Below are positions 1-64,000 of a stretch of DNA of 64,000 nucleotides, piece by piece (positions within the stretch are counted from its first letter, which is position 1; the number at the start of each line of letters is the position of its first letter). The notes beneath the pieces were generated by a model. It had not been told where the DNA came from. It worked only from the letters and a program-made list of their open reading frames with translations, and made no database searches. The DNA lies in contig NC_086101.1 of the NCBI RefSeq assembly GCF_963921235.1, forward strand, positions 15,810,001-15,874,000. The letters run 5' to 3'. Source of the stretch: Mobula hypostoma (taxonomy: Eukaryota). The translations under genes were made by a program, and so were the position numbers.

Positions 1-210
1 TTTGGCCACCAGGGAGTCCTGCTTCTTGCGGATGATGAGGAGGTGCTCGACGAAGCAGTCCCCCAATTTACAACATGTCTCACCAATGCAGAGGAGGCCA
101 TATCAGGAGCACCAGACATAATAGATGTCCCCAGCAGATTCGCACGTGAAGTGTTGCATCATCTGGAAGGACTGTTTGGGGCCCTGAATGGAGGTGAGGG
201 AGGAGGTCTA
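1..210 (-). mobile_element. Penelope-like element GIY-YIG fragment
   Basis: Minus-strand translation IQGPKQSFQMMQHFTC...CIGET...LGDCFVEHL resembles the PLE endonuclease at 30350-30770. Confidence 0.7.
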
Positions 211-1893
211 AGGACAGGTGTTGGGTTGGCATGGACTAGATTAGTCGAAGAATAGAATAGAATTGAACTTTATTGTCATTGCTCAAGACAACGAGATTGT
301 GGTGCTACTGTACTCCAGTCCGTGCAAAACAGATATTTACAATGCATGTGGCATGGCTTAGTTAAACAAAAACAATACTTACATGCAACAAATGACTTTG
401 CTAGTCCATAATACTCAAAGGCCATTGTCATTATTAGAAGAACCTGTTTTTGTGTTATAGTGCTCGATGGATCCAATTATTTAAATGAAAACCCAATTAG
501 AGTGAATATAAAGTCCATTGTTGTGCAAATGTTGTTATACTGAGGTGGTGATTAGGGTTGTGTAGTTTGGCTCAAGAACCAAATGTTTCCTGATCAGACA
601 AGGAATAATATCCATGAATTATATAAGGAAAGGGGTCCGGCATCTTTTGTGGAGTTAGTGCGATCTCCCTGGGTCAATAGAGGAGGCAGAGATCACTTTA
701 GGTCAATAACGGTGATCAAGAGAATCGTAGTTACACACAGGACAATGGATAGAATGGAGGGAAGTGAACCATGTACAGGTGGAGGAGATGAGTGTAATTA
801 GACACCATTAGTTTAATTAGTCCAGCATTAACTGTGGGCTGAAATCTTGTTCCTGTGGTCTACTGTTTGACATTCTATGTCCTATGTCCTTTGTTCCGAG
901 AACAGCTTCTTCCCCATTGCTGTCAGAGTTTTGAACGATTCGCCTCTTTCATGTCCCTGTCCCGGTGGTCCTGCTGCTTCCCGAACCTTTAATTCTATCT
1001 AATCACTTCAGAGGTCAAATACATTTATTATTGAAGAACATATACTGTTTCCCCCCTTGAGAATAATTTTCTTGCGAGGATTTACAGGAAATTAGAGAAA
1101 TACAACAGAATTTATGACAAACTATGACGAACAAAGGCTGACAAACAACCAGGGTGCAAAAGAAGGCTTATAATAAACAAAAATAAATAAGTGATATTGA
1201 ATTTGTAAGTTCTTGAAAACGAATCTATTGGTTGTGGAGTCAGTTTAGCGCTGAGGTGAGTGAGATTGTTCACACTGGTTCAGGAGCCTGATAGTTGTAG
1301 GGCAGGGTTTGAAACCTGGGATCCACGGACCCCTTGCCTAATAGTATTAGTCCATGGCATAAAAAAAGATTGGGAACCCGTGTTGTAAGGTAATAACTGT
1401 TCCTGAACTGGCAGCATGGGACTTAAGGCTCTCGTACTTCATGCTTTATGTTAGTAGTGAGAAGACAGCATGGCTTGGATGGTGGGATCCTTGATAATGG
1501 ATGCTCCTTTCTTGTGGCAGTGCTCCTTGTAAATAAGGTGAAGCAGAGACTTCCGCAAAAGAGAAAAAACACAGAGATGAGCACTTGAAGCTTTTCTAAG
1601 CAAAATGAACTAGTTATCCACATCCTCCCTCATCGCGAGCAATCCCCACTTATGATATCCAGTCTCTCTCGCTCTCCACGCTTTTATTCTCTCTACCCAT
1701 ACCCTCCTCACAGCAATCCAATCTAAGCTATGTTTTCAATTTTGCCCAGTTCTGTTGAAAACCCACTATTCCAGAACTTTAACTCTGCTTGATTCTCTGG
1801 AGATCCTGTTTAACCTGCTGAATACCCCAGCATTCTTTGATTTTATTTCGGATTTCTAGCATCTGCGGGCTTTTATTTTGCTTTACGACTTAC

Positions 1894-1934
1894 CATCCAA
1901 GGTCCTTCCTCCAATGGGGGTGGAGGTAAATCAT
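1894..1934 (-). CDS. Gene A cytoplasmic micro-exon c (41 nt), proline-rich
   Basis: attaattttacag|ATGATTTACC...TTGGATG|gtaagt; reads DDLPPPPLEEGPWM. The frame inherited from the TM exon is the only one open across exons a, b and c. The next (terminal) exon was not identified. Confidence 0.65.
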
Positions 1935-2730
1935 CTGTAAAATTAATGATGTGCATATTAATGCAGACACTGGCAGATTTACGACTATCCTCTGCTTTCT
2001 ACAGGCACCCACACTCTCTGCGTAAAGAACTTACTTCTGACATTCCCCCTATACTTTCCTCCAAACACCATAAAATTATGGCCCCTCATATTAGTGAGTT
2101 CAGCCTTGGGAAAGAGTTCACTTGATCTCTGCCTCTTATCAGTTTGTATTTCTCTATCAATCCACCTCTCTCCTCCTTCGCTCTAAAGAGAAAAGCCCTG
2201 GCTGACTTAGCCTATCCTCTCCAATCCACGCAGCATTGTGGTAAATAATGATGCGATGAGAACTTAATAGAAACATCGAAAACCTACAGCACAATACAGG
2301 CCCTTCAACTCACAATGCTGTGCTGAACATGTACTCATGTTAGAAATTACCAAGGGTCACCCATAGCCCTCTATTTTTCTAAGCTCCATGTACCTATCCA
2401 GGAGTCTCTTAAAATACCCTATCATTTCCACCTCCACCATCGTTTCCGGCTGCCCATTCCACGCACTCATCACTCTCTGCATAAAAAACTTACCCCTAAC
2501 ATCTCCACACATCTCAACACAATACACAAAGGGTTTTATAGAGCTGCAGATTGCCAAGGGCGCGAGGCTAAGTGGTGGAAGGCGGGGTTAATTCTGATGA
2601 GTATCCACAGGTCAGCATGGACAAAAAGGGCCGAATGGCCAGGTCCTATGCTGTATTACACTCTAACTAACATCACAGACAAGTCTGCCTAATACACTCA
2701 CACGGATTGGCTTTGAGGGCTTTTACTTAC

Positions 2731-2768
2731 CCGCTGCGGTGCTGTCGTTCAGAGTAGATAGCTCCTGT
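2731..2768 (-). CDS. Gene A cytoplasmic micro-exon b (38 nt)
   Basis: ttttccactttttctcttcag|...|gtaagt, after a 97-nt intron; reads QELSTLNDSTAA. Confidence 0.7.
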
Positions 2769-2865
2769 CTGAAGAGAAAAAGTGGAAAAGGTTTATTCCA
2801 TATGAGTCCCTTTACATTGCAATGGCACACATTCTGTAAAACACGAGTTTGTAGCAAGCACTCAC

Positions 2866-2884
2866 CTTTGAACCTGGAGAGAAT
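2866..2884 (-). CDS. Gene A cytoplasmic micro-exon a (19 nt)
   Basis: ctttcttctctccttcccttcacag|ATTCTCTCCAGGTTCAAAG|gtgagt; reads NSLQVQR in the frame set by the TM exon. Confidence 0.7.
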
Positions 2885-2924
2885 CTGTGAAGGGAAGGAG
2901 AGAAGAAAGATACTGATTAGTCAA

Positions 2925-3560
2925 TAAACACAAGTGATTCTGCAGATGCTGGAAGTCCAGAGAACCACACTCAAAATGCTGGATGAACTCAGCAGGTCAG
3001 GCAGCACTTATGGAAAGCAATAAACAGTCGATGCTTCTGGTCAAGAGCCTTCAACAGGACTGGAAAGGAAGGTGGTAGAAGCCAGAACAAGAAGATAATG
3101 TGAGGGGAAGGGAGTGGAGTACAAACTGCCAAGTGATAGGTGAGACCAGGTGAGGGGGAAGGTGGGCAGGTGATGGAGGGCGCATGAAATAAGAAGCTGG
3201 GGGGAGGGTGATAAGCAGAACAGGTGAAGGGCTGAAGATGAAGGAATCTGACAGGAGAGGACAGAGGATAATTGAAGGGAAGGACAAGGGGCATCTGAGG
3301 AAGGAGATGATTGGGTAAAGAGGAGGAAAGGGGCTGAGAGGGTAACCAGAATGAGGAATGGAAAAAGAGAGAAGGAGAGAAGCGGAGAGAAACCAATGTT
3401 AATGCCACCAGGTTGGAGGCTACCTACATGGAATATGAGGTGTTGCTCCTCCACCCTAAGTTTGGCCTCATTGTGGCGGTAGAGGAAGCCATGGACAGTC
3501 ATGTCAGAATGGGAATAGGAAGTCAAATTGAAATGAGTGGTCACCAGGAGTGTGCTTGTT
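2925..3560 (-). mobile_element. Penelope-like element 3' fragment
   Basis: THFNLTSYSHSDMTVHGFLY...EEQHLIFHVGSLQPGGINI, followed by a pyrimidine-rich tail like that at 30780-31170. Confidence 0.8.
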
Positions 3561-5476
3561 CACAGTTCCACCCAGGAGGGAAAGGTGGCTTCAGAATGCA
3601 CTGGTTTCCCACTTAGCACTCATAACCGAGTCAGTTGTATCATATGGATACTTGCCTCCATTGGGCAGCACAGGGAGTATAAAAGAGGACTGGAGGACTG
3701 TGCACAATTCAGGTACCACGCTGAAGGAAGGATGTGATTGCACTGGAGAGGGTGCAAAGACGATTTACGAGGATGTGACCCACTGCCACTCATTTAGAAA
3801 TAAATTGTTCTTGGTCTTTTCATTCTTGTTTATGTTATTTTTATTTAGGGACACAGGGCAGTAACAGACCCTACCAGCCCAACGAGACTGCTCTGTGCAG
3901 TTACCCCCACGTCACCAATTAACCTGACAACTTGTATGTCTTTAGGATGTGGAGGGAACTGCTGCACCCAGTGGAAACCTACGCGTTCACGGGGAGAACA
4001 CACAAATTCCTTAGAGTCAGTGGAAGGAATTGTGCCACCCCTTTGCTGGCACTGTAACAGTGTTACAGGAACCACAATGTCACCGCGTCACCCCACTATT
4101 CTACCTTCACTGTCCCTGATGAGCATTTCTTTTTGCACTACGATGCATTGCACTGCTCTCCTTGCACCAGGCTGTTGTCTTGTCCTCATGGCTGTATTTG
4201 TTGTTGTATTTAATGTTAAGACGTACACCAGTGAGCTTCAAACAGGGAAGGAATTTCATCGCATCTTGGAGTGTTTGACAATAAATTTATCCAGCCTAGT
4301 CATCAGAGAAAGCTGCAGAATTGGGCACAATTACAATTAGATGCTGACTGACAGGGTCTTGTGCCTCTTGATCGCACTGATGTTCAATACTGGGACCCAC
4401 CAACTCGAGACAGTCCGGTATTCACGGGTGTCCTTCGTGTAAATTTTCACCCACATTACTAACCTTTGTGCACAGAGGAGAGGCCTAAACTCTGAATGTA
4501 CTTCATCGCCATGACAGTATCGCTGGATTTCAAGCACGGAGCAGAGTCCTGGACTCGGAGTGCACCTTCTCAACTATCCACATCACTGGGTGCAGAGTGG
4601 AGTGCTGACCTCTACCTCCTTCATGTCCCTGTCTATGTCCATACACCTTAATCTGACCCCTAACTCCATTCACTGTCCTGAAAACCATTCCTACAAACTT
4701 AAAAGCACAACAAAGTCTGAGCCATGATCTCAAGAGATACCACAGCTCGCACCATTATGACCAAAGATTTATGGGCCATCTCAGTCAGCAGAGATGAGTT
4801 GGGCTGAAGGACCTGTGTCTGTGCTGTTGAGTCACAGCTCTACTACCTCAATTGCCCTGCTCATCTACACATGCTGGTGAACCCCTTGGGCTTTCCAGAT
4901 GTTCCTCACCTTTAAGGATATAAGGCATTGGTCAAAGAACATTGGCAGTGTTGTGTGCAGTTTTGGGCTCCATATCTGAGAAACAATGTGCTGGCATTGG
5001 AGAGGATCCAGAGGAGAATGACAAAACTAATCTGAGAATGAAAGAGTTAATGTATGAGGATTGTTCACCGTACTCGCTGGAGTTTAGAAGGATGGTGGGG
5101 AGGGATCTTACTGACATCTATCAAATACTGAAAGGCCTAAACAAAGTGAATTTGGAGTGGATATTTCCAATATTGAGAGAGTCTTGGACCAGAGGGCACC
5201 GCTCAGAATAGGAGATAAGAAGGAGCATTTTTAGCCAGAAGATTCATTGCCACAGATGAATGTGGAGGCCACATCATTGGGTATATTGAAAACACAAGAT
5301 GATAGGTTGAGTATTGGTTTCTAAGGTTATGGAGGAAGGCAGGAGAATGGTGTTGAGAGGGAAAACAAATCCCTCAATGTGGAATGGTAGAGTAATTCAT
5401 TGGGCCGAATGGCCAAATCCTGCTATGTCTGATGATCCTATACTGGCCATAGAGGTAAATGATTCAGCCTCCTTAC

Positions 5477-5590
5477 TGTCTACGCTGCGTAGTTTTCTAC
5501 GAAACAGGATGCTGATGAGCAGGATGCTCCCTGATATTCCAAACACTGTGGACAGGATCACCAGGAGAATTGTGACAAATTTCATTTTGC
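5477..5590 (-). CDS. Gene A transmembrane exon
   Basis: Acceptor ttttctcccccacag and donor gtaagg; 114 nt, phase 1-1, in frame with the V exon: RKMK-FVTILLVILSTVFGISGSILLISILF-RRKLRSVD (26 uncharged residues, then a basic stop-transfer stretch). Confidence 0.85.
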
Positions 5591-6534
5591 CTGTGGGGGA
5601 GAAAACATCTCAGAACACACGAGCACAAATGGGCCATTTGGCCCTTCGAGACTGGTGAAGCACGCAATGATATGGCAACTGACCTGAAAGTATTTAACCC
5701 CACTGGTGAAATCATTCCTGTCCCTTCCACACCCCCTCCTCACTATTCCAGGGCAGGAACAACAGGGAAGTTGCACTTCCAATAATTATATAGGATGACC
5801 AAAAGTTAATAAAGTCACATCGAACGTTGATCTAACATTTATACGTCCTACACTAATCCCATTTATTTTCCTATTAATTTTACTGATAACCGAACCTCCC
5901 CACCTTTTCTTCAAATCCATCCAACTTTTACTACTTCGCAACACACTGAGGGCAATTTAGAGCAATCAATTAAACCACTGACCCACACATCCTTGGGGTG
6001 TGGGAGAAAACTAGAGCAATCGGAGGTGGGGGTTGGCCACACCATCACAGGGAGAATCCATCGAGAATAGGATAGGATAGGACAGTGCCACACCTAGTCC
6101 CAGAGGGGGAAGATGGTGGTGTGTGACTGACTGCTTCACTTCGACCCAGAGTGGGAGAGAACACCTTGTAACTCACTGCCCCACCCAGTCACAGAGGGAA
6201 GAGGACAGTGTGTGACCCACTGCCGTACTGGGTACCAGTGTGAGGGAGGATCGTGTGTGACCCATTGCCACTCTTCTATAATCTGCACACTGAGCCAATC
6301 ATTGTTGATGGGTTGATAAGTGTATGATCTCCAGCCAGTCACCCCAATGTAATTCTTGTTATCTGCAGTCTCCCATCTACATTCAGCAATGGTCAGCCGG
6401 TCCCGTTGGTGATGACACTGGAAGTGAAGGTAGGAAACCGGACAGGGCTCCATGAGTAGAAAGTTGATGGGGGAGGGTGTGTGTCGGTGGGTGGTAATAA
6501 ACTCAGTGTTGTCTCGGACTGTGGAACCACTCAC

Positions 6535-6864
6535 GTGTGTGACTGACTGTCAGCCATACTCCTTCTCCGATTTCCTCGCCAATCCCGTCTATCCGTACTT
6601 TGCAGTAATACATTCCAGAATCGCTCTCCCTCACATCCACCAGCTTAATGGAAGCTTTGAAGGAATCCTCCTGGTCAGGCCCAAGGACGCGACCTGCAAA
6701 CTCTGCCGTCCCGTTGGAGACTTCGGATGTGTTCCGGTACCAGCTGTAGAACACGGTGTCTCTGGTGTGATTGGCATTATGGCTACAAACTATGAGGACC
6801 GTTTCACCCTCACCTGCAAATATACTGGACTGGCCTTGCGTAACCGTGAAACTCTTGCTTTTTG
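6535..6864 (-). CDS. Gene A V-type Ig exon, NCR3/NKp30-like
   Basis: Acceptor ttttccattgcag and donor gtgagt; 330 nt, phase 1-1, open: AKSKSFTVTQGQSSIFAGEGETVLIVCSH...FYSWYRNTSEVSNGTAEFAGRV...DSGMYYCKVRIDGIGEEIGEGVWLTVSHT. Canonical C, W and DxGxYxC. EVSNGTAEFAGRV parallels the human NKp30 segment EVRNGTPEFRGRL (recalled, not searched). Confidence 0.9.
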
Positions 6865-7102
6865 CTGCAATGGAAAAAGGAGAAAGTCAATGCTTCCCAT
6901 TTGGAAGTTGGCCATTGGAGTGAGAATTAAGGCCCAGTGTTAAAGACTGGACACATTCAACATTTGAGATTGTTTGTTGTCAATCGTCAGTACAAGAGTT
7001 TAAAGGAGGATGAAATCATTGTTTCTCCAGTTCTGATGCAGCATCAGAAGGAGACAATAAGCATAAAAACAAAACAAAAAAATATATAAATATGCACTCA
7101 TC

Positions 7103-7145
7103 CTATAAAACACAATGTACAAGAAACTGTAAAGTGACGGTGCAT
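7103..7145 (-). CDS. Candidate leader exon of gene A, non-canonical donor
   Basis: ATG...ATA G = MHRHFTVSCTLCFI plus 1 nt; 43 nt, the same length and phase as the leaders of genes B and C. Followed by gatgagt instead of gtgagt. Confidence 0.35.
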
Positions 7146-7239
7146 GGGAAGGGTGCTGAGGGCTGTGGAGAGGAGTGGCTGATGTGGATGTAGTGGTGGT
7201 GAGGTGGGTTAATGGTGGAGGTGTTGGTCAACCTGATAA

Positions 7240-7790
7240 CATTGGGTGAAGTATGTGCTTTTGAGTCTGGTGCGTGATGGTGGATATGCCAATACCGAGG
7301 ACGTGTTCTGCATTTTGAAGGGCTCATATGACAAGCTCTTCATTGGCTTGTCATATGAAAAGTGTTTGATGGCTCTGGGTCTGTATTCACTGGAATTCAG
7401 AAGAACAAGGGGTGACCTCATTGAAACCTATCGAATAGTGAAAGGTCTTGATAGAGTGGATGTGGGGAGGATGTTTCCTATGGAGGAAGAGTCTAAGACC
7501 GGAGGACACAGCCTCAGAATAGAGGGGCGTCCTTTTTGAATGGAGATGAGGAGCAGTTTCTTGAGCCATTGAGTGGTTAATCTCTGGAATTTGTTGCCAC
7601 AGACAGCTGTGGAGGCCAAGTGTTCATGTATATTTGAGACAGAGGTTCTTGATTGGTCAGGACATGAAGAGACACAGAGAGAAGGCAGGGTATTGAGGCT
7701 GAGAGGAAAATGGATCAGACATGATGAAATAACGGAACAGACTCTTCCAAATGAGGCCAAATGGACTAATTCTGCACCTATGTCTTATGG
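7240..7790 (+). mobile_element. CR1 LINE 3' fragment
   Basis: ALGLYSLEFRRTRGDLIETYRIVKGLDRVD, typical of the CR1 ORF2 C-terminus. Confidence 0.75.
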
Positions 7791-7794
7791 TCTT

Positions 7795-8640
7795 ATTTTA
7801 ACGACCTGATGTAAAGTCGTCCTATCCATCACTGTGTTAAGATGCTTTCTACTGTGCATCCAAAGATGTTCCATAATCTGGGCTTCTGAATTTACCTCTG
7901 TAACTCCATCCTTGACATCCTCACTGGGAGACCAGGGTCTGTGTGGGTTTGAAATAATATCGCCGCCTCTCTGACAATCAACACTGGTGTACCTCAAGGA
8001 TGCATGCTTGGCCCACTGCTCTACTATCTCTACACTGACAAGTGTGTGGCTAGGCACAGCTCAAATACAATCGATAAATTTGCTGTCTTCACAATTATTC
8101 TTGGCAAAATTTTAGATGGTGATGAGGAGGTGGACAGGAGTGAGAAAGACCAGCTGGTTAGTGGTGTTACAACAACAAACTTGAATTTAATATCAATAAG
8201 ACCAATAAATTGATTGTGTACTTCATGAAGGGGAAGTCAAGGGAACACACCCCAGTCCTCATCAGAAGTGGAAAGGGTGAGCGGTTTCAAGTTCGTGGGT
8301 GTCACCATCCCTGTGGATCTATCCTGGCCCCAGGATATTGATCCAATGACACAGAAGGTACAACATATTCAATATTGTATTCGGACTCTTTGGAGATTTG
8401 GTACGTCATCAAAGATACTTGCAGATTTGTAGATTTCTACAGATGTGCTAACTGTTTGCATTACTGCCTGACATTGAGCGGCCTCTGCACAGGACTGGAA
8501 AAAGTTGCATAAAGTTTTATTTATATTGCAATTTACAGATTTTATTATTACGTATTGCTGCAGCTGTAAAACAACACATTTCATGACATATGCCAGTGAT
8601 ATTAAACCTGATTCCATTCTCATTCTCATCCTAACATGCT
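7795..8640 (+). mobile_element. Rex1/Babar LINE fragment
   Basis: LGPLLYYLYTDKCVARHSSNTIDKFA; ends aaacctgattccattctcattctc. Confidence 0.65.
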
Positions 8641-9689
8641 TCATCATTGTGTGCTATGGAAGTTTGTGAGTATTGATGTCCAGCTCTCTTCAGAATTCTC
8701 AGAAAATTGAGATTTCAGTGAGAGACCATCAGTCTCTCTCTGAGATGCATGGAATATCTTCCCCTGTCAGGGAGCATTGTCCTAGGGGCGTGGGGTCCAG
8801 TCTCAACAAAGCAGCTGGCTATTTGGATAGATGGCTCCATGGGCTGGAGAGCCTTAGGATGGTTATAGAGGCTGAGTTGCAGAGTATATTCAAGCAGAGA
8901 TTGACAGATTCTGCCTTCCACCACTGTGATTTTGGAACCAGAGTTTTCCCATACTAATGAAGAACACACCAGATGCTGGAGGAACTCAGAGGGCCGGGCA
9001 GCAGCTGTGGGGGGAGAAATTTCCAGTCGTCTGGACTGAAAGACTGAAGAGATGTGGCCAGAAACAAAAAGATAATGGGGAAGGGGTAGAGCAAGTGCAG
9101 GTGGATCCAGGTGAGGAGGAGGTGATAGGCAGCAGGGGGAAGGAAGGTGGAGGTAGCCATGGAGGCTGGGAGGTGGTAGGTAGCTGTGACAAAGTACTGC
9201 AGATGTTGGAGTTTTAGAACTCAGGTCTCAGCATTTCATTATTGTGCAGTTTGTTGTCTTTTGTTTGTAGGGATAACGGAGTAGATCAGGAGGAGGGGAA
9301 AAGGGTCAGAGGTGGAGCAGTTTGCAGGAAGTTGAAGAATTCAAAGTTCACACTGTCCGCTTGTGGACAACCCAGGGGGAAGTGGAAAATGACGTTCCTC
9401 TAGCTTGCGTTTGAGCTGACCCTGACTGAGGAGACTGAGGATAGATGTGTTGGTATGGAAATGTGGAGTGGAAATGAAATGGGTAGCAAATGACAATGGG
9501 GACATCATCCATACAAGCTTGAGTGAGCTTTTGTCAGTCACCATGGAAGCAACAAGTTGCCCAAATATCCTGCCAGCATCCTTCAAGGAGACAAATGGAT
9601 GATCTCAAACTGGGAATTTATCGCTCAATACTTCCAGGCCCCTCTGAAAGTTGCTGCCCAGTTCAAGGTCCAAGGAGGGGGATATAATT

Positions 9690-10500
9690 TCCCCACGTGG
9701 TGGGTAATCTGGCAGACTTCAGAAAGGGTAAGATGAGAGAACACGAACCAATCTGTACAGAGGGATCGGAAGTGGACAGAGTGAGCAATGTCAAGTTCCT
9801 GGCTGTCAATATCTCTGAGGATCTAACCTGGCCGCAACATATTGATGCAGTGATAAAGGAGGCAAGGCAGCAGCTGTATTTTATTAGGAATTTAGGGAGA
9901 TTTGTTTTGTTACCTAAAACACTTGAAAATTTCTACTGATGTACCATGGGGAACATCTTGACAGGCTGCGTCACTGTCTGGTATGGGTAGGGGGTGGGGA
10001 GGTGTGCTACTGCACAGCATTGAAAGAAGCTACAGATATTTGTAAAACTAGTCACCTCCATCTTGGGTACCAGCCTCCGCAGTATCTAAGACATCTTCAA
10101 GCAGTGGTGCCTCCGAAAGGTGGCGTCCATCATTAAGGACCCCCATCACCCAAGACATGCCCTCTTCTCATTGTTACCATCGGGAAGGAAGCACAGAAGC
10201 CTGAAGGCTCACACACTCAGCGGTTCAGGAACAGCTTCTTCCCTCTGCCATCTAATTTCTCAATGGATTTTGAACCCATGAACACTACCTTATATTTTTA
10301 AAAATTATTTCTGTTTTTGCACGATTTTTAAATTAAGTATTTAATATACATTTATACTTACTGTAATTGATCTGCTTATTTATTACGTTTTCTACATGAT
10401 CAGGTATGGCATTGCATGCCGCTTAAGTTAACAAATTTCACAACATTTGCCGGTGATATTAAACCCGATTCTGATACTGATTCCGTTTCTGGTTCTGATC
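9690..10500 (+). mobile_element. Rex1/Babar LINE 3' fragment (3' part duplicated at 39655-40110)
   Basis: VSNVKFLAVNISEDLTW...KEARQQLYFIR; (ATTCTG)-type tail. Confidence 0.7.
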
Positions 10501-10960
10501 CTGCCATCAGTCAGAGTTGGCATTGGGGGTAGAAACTTTAGAAGAATGAGGTGGTAAAACGTGAGCAGAAATATTTTAACAAAGACTGTGATTGGGCTAT
10601 GGACTGGACAGTTCAGTAGCCTCTATTTAAAAAAAAATTAGACAGTACTGTACAGGAACGGGCCCTTCGGTAAACAATGTTGTGCCAAACTAATTGGTGA
10701 ACAGATGTCCAATTAAACTAACCCTTCTCAACATAATGTCCGTATCCCTCATTTCCTGCACATCCATGTGCCTGTTTAAGAGCCTGTTGAATGCCTGATT
10801 GCATCTGTCTGTGAAAAACACTTGCCCACACTTCTCCTTTGAACATATCCGCTCTCACTTAAAGTTCATGCCCTCTGGAATCGGACATTTTCCCCCTGTG
10901 ACAATGATATCAATTGTCTGCTCTGCTCTGTCTCTAATAAGCTATAAACCTCTATCAGCT

Positions 10961-13900
10961 TAGAGGCATCAGCGGCAACGGAAGACAGGCGGATCACCGC
11001 CAAACGCGCTGAGTCCTTTCTCCTTGTGTGAGGGTTTTTCTTTAAAACCGTAGCTGGTGCACAGGAGCAGGAAGTATCGGAGGCATCGGCAGCAGTGGAA
11101 GGCAGGCAGAGCACCACCAAACGTGATGAGTTCCTTCTCCTTGTGAAGGGATTTTCTTATTTTTTAAACCATAAAAGAGACATCGTGTCCAGCGGAGAGA
11201 CCATCTTTGAAGTGGCAATCGTCAGAGTGGGACAAGAAGAGGCTGAGGCCAAAGAAACAGGTAGGAAGGGTAGGTTATTTCCTTTCGTTATTGCTGATTT
11301 GGTCTTGGCTGCCCATAGTCCAGTGGAGGCAGGATGGCAGATATGGCAGTGGAATGTTGCTCTTGCAGGATGAGGGAATTCATGGAACCTGATAGTCTCC
11401 CTGATGTCTACACCCGTGGGAAGTGCAGCCAACTCCAGTTCATGAAAGACCACATTAAAGAGCTGGAACTGGAGGTAGATGAACTAAGGATCATCCGGAG
11501 GGAGGCAAACTGATAGATAAGACTATTGAGTTACACCCAGAGTGCAGAATTCAGGGAGTAGATGGGTGAACACCGAAAAGATAAAGAGAGAAAGAAATCA
11601 GTGCAGGGCCCCCCTGTGACCAATCCCCTCAGCAACAGGTATAACCCTTTGGATATTGCTGAGGGGGATGACCTATCTGGGCAAGGCAGCAGCAGCCGGA
11701 CCAGTAGGACTGTGGTCAGCTCTGAGTCTCAGAAGAGTAGGGTGAAGTCAGGCGAAGCAATAGTCATCGGGGACTTGATAGTTAGGGTGAGAGATAGGAA
11801 ACTCTGTGGCAGCAAAAGAGACACCAGGATGGTGTGTTGTCTTCCGGGTGTTAGGGTCCTGGATGTCGCTGAGTGGTGGGAGAATATTCTTGAAGGGGAG
11901 GGTTAGAAGCCAGAGGTTTGGCTCCAATATATTGGTACCAATGACATAGACAGGAGAGTGGTAGATGTCCTGTGCAATAAGATTAGAAAATTAGGAAGGG
12001 GGCTGAAGAGCAGGACTTCCAACGTCCTCTGGATTACTCCCTGTGCCACGAGCTAGGGAAGGCCAGGAAGACAGTGCAGAAGAATGATTGGCTGAGGATA
12101 TGGTACAGGGAGTAGAGTGTCAAGTTCTTAGATCATTGGAATCTTTCTGGGGAAGGTGTGACCTGTAAAAATGGGACACATTGCACCTGAACTGGGGGGG
12201 AACCAATATCCTGGGAGGAAGGTTTTCTAGTGTTGTTGGGGTGGGTTTGCAGGGGAGTGGGAACCAAAGTGAAACGGCAGTGGATGGGCGGTTGGTGCAT
12301 AAGTGCAGACAGCTTGCAGGGAGTTTCTGCGGAAGGACAGACAGATGATAGAGCAAAGATGCACTCAGCCAGATGGTTTGAGATGTGTCTATTTTAATGC
12401 AAGGAATATCATAAATAAGGCGGATAAACTTAGGGAGTGGATCAATACATGGAACTATGACACTGTGGGTATTACAGTGACTTGGCTATCTCAGTGGCAG
12501 GAATGGCTGATGTGAGCGTCCGGCTTTAGATGATTCAAAAAGAACAGGGACGGAGGCAAAAGAGGTGGTTGTGTGGTATTACTAATCAGAGATAGTGTCA
12601 CGGCTGCAGTAAAGGAGGAAGTCTTGGAGGGATTCTCCACAGAGTCTGTTGGGGGGGGGGAGTCAGAAACAGAAAGAGGGTAAAAACTCTTCTGCATGCT
12701 TTTACAGACCCTCCCCCAATAGTAGCAGAGACATCGCGGAGCAGATAGGGAGGCAGATTCTGGGAAGTTGCAATAATAATAAGTATGCTGTGATGGGTGG
12801 TTTTAACTTTCCCAGCTGGCATCTTCTTAGATCAAGGGGTTTGGATGGGGTAGAGTTTGTTTGGTGTGTTCAGGAAGGTTTCCTGATGCAATATGTAGAT
12901 GCATCAACCAGAGGAGAGGCTATACTTCATCTGGTATTGGGAAATGTAGCTGGTCAGGTGTCAGATCTCTCGGTAGGAGAGTATTTTGGAGGTAATGATC
13001 GCAAATCTATCTCCTTTGTCATAGGGCTGGAGAGGGATAGGTGCACACAATTTGGGGAAACATTAAATTGGGATAAGGGGAGATGTGATGCTATTAGGCA
13101 GCAGTTTGGGAGCGGATGTTTTCAGGGAAGTGCATGGCAGGAATGTGGCAAATATTCAGGGGAAATTTGCATGGTGTTCTGCATAGGTATGTTGCTTTGA
13201 GGCAGGGGATGGATGGTGGCATCAACAAATCATGGTGTATAAAGGATGTAGAAAAATCTAGATCAGAAGAAAAGAAAAGTTTACGAAAGGTTCAAGAAAC
13301 TAGGTACTGTTCGAGCTATAGAAAATTATAAGGTTGCTAGGAAGGAGCTTAAGAATGAAATTAGCAGATCTAGAAGGAGCCACGAGAAGGCCTCAGCGAG
13401 AATGACTAAGGAAAACCCCAAGGCATTTTACAAGTATGTGAAGAGCAAGGGGATGAGCCATGTGGGAATAGGACCAATCAGGTGCAATAGTGGAAACATG
13501 TGCATGGAGTCGGAGGTGGAAGCGGAGGTACTTAATGAAAACTTTGCTTCAGTATTCACCAGGGGAAGAACCTTGACAATCGTAGGGATGACTTACAGCA
13601 GACTGAACCGCTTCAGCATATAGGCATTAAGGAAGAGGATGTGTTGGAGCTTTTGAAAAGTATTAAGTTAGATAAGTCGCTGGGACTAGACGAAATATAA
13701 CCCAGGCTACTGTGGACAGTAAAGAAGGAGATTGCTGAGCCTCTGGTGATGATCTTTGCATCACTAACAGGGATGGGAGAAGCACTAGAGGATGAGAGGG
13801 TTGCAAGTGTTGTTCCCCTGTTCAAGAAAGAGAGTAGAGATAACACAGGAAATTATAGACCAGTGAGTCTTACTTCAGTTGTTGGAGAAGATTCTGAGAG

Positions 13901-14748
13901 GCAGGATCTATGAACATTTGGAGAAGCAATCTGATTAAGGATAGACAGCATGGCTTTGTCAAGGACAGGTCATGCCTTACAAGCCTGATTGAATTCTTTG
14001 TGGATGTAACAAAATACATTAATGAAGGTAGAGCAGTGGATGTACTGCATATCGATTTCAGCAAGGCGTTCGATGAGGATCCCCATGCAAGGCTCATTCA
14101 GAAATTAAGAAGACATGGGATCCAAGGAGACTTTGCATTGTGGATGCTGAACAGGCTTGCCTGCAGAAGGCAAGGGCTGCAGATGGTTCGTATTCTACAT
14201 GGAGGTCAATGATGTGGTCTTCCTCTTGGATCTGAATTTGGATTTAGAAATGTGGGTTAGTAAGTTTGCTGATGACACAGACGTTGGAGGTGTTGTGAGT
14301 AGTCTGGGGGGTTGTCAGAGATTACAGCGGGACATTGATAGGATACAGAACTGGCTGAGAAATGACAGATGGATTTCAACTGATATAAGTGTGATGTGGT
14401 TAATTTTGGTAGGTCAAATTTGAAGGCAGAATATAAAATTAATGGTAAGACTCCCAGGGCTGTAATGGCTGTCATGAGAGGGCACAGTTTTAAGGTACTT
14501 GGAACTAGGTACTGGGGGTTGTCAGAGGTAAGTTTTTCACACAGAGAGAGGTGGGTGTGTGGAATGCACTGCTAGTGATGGTGGTAAAGGCAGATAAGGG
14601 ACTCCTAAATAGATACAGGGAGCTTAGAAAATAGAGGGCTATGTGGTAGGGAAATTCTAGGCAGTTTCTAGAATAGGTTACATGGTTGGCACATCATTGT
14701 AGGCTGAAGGCCCTGTAAAGTGCTGTAGGGTCTATGTTCTATGTTCTA
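10961..14748 (+). mobile_element. Near full-length degenerate CR1 LINE (5' UTR, ORF1 esterase-like, ORF2 APE-RT)
   Basis: IVIGDLIVR...MVCCLPG (ORF1); CVYFNARNI, QHGFVKDRSCLTSLIEFF, KFADDT (ORF2); tail ctatgttctatgttcta. Multiple frameshifts. Confidence 0.88.
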
Positions 14749-14867
14749 GATCTCTGTTCAGTATCTGCCTCTCCAGAGAAAACAGCACACGTTCGGCCTT
14801 GACCAGATTCTGTTTGTGTGGTGTGTCTGATTTCCAATAACAAGGAGATACTTGAAGGCTGACTTAC

Positions 14868-15206
14868 CTCTCACTGTGAGATATGTCCCCGCCCCATATA
14901 TTTCCCATTCCTTTGTCTTCAACTTGCAGAAGTACATCGCAGAATCACTCAGCTGCACGTACTTCAGTTGCAGGGAAACATCTGAGCTGTTAGTGGAGGG
15001 ATCATCCCCTTGAGATGTGGAGAAGTGGTCTGTGTACTCTGCTGTTTCACTGGTCACTTCTGTTCCATTTTGGGCACCCTTGACCCAGTGGTGCGACCAT
15101 ATCTTACTCGTGACATTGTGTCTGCATGGAATAACCACCGCCTCCCCTTCCGTGACAAAAATGCTGGACTTGTCCTGAATGACCACAAACTTCTCAGCAC
15201 CAATGC
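14868..15206 (-). CDS. Orphan NCR3-like V exon (V2), intact ORF and splice sites
   Basis: ctccctgctttcag|GC ATT GGT GCT GAG AAG...CTC ACA GTG AGA G|gtaagt; 339 nt, phase 1-1; VVIPCRH, HHWVKG, DSAMYFC, YGAGTYLTVR. No leader or terminal exon found nearby. Confidence 0.85.
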
Positions 15207-15829
15207 CTGAAAGCAGGGAGCAAACTTTAAAATGGGTAAATTGGTTTATTATGGTCACATGTACTGATGTACGGTGAAAAACATTTTGTCAGCCATCCAT
15301 ACAAATCAGTTCATCACATCAATTCAACGAGTTAGTGCAAAGGAGGAACAATAACAGAATGGGAAATTAAGGGTCACAGTTACAGAGAAAGTGCAATGCA
15401 GGCAGAGAATAACATGCAAGGTAGATTGTGTTGTATTTTAATGCACAGAGCAGAAAGAATAAAATGGACAATCTTGAAATTCAGCTACAGATCAGTAAAT
15501 ATGATGTTGCGGCCATCTCTGACACTTGGCTAAAGGATTGCTGCCACTGGGAGCTTAACATCAAGGATATACGGTATATTGGAAAGATGGGTTAGCAGAC
15601 GGAGGGGTGATGTGGCTCTGTGTATAAGATATAATATTAAATCATTGGAAAGAGGATGACACAGAATTGGAAGGTGTAGAGTCTCTATGGGTTGAGTTAA
15701 GAAACGGCAAGGGTAAAAGGACCCTAATTGCAGTTGTATATAGGCCTCCAAAAACAGCAGCCAGGATGTGGATTACAAATTACAGCAGGAGATACAAACA
15801 ACGTGTCAAAAGAGCTACGTCATAATAAT

Positions 15830-18504
15830 CTTTCTTTCTATATTAATCTTTTTATTGATTTAAAAGGAACATAAATACAAACAAGAGGAGAATTATCTAA
15901 TATATATATCAATAACAATACAAACCGAGATTAAGATAGACATCATCAAAATCATACATAGTGTTAAGCTAGTATATAGTATATAATTAAAAAAAAACAG
16001 AAACAGCAATAATCCTGTTATCAGTTCATGAAGAGGAAAGAAAACAGCTTTGAATTTTAAATGAGGAAAAATAACCCCATTGCACTGTACAAAAAAAAAA
16101 CCAAAAAAAAGAGAGAAAAATGGGACTGGGCAGTTCATTCTGAGGATACGACCAAAAAAAAAAAGAAATAAAGACTTTCTGATCAACTCTAAAACTGCGA
16201 AAAAAAGATTGAAAGAGTAATAAATCAAATTAAATGAAAGTATTGAATAAAATGTCATCAGATTTGTTCAAATTTAAAGGATGTATCAAATATCCGACTT
16301 CTTATTTTCTCTAAACTTAGACAGGACATAATGGAGGAGAGCCAATAAAAGACTGTAGGTGGATTAGAATCCTTCCACTTCAATAAAATGGCTCTCCAAG
16401 CCAACGAATTCCCAAAAATTGCTGTAAGCACATTAAGTTGTAGATCCAGATCCAAAACTTTTGTTAGCATTTTAAAAACATCTCTCCAAAAGTTATCTAG
16501 CTTTATACAAGACCAATACATGTGAGTTAAAGTGGCCAGCTCAGTGTCACATCTGTCACAAATAGAACTGATATTGGAGAAAATATGCGCTAGTTTATCC
16601 TTTGATATATGGGCCCGATGTACTACCTTTGACTGTATCAAAGAATGTCGGGCACAAATAGATGAGTTATTAACCAAATGAAAAATTTTACTCCATTGAT
16701 TATCTGAAAATGACTCTTGAAATTCCGATATCCAAGCGCGTTTAATTTAATCATTAGATATCATTCGTGAGTTCAATAACCGTTTATAGATTATAGCTAT
16801 CAACCCTTTTTGAAATGGTTTAAACTGAAAGAAAGCATCTGGCATATTAGGTGGATAAGCAGAAGGGTAATTTGGCAACAATTCCTAGTTGGTAAATATC
16901 TAAAAAAGTGTACATTAGATAAATCATATTTATCCACTAACTGAGAAAAGGACATTAAACAGTCCCCTAAAAACAAATCTGAAAAAGTTATTATTCCCTT
17001 GGTTTTCTAAATTAAAAAGGCCTTATCCAAAATTGATGGTTTAAAAAATAATTGAGCTGGATATTTCTAGAAAGGATAAAATTATTTAACTCAAAAATCT
17101 ATGAAACTGAAACCAAATTCTTAATATATGTTTAATAATGGGATTAAAATCTTGTCTACTAATCTTAGAAAACAAAAAGGGAAGAGGAACTCCCAATAAA
17201 GAGGCCAAAGAGAATCAGTTCACCGAGTTTTCTTCCAAATCCAACCATGAAGGACATTCAAGTATATCTGAATAGTGAATCCAGAAAATAATATATCGAG
17301 TATGCATTGCCTAATAGTACATTCTAAAATTTGGCAAAGCCATACCACCATCCTTTTTTAATTTCTGCAATAAGGGTTTGCTCAGTCTAGAATTTTTATT
17401 TTATAGGCATCCGTTAGTCTCATGAGACCATGGATTTGCGCCTTGGAAAGTTTTCATGGTGCAGGCCTGGGCAAGGTTGTATGGAAGACCGGCAGCTGCC
17501 CACGCTGCAAGTCTTCCCTCTCCACGGCACCGATGTTGTCCAAGAGAAAGGTATTAGGACCGGTGTCGTCACAGAGCAATGTGTGGTTAAGTGCCTTGCT
17601 CAAGAATACAACACGTTGCCTCAGACCTTCAGATCACGAGACGAACGCCTTAACCACTTGGCCATCCTAAAAACTAGGATTTTTGTTGTTCCAAATATAA
17701 GATAAGATTATAGAATCTATTCTATCAAAGAACTTTTGAGGAACAAAGGAAGGAACTGCTTGAAATATATATAAGAATTTCGGTAAAACTATCATTTTGA
17801 TAGCATTAATTCGACCTATTAATGATAATGTCAGAGGCGACCATTTAGAAAGCTTTTGTTTGGTGTCGTCAATTAATGGAAAAAAATATATTTAAAGAGA
17901 TCCTTAAAATTTTTGGTAATTTTAATACCAGATAGGTAAAATAATTTTTAGCAATTCTAAAAGGTACTTGATGATTTGGGTCCGAGTAATTATTAATAGG
18001 AAGTAACTCACTTTTATGTACATTTAATTTATACCCAGAAAACCTATTGAATTCAGAAAATATAGATAACATAGAAGGAATAGATTTCTTAGAATCTGAA
18101 ATATAAACTAACAAGACATCTGCATATAAATAAACCTTGTGTATTTTGTCCACTGCTTTAATACCCTGAACAGTGTTAGAAACTCTAAGAGCAATAACAA
18201 GGGGTTCTAAAGCCAAGTTAAATAATAAAGGGCTAAGACGACATCCCCGCTGTATATCCCTATATAATGTAAAATAGGGAGATTTTTGATTATCAGTTAT
18301 AACCGCAGCCATAGGACCATGATAGATCAATTTAATCCAGGAAATAAATCCCGGGCCAAGATTAAATCTTTCCAAAACCTCAAATAAGTAAGACCACTCC
18401 ACCCTATCAAGGGCTGTCTCCGCATCAAGAGAAACAACAAATTCAAATTCTTTCGATGGAGAAGAATGAATCATATTTAATGATCTTCGACGGTTAAAAC
18501 GGCA
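15830..18504 (-). mobile_element. L1/Tx1 LINE ORF2 3' half
   Basis: SLDAETALDRVEWSYLF...QRGCRLSPLLFNLALEPL...YADVLL; C-terminal CDRC...HMYWSC; A/T-rich tail. Confidence 0.85.
17410..17668 (-). mobile_element. tRNA-headed SINE nested in the L1
   Basis: GC-rich block that interrupts AT-rich L1; minus-strand head gatggccaagtggttaaggcg resembles a tRNA A-box. Confidence 0.55.
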
Positions 18505-19459
18505 GCCGGTGATATTAAACGCGATTCTGATACTGATTCCGTTTCTGGTTCTGATTCTGCCATCAGCTGGAGTTGGCATTGGGGGTAAAAACTTTGAAAG
18601 AATGAGGTGGTAAAACGTGAGCAGAAATATTTTAACAAAGAAGTGATTGGGCCAAGGACTGCACAATTCAGTAGTTGCTATTTTAAAAACATTAGACAAT
18701 ACCGTACAGTAATGGGCCCTTCGGTAAACAATGTTGTGACAAACTAATTGGTGACCAGATGTCCAATTAGACTAACCCTTCCCAACATAATGTCTGCATC
18801 CCTGATTTCCTGCACATCCATGCGCCTGTTTAAGTGCCTGTTCAATGTTCTATTGTATCTGCCTCTATCTCGACCACCACCAGAGCATTCCAGGTACCCG
18901 CCATTCTCCGTGTAAAACAATTACCCACACATCTTTGAACATAACCCCTCTCACTATAAATGCATTCGCGCTGGTATTAAACACTTTTCCCTGTGAAAAT
19001 GATATCAACTGTCTGCTCTGTCTGTGTCTCTTATAAATAATAAACCTCTACCAGGTCTCTGCTCAGCTTCTGCTGCTCCAGAGAAAACAATTCACATTTG
19101 TCCAACCTTTCCCTACAGCACCTGCCCTCTAATCCAGACAGACTGTTGGTAAACTTCTTCTGCACCTTTTCCAAAACCTCACCCTGTTTTTATAACGGGG
19201 TGAACAGAACTGAATGCAATACCAGATGCAAACTAAATAATTATATAAAGCTGCAATGCAACTTCACAAGTCTTGAACTGATTACTTTGAGTAATTATGG
19301 CAAATAAACAGTAAGCCTTCTTTTCCACCCTATTAATGTATCTGGCCCCTTTCAAGGGAGATTTGCACTTGGAATTCAAGATCCTTCTGCTCATTGATAC
19401 TGTTAAAGGACTTGCCACAAAGAGCGTACTCTGTGTATATATTTGAATAATATTAATGT

Positions 19460-19506
19460 TCAAGAGCGAACTGGGAGGTATTTGACTGGGAAGTGTTTGC
19501 CAGGTT
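19460..19506 (-). CDS. Gene B short terminal exon (predicted secreted form)
   Basis: ccactcttcagcttttctccag|AA CCT GGC...TCT TGA = EPGKHFPVKYLPVRS*. The paralog at 41002-41048 differs at only 2 of 47 nt and keeps the acceptor and stop. Confidence 0.65.
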
Positions 19507-20949
19507 CTGGAGAAAAGCTGAAGAGTGGAATTGTTGGTGCATGGACTCAGTACAGACAGAATGGGCCGAATGTCCCCTTTTGAAAGGTCAACTCTCAATT
19601 TCCCTCCCTAGATTCTGCCTGACTTACGAGTTCCTCCAGCATTGTGTTCCTTTCATTCCAGTTTCCAGCACCAGCAGCCTCTTTGGAACTGGTATTGGTT
19701 TATTATTGTCCCATAATCTGAGGTACAGTGAAAAACTTGTCTTGCATACTGTTCATTTTGTCGGCGCCCAACTGCCCACCATTGAGAACAGCTACCATAA
19801 ACGCTCCCTGGGCAGGGCGAAAAGCATTATCAGGGATGCATCTCACCCTAACATGGACTTTTTACTCTCCTCCCATCCGGTAGGTGCTACAGGAGCCTTC
19901 GCTCCCGCACCAGCAGGCACAGGAAGAGCTTCTTCCCCAAGGCTGTGACACTGCTGAACCTCTCATCACAGCGCTAAGCAGTATTGCATCCGTATTGTAC
20001 TGTCTCAGTACTTTTATATTTGTGTGCTGTAGCACTTTTTTATTCACAGTTATTTTGTAAATAACACTATTCTTTGCATTTCTGGTCAGATCCTAAATGC
20101 ATTTCATTGGCTTTGCATCTGTACTCGGCACAATGATAATAAAGTTGAATGTAATCTAATCTAACCATTACGTGGCGCACGGTGAGGTAGTACTGTCCTC
20201 GGTAAATCAATAGCAGAGTGATGTGTAACAGTGACAGAGAAAGTGCAGTGTAGGGAGACAATGTCGTAACGAGGTAAATTATGAGGTCAAGAGCCCATCT
20301 GATCATACCAGGGAACCAGTTAATAGTCTTTTGACCGTGGGATAGAAGCTGTCCTTGCGCCTGGTGGTTTGTGCTTTCAGGCTTTTGTATCTTCTGCCCA
20401 ACGGGAGAGGGGAGAGGGGAGAGGAGAGAATGTCCTGGGTGGGTAGGGTCTTTGATTATGTTGGCAGCTTTACTGATGCAGCAAGAAGTCAGCAGACAGA
20501 GTCCTTGGAGGGGAGATTTAATTTGTGACCACTCACCCCCTCCACTTTTTCTGTGCTGGAACGATTTTGTCATTATCCAGTTGGTGAAATTCCAACAATG
20601 AAAATTAAAAACCTGCAGATGCTGGAAATCTGAGGTAAAAACTGGATATGCTGGAAACGCTCAGCACGTCAGGCAGCATCTGTGGGTAGTGAAACAGAGT
20701 TAATGCTTGAAGTGGAAGATCTTTCCTCAGCACTGGGCAAAACTTGTTTACAAGATTCTTCTTTTTTCTTGTTTACCCTCCTTCTCTTCCCTGAGGACTG
20801 GTTACAGATCTGAACACTTTGCTGCTTCTCTCCCCACAGTAGCTGAGTGACTTGCTAAGTGCCTCGAGCATTTTCCAGCCTTGACCAAATTCTGTTCGGG
20901 TGGTGGGTCTTATTTACTGAGACAAGCAGATAGTTGATGATTGGCTTAC

Positions 20950-21288
20950 CTCTCACTGCGAGATTCGTCCCTGCCCCATACATTTCCCACTGTATTGCCT
21001 CCAACCTGCAGAAGTACATCCCAGAATCATTCGGCCGCACGTCCTTCAGTTCCATAGAAACATCTGTGCTGTTAGTGGAGGGATCACCCCCTTGAGGTTT
21101 GAAGAAGCGGCCTCTGTACTCTGCTGTTTCATTGGTCACTTCTATTCCATTTCGGGCACCCTTGAACCAACGGTATGACCATACCTTATTCGTGACATTG
21201 TGTCTGCATGGAATAACCACCGTCTCCCCTTCTGTGGCAACAATGCTGGACTTGTCCTGAATCACCACAAACTTCTCAGCACCAATGC
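20950..21288 (-). CDS. Gene B NCR3/NKp30-like V exon (V3)
   Basis: 339 nt, phase 1-1, AG/GT intact: EKFVVIQDKSSIVATEGETVVIPCRH...YRWFKGARNGIEVTNETAEYRGRF...DSGMYFCRLEAIQWEMYGAGTNLAVR. Confidence 0.92.
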
Positions 21289-21999
21289 CTGAAAGCAGGG
21301 AGCAAACTTTAAAAATTGGTAAATCGGTTTACTGTGGTCACATTTTGTTCTTCATACATATCATTTTATCACATCGATTCAATGAGTTAGTGTAAAGGAG
21401 GAACAATAGCAGAATGGGGAATGAAGTGTTACAGTTACCGAGAAAGTGCGGATCGGAGCCTGGAAAAGAGGAACCTAGGAGTACGGGTGCACAGCTCATT
21501 GAAAGCGGCAGACAGGTAGTGAAGACAATGTTCAGTACGCTGAGCTTCAGTCAGAGCTTTGCGGACTGGAGTCCAGAAGTTATGTTTCTGTTGTACACGT
21601 CGTTGGTGAGGCTGCACTTGGGATATTTTGTACAGAATTGGCCACCCTGTTGTAGATGTTATTAATTAGAAAGCGCGGAGATATGATTTACCTGGATGTC
21701 GTCTGAAATTGGGGGCCCGAGTTACAAGGAGAGTTTGCATAGACTAGTACTTAATTCTCTGGAATGTAGGAGATTGAGGGGGCGACCTGATAGGGGTATA
21801 TAACACAATAAAGGGCATAGATATTCTGAAAACAGCATTTTACACCGGGAGACCGGGGTGTTGTTAACAGCAAGAGAACATGGGTTTAAGATTAGACGGG
21901 AGAGTTTTGAAAAAGATGTTAGATAATTTCTTCACACAAGCGGTGTTACGTGGTTGAAATGAGCTGACGGAAATGGCGGTGGCGGCGAGTAAATTACAA

Positions 22000-23320
22000 A
22001 CATTTTAAAGCCTTCTAGATAAGTACATGAGTAGGAGGGATTTAGCGGGCTGTGGGCCAAACGCGGGCAGATGGGACGAGTTGGCTGGTTAACACGATCG
22101 ACAAGGACGAGTTGGGCCGAAGGGCTTGTTTCCGTGTTAGGAGTCCACAAAGGAAGGAGGGAGAAGGGAGAAGGCGGCATCCTCAGTGTTCGACCCAGAA
22201 TTCAGCCCACGCTCCTATCCCCCGTCGGCTAGTCAGGGGGTCGATGTCGGAAGCCTGGAAGGGGCTTGTTCTGCTGCGTTTGTTTTTTGTTTTCTGTGTT
22301 GCTCTGCCGACATTGTGGACATTAATGTTGGCGCTGGAATGTGTGGCGACCCTCGGGCTGCCCACAGTGCCTCCGTAGGTGTGTTGGTTGTGAACGCAAA
22401 TGAAGCAGACGAACCTTCCCGCTTTTCCCGCGCTGCCTATTGCCTTCTCCCCCAAGCTGCAGCCGTAAAGGAACAGAAAGTTACTTACTGGAGGAGACGG
22501 TCATTAGCCACAAAATAGCGCCCACCTTCATCGTTACTCCTCTAAAGCAGAGGAGATATTTAGTGTTCGCTACTTCTCCCTTCTTACAGCCGCGCCTCCC
22601 TCCTCGTGCAACCTGTTGGAAAATTGGGAGGGATTAAGTACTGTCCACTGGATTTTTCCAATTGATTTCCGAATCACTGGAACGAGCTGGATAAACCTCC
22701 AGCGGAGTTACAAAGAGATTAGAAGCGGGGGAAGCGTGACAATAAGCGGTTCAGTGACGTTAGGGTCGTTGAGCGATGAGCCACGTCCTCTTCCTGGTAA
22801 GATGCCCTTTTGGACTGACAGATTCCAAACACAGTTTCACGTTCAAATCCCTCAGCGCGCAGCGCGCGAAGAAGGCAATTCAGCCCACGCCGATCGCCGG
22901 CTCTGCTCAAGTGCTGACTGGGCTACTCATTCTCCCCAACTTCCCTTCCACTCCTCAAATAATTGGTACCCACACTAGAGACAATTCCCAGATCCAATCC
23001 ACAAGTCGTAGAGGCGCGAAATGAATCGTAGCACCCGGCGGTGTTGGGGGAGCCCACACGGCTGGTGCATCCGCAGGGAAACAGGTGGAATATGCAAACT
23101 CCACCCATACAAAATGCACCAAAAATCGGGGTCGAACCCGTGGACGCAGGAGCTGCGAGAAAACAGCGCTAACAATTGCGGCAATGGTTCTACGTATCAA
23201 ACCGAAATGGTTAATGTAAGCTTACGAAAATGTCGTATCTCAGTTAATGTAAATTATTTCGCATTTGACTTCAATCCCCACAACAACGTGTCACTTTAAC
23301 GGAAGAGGTTAAATAATTGG
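22000..23320 (-). promoter_or_regulatory. CpG-rich region around and upstream of the gene B leader (probable promoter); paralog at about 44750-45920
   Basis: Visibly CpG-dense compared with the CpG-poor flanks, spans the start codon and is conserved in the duplicate. No TSS evidence. Confidence 0.4.
22489..22531 (-). CDS. Gene B leader (signal peptide) exon
   Basis: ATG AAG GTG GGC GCT ATT TTG TGG CTA ATG ACC GTC TCC TCC A|gtaagt. Joined to the V exon it gives MKVGAILWLMTVSSSIGA-EKF. Conserved at 45084-45126. Confidence 0.85.
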
Positions 23321-23344
23321 TAACATATCAATTGGTAGTAGTTG

Positions 23345-23860
23345 GTGAAACGGGCTGTCCAGGGAGGGGCGAGCACCTCTGCTGAAGCGGCTTGACCTCT
23401 CCCGGGACAACTCACCTACCCTTGGGTTCCACCAGACGCTCAGTTCCAAGTACCTGTCTGCATGCGAAAGCGGCCACACTCGGTTACACCGGTTCGACCG
23501 ACGGGCTAAACCAGGTGAAGACAGCCGGTGGTCCTCATACTCGAGTGAGATAGGGAAATCCCTGTCCTATCATACGAAGGAAACTAGTGGAAATCTATGG
23601 AATGGGAAACAGAATTAATGTTGAACTCATCCGCCGGTCTGGACAGATGTGATCAACGGTGAGATCCAACAGCCAGATCCAACAGGCGGGAAGGCGGTTC
23701 TGCAACACTCCGTGGACAGCGCACGGCATGACAAGGCACAGAAGATGTCATGGTCACCCACTACAACCAAGGAAGACCCCAGTTTGTGTCGACTACTCGT
23801 ACCACTGCACCCGGACATCCGAGGGCAAGAGTGTGGAACTGTCCCAGTTAACTTCCCCAC
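23345..23860 (+). mobile_element. Probable RTE-clade 5' fragment or related SINE (paralog at about 45950-46420)
   Basis: Resembles a recurrent chondrichthyan interspersed repeat as recalled; family assignment not verified. Confidence 0.3.
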
Positions 23861-25180
23861 GTTAGAAACCCCGCTCAGGTCTCCTGTGTTTGTTGGTACG
23901 CCGGGCAACCGCCAACAAACGAATCACGTCGTTCACACCTCTTGACCGAATAGATAAAATAACTAAGATAGTATTTTGTAGATTTTGGAAATCTGAAATA
24001 GCAACAGAAAATGCTTAAAAAAAAACTCAGCAGGTCAAGCACCATCTGCGGAGAGAGAAACAATTAATATTTCTATCCTGGGCCAGAGCGAGATGTTAAC
24101 GTTTCGGTTTCTCCTGAAGGATCTCAGAACTGTAAACATTAACTCTGTTTCCCATTCCATGGGTTCCCATTGTTTCCTGTTTTATTAGGAAGTAGGGAAG
24201 GTTCCACAATTCGATGCAGTTCATAATCCGTAAGGGAACGGAAATTACAGAAGTTTTGTATAGTCGAAGGCAGATTCTCCCCGATCACTCCCGGAAGAGC
24301 TAATAAAGGTTTAGTTCTAATTCTACCTTTGTCTTTTGTCAAGTAAATCTTCCGAAAGCCCACATGCGTCCGATGTTACTACTCCCTGCCGATAAATCCG
24401 GCTTGCTTGCAGATGTCAACTAACTTTGCAGTAGATCTTTACCCCGCACTTCACCATTTGGCTGTCTCACAGCGTCCGGTTTCCGGCCGCGTGTAAAACT
24501 AGTCGCTCAGCGTTCGGCAGCTGCGGTAGCGGTGTGAAGAGCTGATGCATGCAAACCGCCCGCTCCATGTTCAGCCCAGTGCGAGGCCGCTCTGACTCAC
24601 CGCAGCACCGATTATAGGATTATAGGAAGGATGAGCAAAGGGTGCAAAATAGTTTTACCGGGATTCTGGCTAGATTAGATGCCTTCATATGGCTTGTGTT
24701 ATATTATGAGGACAGACTAGACAAGTCGAGGGTGTACGATAGGAAATGCACTAAATTATCAAAGGCATTGATAGGGCAGGTATTAATAAACTTCACAAAG
24801 GCAGAGGTGTCGTATACCAGAGAGAATGGGTTCATGGACAGGAGTAAGAGAGGATCTGAGTGAGATTTTTTTTGCTTCAGAGGATGCTTGGAATCTGGGA
24901 TACAATGTCTGAGGGGTGGTGAAGGCAGAAACTCCTACTGCATTGAAGAAGCATTTGGATGAGCGTGAACTGTAAAGGGGGAGAAGGTTGCAGACCACGT
25001 GCTGGTAAATGGGCTGAGTACAGAATGCGACTTGTGTGTAGGGTAGTATAGATAATTTGGGACAAATGAGCTCTGTGCTGTGTGATTCTGTGGGTCACAG
25101 TCATGCACACACTCCTACACACAAATATACACACTCATACAGAAACACACGGACATACACACAAACACACACGCACAAAC

Positions 25181-27005
25181 TGTTACAAGCAGCGACTGAA
25201 GCGAACACAAGAGCAGGACACAGGCACGGAGATACGGTTGAGAGGTCACCGTCACGAACGTGGAACAGATAACCAGAAAACGGGGTTTTCTTGGAATAAC
25301 TTGAAACTAGAGCTGAACTTAGAACAAAGGGTTTTCAGCGGTCGGGAAACGAAGTTATCAAACGGGAAAAGACCATCGAACAGGTGATCCGTGGTCGTGA
25401 CGCCAGAGTTCTTATCCTGCAGTCGCTGATGGAAACCATGTGTGCTGAAATTAAGTGAACTAGCAGCAATTGGGAATCTAACGACTGGAATTAAGGCATA
25501 ATCAAGGAGACAGGAGGGAGATGGGGGAAGCCAGACGGGACCATGACAGTAACCCTCCCCATCAAAGGGAGCCTCCAGGCGAACCCGCAGGCTTGTCTGG
25601 ATGGTCCCGAAGGAAGTCACGGATGAGGGACGGGTCCAGGATGAAGGAGCGGTGAATCCAGAAATGTTGCTCCGGGCCGTATCCTTCCCAGTCGACCAGG
25701 TACTGGAGGTCCCTGCCCCGACGGCGCACATCCAGTAACCACCGGACGGTGTACGTTGGGCGGTCATCGATTATCCGGGCCGTTGGAGGGGGTTCAGTCG
25801 GAGGGCACAAGGGGCTGACGGAAACCGATTTTAATTGGGAAACGTGAAATATAGGAAGGATGTGCATAGATTCAGGCAGTTTGAGTTGAACCGTCATGGG
25901 GTTGATAATACTCTCAATCTCGAAATGTCCCAGGAAGCGAGGGACGAGCTTCTTGGGATCGTTCTTGAGAGGAATGTCTTTAGGCGATAGCCACGCCTTC
26001 TGCCCAGGTCGATACTCATGTGCAGGAGTCCGATGGCGATCGGCACTCCTCCGGTTGCGGTCGGCTGAGCGGAGCAGGGCCGTGTGTCTGTCTTCCCAGA
26101 CCTTGCGGCACCGGCGGATATTGGCCTGAAGAGAAGGCACCGCAATATCCTCTTCCTGAGAGGGAAACAGCTGGGGTTGGTAACCAAGAGAGCATTCAAA
26201 AGGAGATCTTCCGGTGGCGGTGCTGACCAGATGGTAGGCACTTCGTACATCCAACTTCGAGAAGATGGTGGCTCCGTGAAGCGGTTCAGACGCCGAATTA
26301 ATGAGGGGCAGTGGGTACTTGCTTTTAACGGGTATGTTGTTAAGGCCTCGGTAATCGATGTAGGGACGTAGTGATCCATCCTTCTTCCCCACAAAGAAGA
26401 ACCCTGCGCAGACCGGGGAGGATGAGGGCCGAATAATGCTCGCCGCGAGAGACTCACAGATGTACTTCTCCATGGCTTCTCTCTCAGGTCGGGACAAGTT
26501 ATACAACCGACTGGTGGATAACGAGGTCCATGGGAGAAGGTCGATAGCACGGTCGTAGGGTCGGTGTGGAGGCAGGGAAAGAGCCTGTTGTTTACTATAT
26601 ACTGGCTGTTGGCGCAACGGATCAGCGCCGGACTCCGGAGCGAAGGCTCCCGAGTTGCAATCCAAGTCGGGCTACCCCCGAGCACGCTTTTCATCCGTGC
26701 CGGGTTGAGCGTCAATCTAGACACTGGGCCTCGTAAAAAAAAAAGGGTCAAGTCAGGAACGTTCATTCGGTGAATCCGAAAGTACACCAATCGTGAACCC
26801 ACCACGCGCCAAACAAGAATGGCTGACTGTCTGCTGCGACTCGCTATTTTAAAAAAAACCTAAATACCTGTCCCAGGTAGTGGTACTCTGCTGGAACCCT
26901 GGACAAGTCGGGGGGGGGGGGGTTGGTGGTGGGTGGGTGGGGGAGGGGGTAGGGTTCCACGACAGGCGAGGTCGCGTTGACCTCCCCAGGTGTAGGGCCG
27001 ATTGA
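25181..27005 (-). mobile_element. Chromoviral Gypsy (Sushi-like) 3' remnant with 3' LTR 25181-25548
   Basis: RT start ([10 protein letters not shown]...YPLPLI...[13 protein letters not shown]) fused to integrase GPY/F and chromodomain ([11 protein letters not shown]). Polypurine tract ggggagggttac precedes the TGT...ACA LTR. Confidence 0.9.
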
Positions 27006-27619
27006 AGTATTTAATATACATTTACACTTACTGAAATTGATCTGCTTATTTATTACTTTTTCTACATTATCATGTATTGCATTGTATTGCTGCTTAAGTT
27101 AACAAATTTCACATTTGCTGGTGATATTAAACCCGATTCTGATACCGATGCCGTTTCCGGTTCTGATCTTGCAATCAGTCAGAGTTGGCATTGGGGGTAG
27201 AAACTTTAGAAGAATGAGGTGGTAAAACATGAGAAGAAATATTTTAACAAAGACTGTGATTGCGCTATGGACTGGACAGTTCGGTAGTTACTATTCTAAA
27301 AACATTAGACAGTACTGTACAGGAACGGGCCCTTCGGTAAACAATGTTGTGCCAAACTAATTGGTGACCAGATGTCCAATTAACCGAACCCTTCCCAACA
27401 TAATGTCCGTATCCCTCATTTCCTGCACATCCATGTGCCTGTTTAAGAGCTTGTTGAATGCCTGATTGTATCTGTCTGTGAAAAACACTTGCCCGCACTT
27501 CTCCTTTGAACATTCCCCCTCTTACTTTAAATTCACACTATCTGGAATCGGACATTTTTCCCTGTGACAATGATATCAACTGTCTCCTCTGTCTGTGTCT
27601 CTAATAAACTATAAACCTC

Positions 27620-28952
27620 TATCAAGTCAGAGGCTTCAGCGGCAGCGGAAGGCAGGCGGAGCATCACCAAACGTGGTGAGTTCTTTCTCCTTGCGGGGGA
27701 TTTTTCTTAAAAACCGTAGCCAGTGCACAAAAACGGGAAATGTCGGATGCATCGGCAGCAGTGGAAGGCAGGTAGAGCACCACCAAACGTGATGAGTTCC
27801 TTCTCCTTGTGTGGGGAGTTTTCTTATTTTTTAAACCATAAAGGAGAGATCGGGCCCAGCGGAGTGGCCACCTTTGAAGTGGCCGTCGTCAGAGTGGGAA
27901 TGGAAGAGGCTGAGGCCAAAGAAACAGGGAGGAAGGGTAGGCTTTTTCCTTTCGTTATTGCTGATTTGGTCCATATCTGCCCATAGTCCAGTGGAGGCAG
28001 GATGGCAGATATGGCAGTGGAATGTTGCTCTTGCAGGATGTGGGAATTCATGGAACCTGATAGTCTCCCTGATGTCTACACCCGTGGGAAGTGCAGCCAA
28101 CTCCAGCTAATGAAAGACCACATTAAAGAGCTGGAACTGGAGGTGGATGAACTAAGGATCATCCGGAGGGAGGCAAACTGATAGATAAGACTATTGAGTT
28201 ACACCCTGAGTGCAGAATTCAGGGAGTAGATGGGCGAACACCGAAAAGATAACAAGAGAAAGAAATCTGTGCAGGGTCCCCCTGTGGCCATTCCCCTCAG
28301 CAACAGGTATAACTCTTTGGATACTGCTGAGGGGGATGACCTACCTGGGCAAGGCAGCAGCAGCCAGACTAATAGGACTGCGGTCAGCTCTGAGCCTCAG
28401 AAGAGTATGGTGAAGTCAGGTGAAGCAATAGTCATAGGGGACTTGATAGTTAGGGTGACAGACAGGAGATTCTGTGGCAGCAAAAGAGACATCAGGATGG
28501 TGTGTTGTATTCCAGGTGCTAGGGTCCTGGATGTCTCCGACCGGTTGCAGAATATTCTTGAAGGGGAAGGTTAGAAGCCAGAGGTCTGGCTCCAATGTAC
28601 TTGTCCCAATGACTTAGACAGGCGAGTGGTAGAGGTCCTGTGCAGTAAGATGAGGAAGTTAGGAAGGAGGTTGAAGAGCAGGACTTCCAACGTCCTCTGG
28701 ATTACTCCCTGTGCCACGAGCTAGGGAGGGACAGGAAGACAGTGCAGAAGAATGATTGGCTGAGGATATGGTGCAGGGAGTAGAGTGTCAAGTTCTTAGA
28801 TCATTGGAACCTTTTCTGGGGAAGGGGTGACCTGTAAAAGTGGGATGGGTTGCACCTGAACTGGAGGGGAACCTATATATTGGGAGGAAGCTTTGCTAGT
28901 GCTGTTAGTGTGGGTTTAAACGAGATTTGCAGGGGACTAGGAACCAAAGTGA
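27620..28952 (+). mobile_element. CR1 5' UTR and ORF1, duplicate of 10961-12272, truncated by Penelope
   Basis: MGEHRKDNKRKKSVQGPP...IVIGDLIVR...MVCCIPG matches the ORF at 11562-11906. Confidence 0.85.
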
Positions 28953-31170
28953 TGGTGTGGGAGACAATGGCCTGATGCTCCTTAGTGGGGTCACGATCGA
29001 GGGGTAAATAAGAGGAGGTATCCGCGAGTTGTCGTTGTGCCTTGGCAAGGTAGAAGTCAGTACGCCAGACTACAACAGCACCCCCCTTATCGGCGGGTAA
29101 CCCGTTGTCTCCCACACCATCACCGACTTTATCCACTCAGGGGATCTCCCATACACTGCTACCAACCTTTAGTTCCCACACCTCGCACTTCCCGTTTCTA
29201 CCTCCTACCCAAGATCCACAAACCTGCCTGTCCTGGCAGACCTATTGTCACAGCTTGCTCCTGCCCCACCGAACTCGTTTCTGCATACCTCGACACGGTT
29301 TTATCCCCCCCTTGTTCAATCCCTTCCGACCTATGTTCGTGACACTTCTCACGCTCTTAAACTTTTCGATAATTTTAAGTTCCCTGGCACCCACCGCTTT
29401 ATTTTCACCATGGATGTCCAGTCCCTATATACTTCCATCCCCCATCAGGAAGGTCTCAAAGCTCTCCGCTTCTTTTTGGATTCGAGACCTAATCAGTTCC
29501 CCTCCACCACGACTCTGCTCTGTCTAGCGGAATTAGTCCTTACTCTTAATAATTTCTCCTTTTGCTCCTCCCATTTCCTCCAAACTAAAGGTGTAGCTAT
29601 GGGCACCCGTATGGGTCCTAGCTATGCCTGCCTTTTTGTTGGCTTTGTGGAACAATCTATGTTCCGTTCCTATTCCGGTATCTGTTCCCCACTTTTCATT
29701 CGCTGCATCGCCGACTGCATTGGCGCTGCTTCCTGCACGCATGCTGAGCTCGTTGACTTTATTAACTTTGCCTCCAACTTTCACCCTGCCCTGAAGTTTA
29801 CCTGGTCCATTTCCTGCATCTCCCTCCCCTTTCTAGATCTTTCTGTCTCTATCTCTGGAGACAGCTTATCCACTGATGTCTACTATAAACCTACTGATTC
29901 TCACAGCTATCTGGACTATTCCTCTTCTCACCCTGTCTCTTGCAAAAATGCCATCCCCTTCTCGCAATTCCTCTGTCTCTGCCGCATCTGCTCTCAGGAT
30001 GAGGCTTTTCATTCCAGGACGAGGGAGATGTCCTCCTTTTTTAAAGAAAGGGGCTTCCCTTCCTCCACCATCAACTCTGCTCTCAAACGTATCTCCTCCA
30101 TTTCACACACATCTGCTCTCACACCATCCTCCCGCCACCCCACTAGGAATAGGGTTCCCCTGGTCCTCACCTACCACCCCACCAGCCTCCGGGTCCAACA
30201 TATTATTCTCCGTAACTTCCGCCACCTCCAACGGTATCCCACAACTAAGCACATCTTTCCCTCCCCACCTCTCTCTGCTTTCCACAGGGATCGCTCCCTA
30301 CGCGACTCCCTTGTCCATTCGTTCCCCCCCATCCCTCCCCACTGATCTCCCTCCTGGCACTTATCCTTGTAAGCGGAGCAAGTGCTACACATGCCCTTAC
30401 ACTTCCTCCCTTACCACAATTCAGGGCCCCAGACAGTCCTTCCAGGTGAGGCGACACTTCACCTGTAAGTCGGCTGGGGTGATATACTGCGTCCGGTTCT
30501 CCCGATGTGGCCTTCTATATATTGGCGAGACCCAACGCAGACTGGGAGACCGCTTTGCTGAACATCTACACTCTGTCCGCCAGAGAAAGCAGGATCTCCC
30601 AGTGGCCACACATTTTAATTCCACATCCCATTCCCATTCTGACATGTCTATCCACGGCCTCCTCTCCTGTAAAGATGAAGCCACACTCAGGTTGGAGGAA
30701 CAACACCTTATATTCCATCTGGGTAGCCTCCAACCTGATGGCATGAACATTGACTTCTCTAACTTCCGCTAATGCCCCACCTCCCCCCCGTACCCCATCC
30801 GTTATTTATTTTTATACACACATTCTTTCTCTCTCTCTGCTTTTTCTCCCTCTGTCCCTCTGACTATACCCCTTGCCCATCCTCTGGGTTCCGCCCCCCC
30901 CGCCCTTGTCTTTCTCCCCGGACCTCTTGTCCCATGATCCTCTCATATCCCCTTTGCCAATCACCTGTCCAGCTCTTGGCTCCATCCCTCCCCCTCCTGT
31001 CTTCTCCTATCATTTTGGATCACCCATCCCCCTCCCACTTTCAAATCTCTTACTAACCCTTCCTTCGGTTAGACCTAACGAAGGGTCTCGACCTGATACG
31101 TCGACTGTACCTCTTCCTAGAGATGCTGCCTGGACTGCTGCGTTCACCAGCAACTTTGATGTGTGTTGCA
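28949..31170 (+). mobile_element. Penelope-like element (RT plus GIY-YIG), 5'-truncated with inverted 5' segment
   Basis: TMDVQSLYTSIPH, QTKGVAMGTRMGPSYA, VIYCVRF...LLYIGETQRRLGDRFAEH. Segment 28949-29097 encodes the upstream PADKGGAVVVW part on the opposite strand. Confidence 0.92.
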
Positions 31171-31176
31171 GCAGTT

Positions 31177-32249
31177 AAATACGTTGTGTTTACCCCAAAA
31201 AGACTACAATGACCATGAGCCTTGCGTGGGCACCAGTGCGCAAGCGTACACGTACCGATTTTTACCTAAAATCGTTTTTGCGATTCCGGCCGGCATGGTG
31301 GGGAATGTTAGTCACGACCGGAATATGGGTGATAAGTGACTAATACACTCAATTTCGTTTCTAAAAGGGTTTATCTAACGAATTTAATATTAAACACACA
31401 GCACATATTTTCCTGGCATGAATATAGCGATAAGTCAATTATCAGGGGAAGACAGGGGAGCTTGAAGTAAGCATTGAACGAACTTCCAGTAGAAGTGGTA
31501 GAGGCAGGTTCGATGTTATCATTTAAAGAAAAATTGGATAGCTATATGGACAGGAAAGGAATGGAGGGTTATGAGCTGAGTGCAGGTCGGTGGGACTAGG
31601 TGAGAGTAGCGTTCGGCACGGACTAGAAGGGCCGAGATCGCCTGTTTCCGTGCTGTAATTGTTATATGGTTATATGGTTATATAAGTCGATAGCATCTTA
31701 ACATTTTAAGTAACGTTTGGATATTAAACACACAGCACATATTTTCCCCGTATGAACATATAAAATCATTGCAACACACCAATATCGCTGAGTCAGTGGG
31801 AGCCCTGGGCTTGTTTTCCTACAACAAGACGGTCCTATCGAGGGGTGATGGGAGACAGCGATACTCGAAGGGGGTTCCTTATGTCCAGTCTATTCCGCAA
31901 TTCAGTTTTCATTGCATTGATTGCAGAAGTATGTTGGAAATGGAAGCAACGTTTTCATTGCTTTTGTGGCTATCTCAGAATATTTAGCCTTGACTTTGAG
32001 CCAGAATGCCGGCAGAGATGTTATGTCAAAAATACTTTTCAGCCCGCCGTCATTTGCAAGCTCGAGGAGTTGATCTCCTTCCCGCGCTGACATGGATGAC
32101 GCATGGGTAATGACCTCGCGTGTGTTCAAGCTCAACAGTGGGTGAGACAGAGAATGAGGAAAGGTGCAGCTGACTCATATCGCCAGATCATATCGTTTCC
32201 TCGAGGCCCGGTAGCGCATGCTTTGCGGCCCGGTGGTTGGGGACCGCTG
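31177..32249 (-). mobile_element. Non-autonomous hAT (Charlie/Buster) element with embedded CR1 3' end; one terminus missing
   Basis: Dimerisation-domain fragment LLELANDGGLK...AFWLKVK...KTLLPFPTY; terminus ggttggggaccgctg flanked by ctttagca. Confidence 0.75.
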
Positions 32250-32254
32250 CTTTA

Positions 32255-34456
32255 GCATTATCATGGAAAAGGATAGAATCAGAGAGGACTGGAAAATTTT
32301 TAATTGAGGAAGGGCAAATTATGAGGCTATAAAGCTAGAACTTGCGGGTGTGAATTGGGATTATGTTTTCTCAGGGAAACGTACCATGGACATGTGGTCG
32401 ATGTTTAGGGATCTCTTGCAAGATGTTAGGGATAAATTTGTCCCGGTGAGGAAGATAAAGAATGGTAGGGTGAAGGAACCATGGATGACGAATAAGGTGG
32501 AAAATCTAGTCAGGTGGAAGAAGGCAGCATACATGAGGTTTAGGAAGCAAGGATCAGATGGGTCTATTGATGAATATAGGGTAGCAAGAAAGGAGCTTAA
32601 GAAAGGGCTGAGAAGAGCTAGAAGGGCACATGAGAAGGCCTTGGTGAGTAGGGTAAAGGAAAAGCCCAAGGCATTCTTCAATTATGTGAAGAAGAAGAGG
32701 ATTACAGGAGTGAATGTAGGACCAATTAGAGATAATGGTGGAAAGGTGTGCCTGGAGGCTGTGGAAGTGAGCGAGGTCCTCAATGAATACTTTTCATCGG
32801 TATTCACCAATGAGAGGGAACTTGATGATGGTGAGGACAATATGAGTGAGGTTGATGTTCTGGAGCATGTTGATATTAAGGGAGAGGAGGTGTTGGAGTT
32901 GTTAAAATACATTAGGACGGATAAGTCCCCGGGGCCTGACGGAATATTCCCCAGACTGCTCCACGAGGCGAGGGACGAGATTGCTGAGCCCCTGGCCAGG
33001 ATCTTTATGTCCTCGTTGTCCACGGCAATGGTACCGGAGGATTGGAGGGAGGCGAATGTTATCCCGTTGTTCAAAAAAGTTAGTAGGGATAGTCGGGTAA
33101 TTATAGACCAGTGAGCCTTACGTCTGTGGTGGGAAAGCTGTTGGGAAAGATTCTTAGAGATAGGATCTATGGGCATTTAGAGAATCATGGTCTGATCAGG
33201 AGTAGTCAGCATGGCTTTGTGAAAGGCATATCGTGTCTAACAAACCTGATAGAGTTCTTTGAGGAGGTGACCAGGCATATAGATGAAAGTAGTGCAGTGG
33301 ATGTGATCTATATGTATTTTAGTAAGGCATTTGACAAGGTTCTACACGGTAGGCTTATTCAGAAAGTCAGAAGGCATGGGATCCAGGGAAGTTTGGCCAA
33401 GTGGATTCAGAATTGGCTTGCCTGCAGAAGGCAGAGGATCGTGGTGGAGGGAGTACATTCAGATTGGAGGGTTGTGACTCGCGGTGTCGCACAAGGATCG
33501 GTTCTGGGACCTCTACTCTTCGTGATTTTTATTAACGACCTGGATGTGGGTGTAGAAGGGTGGGTTGGAAAGTTTGCAGACGACACAAAGGTTGGTGGTG
33601 TTGTAGATAGTGGAGAGGATTGTCTAAGATTGCAGAGAGATATTGATAGAATGCAGAAGTGGGCTGAGAAGTGGCAGATGGAGTTCAATGCGGAGAAGTG
33701 TGAGGTGGTACACTTTGGAAGGACAAGCTCCATGGCAGAATACAAAGTAAATGGCATAATACTTGGTAGTGTGGAGGAGCAGAGGGATCTCGGGGTACAT
33801 GTCCACAGATCACTGAAGGTTGCCTCATGGGTGGATAGGATAGTTAAGAAAGCTTATGTGGTGTTAGCTTTCATAAGTCGAGGGATAGATTTTAAGAGTC
33901 GCGATGGAATGATGCAGCTCTATAAAATTCTGGTTAGGCCACACTTGGAGTACTGTGTCCAGTTCTGGTTGCCTCACTATAGAAAGGATGTGGAAGCATA
34001 GGAAAGGGTACAGAGGAGATTTACAGAAGGGTACATTAGAGAGTATGGATTATGATCAGAGATTAAGGGAGTTAGGGCTTTACTCTTTGGAGAGAAGGAG
34101 GAGGAGAGGAGACATGATAGATGTGTACAAGATATTAAGAGGAATGGATAGAGTTGATAGCCAGCACCACTTCCCCAGGCCACCACTTCTCAATACAAGA
34201 GCACATGGCTTTAAGATAAAGGATGGGAAGTTCAAGGGGGATATTAGAGGAAGCTTATTACTCAGAGAGGGGTTGGTGCGTGGAATGCACTGCCTGAGTC
34301 AGTGGTAGAGGCAAATACACTAGTGAAGTTTAAGAGACTACTAGACAGGTATATGGAGGAATTTAATTTGGGGGGGTTATATGGGAGGGAGGGTTTGAGG
34401 TTCAGCACAACATTGTGGGCCGAAGGGCCTGTAATGTGCTGTACGATTCTATGTTC
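32255..34456 (+). mobile_element. CR1 LINE ORF2, 5'-truncated
   Basis: DKSPGPDGIFP, QHGFVKG..CLTNLIEFF, PLLFVIFINDLD, KFADDTK; tail attctatgttcta. Confidence 0.9.
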
Positions 34457-34559
34457 TAAGACGTATTCACAGGGAAGAAGGACACTACCTTGGCCGACAA
34501 GTGATGGCATAGCCAAAGTAAACGCAAAAGTGAGGGCATGCGAGGACGCCAGAGCTACT

Positions 34560-36470
34560 GGGAAGACAGAGGATTAGGAAGCTTTTAAAAACTTGCAGAA
34601 GGAAACTAAGAAGTTCATTCAGAAGGAAAAAATGAATTATGAGAGGAAGCTGGTGACTATTAGCAAAGAAGATACTGAAAGCTTTTAAGTATATAAAGGG
34701 TAAAAGAGAGTCGAGGTTAGTTATAGGACCAATACAAAATGACACTGGAGATGTTGTAATGAGAGATGCAGAGATGGCAGAGGAACTGAAGACATCTGCA
34801 GTATACCGGACATTCAAGAGTGCCAGGGAAGTGAAGTTCCTCTGGAGAAAATTACGACTGAGAAGGTGTTCAGGAAAGTTAATGGTCTGAGTGTGAATAA
34901 ATCTCCTGGATCTGATGGAATTGACCCTTGGGTTCTGAAGGAAGTAGCTGGAGAGATTGCTGAGGAATTAACGATCTTTCAGAATCGATAGATTCTGGCA
35001 TTGGACTGGATGACTGCAAATATTGTTCCGCTATTTAAGAAGGGTGGAAGGCAGCTGAAGGAAACTATAGATCTGTTAGCCTGGCATCAGTGGTTGGGAA
35101 TTTGTTGAAATTGATTGTTAGGGATGAGATTATGGAGTACCGGAAGGCACATGACAAGACAGACCAAAGCCAGCATGGTTTCCTGAAAGGAAAATCCTGC
35201 CTGACAAACCTACTGCAATTCTTTGAGGAAATTACAAGCTGGGTAGACAAAGGAGATGCAGTAGACGTGGTGTACTTGGATTTTCAGAAGGCCTTTAACA
35301 AGGTGCCGCACATGAGGCTGCTTAGCAAGATAAGAGCCCATGGAATTACAGGGAAGTTACTAGCCTGGATGGAGCATTGGCTGGTCGGCAGAAAACAGAG
35401 ATTGGGAATAAAGGGATCCTATTCTGACTGGCTATCGTTTACCACTGGAGATCCACAAGGGTTAGTGTTGAGGCCGTTGCTTTTTATGATGTATATCATT
35501 GATTTGGACTATGGTATTAATGGATTTATAGCTAAATTTGCCAATGATACAAAGATAGGTGGAGGACAGGTAGTGTTGAGAAAACAGAGAGCCTGCAGAG
35601 AGACTTAGATAGGTTAGAGGAACGGGCAAAGAAGTGGCAAATGAAATACAATGTTGGAAAGTGTATGGTCATGCACTTTGGTGGAAGAAATAAATGGGCA
35701 GCCTATTATCTAGATGGGTAGAGAATTCAAAATGCTGAGATGCAAAGGGTCTTGGGAGTCCTTGTGCAGGACACCTTCAGGACCTGGTTAACCTCCAGGT
35801 CGAGTAGGTTGTGAAGAAGGCGAATGCAATGTTGGCATTCATTTCTGGAGGTATAGAATATAAGAGCAGGAATGTGATGTTGAGGCTCTTTTAGGCACTC
35901 GTGAGACCATACTTGGAGTATTGTGTGCAATTTTGGGTTCCTTATTTTAGAAAGGATATACTGACATTGGAAAGGGTTCAGAGAAGATTCACGAGAATGA
36001 TTCCAGGAATGAAAGGGTGACCATATGAGGAACGTCTGACATCTCTGGGGCTGTATTCTCTAGAGTTCTGGAGAATGATGGGGGATCTCATAGAAACATT
36101 TCGGATGTTAAAAGGCCTGAACAGATTAGATATGGCAAAGTTATTTCCCATGGTAGGGGATTCTAGGACCAGAGGGCACGGCTTCAGGTTTGAAGAACGT
36201 CCTTTTAGAACTGATATGCGGAGAAATTACTTTAGTCAGAGGGTGGTAAATCTGTGAAATTTGTTGCCACAAGTGGCTGTGGAGGCCAAGTCATTGTGTG
36301 TATTTAAGGCAGAGATAGATGGGTTCTTGATTAGCCAGGGCATCAAAGGGTATGGGGTGAAGGCAGAGGAATGGGGATGGGTGGAAGAATTAGATCATCC
36401 CACGATTGAATGGCGGAGCAGCCTTGATGGGCTGAATGGCCTACTTCTGCTCCTATATCTTATGGTCTTA
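34560..36470 (+). mobile_element. Degenerate CR1 ORF2
   Basis: QHGFLKGKSCLTNLLQFF...KFANDTK; RNYFSQRVVNL. Confidence 0.8.
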
Positions 36471-37009
36471 AGTCCAGAATCCATCTGATGATACTAAGGG
36501 ACCGTTATGCCTTATTACAGCGGAATCAAACTCTAGAGAAGTGGTATATGATGGCTAGGAGTATGAGGGCGTAGCTCATTGAAAGCAACATAGTGAAGAA
36601 GATTTTTATCATGCTGACCATCATTCAGGGCTTTGAGGATAGGAGTCAGGAACTTATGTTTCAATTGTACAAATCGTTGCCGAGGCTGCACTTGGAATAT
36701 TTTCGACAATTGGCCACCCTGTTATAGATGTTTATAATTAGAAAGCATGGAAAAACATTACCTCGATGCCATCTGAATTTCGGGGCTCCAGTTGAAAGGA
36801 GTGGTTGCATAGACTAGAATTTTACTCTCCGGAATGTAGAAGACTGAGCTCATTAGGAGCTTGAGAAAATTTGTTTTGTCACCAAAACACTTGAAAATTT
36901 CTACAGATGTACCGTGGAAAATATTCTGAAAGGCTGCACCACTGTCTGGTATGGGGGAGGGGCAGGGGAGAGTGGCGTGCGGAGTGGGTGGCTACTGCAC
37001 AGGATTGAA

Positions 37010-38760
37010 GGAAATTACAGAATAACTCTGCTAAAAGATCTTTCAACCTTGTCACAGGTAAATTATGAGCGATTAATTTCAGAGATAAAAGCAGATTTTC
37101 AAATGTGGAATCGTATCCCCTTTTTAAGTTTAAATTCAAGGATAAATGCCATAAAAATTAATATTATCCCTCCGTTACTTTTCCTTTTCCGGACTTTACC
37201 TGTGGAGGTGGACGATAATCAATTCAGGGAATGGGACAAATAGATTTCCCGCTTTATCTGGCAAGGAAAGAAACCTAGAATCCGATTGAACACCTTACAG
37301 TTAGGAAAGGAAGGAGGAGGTATGGCACTTCCTTATTTGAGAAATTATTTTTATGCTTCATAGATAACCCCTGTTATATTGGTGCAATAGGGAATAAAAG
37401 GCTAGATGGAAGGAAATAGAATTTGGATTGATTGACAGTTTTCCTCTACAGGCCTCAATAGTGGACAAAGGATTGAAGGCCCAATTGGAAAAGATTAAAA
37501 GCAGTTGGATAAATCTTACATTAAAAGTATGGCAGAACGTGGCTAATTCATGTGGAACCAATAACATGCTAAAACTTTTCAGATGGTGTGCTTATGATTC
37601 CGAATTTCTTCCCAGCAGAGAAGATAAAAGATTTGAACTGTGGATAAAGAAAGGTCTTATAACCTACCTCTCATTCACACATAAAAGTGTATTTCAAAGT
37701 TTTCAATCCCTGCAGGACAAACATGGCCGAGAACACAATGACTTTTTTAGTTACCCTCAAGTACGACATCATGTTAACTAGCGTCGTAGATATACAGATT
37801 TATCAACAGTAGAATTAGAAGTTTTCAGGATTCTGAATTCGGCTTACAATTCAATACCAAGTAAATCAATTTATCGATTATATAATGCCCTTTCTCATGC
37901 CAAAAATGAAAACACATTGTATGTTAATGAGAAGTGGGAGAAGGAAGCAGGGTTGGTACTTTCAGAGGAGGCTTGGGGAAAATATGCAGCTTCCAGTGGT
38001 CTTCGACTAACTCTTTGACTTGGAGAGAAAATTGTTGGAAAATTATTATAAGATACTTCAAGACCCCATACCAGGAAAAATATAAAGCCACAAACGTGGT
38101 GTGTTGGAGAAGGTGCGGCTCCAAGGAGGCAAATCATTTCCATATTTTTTGGGATTGCCCTAAATTAAGTTAAATGGGAAGGTATTCACAGAACATTAGT
38201 TAAGGTATTTAAGACTCAGATACCTCTGAACTTTGAGACTCTCTACTCGGGGCATGTATTGTTTTTGGAACAGAAGAAAGATATAAAGCTGCTGCAGGTC
38301 CTTTTAGCGGCAAGTAATCAATCACCAGAAAGTGGCTAAATCCAATATCACCTACATTAGAAGATTGGCATGAAATCATTTTGGAAATATTTGAAGTGGA
38401 AAAGACGACCTACTCTCTGAGAATTCAAAAGGAAAAATGGTATCAAATTTGGAATAAATAGATTGAATTTATAACCCCAGTGTGAGTAGACTTTAGATGA
38501 CTCTCCTAATGGTTTATACTGTTTGTCTCACCAACATAGTAATAGTGTTAACAGAAGCATCCTTGGGTTGAATATGTACTGCACCTATTTTTTGGAAAAT
38601 GTGGAATTAACACAAGTAAAGAAAAGATCTGGGGAAATTTTGGATCAGAAAGAAATAGACCAGAAGAGATACATGGAAATTAGTATTCAACCACTATTGT
38701 TAATATTTTTAGAACAACTATTATCGTTATTTATTTTAATAGAGTGGAATTACATTTTCT
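37010..38760 (+). mobile_element. L1/Tx1 ORF2 3' fragment
   Basis: LSLNSRINAIKINIIP; CWRRCGSKEANHFHIFWDCP zinc-knuckle-like end. Confidence 0.75.
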
Positions 38761-41001
38761 TAGATTATGAGAACACTCAGTCCTCTTTTATTGTCATTTA
38801 GAAATGCATACACGCATTAAGAAATGATACAATGTTTCTGCAGAGTGATATCACAGAAAACAGGACAAACCAAAGACTAACACTGACAGAACCACAAAAT
38901 TATAACATATAGTTACAGCAATGCAAAGCAATACCATAATTTGATGAAGAACAAACCATGGGTACGGTAAAAATAGTCTCAAAGTACCCGAGTCGATCGA
39001 CTCCCTAGTCCCCGATAGCGGCGGCAAAAGGGAGAAACTCCCTGCCATAAACCTCCAGGCACCGTCAACTTGCCGATGCCTTGGAAGCAGCCGAGCACAG
39101 CTGACACTGAGTCCATCCATCCGAAAACTTCGAGCCTCCGACCAGCCCCTCCGATACAGCCTCCCGCGCGCCGTCCTCTGCCGAGTGCCTTCGACCCTAC
39201 CACGGCCGCTAAATCAAGCAAAACCGAGGATTCGGGCCTTCTGCTCTGGAGATTCCAGTTACCACACAGTAGCAGCAGCAGCGAAGCGGGCATTTCAGAA
39301 GTTTTCCAGATTTTCCTCCGTACTCTCACGTCCGTCTCCATCAAATCAAAATTGTGCACGGTACCTACTTGACAGATTACAGATATCAATCACCGCAGAG
39401 GCCGCGCACGCTGCTGTCGTGCCGCCATCTTCTTCTCTTTTGCACATAAACATTTATATGAGTGCCTAATTATTTTCTATATTATCTCAATGTGCACATG
39501 TGAATGTACAAATTAATATAGATTTACTCACATAAAAATGGAAAAGGTTATATATGTAAAAGAAAGTTTGTGTATTACTTGTGAAGTCCTTATCCAAATA
39601 AAAATAAAATTAAAAAAAAAGAAAGAAAGAATTTCCAGAAAGATTTAAAATTAGTCAGCTCCATCTGGGGCACCAGCTGCCACAATATCCAAGACATTTT
39701 CAAGGAGTGGTATCTCAGAAAGGCGGCGTCCATCATTAAGGACCCCCATCACCCAAGACATGCCCTCTTCTCATTGTTACCATCGGGAAGGAGGTACAGA
39801 CCTGAAGGCTCACACTCAGTGATTCAGGAAATGCTTCTTCCCCTCTGCCATCCAATTTCTAATGGACATCGTACCCATGAACACTACCTCATGTTTTAAA
39901 GGTTATTTCTGTTTTTGCACGATTTCTAATTTAACTATTTAATATACGTATATACCTACTGTAATTTATCTACTTATTTATTATTTTTTCTATATTACCA
40001 TGTACTGCATTGCATTGTTACCACGAAAGTTAACAAATTTCACAACATATGCCGGTGATATTAAACCCGATTCTGATACTGATTACGTTTCTGGTTCTGA
40101 TCCTGCCATCAGTCAGAGTTGGCATTGGGGGTAGAAACTTTGAAAGAATGAGGTGGTAAAACGTGAGAAGAAATATTTTAACAAGGAGTGTGATTGGGCT
40201 ATGGACTGGACAATTTAGTAGTTACTATTTTAAAAACATCAGACAGAACTGTACAGTAACGGGCCCCTCGGTAAACAATGTTGAGCCAAACTAATTGGTG
40301 ACCAGATGTCCAATTAGACTAACCCTTCCCAACACAATGTCCATATCTCTCATTTCCTGCACGTCCATGCGCCTGTTTAAGAGCCTGTTCAATGTTCTAT
40401 TGTATCTGCCTCTACCTCCACCACCACCAGAGCATTCCAGGTACCCGCCATTCTCTGTGTACAACAATTGCCCACACGCCTTTGAACATACCCCCTCTCA
40501 CTTTAAATGCATTCAGTCTGGGATTAGACACTTTTCCCTGTGAAAATGATATCAACTGTCTGCTCTGTCTGTGTCTCTGATAAATTATAAACCTCTACCA
40601 GGTCTCTGCTCAGCTTCTGCTGCTCCAGAGAAAACAACCCACATTTGTCCAACCTTTCCTTACAGCACCTGCCCTCTAATCCAGACAGACTGTTGGTAAA
40701 CCTCTTCTGCACCTTCTCCAAAATCTCACCCTCCTTCTTATAACGGGGTGAACAGAACTGAATGCAATACCAGATGCAAACTGAATAATTATATAAAGCT
40801 GCAATGCAACTTCCCAACTCTTCAACTGATGACTTTGAAAAATTATGGCAAAGTAAGCCTTCTTTTTCATCCTATTAGCATATCTGCCCACCTACAAGGG
40901 AGCTTTGGACTTGGACTCCAAGATCCTTCTGCTCATTGATACTGTTAAGCATCTTGCAACTAAAAGCGTACTCTGTGTATACATTTAAATAATATTACTG
41001 T

Positions 41002-44000
41002 TCAAGAGCAAACTGGGAGGTATTTGACTGGGAAGTGTTTGCCAGGCTCTGGAGAAAAGCTAAAGCATGGAATTGTTGGTGAATGGACTCAGTACAGACA
41101 GAATGGGCCGAGTGTCCCCTTTTGAAAGGTCAATTCCCAATCTCCCTCCCTAGATTTTGCCTGACTTACAACTTCCTTCAGTACTGTGTTTCTTTCATTC
41201 CAGATTCTTTGGAACCTCTGCAGCCTCTTTGGAACTCGTATTTGTTTATTATTTTCTCATAATCTGAGGTACAGTGAAAAACTTGTCTTGCATACTGTTC
41301 ATTCTGATCAGATCATTACGTGGCGCATGGTGAGGTAGTACTGTACTCGGTAAATCAATAGCAGAGTGAAGTGTAACAGTGACAGAGAAAGTGCAGTGTA
41401 GGGAGACAATGTCATAATGAAGTAAAGTATGAGGTCAAGAGCACATCTGATCATACCAGGGAACCAGTTAATAGTCTCATAACAGTGGGATAGAAACTGT
41501 CCTTACGCTTGGTAGTTTGTGGTTTCAGGCTTTTGTATCTTCTGCCCAGTGGGAGAGGGGAGAGGAGAGAATGTCCTGGGTGGGTGGGGTCTTTGATTAT
41601 GTTGGCAGCTTTACTGAGGCAGCAAGATGTCAGCAGACAGAGTCCTTGGAGGGAAGGTTTGATTTGTAACCTCTTTTTCTGTGCTGGATCGATTTGGTCA
41701 TTATCCAGTTGGTAAAATTCTAACAATGAAAATTAAAAACCTGCAGATGCTGTAAATCTGAGGTAAAAAAAAAACTAGATATGCTGGAAACGCTAAGCAG
41801 CTCAGGCAGCATCTTTGGAAAGTGAAACAAAGTTAATGCTTGAAGTGGAAGATCTTTCCTCAGCACTAGGCAACAATTGTTTACAATATTCTTCTTTCTT
41901 GTTTACCCTCCAGCTCTGCCCAGAGGATTGGTCACAGATCTGAACATTTATCTGCTTCCCTCCCCACAGTAGCTGACTGACCTGCTAAGTGACTCTAGCA
42001 ATTTCCAGCCTTGACCAAATTCTGTTCGGGTGGTGGGTCTGATTTGCTTAGACAAGGAGATGGTTGATGATTAGCTTACCTCTCACTGCGAGATTTGTCC
42101 CTGCCCCTTACAGTTCCCATTGTATTGCCTCCAGCTCGCAGAAGTACATCCCAGAATCATTCGGCTGCACGTCCTTCAGTTGCATAGAAACATCTGTGCT
42201 GTTAGTGGAGGGATCACCCCCTTGAGGTTTGAAGAAGTGGCCTCTGTACTCTGCTGTTTCATTGGTCACTTCTGTTCCATTTCGGGCACCCTTGAACCGG
42301 TGGTACGACCATACCTTATTCGTGACATTGTGTCTGCATGGAATAACCACCGTCTCCCTTCTGTGGCAACAGTGCTGGACTTGTCCTGAATGACCACAAA
42401 CTTCTCAGCACCAATGCCTGAAAGCAGGGAGCAAACTTTAAAATTGGTAAATTGGTTTACTGTGGTCACATTTTGTTCTTCATACAGATCATTTTATCAC
42501 ATCGATTCAATGAGTTAGTGTAAAGAAGGATCAATAGAAGAATGGAGAATGAAGTGTTACAGTTACCGAGAAAGTGCGGATCGGAGCCTGGAAAAGAGGA
42601 ACTAGGACTACGAGTGCACAGCTCATTGAAAGCAGCAGACAGGCAGAGAGGACAATGTTCAGTACGCTGAGCTTCAGTCAGAGCTTTGCGGACAGGAGTC
42701 CAGAAGTTATGTTTCTGTTGTACAAGTCGTTGGTGAGGCTGCACTTGGAATATTTTGTACAGAATAGTCCACCCTGTTGCAGATGTTATTAATTAGAAAG
42801 CGCGGAGATATGATTTACGTGATGTCATCTGAATTTGGGTGCCTGAGTTACAAGGAGAGGTTGCATAGACTAGTACTTTATTCTCTGGAATGTAGGAGAT
42901 TAAGTGAGTGACCTGATAGGGGTATGTAACAAAATAAGGAGCATAGATATTCTGAAAACAGCATTTTTCACCGGGCAGAGGGTGTGCTACTGTTATAAGG
43001 GGGGAGGGGGGGCATTTCGTGACCCACCCAGATGCAAGACACAGACACTGAAGTACTAGGGACAGGACAGGACAGGACTAGAGACTAGAGTTAGGGACGT
43101 GACTGGATGCAGACTAGGAGTTGGGTCAATAACACAGTCTTAGGCTAGGACATTGGCTGGACAAGCGGGATCAGGACAACGAACTGGTAACTAGGAGCCT
43201 GGGCTTGGACTCCCAGCCAGAGACTGGACAAGGACCCAGAACCTGGGTCTTGACTTGGGCTCGGAGCTCGGAACTAGGCAAGGAGATGACGTAGCTACAG
43301 GAAGTGGCGTGGCTACAGCACGGCACGTGAGGTTCTTGGACATGACGAGGGAACTCCAGCCCAGGACGAGGAATCTCCTGCACCAGGCTGGGCGAGGCAC
43401 AAGGACAGGCTGAGGCACATGGACCGGATGAGAACACGAAGGCTTGACTTGGTCGAGGGAGATAGGAACGCAGAGCCTTGGTCGAGGGAGAACAGGAACA
43501 TGGAACACAGTGCCGGCACCCCTCCTTGGGAACAGGACGTAGGGCTGGGACTCATACACAGAACAGAGAGCCGGGACCCCTCCTTGGGAACAGGACGTAG
43601 GGCCGGGACTCATACATGGAATGTTGAACACGACGAGATGGTTCCCAACACATGGTCGCCGTAAATGGTCAGACCTACCTAGCGAAGGCGTGGGCACAGA
43701 GACAGTTCCCAACTCAAGGTTGCGGCAAACAGCCTGACCTACCTAGCGAAGGCGTGGAACAGAGACAGTTCCCAACTCAAGGTAGTGGCAGTCGGCCGGA
43801 CCTACCTAGCGAAGGCGTGGACACAAAGAGACAGTTCCAAACAACAAAAGACAGTTCCTTATCCAGACACAGCAAGGCTCCGGTCTTGCTTCTGTGGTAG
43901 AACTTTACAGCGATAAAGGCAAGGACACAGGCGAGGTTGCAGGTAATTCTTCAGGCCAAGGTTGCAGGTGAGGCTTCAGGCGAAGGACTACAGAAAGAAG

Positions 44001-45126
44001 GGAAAGGGAAGGGAACAGTCTGGCACTGAAGCCGAATCCAGGAGATGTTTATGTAGTCATCCCAAGATGAGAATCATGTGCGTCAATTAAGGCACACACA
44101 GGACAAGGGAATACCGGAAAAACTGTAATAAGGATCGATGGACCAGACCGTGAACCGGAATACGGACTTCACGGACTGGACCATGACAGCTACAAACAAG
44201 ACAGCACGGGTTTATGATCAGAACGGAGAGTTTTGAAAGGGATATTAGACAATTTCTTCACACAAATGGTGCTACGTGGTTGAAAAGAGCTGTCAGAAAT
44301 GGCGATTGCGGCGAGTAAATTACAAACATGAGTAGATAAGTACATGAGTAGGAGAGGTTTAGGGGGCTGTGGGCCAAACGCGGGCAGATGGGATGGGTTC
44401 GCTGGTTAACACGATCGATAAGGACGAGTTGGATCGAAGGGCCTGTTTCCGTGCTAGGAGTCCACAATCACTGAGGCTAAAATTGTACAGAATATCCCAA
44501 GTGCGGCCTCACGGTCACTGGTACGTCTGTAAGAAAACTTCCCAACTCCCGAGCTCAAGAGATTCTACACATGCGGGAAATCCAGAGTAACAGGACGAAC
44601 TCGAGAGGTCAGTCAGCAGTTATGGAGGGGAATAACCAGTTGACGTTTCGGGCTGAGACCCTTCATCATGATTGGAAAGGAAGGAGGGAGAAACGAGAAG
44701 TCTGCGTCCTCAGTGTTCGACCTGGAATTCAGCCCCACCCCCACCCTCCCCCGTCGGCTAGTCAGGGGGTCGATGTCGGAAGCCTGGAGAATAGGAGCCC
44801 GGACGTTGTTCTTGGAATTGGAGGACAGTCCGTGTGTGCGCGTGGGAGGGAGGAAAGGGGCTTGTTTTGTTCCGATTTGTTGTGTTCTGTGTTGTTCTGC
44901 CGACATTGTGGACATCAATGTTGGCGCCGGAATGTGTGGCGACCCTCGCGAGCTGCCCACAGTGCATCCGTAGGTGTGTTGGTTGTTAACGCAAATGAAG
45001 CAGACGAACCTTCCCGCTTTTCCCGCGCTGCCCATTGCCTTCTCCCCCAAGCTGCAGCCGTAAAGGAACAGAAAGCTACTTACCGGAGGAGACGGTCAGT
45101 AGCCACAGAATGGCGCCCACCTTCAT
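41002..45126 (-). pseudogene. Gene C: pseudogenised duplicate of gene B (leader 45084-45126, V 42080-42417, terminal exon 41002-41048)
   Basis: V exon is 338 nt: 1-nt deletion after ATEG, core Trp changed to Arg (TGG>CGG) and TAT>TAA stop in the YGAGT motif. Leader MKVGAILWLLTVSS and splice sites remain intact. Confidence 0.88.
42991..44188. mobile_element. 1.2-kb solo LTR in gene C intron 1, with 5-bp TSD
   Basis: TGTTA...ATGACA flanked by GCTAC at 42986-42990 and 44189-44193. Absent at the paralogous site (about 21865). Confidence 0.85.
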
Positions 45127-46698
45127 CGTTACTCCTCTAAAGCAGAGGAGATATTTAGTGTTCGCTACTTCTCCCTTCTTACAGCCGCGCCTCCCTCCTC
45201 GTGCAACCCGCTGGAAAATTGGGAGGGATTAAGTACTGTCCACTGGATTTTTCCAATTGATTTCCGAATCACTGGAACGAGCTGGATAAACCACCAAGAG
45301 AGTTACAAAGAGATTGGGGGGGGGGGGGGGAGGCGTGACAATAAGCGGTTCAGTGTCGTTAGTGTCGCTGAGCGATGAGCTACGTCCTCTCCTTGGTAAG
45401 ATGCCCTTTTGGACTGACAGATTCCAAACAGTTTCACGTTCAAATCCCTCAGCGCGCAGTGCGCGAAGAAGGCAATTCAGCCCACGCCGATCGCCAGCTC
45501 TACTCCAGTGCTGACTGGGCTACACATTCTCCCCAACTTCCCTTCCACTCCTCCCGTAATTCGCTCCCACACTTGAGACAATTCCCAGATGCAATCCACA
45601 AGTCGTAGGGACACGGAATGAATCCGTAGCACCCGGCGTGTGGGGGGAGCCGACACGGCTGGTGCACCCGCAGGGAAACTGGCGGAATATGCAAAGTCCA
45701 CACATACAAACTGCACCAAAGATCGGGGTCGAACCCGTGTCGCAGGAGCTGCGAGAAAACAGCGCTCACATTTGCGGCAATGGTTCTACGTATCAAACCG
45801 AAATGGTTAATATAAGCTTACGAAACTGTCGTATCTCAGTTAATGTAAATTATTTCGCATTTGACTTCAATCCCCACAACAACGTGTCACTTTAACGGAA
45901 GAGGTTAAATAATTGGTAACATATCAATTGGTAGTGGTTGGTGAAATGGGCTGTCCAGGGAGGGGTAGCACCTCTGCTGAAGCGGCTTGTCCTCTCCATC
46001 CTGGGACAGCTCACTTACCTTTGGGGTCCATCAGACGCTCAGCTCCAAGTACCTGTCTGCATGCGAAAGCGGCCACACTCGGGTAGACCGCTTCGATAGG
46101 CGGGCTAAACCAGGTGAAGGCAGCCGGTGGCAGTGAGATAGGGGATTTCCTGTCTTATTACACGAGAGGAACCTATGGAAATCTATGGAATGGGAAACAG
46201 AATTAATGTTGATCTCCTCCGCCCGACTGCACAGATGTGATCAACAGTGAGATCCAACAGCCAGGAAGGCGGTTCTGCAACACTCCGTGGACAGCGCACG
46301 GCATTTCAATGCACGGAAGATGTCATGGTCACCCACTACAACCAAGGAAGACCCCAGTTTATGTCGACTTCTAGTACCGCTGCACCCGGACTTCCGACGG
46401 CAAGAGTGTGGAACTGTCCCAGTTAACTTATCCACGTTAAAACCCCCGCTCAGGTCTCCTGTGATTGTTGGTACGCCGGACAACCGCGAACAAACGAATC
46501 ACGTCGTTCACACCTCTTGACGGAAGATAAAATAGTTAAGATAGTATTTTGTAGATTTTGGAAATCTGAAATAAAAACAGAAAATACTTTTAAAAACTGA
46601 GCAGATCATGCACCATCTGCGGAGAGAGAAACACTTAATATTTCTACTCTGAGTCAGAGCGAGATGTTAACGTTTCCGTTTCTCCCGAAGGATCTCAG

Positions 46699-49600
46699 AA
46701 ACCATAGAAACCATAGAAACTACAGCACAGAAAAAGGCCTTTTGGCCCTTCTTGGCTGTGCCGAACCATTTTCTGCCCAGTCCCACTGACCTGCACACGG
46801 ACCATATCCCTCCATACACCTCCCATCCATGTATCTGTCCAATTTATTCTTAAATGTTAAAAAAGAACCCACATTTACCACCTCGTCTGGCAGCTCATTC
46901 CATACTCCCACCATTCTCTGTGTGAAGAACCCCCCCTAATGTTCTCTTTAAACGTTCCCCCCCTCACCCTTAACCTATGTCCTCTGGTTTTTTTCTCCCC
47001 TTGCCTCAGTGGAAAAAGCCTGCTTGCATTCACTCTATCTATACCCATCATAATTTTATATACCTCTATCAAATCTCCCCTCATTCTTCTACGCTCCAGG
47101 GAATAAAGTCCTAACCTATTCAATCTTTCTCTGTAACTGAGTTTCTCAAGTCCCGGCAACATCCTTGTAAACCTTCTCTGCACTCTTTCAACCTTATTTA
47201 TATCCTTCCTGTAATTTGGTGACCAAAACTGAACACAATACTCCAGATTCGGCCTCACCAATACCTTATACAACCTCATCATAACATTCCAGCTCTTATA
47301 CTCAATACTTTGATTAATAAAGGCCAATGTACCAAAAGCTCTCTTTACGACCTTATCTACCTGTGACGCCACTTTTAGGGAATTTTGTATCTGTATTCCC
47401 AGATCCCTCTGTTCCACTGCACTCCTCAGTGCCTTACCATTAACCATGTAGGTTCTACATTGATTTGTCCTTCCAACGTGCAATACCTCACACTTGTCAG
47501 TATTAAACTCCATCTGCCATTTTTCAGCCCATTTTTCCAGCTGGTCCAAGTCCCTCTGCAGGCTCTAAAAACCTTCCTCACTGTCTACTACACTTCCAAT
47601 CTTTGTATCATCAGCAAACTTGCTGATCCAATTTACCACATTATCATCCAGATCATTGATATAGATGACAAATAACAATGGACCCAGCACTGATCCCTGT
47701 GGCACACCACTAGTCACAGGCCTCCACTCAGAGAAGCAATTCTCTACCACCACTCTCTGGCTTCTTCCATCGAGCCAATGTCTAATCCAATTTACCACCT
47801 CTCCATGTATACCTAACGACTGAATTGTCCTAACTAACCTCCCATGCGGGACCTTGTCAAAGGCCTTACTGAAGTCCACGTAGACAATATCCACTGCCTT
47901 CCCTTCATCCACTTTCCTGGTAACCTCCTCGGAAAACTCCAATAGATTGGTCAAACATGACCTACCACGCACAAAGCCACGTTGACTCTCCCTAATAAAT
48001 CCCTGTCTATCCAAATGCTTGTAGATTCTGTCTCTTAGTACTCCCTCCAATAACTTACCTACTACCGACGTTAAACTTACTGGCCTATAATTTCCCGGAT
48101 TACTTTTTGATCCTTTTTTAAACAACGGAACGACATGAGCCACTCTCCAATCCTACGACACCTCACCTGTAGACAGCGACATTTTAAATATTTCAGCCAG
48201 GGCCCCTGCAATTTCAACACTAGTCTCCTTCAAGGTCCGAGGGAACACCCTGTCAGGTCCCAGGGATTTATCCATTTTAATTTTCCTCAAGACAGGAAGG
48301 ACCTCCTCCTTTTCGATCTGTACAGTTTCCATGATCTCACTACTTGTTTCCCTTAATTCCATAGACTTCATGCCAGTTTCCTTAGTAAATACAGATGCAA
48401 AAAACCTATTTAAGATCTCCCCCATTTCCTTTGGTTCCGCACATAGCCGACCACTCTGATCTTCAACAGGACCAATTTTATCCCTTACAATCCTTTTGCT
48501 CTTAATATACCTGTCAAAGCTCTTTGGATTATCCTTCACTTTGACTGCCAAGGCAACCTCATGTCTTCTTTTAGCCCTCGTGATTTCTTTCTTAAGTATT
48601 TTCTTGCACTTCTTATACTCCTCAAGCACCTTATTTACTCCCTGCTTCCTATACACATCATACAACTCCCTCTTCTTCTTTATCAGAGTTGCAATATCTC
48701 TTGAGAACCAAGGTTCCTTATTCCTATTCACTTTGCCTTTAATCCTGACAGGAACATACAAGCTCTGCACTCTCAAAATTTCTGCTTTGAAGGCTTCCCA
48801 CCTACCGTCTAACGTCGGTGGTGGGGAAACTGCTGGAGTCAGTTATCAAGGATGTGATAACAGCACATTTGGAAAGCAGTGAAATGATCGGACAAAGTCA
48901 GCATGGATTTGTGAAAAGAAAATCATGTCTGACGAATCTCATAGAATTTTTTGAGGATGTAACTAGTAGAGTAGATAGGGGAGAACCAGTGGATGTGGTA
49001 TATTTGGATTTTCAAAAGGCTTTTGACAAGGTCCCACACAGGAGATTAGTGTGCAAACTTAAAGCACATAGTATTGGGGGTAAGGTATTGGTGTGGGTAG
49101 AGAATTGGTTAGCAGACAGGAAGCAAAGAGTGGGAATAAATGGGACCTTTTCAGAATGGCAGGCGGTGACTAGTGGGGTACCGCAAGGCTCAGTGCTGGG
49201 ACCCCAGTTGTTTACAATATATATTAATGACTTGGATGAGGGAATTAAATGCAGCATCTCCAAGTTTGTGGATGACACGAAGCTGGGTGGCAGTGTTAGC
49301 AGTGAGGAGGATGCTAAGAGGATGCAGGGTGACTTGGATAGGTTGGGTGAGTGGGCAAATTCATGGCAGATGCAATTTAATGTGGATAAATGTGAAGTTA
49401 TCCACTTTGGTGGCAAAAATAGGAAAACAGATTATTATCTGAATGGTGGCTGATTAGGAAAAGGGGAGGTGCAACGAGTCCTGGGTGTCATTATACACCA
49501 GTCATTGAAAGTGGGCATGCAGGTACAGCAGGCGGTGAAAAAGGCGAATGGTATGCTGGCAATTATAGCGAGAGGATTCGAGTACAGGAGCAGGGAGGTA

Positions 49601-50338
49601 CTACTGCAGTTGTACAAGGCCTTGGTGAGACCACACCTGGAGTATTGTGTGCAGTTTTGGTCCCCTAATCTGAGGAAAGACATCTTTGCCATAGAGGGAG
49701 TACAAAGAAGGTTCACCAGATTGATTCCTGGGATGGCAGGACTTTCATATGAAGAAAGACTGGATGAACTGGGCTTGTACTCGTTGGAATTTAGAAGATT
49801 GAGGGGGGATCTGATTGAAACGTATAAGATCCTAAAGGGATTGGACAGGCTAGATGCAGGAAGATTGTTCCCGATGTTGCGGAAGTCCAGAACGAGGGGT
49901 CACAGTTTGAGGATAGAGGGGAAGCCTTTTAGGACCGAGATTAGGAAAAACTTCTTCACACAGAGAGTGGTGAATCTGTGGAATTCTCTGCCACAGGAAA
50001 CAGTTGAGGCCAGTTCATTGGCTATATTTAAGAGGGAGTTAGATATGGCCCTTGTGGCTACGGGGGTCAGGGGGTATGGAGGGAAGGCTGGGGCGGGGTT
50101 CTGAGTTGGATGATCAGCCATGATCATAATAAATGGCGGTGCAGGCTCGAAGGGCCGAATGGCCTACTCCTGCACCTATTTTCTATGTTTCTATGTTTCT
50201 ATGTTTCTACCGATCACATCCATGCCAGAGAACAACCTGTCCCAATCCACGCATTTTAGATCCTTTCTCATTTCTTCAAATTTGGCCTTCTTCCAGTTAA
50301 GAACCTCAACCCTAGGACCAGATCTATCCTTGTCCATT
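46699..50338 (-). mobile_element. CR1 ORF2 (host element), split by a nested CR1 at 48807-50209
   Basis: ORFs 48153-48776, 47565-48143 and 46875-47549; tail (ccatagaaa)n at 46700; sequence resumes at 50210. Empty site at about 24130. Confidence 0.88.
48807..50209 (+). mobile_element. Young CR1 (RT and 3' UTR) nested in the above
   Basis: ORFs 48818-49453 and 49469-50104; tail (tttctatg)n; target ctac^cgatcac. Confidence 0.92.
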
Positions 50339-51014
50339 AACAGTGATTCCCACTCCATGGACCCCCATTGTTTCCTGTTTTATTAGGAATTAGGGAAGGT
50401 TCCACAATTCAATGCAGTCCATAATCTGTAAGGGAATGGGGATTACAGAAGTTTTATATAGTCGAAGACAGATTCTCCCCGATCCCTACACGGAAGAGCT
50501 GATAATTAATAAAGGTTTAATTCTAATTCCACCTTTGCTCTATATCAGGTAAATTATCCGAAAGTCCTCATGCGTCCAATATGACTACTCCCCACCGATA
50601 TATCCGGCTTGCTTGCAGATGTCAACTAACTTTGCAGTAGATCTTCACCCTGCTCCCACCCTTGCCTGTCTCACGGCGTCCGGTTTCCGGCCGCGTGTAA
50701 AACTAGTCGCTCAGCGTTCAGCAGCTGCGGTAGCGGTGTGAAGAACTAACGCATGGAAAGCGGCCGTTCCCTGTTTAGCCCAGTAAGAAGCCACTCTGAC
50801 TTACCGCACCACCGATTATAGAATTATAGGAAGGATGAAGAGAGGGTGCAAAATAGGTTTGCGGGGATTCTGGCTGCATTAGATGACTTCATATGGTTTG
50901 TGTTATATTATGAGGACAGACTAGCCAAGTCGATGGTGTAAGACAGGAAGTGCTCCAAATTATCAAAAGTATTGACAGGGTAGGTATTAATAAACTTCAC
51001 AAAGGCAGAGGTGT

Positions 51015-52693
51015 AACATAGAAACATAGAAAATAGGTGCAGGAGTAGGCCATTCGGCCCTTCGAGCCTGCACCGCCATTTATTATGATCATGGCTGATT
51101 ATCCAACTCAGAACCCCGCCCCAGCCTTCCCTCCATACCCCCTGACCCCCGTAGCCACAAGGGCCATATCTAACTCCCTCTTAAATATAGCCAATGAACT
51201 GGCCTCAACTGTTTCCTGTGGCAGAGAATTCCACAGATTCACCACTCTCTGTGTGAAGAAGTTTTTCCTAATCTCGGTCCTAAAAGGCTTCCCCTCTATC
51301 CTCAAACTGTGACCCCTCGTTCTGGACTTCCGCAACATCGGGAACAATCTTCCTGCATCTAGCCTGTCCAATCCCTTTAGGATCTTATACGTTTCAATCA
51401 GATCCCCCCTCAATCTTCTAAATTCCAACGAGTACAAGCCCAGTTCATCCAGTCTTTCTTCATATGAAAGTCCTGCCATCCCAGGAATCAATCTGGTGAA
51501 CCTTCTTTGTACTCCCTCTATGGCAAAGATGTCTTTCCTCAGATTAGGGGACCAAAACTGCACACAATACTCCAGGTGTGGTCTCACTAAGGCCTTGTAC
51601 AACTGCAGTAGTACCTCCCTGCTCCTGTACTCGAATCCTCTCGCTATAATTGCCAGCATACCATTCACCTTTTTCACCGCCTGCTGTACCTGCATGCCCA
51701 CTTTCAATGACTGGTGTATAATGACACCCAGGTCTCGTTGCACCTCCCCTTTTCCTAATCAGCCACCATTCAGATAATAATCTGTTTTCCTATTTTTGCC
51801 ACCAAAGTGGATAACTTCACATTTATCCACATTAAATTGCATCTGCCATGAATTTGCCCACTCACCCAACCTATCCAAGTCACCCTGCATCCTCTTAGCA
51901 TCCTCCTCACTGCTAACGCTGCCACCCAGCTTCGTGTCATCCACAAACTTGGAGATGCTGCATTTAATTTCCTCATCCAAGTCATTAATATATATTGTAA
52001 ACAACTGGGGTCCCAGCACTGAGCCTTGTGGTACCCCACTAGTCACCGCCTGCCATTCTGAAAAGGTCCCGTTTATTCCCACTCTTTGCTTCCTGTCTGC
52101 TAACCAATTCTCCACCCACACCAATACCTTACCCCCAATACCGTGTGCTTTAAGTTTGCACACTAATCTCCTGTGTGGGACCTTGTCAAAAGCCTTTTGA
52201 AAATCCAAATATACCACATCCACTGGTTCTCCCCTATCCACTCTACTAGTTACATCCTCAAAAAATTCTATGAGATTCGTCAGACATGATTTTCCTTTCA
52301 CAAATCCATGCTGACTTTGTCCGATCATTTCACCGCTTTCCAAATGTGCTGTTATCACATCCTTGATAACTGACTCCAGCACCGACGTTAGGCTAACCGG
52401 TCTATAATTCCCCGGTTTCTCTCTCCCTCCTTTTTTAGAAAGTGGGGTTACATTCGCCACCCTCCAATCCTCAGGAACTAGTCCAGAATCTAACGAGTTT
52501 TGAAAAATTATCACTAATGCATCCACTATTTCTTGGGCTACTTCCTTAAGCACTCTAGGATGCAGACCATCTGGCCCTGGGGATTTATCTGCCTTCAATC
52601 CCTTCAATTTACCTAACACCACTTCCCTACTAACATGTATTTCACTCAGTTCCTCCATCTCACTGGACCCTCTGTCCCTTACTATTTCTGGTC
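51015..52693 (-). mobile_element. Young CR1, near-identical inverted partner of 48807-50209
   Basis: ORFs 51759-53012 and 51108-51743. Empty site gaggtgtcgtataccagag at about 24805-24823. Confidence 0.92.
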
Positions 52694-53066
52694 TTATACC
52701 AGAGAGAATGGGTTTTAGGAGAGGAGTAAGAGAGGATTTCAGTGGGATTTTTTTTGCCTCAGAGGATGCTTGGAATCTGGGATATAATGTCTGAGGGGTG
52801 ATGGAGGCCAAAACTCTCGCTGCATTGAAGAAGCATTTGGATGAGCGCGAACTATAAAGGGGAAAATGGCTGCAGACCACGTGCTGGTAAATGGGCTGAG
52901 TATAGAATGCGACTTGATGGTTAGTATAGATATAAATGGACAAAGGAGCTCTGTGCTGTGTGATTCTTTGGGTCACAGTCATGCACACACTACTACACAC
53001 AAATATACACACTCATACAGAAACACACAGACATACACACAAACACACATGCATACACGCACAAAC

Positions 53067-56000
53067 TGTTGCAAGGAGCGACTGAAGCGAACCCATGTGC
53101 AGGACACAGTCACGGAGATAGGGTTGAGAGGTGCTTGCACCGTCGCGAACGTGGAACAGATAACCAGGAGGAATCATGACACATAGCTCTGGTCTAGAGT
53201 CTTGACACGGAGACGTGATTTTCATGGAATATCTTGAAACTGGAGCTGAACTTAGAACTGACGGTTCTAAGCGGTCGGGAAACGAAGTTATCACATGGAA
53301 TTGACCAACGAACTGGTGACCCGTGGTCGTGACGCCAGAGTTCTTATTCTGCAGTCTCTGATGGAAACCAGATGTGCTGTAACTAAGTGAACTAGCAGCA
53401 ATTGGGAATCTAACGACTGGAATTAAGGCATAATCAAGGAGATTGGAGCGAGATGTGAAACAGCCAGACGGGACCAATGAAATAACGCTCCCCCTCAACG
53501 GAAGCCTCCAGGCGAACCCCCAGGCTTGTCTGGATGGTCCCGATGGAAGTCACGGATGAGGGAAGGGTCCAGGATGAAGGAGCGGGAAATACAGGAACGT
53601 TGCTCCGGGCCGTATCCTTCCCAGTCGACCAGGTACTGGAGGTCCCTGCCCCGACGGCGCACATCCAGTAACCACCGGACGGTGTACGTTGGGCGGTCAT
53701 CGATTATCCGGGCCGTTGGAGGGGGTTCAGTCGGAGGGCACAAGGGGCTGACGGAAACCGGTTTTAATTGGGAAACGTGAAATGTAGGAAGGATGTGCAT
53801 AAATTCAGGCAGTTTGAGTCGAACCGTCATGGGGTTGATAATACTCTCAATCTCGAAATGTCCCAGGAAGCGAGGGACGAGCTTCTTGGGCTCGTTCTCG
53901 AGAGTAATAACTTTAGACGATAGCCACACCTTCTACCCAGGTCGATACTCATGTGCAGGAGTCCGATGGCGATCGGCACTCCTCCGGTTGCGGTCGGCTG
54001 AGCGGAGCAGGGCCGTGTGTCTGTCTTCCCAGACCTTGCGGCACCGGCGGATATTGGCCTGAAGAGAAGGCACCGCAATATCCTCTTCCTGAGAGGGAAA
54101 CAGCTGGGGTTGGTAACCAAGAGAGCATTCAAAAGGAGATCTTCCGGTGGCGGTGCTGACCAGATGGTAGGCACTTCGTACATCCAACTTCGAGAAGATG
54201 GTGGCTCCGTGAAGCGGTTCAAACGCCAAATATATGAGGGGCAGTGGGTACTTTTTTAACGGTTATGTTGTTAAGGCCTCGGTAATCGATGCAGGGACGT
54301 AGTGATCCATCCTTCTTCCCCACAAAGAAGAACCTTGCTCCCAGCGGGGAGGATGAAGGCCGAATAACGCCCGCCGCGTTAGAATTACTGATGTACTTCT
54401 CCACGTCTTCTCTCTGAGACCGGTCAAGTTATACAACCGACTGCTGGGTAACGAGGTCCCGGGAAGAAGGTCGATAGCACAGTCGTGTGGACGGTGTGGA
54501 GGCAGGGAAAGAGCCTGCTGTTTACTTAGCACCGGCTGGTGGCGCAATGGCATCAGCGCCGGTCTCCGGATCGAAGGCTCCCGATTTCGAATCCAACTCT
54601 TAACACTTTCCATCCGTGCCGGGTTGAGCGTCGAGCTAGCCACTCGGCCTCGTAAAGGAAAGAGTCGGGTCAGGAACGTTCATATCGTGACCCGGTTAAT
54701 CCGAAAGGAGACCAATCATGACACCATACAGCAGACAAGAATGTATGACTGTCTGGTGCGACACGCTAAAAAAAATCTAAATACCTGTTCCAGGTCCTGG
54801 TACTCTGCTGGAACCCTGGACAAGTCGGGGGCGGCGTTGGGGGGTGGCGGGAGAGAAGTGGGGAAGTGTTCCACGACAGGCAAGGGCGCGGCGACATCCC
54901 CTGGGGATAGGGCCGACTGAAGACATGTGGAGTGACAAAATGGGCTCCAGCTGGCTATCCTCCCAGTAGACCAGCCTACTGTGTGGGGTTTATGGTGGCT
55001 TAACCAGGGGTATCCCAGAACTACAGGGGCTTGAGGAGAAAGGATTAGTTTAAATTGTACCTGGTCCCGATGGTTTCCAGACAGAATCAACGTCAGGGGT
55101 GGCGTACAATAGGTGACCCGGGCCAGAAGTCTTCCGTCCAGAGCCCGGGCTTCCAGAGGTTCCAGAGGACATAGCGGTTCCCGAGGAATTCCGGCCCGGG
55201 AGGCTATGTCCTCATCCAACAGATTTCCCTAGGCACCGGAGTCCACCAAGGCGGATAGAGACAGAGACTGTTGTTGATAGTTCACAGTAGCTCGGATCTG
55301 CATCCGTGTTCGGGGGCTGAAGGGAGTGTCGTCTATCTCACTAAGGTAGAGGGAACGGTCGGAGCGGGAGCAATGCTAGTGTAAGACTCGTTACAGCTAG
55401 TGGCATGATCTCAGGCATGCGGCCAAACTTTAGCATTCTTGTTTGGGTGGATGCTGCGTGATCAGTACCCCGAAATAACATTCAGTCCACAATGTGCGGT
55501 TAAAGGATTAAGATATTACATTTAAGTATGGGGTTAGTAGAGAAACAAAAGAAAAGGAAAACAAATAAAAGGCGCCAATAATCTCATCAACATGTCCAGT
55601 GCACAAAAGTTGGAGCTCACTGATTCCCTTTCGCTGATCCTCCTTCGCTCGTCGTCACAACTGGGCTCCCTCCCCGAGCCCAGTCCCAGCGGGTCCGGCA
55701 ACCGTCTCCTCAAGCTATCTCTTCTCTCTTCATCCTCTTTGCGCCTTCTCCCCCAAGCCGGCGCAAACTAACAGCTTTCACTCAGATAGAAAGAATAACA
55801 TCTATCCAATTGGTTAGCAAATGAATAGAAGTCCCGTTATCACTAATTATAACCCAAACATGCTGCTACAAAGAATATTACCTCCTCAGTTCACATTACA
55901 GCGAAGCCATTTCATTATACACTAGAGAGAAGCCATCTCATTATTAGCCTTAGCAAGTAACATGAAAGAAGAAACCCTTACACGAGGAACGGAAGAGAGA

Positions 56001-56740
56001 GAGGGTTTAGGGCTGGTCGAAGATGGTAAAACGGGCCGTGGGGTGGCCAGAGGAGTGGGGCGACCGCTCTTCTCTCTCTGACGTTCTCGGAGTCGGTTAT
56101 CTAGCCTGGTGGCTGGAGAGACCAAGGAATCCAAGTTGTTTGTGTCATCCCTCGCCGCCAATTCGTCTTTTATCCTGTCACAGAGGCTTTGTCGAAACAC
56201 TTCCTGGAGTGCCTCGTCATTCCACCCCGAGTCGGCCGCTGGTATCCAGAACTCTATGGAGTATTCGGCTTTGTGAACACTGACGGAGAGGCAGTAGGCG
56301 CTTAGCGACGTTCTTACCGCGAATGGGATGTCCAAAAATCTTCTTCATTTCAGAGATGAAGTTGGGAAAAGAAGAGCAGGTCTCTGGCTGGTTATCCCAA
56401 ATCGCGGCGGCCCATGCCAAGGCATTCCTTCGCAAAAACCCCATGATGTACGCTATCTTTGATCTGTCCCGTGTCGTACGTACAAGACTGCTGCTCAAAA
56501 ACCAAGGAGCATTGCAATCAGAAAGCCCAGCACATCCCTGGGTCCCCAGCACAGGGTTCCGGTTCGGGAACGTTCGGATCTCTTGGTGATCGTGTTGTCG
56601 GCCCATCGGACTTTGCCATCCTAGGCTGTGCGGGTTGGTCAGACCGGGTTCTCGAAAGTGACAGAGTAAGAGGAGCGGATACTCGGTCAACCTGCGCACT
56701 GACCTTCTTTACATACTCGGACAGGGCACGGAGATTCTCT
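53067..56740 (-). mobile_element. Chromoviral Gypsy (gag-pro-RT remnant-integrase C-terminus-3' LTR 53067-53482); no 5' LTR
   Basis: Gag WAAAIWD...IKDELAARD; protease LSALVDSGA; same RT/IN deletion junction as 25181-27005. Confidence 0.88.
55380..55982. mobile_element. Solo LTR nested in the Gypsy gag-pro region
   Basis: 603-bp AT-richer block with TGTAAG...CTTACA inverted termini that interrupts the Gypsy coding sequence. Flanks ctag/cgag match only imperfectly. Confidence 0.55.
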
Positions 56741-56741
56741 A

Positions 56742-57649
56742 TATTCACTCAATTTCGTTTCTAAAAGGGTTTATCTAACGAATTTAATATTAAACACACA
56801 GCGCATATTTTCCTCGCATGAATATAGCGATAAGTCAATTATCAGGGGAGGACAGGGGAGCTTGAAGTAAGTATTGAACGAACTTCCAGCAGAAGTGGTA
56901 GAGGCAGGTTCGATATTATCATATTACGAAAAATTGGATAAGTATATGGACAAGAAAGGAATGGAGGGTTATGGGCTGAGTGCAGGTCGGTGGGACTAAG
57001 TGAGAGTAGCGTTCAGCACGAACAAGAAGGGCAGAGCTCACCTGTTTCCGTGCTGTAATTGTTATATGGTTATTTGGTTATATAAGTCAAAGGCATCATA
57101 ACATCTTAAGTAACGTTTGGATATTAAACACACAGCACATATTTTCCCCGTATGAACATATAAAATCATTGCAACACACCAATATCGCTGAATCAGTGGG
57201 AGATCTGGGCTTGTTTTCCTGCAACAAGACGGTCCCATCGAGGGGTGATGGGAGACAGCGATACTCAAAGGGGGTTCCTTATGCCCAGTTTATTCCGCAA
57301 TTTAATTTTTGTTGCATTCATTGCAGAGATATGTTGGAAATGGATGCAACGTTTTCAGTGCTTTCGTGGCTATCTCAGGATATTGAGCCTTGACTTTGAT
57401 CCAGAATGCCGGCAGAAATGTTATGTCAAACATACTTTTCAGCCCACCGTCATTTGCAAGCTCGAGGAGTTGATCTCCTTCCCACGCTGGCATGAATGAC
57501 GCGAGGGTAATGACCTTGCGTGCGTTCAAGCTCAACAGTGGGTGTGACAGGGAATGAGGAAAGGTGCAGCTGACTCATCTCGCCAGATCATATCGTTTCC
57601 TCGAGGCCCGGTAGCGCATGCTTTGCGGCCCGGTGGTTGGGGACTGCTG
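56742..57649 (-). mobile_element. Second copy of the composite hAT element
   Basis: Colinear with 31345-32249; terminus ggttggggactgctg flanked by gtctatat. Confidence 0.75.
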
Positions 57650-59450
57650 GTCTATATGAACTTTAGCAAGACCTTTGACGAGGTCCCCTGTGGCAGGCAT
57701 GGGATCCCGGGTGAGAGAGCTAAGTGGACACATCATTGATAGGAAGCAAAAGCTAATGGTGGAAGGTTTTCGGTCTGGAGGTCTGTGACTAGTGATGTAC
57801 CACAGGGACTGGTGCGCCCATTATTGTTCATAATTACATCAACAACTCGGTGGAGAATAGTTAGTTTGCAGTTGACGCCAAAATAGCTGGTACCATAAGC
57901 AGGGAAGAAGGTTATGAAGAACTACAAGGGGTCTTGATCAGCTGACTAAGTAGGAAAATTATATTGGTGAATAGCGTTGAATTCAATTTTGTGTGCTATT
58001 TTGCATTTTAACCAAGGTCGAACTTTCACAGTTAGTGGCTGGTCACTGGGGAGTGCTGTAGAACAGAGGGACTGAGGAATACAAATATATCGTGCCCTAA
58101 AAGTAACGTCACCGGTAGACAAGGAGGTGAAAAAGGTATTTGGCACTCAGAATAAGAGTTGGAATGTCATCTTGCAGTTATGCAAGACATTGATGAGGCC
58201 GCTCCTCTTTTTGTCACCCTGCTCTAGGATAATCTATCAGGTGGCGTGAAGAAGGTATATCTGCCAGACACCCTGGGCAAGGTGTAGCATCTGCGTAGCA
58301 CCCCCCCCCCCCAATTCCCACCGTCCCCTGAATCAGGGTTATATGAAGCCGTGGGAGCAGGTGGTAGATGGTCCATTGGGCAGTTGGTACATATCACAAG
58401 TCCTGGCAATGCGCCCACTGACACCTGGCAATGCGCCCACTGACGCCAGGCGAACAATCTTTGAAGAGACAGGGGTCAGCTACTTGATGATGATGGAATA
58501 GGTGGCTTTGTTCCCAAGGTTACAGATGATACGAAGATTGGTGGAGGGGTTAGCAGTGTTGAGGAAATAGGTAGGCTGCAGAAGGACTTAGACAGATTAT
58601 GAGAATGGGCAAGAAAGTGACAAATGAAATACAATGTTGGAAAATGCATGGTCATGCACCTGTATTAGAAATATATGTGCAGACTATTTTCTAAATGGGG
58701 AGAAAATCCAAAACTCCAAGACACAAATGAAGGTGGGAGTCCTTGTGCAGAACACCCTGAAGGTTGACTTGTTGAGGAAAGCAGATGCAATCTTAGCATT
58801 GATTTCAAGAGGGCCAGAATACAAGAGCAAGGATCTGATACTCACGCTTTAGAAGGCACAAGTGAGGCCTCACCTCGGGTATTGTGAACAGTTTGGGGCT
58901 CCTCATCTGAGAAAAGATGCGCTGGCTTTGCAGAGGGTCCAGTGGAGGTTCACAAGGATGATTTCGGGAATGAAAGGGTTACCATACAAGGAACATTTGA
59001 TGGCTCTGGGTCTGTACTCGCTACAATTTAGAAGGATAGGTCGGAATCTCATTGAAACCTTTCCAATGTTGAAAGATCTAGGCGGACTAGATGTTGAAAG
59101 GATTTTTCCCATGGTGCCAGAGGCTCGGACAAGAGGGCACAGCCTCAGGATAGAGGGTCGTCGATTTAAAACAGAGATTTCTGTTAGAAATTTCTTTCGT
59201 CAGAGGGTGGGGAATTTGTGGAATTTGTTTCAACAGGTAGCTGTCGAGGCCAGGTCTTTCGATATATTTAAAGCAGAGCTTAATAGTTTCTGATTGGACA
59301 TGGAATCAAAGGTTACTGGGAGAAAGTCGGGGAATGAGGCTGAGGAAGGGAACAAAGGATCAGCCATGTTTAAAGGCGGAGCAGAGACGATGGTCCAAAT
59401 GGCCTTATTATGCTCCTCTGTCTTATGGTCTTATAGACACTCGGCATCAA
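57650..59450 (+). mobile_element. Degenerate CR1 fragments
   Basis: RPHLGYCEQF...ALGLYSLQFRRIGRNLIETF. Confidence 0.65.
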
Positions 59451-60388
59451 AGAAGGCAATGGCAAACCACTTCTGTAGAAAAATTTACCAAGAACAATCA
59501 TGGTCATGGAAAGACCACGAGAGCTCACGTAATACGAAACGGCACATAATGATGATAACGCCCTAGGAAAGACGTCGTTAAGCAAAAAAAAAAGAAGTGA
59601 ATATTTTCCAGGACTACGGAGGCTGTGTTACAGGGAGAGGTGGGACAGGATAGAACTTTATTCCTTCGAACGTAGCAGACTGAAGAGTGATGTTAAAGAG
59701 ATGTGTAGAATCACGAGTGCATAGATAAGGTGAATGCTAACAGTCTTTTTCCCACGGAAGGGGAATCAAAATCTAGAGGCCATAGATTTAAAGTGAGAGG
59801 GCAATAGGGAGAATATGGAATGAGCTGTCAAAGGAAATGATTGAGGCGAGTACAATAGCAAAATTTAAAAGATGCTTGGATAGGAAAGGGTGAGAGGCAG
59901 ATGGCCCAAACATGGGCAAACATGATTAGTTCAGAGGAACATTTTCGTCGGTATGGACCAGCTGGGCTGAAGGGCCTGATTATTTGTTGTATGACTCGAT
60001 AACACTGTAGTTCACTGTGGCCTGCAGCTTGTGGTCCGGGTAGCTTGAAACGGATCCCAGTAGCCCTGGCTGGTACCTAACCTGAGACTTCCAGGCGAAA
60101 GAATTTCAGAGAGGAGCAAACAAAAGTGCCTCGCTAATTTTCCACCCCTACAGAGCAATCCCGGTGCCCCCTGCTGCACAGATCCACAGAGAGTGTCCTT
60201 CCTGGACCTGGTGACATCCTCTCCCTCATATATACACAAGCATATCTCTCTGCTACATGTACACACATACGTACGGATTATCCACAGAACAATCTCCTCC
60301 TTAACATAAACATAACTCGCATTCATAGACACACGCACATGCACACACATTCACTCTTGACTCTCCCTGTTTACGATCTCAGTCTGTC

Positions 60389-60516
60389 NNNNNNNNNNNN
60401 NNNNNNNNNNNNNNNNNNNNNNNNNNNNNNNNNNNNNNNNNNNNNNNNNNNNNNNNNNNNNNNNNNNNNNNNNNNNNNNNNNNNNNNNNNNNNNNNNNNN
60501 NNNNNNNNNNNNNNNN
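60389..60516. other. Assembly gap (128 N)
   Basis: Run of n, flanked by TC/CA-rich sequence. Confidence 1.
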
Positions 60517-60896
60517 TCACTCTCTCACTCCGAGGATGAATTGCTTCCACGTCAGGTTTTCCGGTATTGTGATGGACATTGAGCCCAAAGTGTGAACCGC
60601 TCATTCTTTCATGGATGGTATAGGATGTGCCTGATGTGAGTAAGTTGGTGCGTGTTTGTGAACAGGGATATATGGATACTGACAGTTAGACACATGGTCC
60701 CCCCCTCTGCCCTCCCCCAAGATAATGACATAAATATTGCGGTATGTTCACATAGACAAAGTTCGCACATATGATACGTGGTGCTATTAATATAGATATA
60801 TTCACGCTGCCAAAAATACCTGCCGTTTTGTTATAATGTCTGCTAAACCACTCGTATAATATAAAGCCTTGCAGGTGCAGCCATATAGAACCGAGT

Positions 60897-60898
<2 letters not shown>

Positions 60899-60945
<47 letters not shown>
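60899..60945 (+). repeat. (CA)n microsatellite
   Basis: About 23 uninterrupted CA units. Confidence 0.98.
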
Positions 60946-60947
<2 letters not shown>

Positions 60948-61044
60948 ACTGAGAAACGCTCTCCCGCGCACACGCACACAAGTAGAAGCATACGGAGACA
61001 TGTCCACATAGACACAGAATATAATGCAGTATCCTATCGAAATA

Positions 61045-62395
61045 TAGTGTTACTTTACTTTATTGTCGCCAAACAATTGATACTAGAGCGTACAATCATG
61101 ACAGCGATATTTGATTCTGCGCTTCGCGCTCCCTGGAGTACAAACCGATAATAAAGAGTAAAAATTTAAATTATAAATCATAAATAGAAAATAGAAAAAT
61201 GGGAAGTAAGGTAGTGCAAAAAAAACCGAGAGGCAGGTCCGGATATTTGGAGGGTACGGCCCAGATTCGGGTCAGGATCCGTTCAGCAGTCTTATCACAG
61301 TTGGAAAGAAGCTGTTCCCAAATCTGGCCGTACAAGTCTTCAAGCTCCTGAGCCTTCTCCCGGAGGGAAGAAGGACGAAAACTGTGTTGGCTGGGTGGGT
61401 TGTGTCCTTGGTTTTCCTGGCAGCACTGCTCCGACAGCGTGCGGTGTAAAGTGAGTCCACGGACGGATGTTTGGTTTGTGTGATGTGCTGGGCTGTGTTC
61501 ACAGTCTTCTGCAGCTTCTTCCGGTCTTGGACAGGACAACTTCCATACCAGGTTGTGATGCACCCTAGAAGAATGATTTCTACGGTGCATCTATAAGAAT
61601 TAGTGAGGGTTTTAGGAGACAGGCCAAATTTCTTTATTTCTCTCAGGAAGTAAAGGCGCTGGTGGGCCTTCTTGGCAGTGAACTCTGCTTGGTTGGACCA
61701 AGTCAGGTCATTTGTGATATCGACCCAAGGAACTAAAAGCTCTTGACCTGTTCCACTTGCGCACCACCAATGTAAATGGGGTCGTGCGGTCCGCTACTCC
61801 TTCTGAAGTCAACAACCAATTCCTTCGTCTTGCTGACATTGAGGGATAGGTTATTGTCTTCGCACCATCCCACTAGGTTCTTAATTTCCTCTCTGTACTC
61901 AAACTCATCATTACCCGAGATACAGCCTACAATTGTTGTGTCATCAGCAAACTTATATATTGAGTTTGATGGAAACTTGGCTACACAATCAAGGGTGTAC
62001 AGTGAGTACAGCAGGGGGCTGAGTACACAGTCTTGTGGGGCACTGGTGCTCAGAGTGATTGTAGAGGAGAGCTTGTCCCCTATTTTTACAGCCTGAGTCC
62101 TGTCTGTGAGGAAGTTGAAGATCCAGCTGCAGATCTGAGTGCTAAGGCCCAGGTTCTGGAGCTTAGGAATCAGTTTATTTGGAATGATAGTATTAAAGGC
62201 AGAGCTGTAGAAAAGGAGCCTTACATATACGTCTTTATTCCCCAGGTGTTCCAAGGAGGAATGCATGGCCAGCGAGATGGCATCTGCCGTTGACCTGTTG
62301 CTCTGGTAGGCGAATTGAGAAGCATCGGGGTTGACCGGCAGGCTGTGGTTGATGTGTGCCATAACGAATCGCTCGAAGCACTTCATAGCAATGTA
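61045..62395 (-). mobile_element. Rex1/Babar LINE, 5'-truncated
   Basis: [12 protein letters not shown]...[12 protein letters not shown]...KFADDTT; tail aataaagtaaagtaac. Confidence 0.88.
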
Positions 62396-63540
62396 ATTTA
62401 ATGCTAATGCAAATAAGAATAATATGTATATATAATAATATCATATATATTATTTGCACTGTTTCTACAGACGGGTTATTGGCACCTTAAAACCTGTTTC
62501 TCCGGGCGGATGGGGCTCGCCAGCCATGGTTGGCAGCTCATCCAGGAAAAAGTAAAACTCTGATCTCAAACCTCCGCTGCCTTGCAGCTATACCCCCTCA
62601 TGGGGAGGGCTTTTGGCATAAACCCAGAGGGAGAAATCCATAGCTGGAGTCCCCAAGGCAACCCTCCATTGAGCTGACACATTTATTTGAACCAAACTGA
62701 GTTCAATGCTGACTGATGCTCTTGCTACGCTGCTGGTATCGGTCTCTACCATTCCTTTGGGTTCAACAGATGCATGGAGAGCGGGACTTGCTCTCCATAT
62801 CGTACTGCCCTGGCTTGCTTATCTAGACAGCTAGGAAGCAATATCCATGGTGAACTCTGTCCGACGGAGGCCACAACTCAACACAACTCAAAGTTCATCC
62901 CAAAGGGGGATGCAGAGGGGCAGCTTTCCTCTCATGCAGATAGACAGTTGGACACTTCAGAACAGAGGAAGTATCTCCACTGAGACGCTGACTGCCCATT
63001 TCCCTCCACAGGTTCTACCTGACCCAGTCAGAGGTCCTTCAGCACCTTTGTGTGGTGTTGGGTTTTCCAGCGCATAGCGCAACACCGCCCCCTGCTGGCC
63101 GGCACCCTTTCACTGCAACTCTGTCCTCTACTGATGGGAGTACAGCGCTGCTGGACCAGAGGGGAGAAAAGAACATCTCACTTTGTCTCTTTTCAAGGTT
63201 TAACAGTCCAACTGCATTATTATTACCAAACTATATATACCACATGCAACACTGACATGGAGACTATTGCAGGCAGTCGGAAAACAAGAAAAGCACAGTA
63301 GAATACACGATTAAAAAAGAACCCACACAGCCAAGACATTCAAACATCCAATGTGTGAAAAAAGAACAAATGGTGCAAACAATTAATAGTAAACAAGTAA
63401 CAGATAGAACATGAACTGCAGGGTCCCCTAAAGTGAGTCCACAGCCACAGAGCCAGTTGGGTGCTGAGAACCTCACGGAGTAGTGAGCTGAACACTGGTT
63501 TGCTCTTTGCCCTCGGCCTCGACACCTTAACCTGTTGCAA

Positions 63541-63863
63541 TGCCACGTGGCGAATGAGGCGAACCCAAGTGCAGGACACAGGCACGGAGATTGAGGATGC
63601 TTACACGGGCGTAAACGCCGAACAGTGAACAGGAGGGATCTTGACACGGAGCCCTGACATGGAGCCTTGACTCAGAAACCTTGAAACTGGAGCTAAACTT
63701 AGAACAAACGGCAAGGTTCTTAAAACTGCAGTTGCTGATGGAAACCCGGTGTGCCGTCATCAAAGAAAATTAAAAGCAGTTGGAAAATTAACCGTCGGAA
63801 CTGTGGCACAATTGAAGGAAATTAGAGGACACTAGGGAATAAACGATCAGGATGGTGCCATAA
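63541..63863. mobile_element. Probable solo LTR related to the Gypsy LTRs at 25181 and 53067
   Basis: Shares gcgaaccc..gcaggacacaggcacggaga and gaaactggagctaaacttagaac with those LTRs. Confidence 0.5.
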
Positions 63864-64000
63864 TGTTTTAAATCAGGTTCGGCGCTTAAATCGGCTAATT
63901 ATAGTTTTTTCGCTCTTAGGCCTGAAGTCTGCTCCAGCCATGGCTGCTGCAGTCATACCTGCATTCCAGAGAGTCCAGTTTGCTGAATCCTTCAGGACAC

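Follow-up and report, generated by a model that had tools for sequence, protein, structure and literature searches.

A tandem NKp30-like receptor gene of Mobula hypostoma whose modelled tail lacks the family tyrosine motifs and carries a probably incidental LPPPP motif

The stretch 1894-5590 of the window (the whole 64-kb piece of Mobula hypostoma DNA analyzed here) corresponds to exons 5-8 of an already annotated gene, LOC134346461. According to our preferred explanation, to which we give as a whole a probability of about 0.6, this gene encodes a type I membrane protein belonging to the elasmobranch NCR3/NKp30-like family, in which a signal peptide is followed by three V domains and a very short stalk, and LOC134346461 is a derived copy whose signaling is poor or different and whose LPPPP motif is incidental. 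More specifically, LOC134346461 would be a recent tandem duplicate, the outer domains and transmembrane (TM) segment of which kept the pace of its neighbor while the tail evolved faster. The protein would probably still be borne at the cell surface and bind a ligand; signaling through the family tyrosines would have been lost, and the protein may serve its signaling paralogs as a silent or modulating partner. The LPPPP motif would then be a by-product of fast tail evolution and not a selected Ena/VASP docking site.

What makes the tandem NKp30-like pair of this ray worth considering is that one copy kept a YxxM/ITIM/YxxL tail also found in sharks, the other apparently keeping its ectodomain and rapidly losing all three motifs. 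The pair thereby provides comparative immunologists with a natural contrast for asking what such tails do.

Gene structure and splicing

Once spliced and translated, the eight exons present in the window yield residues 1-421 of the RefSeq protein of LOC134346461 with exact identity (Table 1). This model (P0152) comprises 467 residues, arranged as a leader, three NKp30-like V domains, a TM segment and a tail; in the RefSeq model, the final 46 residues are encoded off-window, before the window start, and the gene range reaches ~12.8 kb past this point. The preliminary description, which confined the receptor to 1894-5590, therefore has to be corrected: the gene neither begins near 5590 nor encodes a single V domain, as the leader and three V exons lie upstream in the window and the end of the tail lies outside it. 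Two candidate genes were rejected on the same grounds: the interval 19460-22531, read as a 'secreted V gene', and the 'leaderless V cassette' assigned to 14868-15206 both turned out to be made of exons of LOC134346461. The main value of the analysis lies in this corrected reading of the window, where the tail and these two intervals form one annotated gene. The remaining V exons of the window belong either to LOC134346461 itself or to a frameshifted copy located upstream in the same cluster, which indicates that gene decay occurs there. No further tail exons were found in window positions 1-1893, and neither blastn nor tblastn detected paralogous TM exons or micro-exons elsewhere in the 64-kb window.

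Table 1. Exons of LOC134346461 present in the window
Feature	Position	Strand	Evidence
Exon 1: start codon and signal peptide MKVGAILWLMTVSS, phase 1 donor	22489..22531	-	Exact match to P0152 residues 1-15; GTAAGT donor
Exon 2: V-set Ig domain V1, 339 nt, phase 1-1	20950..21288	-	Pfam V-set E 2.4e-11; within exact spliced translation
Exon 3: V-set Ig domain V2, 339 nt, phase 1-1	14868..15206	-	Pfam V-set E 1.4e-10; within exact spliced translation
Exon 4: V3, V-set (VJ-type), 330 nt, J-like GEGVWLTV end	6535..6864	-	Pfam V-set E 1.3e-12; PDB matches; contig junctions
Exon 5: short stalk RKMK, uncharged TM helix, FRRKLRSVD stop-transfer, 114 nt	5477..5590	-	Splice sites; exact RefSeq translation; contig end at 5477
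Exon 6: 19-nt micro-exon (N)SLQVQ(R)	2866..2884	-	Canonical AG/GT; exact RefSeq translation; peptide kept in paralog and Hypanus
Exon 7: 38-nt micro-exon (R)QELSTLNDSTAA	2731..2768	-	Splice sites; exact RefSeq translation; tail alignment
Exon 8: 41-nt micro-exon DDLPPPPLEEGPWM; DLPPPPLEE encoded at 1932-1906	1894..1934	-	Splice sites; exact RefSeq translation

Exons 5-8 are each bordered, on the minus strand, by a pyrimidine-rich AG acceptor and a GTAAG or GTGAG donor, and only one of the three frames is open throughout their joined 212 nt. In this frame, KMK precedes a 26-residue hydrophobic span, FVTILLVILSTVFGISGSILLISILF, after which comes FRRKLRSVDNSLQVQRQELSTLNDSTAADDLPPPPLEEGPWM. Since the joined exons match the RefSeq protein exactly, the predicted splicing is not due to chance, and the tail built from 19-, 38- and 41-nt exons, as proposed at the outset, holds at the very positions that had been assigned to it. 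Read evidence came from Logan contigs, that is, public RNA-like contigs whose run type is uncertain, and spliced contigs for LOC134346461 occur in three runs: (i) the junction between V3 and the TM exon is present in X1 record 3 and X3 record 21; (ii) the TM piece of X3 record 21 stops exactly at 5477 and is followed by 879 nt that do not come from the intron; (iii) X2 record 15 terminates at the acceptor of exon 4 (V3). The contigs thus show directly that V3 is spliced to the TM exon and that the donor of the latter is used; the joints of the micro-exons, which at 19-41 nt are too short to be placed on them, follow from the splice sites and the RefSeq model. Note that a faint depth was seen in two runs in the otherwise empty bin 2600-2799, which is compatible with the 38-nt exon and proves nothing.

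Ectodomain and transmembrane segment

The V domain of LOC134346461 is of the NKp30 type, in agreement with the NKp30-like character initially attributed to the receptor: the best four PDB sequence matches of V3 are all human NKp30, with E-values of about 2e-9 at best (1.8e-9 to 7e-9), and V3 is a non-rearranging VJ-type V-set domain contained in a single exon, at the end of which lies a J-like G-x-G-x-x-L-T-V. A word-index protein search with the V3 exon gave no matches, and a full HMMER search was required; a total of 157 proteins were retrieved. Kinlein et al. 2021 (Immunogenetics 73:333) reportedly described the shark NCR3 family. Compared to its elasmobranch NCR3-family relatives, which have two V domains, LOC134346461 has three, and the second V domain of the neighboring paralog LOC134346462 (P0002) is 90% identical to V3. 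Human NKp30 (NCR3; PDB 3NOI, 3PV6 and 6YJP) likewise has a non-rearranging VJ-type V domain, a type I topology and a very short stalk. The two architectures nevertheless differ: human NKp30 consists of one V domain, a TM segment with an Arg residue and a short one-exon tail, whereas the ray gene encodes three V domains (one per exon in the RefSeq model, all reproduced from the window), an uncharged TM core and an 87-residue multi-exon tail. The TM Arg of human NKp30 pairs with CD3zeta/FcRgamma (PMC5371597).

The uncharged nature of the TM segment, already pointed out in the preliminary description, is confirmed, as the 26-residue span contains no R, K, D or E. The mammalian-type basic TM residue is thus missing, and basic residues are found at the edges only (RKMK outside, RRK inside). 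Elasmobranch relatives display the same type of TM segment, with mid-helix glycines, and the sequence comparison indicates that LOC134346461 inherited both its uncharged TM segment and its micro-exon tail from the family. In these relatives, the uncharged TM segment accompanies tails with tyrosine motifs; being a family trait, it is not special to LOC134346461 and gives no sign of a new signaling route. The small-xxx-small patterns put forward earlier, SxxxG and GxxxS, do exist in the span, but their frequency in TM helices is too high for them to indicate dimerization, and the mid-helix glycines are the only part of them common to the rays. As a caveat, note that R-K-M-K abuts the outer edge of the uncharged span.

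The tail compared with those of relatives

The tail of LOC134346461 is acidic, 87 residues long, presumably cytoplasmic by topology and encoded by tiny exons. We compared it with those of the paralog P0002, of Hypanus sabinus LOC132393824 (P0151), of Scyliorhinus LOC119975535 (P0004) and of Heterodontus models. An uncharged TM segment followed by a micro-exon tail with a QRQ... linker is found again here: the exon-7 linker QRQELSTLNDST is common to P0002, its counterpart in P0151 is QRQGLSTLNDST, and QR is invariant in six of the six aligned tails. The tail is 70% identical to that of P0002 over shared columns, and its end, QPEE-TNQ, is another likeness to the elasmobranch relatives, in addition to the micro-exon-encoded linker. 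The family tail is characterized by three tyrosine motifs, I-Y-x-P-M (YxxM), I/V-Q-Y-A-x-I (ITIM) and G-Y-D-E-L (YxxL), which would be SH2-domain docking sites according to their predicted function. A motif scan detected YxxM, ITIM and YxxL in P0002, P0151, P0004, P0027 and P0157, versus none of the three in the P0152 tail. In the latter, the first tyrosine is replaced by Cys (ELICPPM), the ITIM block is absent and the last tyrosine is replaced by Asp (DYDDNEMN), the off-window part being known from the RefSeq model only. The modelled tail further differs from those of the elasmobranch relatives in that it lacks a 62-residue block and is alone in having LPPPP.

A relative-rate count was performed on the protein sequences of both paralogs, with Hypanus as the outgroup. 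Unique changes in LOC134346461 and its paralog numbered 6 vs 5 in the V domain, 4 vs 3 in the stalk and TM segment and 15 vs 4 in the tail (chi-square 6.4); by this count, the tail of LOC134346461 changed faster than that of the paralog, and the V domain and the TM segment are not accelerated. The fast change of the tail could reflect positive selection instead of relaxed constraint. As a tandem duplicate whose ectodomain is kept and whose inhibitory tyrosine motifs are lost, LOC134346461 resembles the tyrosine-less or stub-tailed copies of paired immune receptor families. However, the typical activating partner in such families acquires a basic TM residue together with a short tail, and LOC134346461 has neither.

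Two other readings of the tail have to be weighed against that of a derived copy. LOC134346461 might still encode an inhibitory receptor if other transcripts carried ITIM exons located before the window start and skipped by the single RefSeq model. Such alternative transcripts have a precedent in Heterodontus, where isoforms with and without the ITIM-bearing block coexist (P0153, like P0152, is without it), and the ~12.8 kb of gene beyond the window start offer room for skipped exons. Yet the candidate ITIM exon would be off-window, none being demonstrated in LOC134346461, and replacement of two of the three family tyrosines lies within the modelled exons, so that we regard this reading as doubtful. 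Alternatively, the gene might be an incipient pseudogene, with a tail decaying neutrally and a protein devoid of a function of its own. The excess of unique changes in the tail, the loss of all conserved tyrosine motifs and the frameshifted V copy upstream in the cluster would be expected in this case, but the eight-exon reading frame is intact and flanked by canonical splice sites, neither the V domain nor the TM segment is accelerated, and spliced RNA-like contigs exist in three runs; decay of the whole gene is therefore unlikely.

The LPPPP motif

The sequence D-D-L-P-P-P-P-L-E-E, encoded at 1932-1906 and by the preceding codon, fits the class I EVH1 consensus, as proposed in the preliminary description. 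With its LPPPP core and two acidic residues on either side, it is a good match and a putative EVH1 ligand. The core motif recognized by Ena/VASP EVH1 domains is [FWYL]PxΦP, and the LPPPP of PCARE is the core of a real high-affinity ENAH ligand (PMC8789275). In the human proteome, this core motif is matched 4,994 times, and on its own it binds weakly, proven EVH1 ligands being often repeated or provided with affinity-raising flanks (PMC8789275); given these thousands of matches, a single unconserved one carries little weight. Like the class I ligands of ActA, zyxin, Robo CC2 and PCARE (LPPPP), the ray motif combines the core with acidic residues on either side; the segment that carries it would be cytoplasmic and may be unstructured, the cytoplasmic location being deduced from the signal peptide, the presence of one TM segment and the RRK stop-transfer. 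Unlike them, it is present in a single copy, is unconserved and has no extended flank comparable to that of PCARE. The AlphaFold prediction of the full protein, based on a 9-row alignment, had a mean pLDDT of 36, too poor to judge disorder of the motif.

Conservation of the motif in relatives, a check that had been named beforehand, was not observed: the aligned position reads DLPSPQLEE in P0002, DLTSPQLDE in Hypanus (P0151) and SLNSSQ or SFTSFL in Heterodontus, and no protein other than P0152 among the 157 retrieved contains [DE][FWYL]PPPP. In the DDLPPPPLEE region only two residues are new, most of it (D, L, P, P, L, E, E) being ancestral; LPPPP probably derives from an ancestral LPSPQ through two single-base changes (Ser to Pro and Gln to Pro). 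Being a recent change restricted to this gene copy, it is probably incidental. As P0156, the model from M. birostris, is partial, LPPPP may be conserved among devil rays. Non-conservation only lowers the odds of function, since the appearance of short docking motifs in a single lineage is frequent.

Robo couples to Ena/VASP and actin through the LPPPP of CC2. A comparable new function might be envisaged for the ray tail, in which a young duplicate would have lost tyrosine signaling, exchanging its whole set of tyrosine docking sites for a single acidic LPPPP site that would recruit Ena/VASP directly and couple ligand binding to actin assembly. The motif would suit such a role, as it combines a [FWYL]PxΦP core with acidic residues at either end (PMC8789275), would be cytoplasmic by type I topology and was gained in the very copy that lost all three tyrosine motifs, the gene being transcribed and spliced. 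Nevertheless, it occurs once and belongs to a weak motif class for which thousands of matches arise by chance, it is missing from every relative with a tail, and only two residues are new in a mostly ancestral stretch. Altogether, we consider the switch to Ena/VASP recruitment very improbable, and the suggestion that the receptor signals to actin instead of through ITAM adaptors finds no support in the relatives with a tail, none of which has the motif at the corresponding position. If true, the direct Ena/VASP link, unlikely as it is, would wire an NK-type Ig receptor directly to actin assembly, an unusual connection, and would provide a dated example of a receptor switching its signaling route by a few point mutations.

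Finally, other proline-binding modules were considered as readers of DDLPPPPLEE. Canonical SH3 ligands need a basic residue, WW domains PPxY or PPLP, profilin longer proline runs and GYF domains PPG; by consensus, none of the four fits the motif better than EVH1.

Gene structure and transcription

We show that LOC134346461 of Mobula hypostoma encodes an NKp30-like type I receptor with three V domains; the gene is intact and transcribed, its transmembrane (TM) segment is uncharged and its acidic tail lacks tyrosine motifs. The four minus-strand exons from which the preliminary description had assembled a TM segment and a micro-exon tail all lie exactly at the predicted positions, with splice sites and a single open frame, which confirms that observation. 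A pyrimidine-rich AG acceptor precedes the TM exon and each of the three micro-exons, and GTAAG or GTGAG follows them. Joined, the four exons span 212 nt with a single open frame out of three, which encodes, in order, KMK, a 26-residue hydrophobic span free of R, K, D and E, a stop-transfer of sequence FRRKLR and a linker ending in DDLPPPPLEEGPWM. A tail-directed search recovered P0152, the 467-residue RefSeq protein of LOC134346461, which has the same micro-exon junctions; its residues 1–421 are the exact translation of eight exons in the window, all GT-AG. RefSeq thus already lists the gene product, as uncharacterised. Its last 46 residues were looked for in the window and are absent from it; with a gene extent of 35,327 nt, they lie at most about 12.8 kb beyond the start of the window. 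The full-length AlphaFold model of P0152 (mean pLDDT 36) is too low in confidence for use.

Exons of LOC134346461 and of a probable pseudogene copy (window coordinates)
Feature	Position	Strand	Evidence
Leader exon	22531-22489	-	GT-AG, exact P0152 translation
V1	21288-20950	-	GT-AG, exact P0152 translation
V2	15206-14868	-	GT-AG, exact P0152 translation
V3	6864-6535	-	GT-AG, exact P0152 translation
TM exon, 114 nt	5590-5477	-	AG acceptor, GTAAG/GTGAG-type donor, exact P0152 translation
Micro-exon, 19 nt	2884-2866	-	AG acceptor, GTAAG/GTGAG-type donor, exact P0152 translation
Micro-exon, 38 nt	2768-2731	-	AG acceptor, GTAAG/GTGAG-type donor, exact P0152 translation
Micro-exon, 41 nt	1934-1894	-	AG acceptor, GTAAG/GTGAG-type donor, exact P0152 translation
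Second leader-like exon	45126-45085	-	
V1-like exon	42421-42078	-	

Several V-set Ig exons lie in the window on the same strand as the TM exon; V3, immediately upstream of the TM exon, ends C-terminally in a J-like GEGVWLTV and its phase is compatible with that exon. The NKp30-like nature of the V domain is borne out: of all solved structures, human NKp30 takes the four best places for V3 (E 1.8e-9 to 7e-9). When 1.8 billion proteins were queried with V3 by full HMMER search, close ray and shark relatives came up. Two candidates, a 'complete secreted V gene' (19460-22531) and a 'leaderless V cassette' (14868-15206), were rejected, both being exons 1–3 of LOC134346461 in the exact eight-exon spliced translation.

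Expression was assessed by placing on the window the contigs of three small public runs from one study (X1, X2 and X3). These runs contain about one in ten of the words from window positions 1000-6990, roughly the exon share, and the contigs are RNA-like in their placement. V3 is joined directly to the TM exon in X1 record 3 and X3 record 21, the one-base offsets corresponding to a G present on either side of the junction. In X3 record 21 the TM piece stops exactly at the predicted donor 5477, and the further 879 nt of this contig have no placement on the intron; X2 record 15 stops at the V3 acceptor, where 20 nt of an upstream exon are attached. Exons of 19–41 nt are too short for contig placement, so that their joints rest on the RefSeq model, canonical sites, frame and peptide conservation in relatives.

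At window position 5547, all three runs carry C where the window has T, a synonymous ACA to ACG change of a Thr codon in the TM exon; the change is either fixed or a common allele that separates the sequenced animals from the reference. Repeats fill the introns between the tail exons (2200-2600, 2800-3600 and 4800-5400), with very high summed contig depth over the three runs, up to about 97,000; they are abundant and probably transcribed transposable-element families.

The TM segment and tail within the family

This NKp30-like (NCR3) family has reportedly been described in sharks by Kinlein et al. in 2021; what is added here is a three-V, tyrosine-less variant within the known shark and ray family. 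We aligned its tail with those of the neighbouring paralog LOC134346462 (P0002), Hypanus sabinus LOC132393824 (P0151), Hemitrygon akajei P0155 (a truncated model) and the more distant Heterodontus and Scyliorhinus models. Features in common are a TM of the same type, an FRRK stop-transfer, the linker encoded by micro-exons (QRQELSTLNDST) and the tail end. A motif scan found three conserved tyrosine motifs in relatives with complete tails: I-Y-x-P-M, a YxxM; I/V-Q/H-Y-A/T-x-I, an ITIM; and G/E-Y-D/E-E-L, a YxxL. The TM span of LOC134346461 is uncharged, whereas human NKp30 has a TM Arg that pairs with CD3zeta/FcRgamma (PMC5371597). The preliminary description was right about this span; its use as a sign of an unusual signalling route did not hold, since in this family an uncharged TM is normally paired with a tyrosine-motif tail.

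In the RefSeq tail of P0152, a Cys replaces the YxxM tyrosine (ELICPPM), the 62-residue block that carries the ITIM is missing and an Asp replaces the YxxL tyrosine (DYDDNEMN); the sole tyrosine lies outside any [ILVM]-type motif. With Hypanus as outgroup, the unique changes in this copy and its paralog number 6 and 5 in the V region, 4 and 3 in the stalk plus TM, and 15 and 4 in the tail (chi-square 6.4). By these counts, the ectodomain and anchor are under the same constraint as in the paralog, and the tail has changed faster.

In Heterodontus francisci, the unit from the 19- and 38-nt exon pair occurs three times in P0027 and P0157 (LQxQRQxTxIPxxTS). These models (AVEVG) and P0153 (AGEIG) also carry a mid-TM Glu where rays have Ser, Gln or Gly; this acidic residue, unusual in a receptor, might mark a partner contact.

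The LPPPP motif

By sequence, DDLPPPPLEE does match, as proposed, the Ena/VASP EVH1 ligand type, with its [FWYL]PxΦP core; flanking acidic residues raise the affinity of such ligands. The tight ENAH ligand PCARE also has LPPPP as its core, although there the affinity comes from a 14-residue flank; the EVH1 core has 4,994 matches in the human proteome and is termed a weak binder (PMC8789275). The preliminary description had made its proposal depend on conservation of the motif. In the tail alignment the motif is absent from the corresponding position in all relatives at hand, which read DLPSPQLEE (P0002), DLTSPQLDE (P0151) and SLNSSQLAG or SFTSFLSTG (Heterodontus), a set that includes no one-to-one ortholog tail of another Mobula, the Mobula birostris model P0156 stopping in V3; by that standard the proposal fails among these relatives. 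Against the paralog and Hypanus, this copy has just two novel residues, Ser to Pro and Gln to Pro, and one base change suffices for each; the ancestral state in rays already had the D, the L, prolines one and three, and the following L and EE. A scan for [DE][FWYL]PPPP gave no second case among 157 retrieved proteins.

Possible roles of LOC134346461

We favour, with a probability of about 0.6, a reading in which the product would bind ligand at the surface, its tail would no longer recruit the SH2 partners of its relatives, and it would act as a silent or modulating copy next to the signalling paralog, the LPPPP match being a by-product of fast tail change. Real EVH1 coupling of the tail, for which the core match speaks, is the least probable alternative, and a remote one given how the aligned relatives read. 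Weak in vitro binding of the tail peptide to an EVH1 domain may well occur; such binding would by itself be no proof that the receptor signals that way.

Tyrosine signalling could also persist in hidden ITIM isoforms of LOC134346461: the Heterodontus isoform P0153 likewise lacks the ITIM block, so that alternative splicing may contribute to its absence in P0152. We regard such isoforms as unlikely, and slightly more doubtful still is a decay of the gene towards a pseudogene, against which stand its intact reading frame, an ectodomain that is not accelerated and the presence of spliced RNA.

Neighbouring copies

A V1-like exon comes after the second leader-like exon (MKVGAILWLLTVSS). In this V exon the P0152 match splits into two frames, with a one-base overlap at 42356, and another residue takes the place of the invariant V-domain Trp (SYHRFKG); the pair is probably a pseudogene copy of this gene family's first exons. 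A neighbouring RefSeq model of Mobula hypostoma, P0001 ('polymeric immunoglobulin receptor-like'), has five NKp30-like V domains, four of them about 82% identical to V3 of LOC134346461, and no terminal TM. Either a secreted multi-V form truly exists or the model has merged V exons that lie in tandem.

Follow-up and report, generated by a model that had tools for sequence, protein, structure and literature searches.

An NKp30-like V exon in the ray Mobula hypostoma very probably belongs to a larger multi-V membrane receptor gene

Main finding

Positions 19460 to 22531 of a 64,000-nt stretch of the Mobula hypostoma genome, referred to here as the window, very probably represent the 5' end of a single larger gene, LOC134346461, whose product would be a 467-aa membrane receptor with three V domains. 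An initial annotation, made from the sequence alone, had read this region as a complete three-exon gene encoding a secreted protein of 142 aa. The RefSeq model XP_062903899.1, which matches the window sequence exactly, does not stop there; it continues from the splice donor at 20950 to a second V exon at 15206, and from there to a third V domain, a transmembrane (TM) exon and a cytoplasmic tail. LOC134346461 was present in RefSeq before this analysis, under the uninformative name "uncharacterized protein", and the finding itself has little biological weight. For loci of this kind it serves as a correction: a leader, a V exon and a short open piece should not be taken for a complete secreted gene.

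Structure of LOC134346461

XP_062903899.1, the 467-aa product of M. hypostoma LOC134346461, was placed on the window by exact-match mapping together with a brute-force search over GT-AG borders. Residues 1-421 fall on eight minus-strand GT-AG exons with 100% identity, and the last 46 residues are encoded by exons beyond the window start. In assembly GCA_963921235.1 the gene spans 35.3 kb with no second gene called inside it, and, apart from repeats, the window contains nothing but this receptor cluster.

Exon 1 carries the 5' UTR and the leader. Its coding part (22531-22489, 43 nt) comprises the ATG and the signal peptide MKVGAILWLMTVSS(S), is identical to residues 1-15 of XP_062903899.1, and ends in phase 1 at the donor A/GTAAGT. 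Exon 2 (21288-20950, 339 nt, phase 1-1) encodes the first V domain, which is of the VJ type and is designated V1a; it lies between the acceptor ...ctgctttcag and the donor G/GTAAGC and equals residues 16-128. The second V domain, V1c, is encoded by exon 3 (15206-14868, 339 nt), which is leaderless and identical to residues 129-240, and which shares 87% nucleotide identity and about 70% amino acid identity with V1a. Exon 4 (6864-6535), identical to residues 241-351, encodes the membrane-proximal third V domain, V2, a different subtype that is 42-44% identical to V1a. Exon 5 (5590-5477) supplies a short stalk, the uncharged TM helix FVTILLVILSTVFGISGSILLISILF and the stop-transfer sequence RRKLRSV. 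Three cytoplasmic-tail micro-exons follow at 2884-2866, 2768-2731 and 1934-1894 in a GT-AG chain that reproduces residues 1-421 of XP_062903899.1, whose tail is acidic and proline-rich.

If this chain is used as annotated, the signal peptide of exon 1 would be cleaved, probably after IGA, and donor 20950 would join the V exon at 15206, as it can because all V exons are phase 1-1; the V exon at 6864, the stalk/TM exon and the micro-exon tail would follow in turn. The predicted product is a type I membrane glycoprotein of 467 aa in which three VJ-type V-set domains in tandem are followed by a short stalk and a TM segment free of charged residues; within the ray NCR3-like cluster, the probable role of XP_062903899.1 is that of a surface receptor. 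The 47-nt piece that had been taken as the terminal exon would remain in the intron, as a pyrimidine-rich AG followed by 15 open codons.

Much of the initial annotation could be reproduced. Its three segments (43 + 339 + 47 = 429 nt) do form an open, TGA-ended frame of 142 aa with the coordinates given for them and with GT-AG borders, and both the signal peptide and the V domain with its sequons are present. The junction between leader and V1a is likewise borne out, with the first 127 residues of the 142-aa frame identical to the N-terminus of XP_062903899.1. What did not hold is the completeness of the gene. As for the statement that no convincing TM exon lies downstream within the unit, the TM exon at 5590-5477 is situated 14 kb further on; it was missed because the search ended at the duplicated unit. 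Within the V1a-V1c intron, hydrophobic open stretches occur only at 15.9-16.2 kb, where they are AT-rich, of low complexity and non-coding in appearance, and they were rejected as TM exon candidates. The V exons of these loci are phase 1-1 cassettes spread over tens of kilobases, and a TM exon may be situated far beyond a duplicated unit.

Family identity of the V domain

V1a matches the Pfam V-set family PF07686 with an E-value of 9.9e-12, exceeding the gathering score, and contains four N-glycosylation sequons (NVT, NET, NST and NDS). A J-like strand, YGAGTNLAVR, closes the single 339-nt exon and marks the domain as a non-rearranging VJ type; a J motif of the form (F/Y)GxGTxLxV is conserved throughout the family alignment of 16 V domains. 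Among natural single-domain proteins of solved structure, human NKp30 (NCR3) is closest to V1a (E 1e-8), and when a profile of the 16 family V domains was compared with the PDB, NCR3 scored 78 bits (E 5e-21) against at most 62 bits for single SIRP domains.

Shark and ray relatives of V1a were recovered when 1.8 billion representative proteins were searched exhaustively with HMMER. These include the nurse shark protein QTT61898.1, annotated as "natural cytotoxicity triggering receptor 3", which matches V1a with an E-value of 3.6e-14 and 37% identity. Other shark and ray relatives carry automatic annotations as NCR3-like, SIRP-beta-like or pIgR-like, and the closest matches to V1a are multi-V ray proteins. 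The Pfam match, the PDB profile and the nurse shark protein agree with the NKp30-like character that had been proposed for this domain, and the classification of V1a as a true NKp30/NCR3-like VJ-type V domain is sound as a reading of sequence. On the same footing, the predicted protein XP_062903899.1 is best named an NCR3-family multi-V receptor.

The 47-nt piece in the V1a-V1c intron

The putative terminal exon (19506-19460, minus strand, 47 nt) follows the acceptor ...cttttctccag and encodes the tail EPGKHFPVKYLPVRS before its stop codon. It lies inside the 5.7-kb V1a-V1c intron of the RefSeq model and is absent from that model. Most likely it is intronic, a stretch that happens to stay open downstream of an acceptor-like site. 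The acceptor at 19506, with 15 pyrimidines in 18 positions, is among the best 4 of the 338 AG sites in this intron. The open tail is of ordinary length: when all 338 AG sites were followed in the required phase, the median tail was 14 aa, and half of the sites gave at least 15 aa.

The conservation of the piece has to be read against the duplication in which it lies. An upstream duplicate unit (41002-45126, minus strand) contains copies of the leader (45126-45084), the V exon (42417-42080) and the 47-nt piece (41048-41002). It had been pointed out that the terminal piece is 45/47 identical in this duplicate and that one of the two changes is synonymous; this is correct (GAA>GAG is synonymous, and the other change is R>C), and it is conservation at background level. 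The duplicated block that contains the piece (18505-19760 and 40051-41306) is 90.3% identical overall, a background on which 45/47 has P=0.14, and 29% of the 47-column windows in the block score as well as the piece does. Moreover, the V exon of the duplicate is dead, having lost 1 nt and acquired a nonsense change (TAT>TAA), so that no selection can be read from the 47-nt pair. The open frame, the 45/47 identity and the single synonymous change are as expected of neutral intronic sequence in a recent duplication.

In a self-BLAST comparison, a gap between the blocks 18505-19760 and 20155-21849 marks the insertion of a high-copy repeat (19760-20155) in the V1a-V1c intron, which is absent from the duplicate unit and reaches a contig depth in the thousands in all four sequencing runs consulted. 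A resemblance by eye between GKHFPV in the 47-nt piece and KSKSFTV suggested that the piece might be the decayed start of a V2-type exon. Positions 19000-19650 were accordingly aligned locally with the V2, V1a and TM exons and their flanks, and the scores were compared with those of shuffled sequences; the alignment was no better than the shuffles, and the idea was rejected. Only 19103-19069, a short segment lying clear of the 47-nt piece, exceeded the shuffles, and it did so against the V1c flank.

Alternative transcripts

It is quite unlikely, in our estimate, that the 47-nt piece genuinely serves as an alternative last exon and yields a minor soluble isoform with a single V domain (142 aa, about 124 in the mature form). 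Such an isoform would be favored by the pyrimidine-rich acceptor, by its correct phase, and by the retention of both acceptor and open frame in the duplicate, and TM-less forms are modelled in the family, one example being isoform X4 of the white shark (188 aa). Against this, the duplicate that retains the piece belongs to a dead V exon, and openness and conservation are both at the level of chance, which leaves the secreted 142-aa product of the initial annotation without support. As had been noted earlier, no AATAAA follows the stop codon, in a scan now extended to 1.96 kb, and ATTAAA is absent from the first 980 nt, the nearest copy being at 981 nt. No short isoform of LOC134346461 is annotated in RefSeq, and in a collection of 5.8 billion proteins, the M. 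hypostoma RefSeq set included, none of 62-196 aa has words in common with V1a; the length filter of this search leaves out the relatives of 213-602 aa. Read contigs from four runs, guessed to be RNA, thin in coverage and mostly matching repeats, give zero depth over 19414-19527; they list no joint between 20950 and 19506. Coverage is very sparse at the 3' end of V1a, and no junction from the V1a donor to any exon, V1c included, is seen in them. The contigs that do match V exons are 90-95% identical to the window and so come from paralogues or relatives; contigs of two runs (X1 and X4) cease aligning exactly at the V1a acceptor border, 21289, and a 102-nt contig of a third run (X2) spans 22491-22592, in the 5' UTR and leader of exon 1, with 94% identity. 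Because V1a coverage is thin, the contigs are only 90-95% identical and the runs are guessed to be RNA, the zero depth on the 47-nt piece weighs little. That a true alternative last exon lets this multi-V gene of the NCR3 family release a soluble decoy with one V domain as well is very unlikely. Were it true, a cartilaginous fish would have an NKp30-type receptor with its own dedicated secreted isoform, and the soluble form could act as a decoy for the ligand of the receptor.

We infer that the main transcript of LOC134346461 follows the splice chain as annotated. The acceptor contexts of V1a and V1c are identical and their donors nearly so. Two leader/promoter blocks, and no more, are present in the window (22.1-24.0 kb and 44.7-46.6 kb), and no match to the leader peptide was found upstream of either V1c or V2; because neither has an upstream leader, both can be expressed only as internal exons. 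The order leader-V1-(V1)-V2-TM is also modelled in M. hypostoma LOC134346462, Mobula birostris, Hypanus sabinus, Hemitrygon akajei and the horn shark Heterodontus francisci, and no modelled relative has a V2-type domain in first position. These gene structures, like XP_062903899.1, are automatic predictions, and their agreement is a matter of consistency and not of proof. The V exons might instead be used alternatively, with transcripts that run from the leader through V1a to V2 without V1c and encode two-V forms resembling the product of LOC134346462, and with the three-V RefSeq protein as one isoform among others or as an over-joined model. The phase 1-1 borders throughout would keep any subset of V exons in frame, the neighbouring gene LOC134346462 and the Hypanus sabinus homologue are modelled as leader-V1-V2-TM, and constraint on V1c is not demonstrated by a dN/dS of about 1 (about 1.15) for V1a against V1c. 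Set against these points are chains of three or more V domains modelled in Mobula birostris, Hemitrygon akajei and the horn shark, and the state of V1c itself, whose frame is intact and whose splice sites match those of V1a. We consider alternative use of the V exons decidedly improbable.

Comparison with known receptors

The nurse shark protein QTT61898.1 resembles V1a in having a non-rearranging VJ-type domain encoded by one exon, and the two share the motifs W, DSG.Y.C and YG.GT.L.V. It differs from the ray gene in architecture: QTT61898.1 has one V domain in 213 aa, whereas LOC134346461 has three V exons strung together. The shark NCR3 family was reportedly described by Kinlein et al. (2021, Immunogenetics 73:333).

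In human NKp30 a single V domain is combined with a short tail and with a TM arginine for pairing with CD3-zeta/FcR-gamma. Like the human gene (NCR3; PDB 3NOI, 3PV6, 6YJP and 9FWW), the ray gene has a leader exon followed by a V domain encoded in a single exon. Beyond this point the two diverge. In place of the single V ectodomain of the NCR3 family, the XP_062903899.1 model has three V exons in series; its TM segment is without the charged arginine of mammalian NKp30, or any other charged residue; and its acidic, proline-rich tail is longer.

The same cluster contains two sister genes that are close paralogues of LOC134346461, one encoding XP_062903898.1, with five V domains and the label pIgR-like, and the other XP_062903900.1, with two. 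Chains of two to five NKp30-type VJ domains in rays constitute a family that is undescribed in the literature searched, and this family remains the more interesting topic. Both sister genes are built like LOC134346461, from a leader and from exons of the V1 and V2 types with phase 1-1 borders, and V1a shares 93% identity with the first V domain of XP_062903900.1. Their V exon counts and tail lengths differ from those of XP_062903899.1, and XP_062903900.1 has ITIM-like tyrosine motifs, unlike the examined part of the XP_062903899.1 tail.

Probable exon duplication and an upstream copy of the leader/V unit

The first and second V exons of LOC134346461, a minus-strand gene of the NKp30/NCR3 family, are closely related to each other, with 87% nucleotide identity and a dN/dS of ~1.15 (V1c, 14868-15206, versus V1a, 20950-21288). 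By self-BLAST, the homology spans from ~160-190 nt 5' of the exon to ~70 nt 3' of it, and comparison of the two copies indicates an internal exon duplication that would have been followed by relaxed or diversifying change. The leader/V unit has a duplicate upstream, at 40051-46573 (88-91% identity); its copy of the leader lies at 45126-45084, and its V exon (42417-42080) is disabled by a 1-nt deletion within a G run and by a TAT>TAA stop. This duplicate could be the defunct start of a gene or an alternative first exon for LOC134346461. Farther along the window, at 60389-60516, is a run of 128 N, either an assembly gap or a masked stretch.

Leader region and related gene models

The 5' UTR immediately preceding the ATG (22532-22620) is sufficiently conserved that the models of two relatives, the five-V sister protein XP_062903898.1 and a multi-V Hemitrygon akajei protein, read through it and gain a spurious extension at the N-terminus (…KKGEVANTKYLLCFSGVTM…). 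In the white shark Carcharodon carcharias, the isoform model XP_041069025.1 passes from the V domain directly into an ITIM-bearing tail without a TM segment, and soluble NCR3-family forms produced by TM-exon skipping may therefore exist.

Repeat and AT-rich stretch in the V1a-V1c intron

The intron between V1a and V1c carries an inserted repeat of ~395 nt (19760-20155), found only in the V1a-bearing unit. Contigs matching it reach depths in the thousands in all four sequencing runs aligned, which are presumed to be RNA, so the repeat family is very abundant and probably transcribed. The same intron includes an AT-rich stretch (15900-18000, GC 0.34) whose long, open, low-complexity frames, rich in phenylalanine and leucine, resemble hydrophobic exons.
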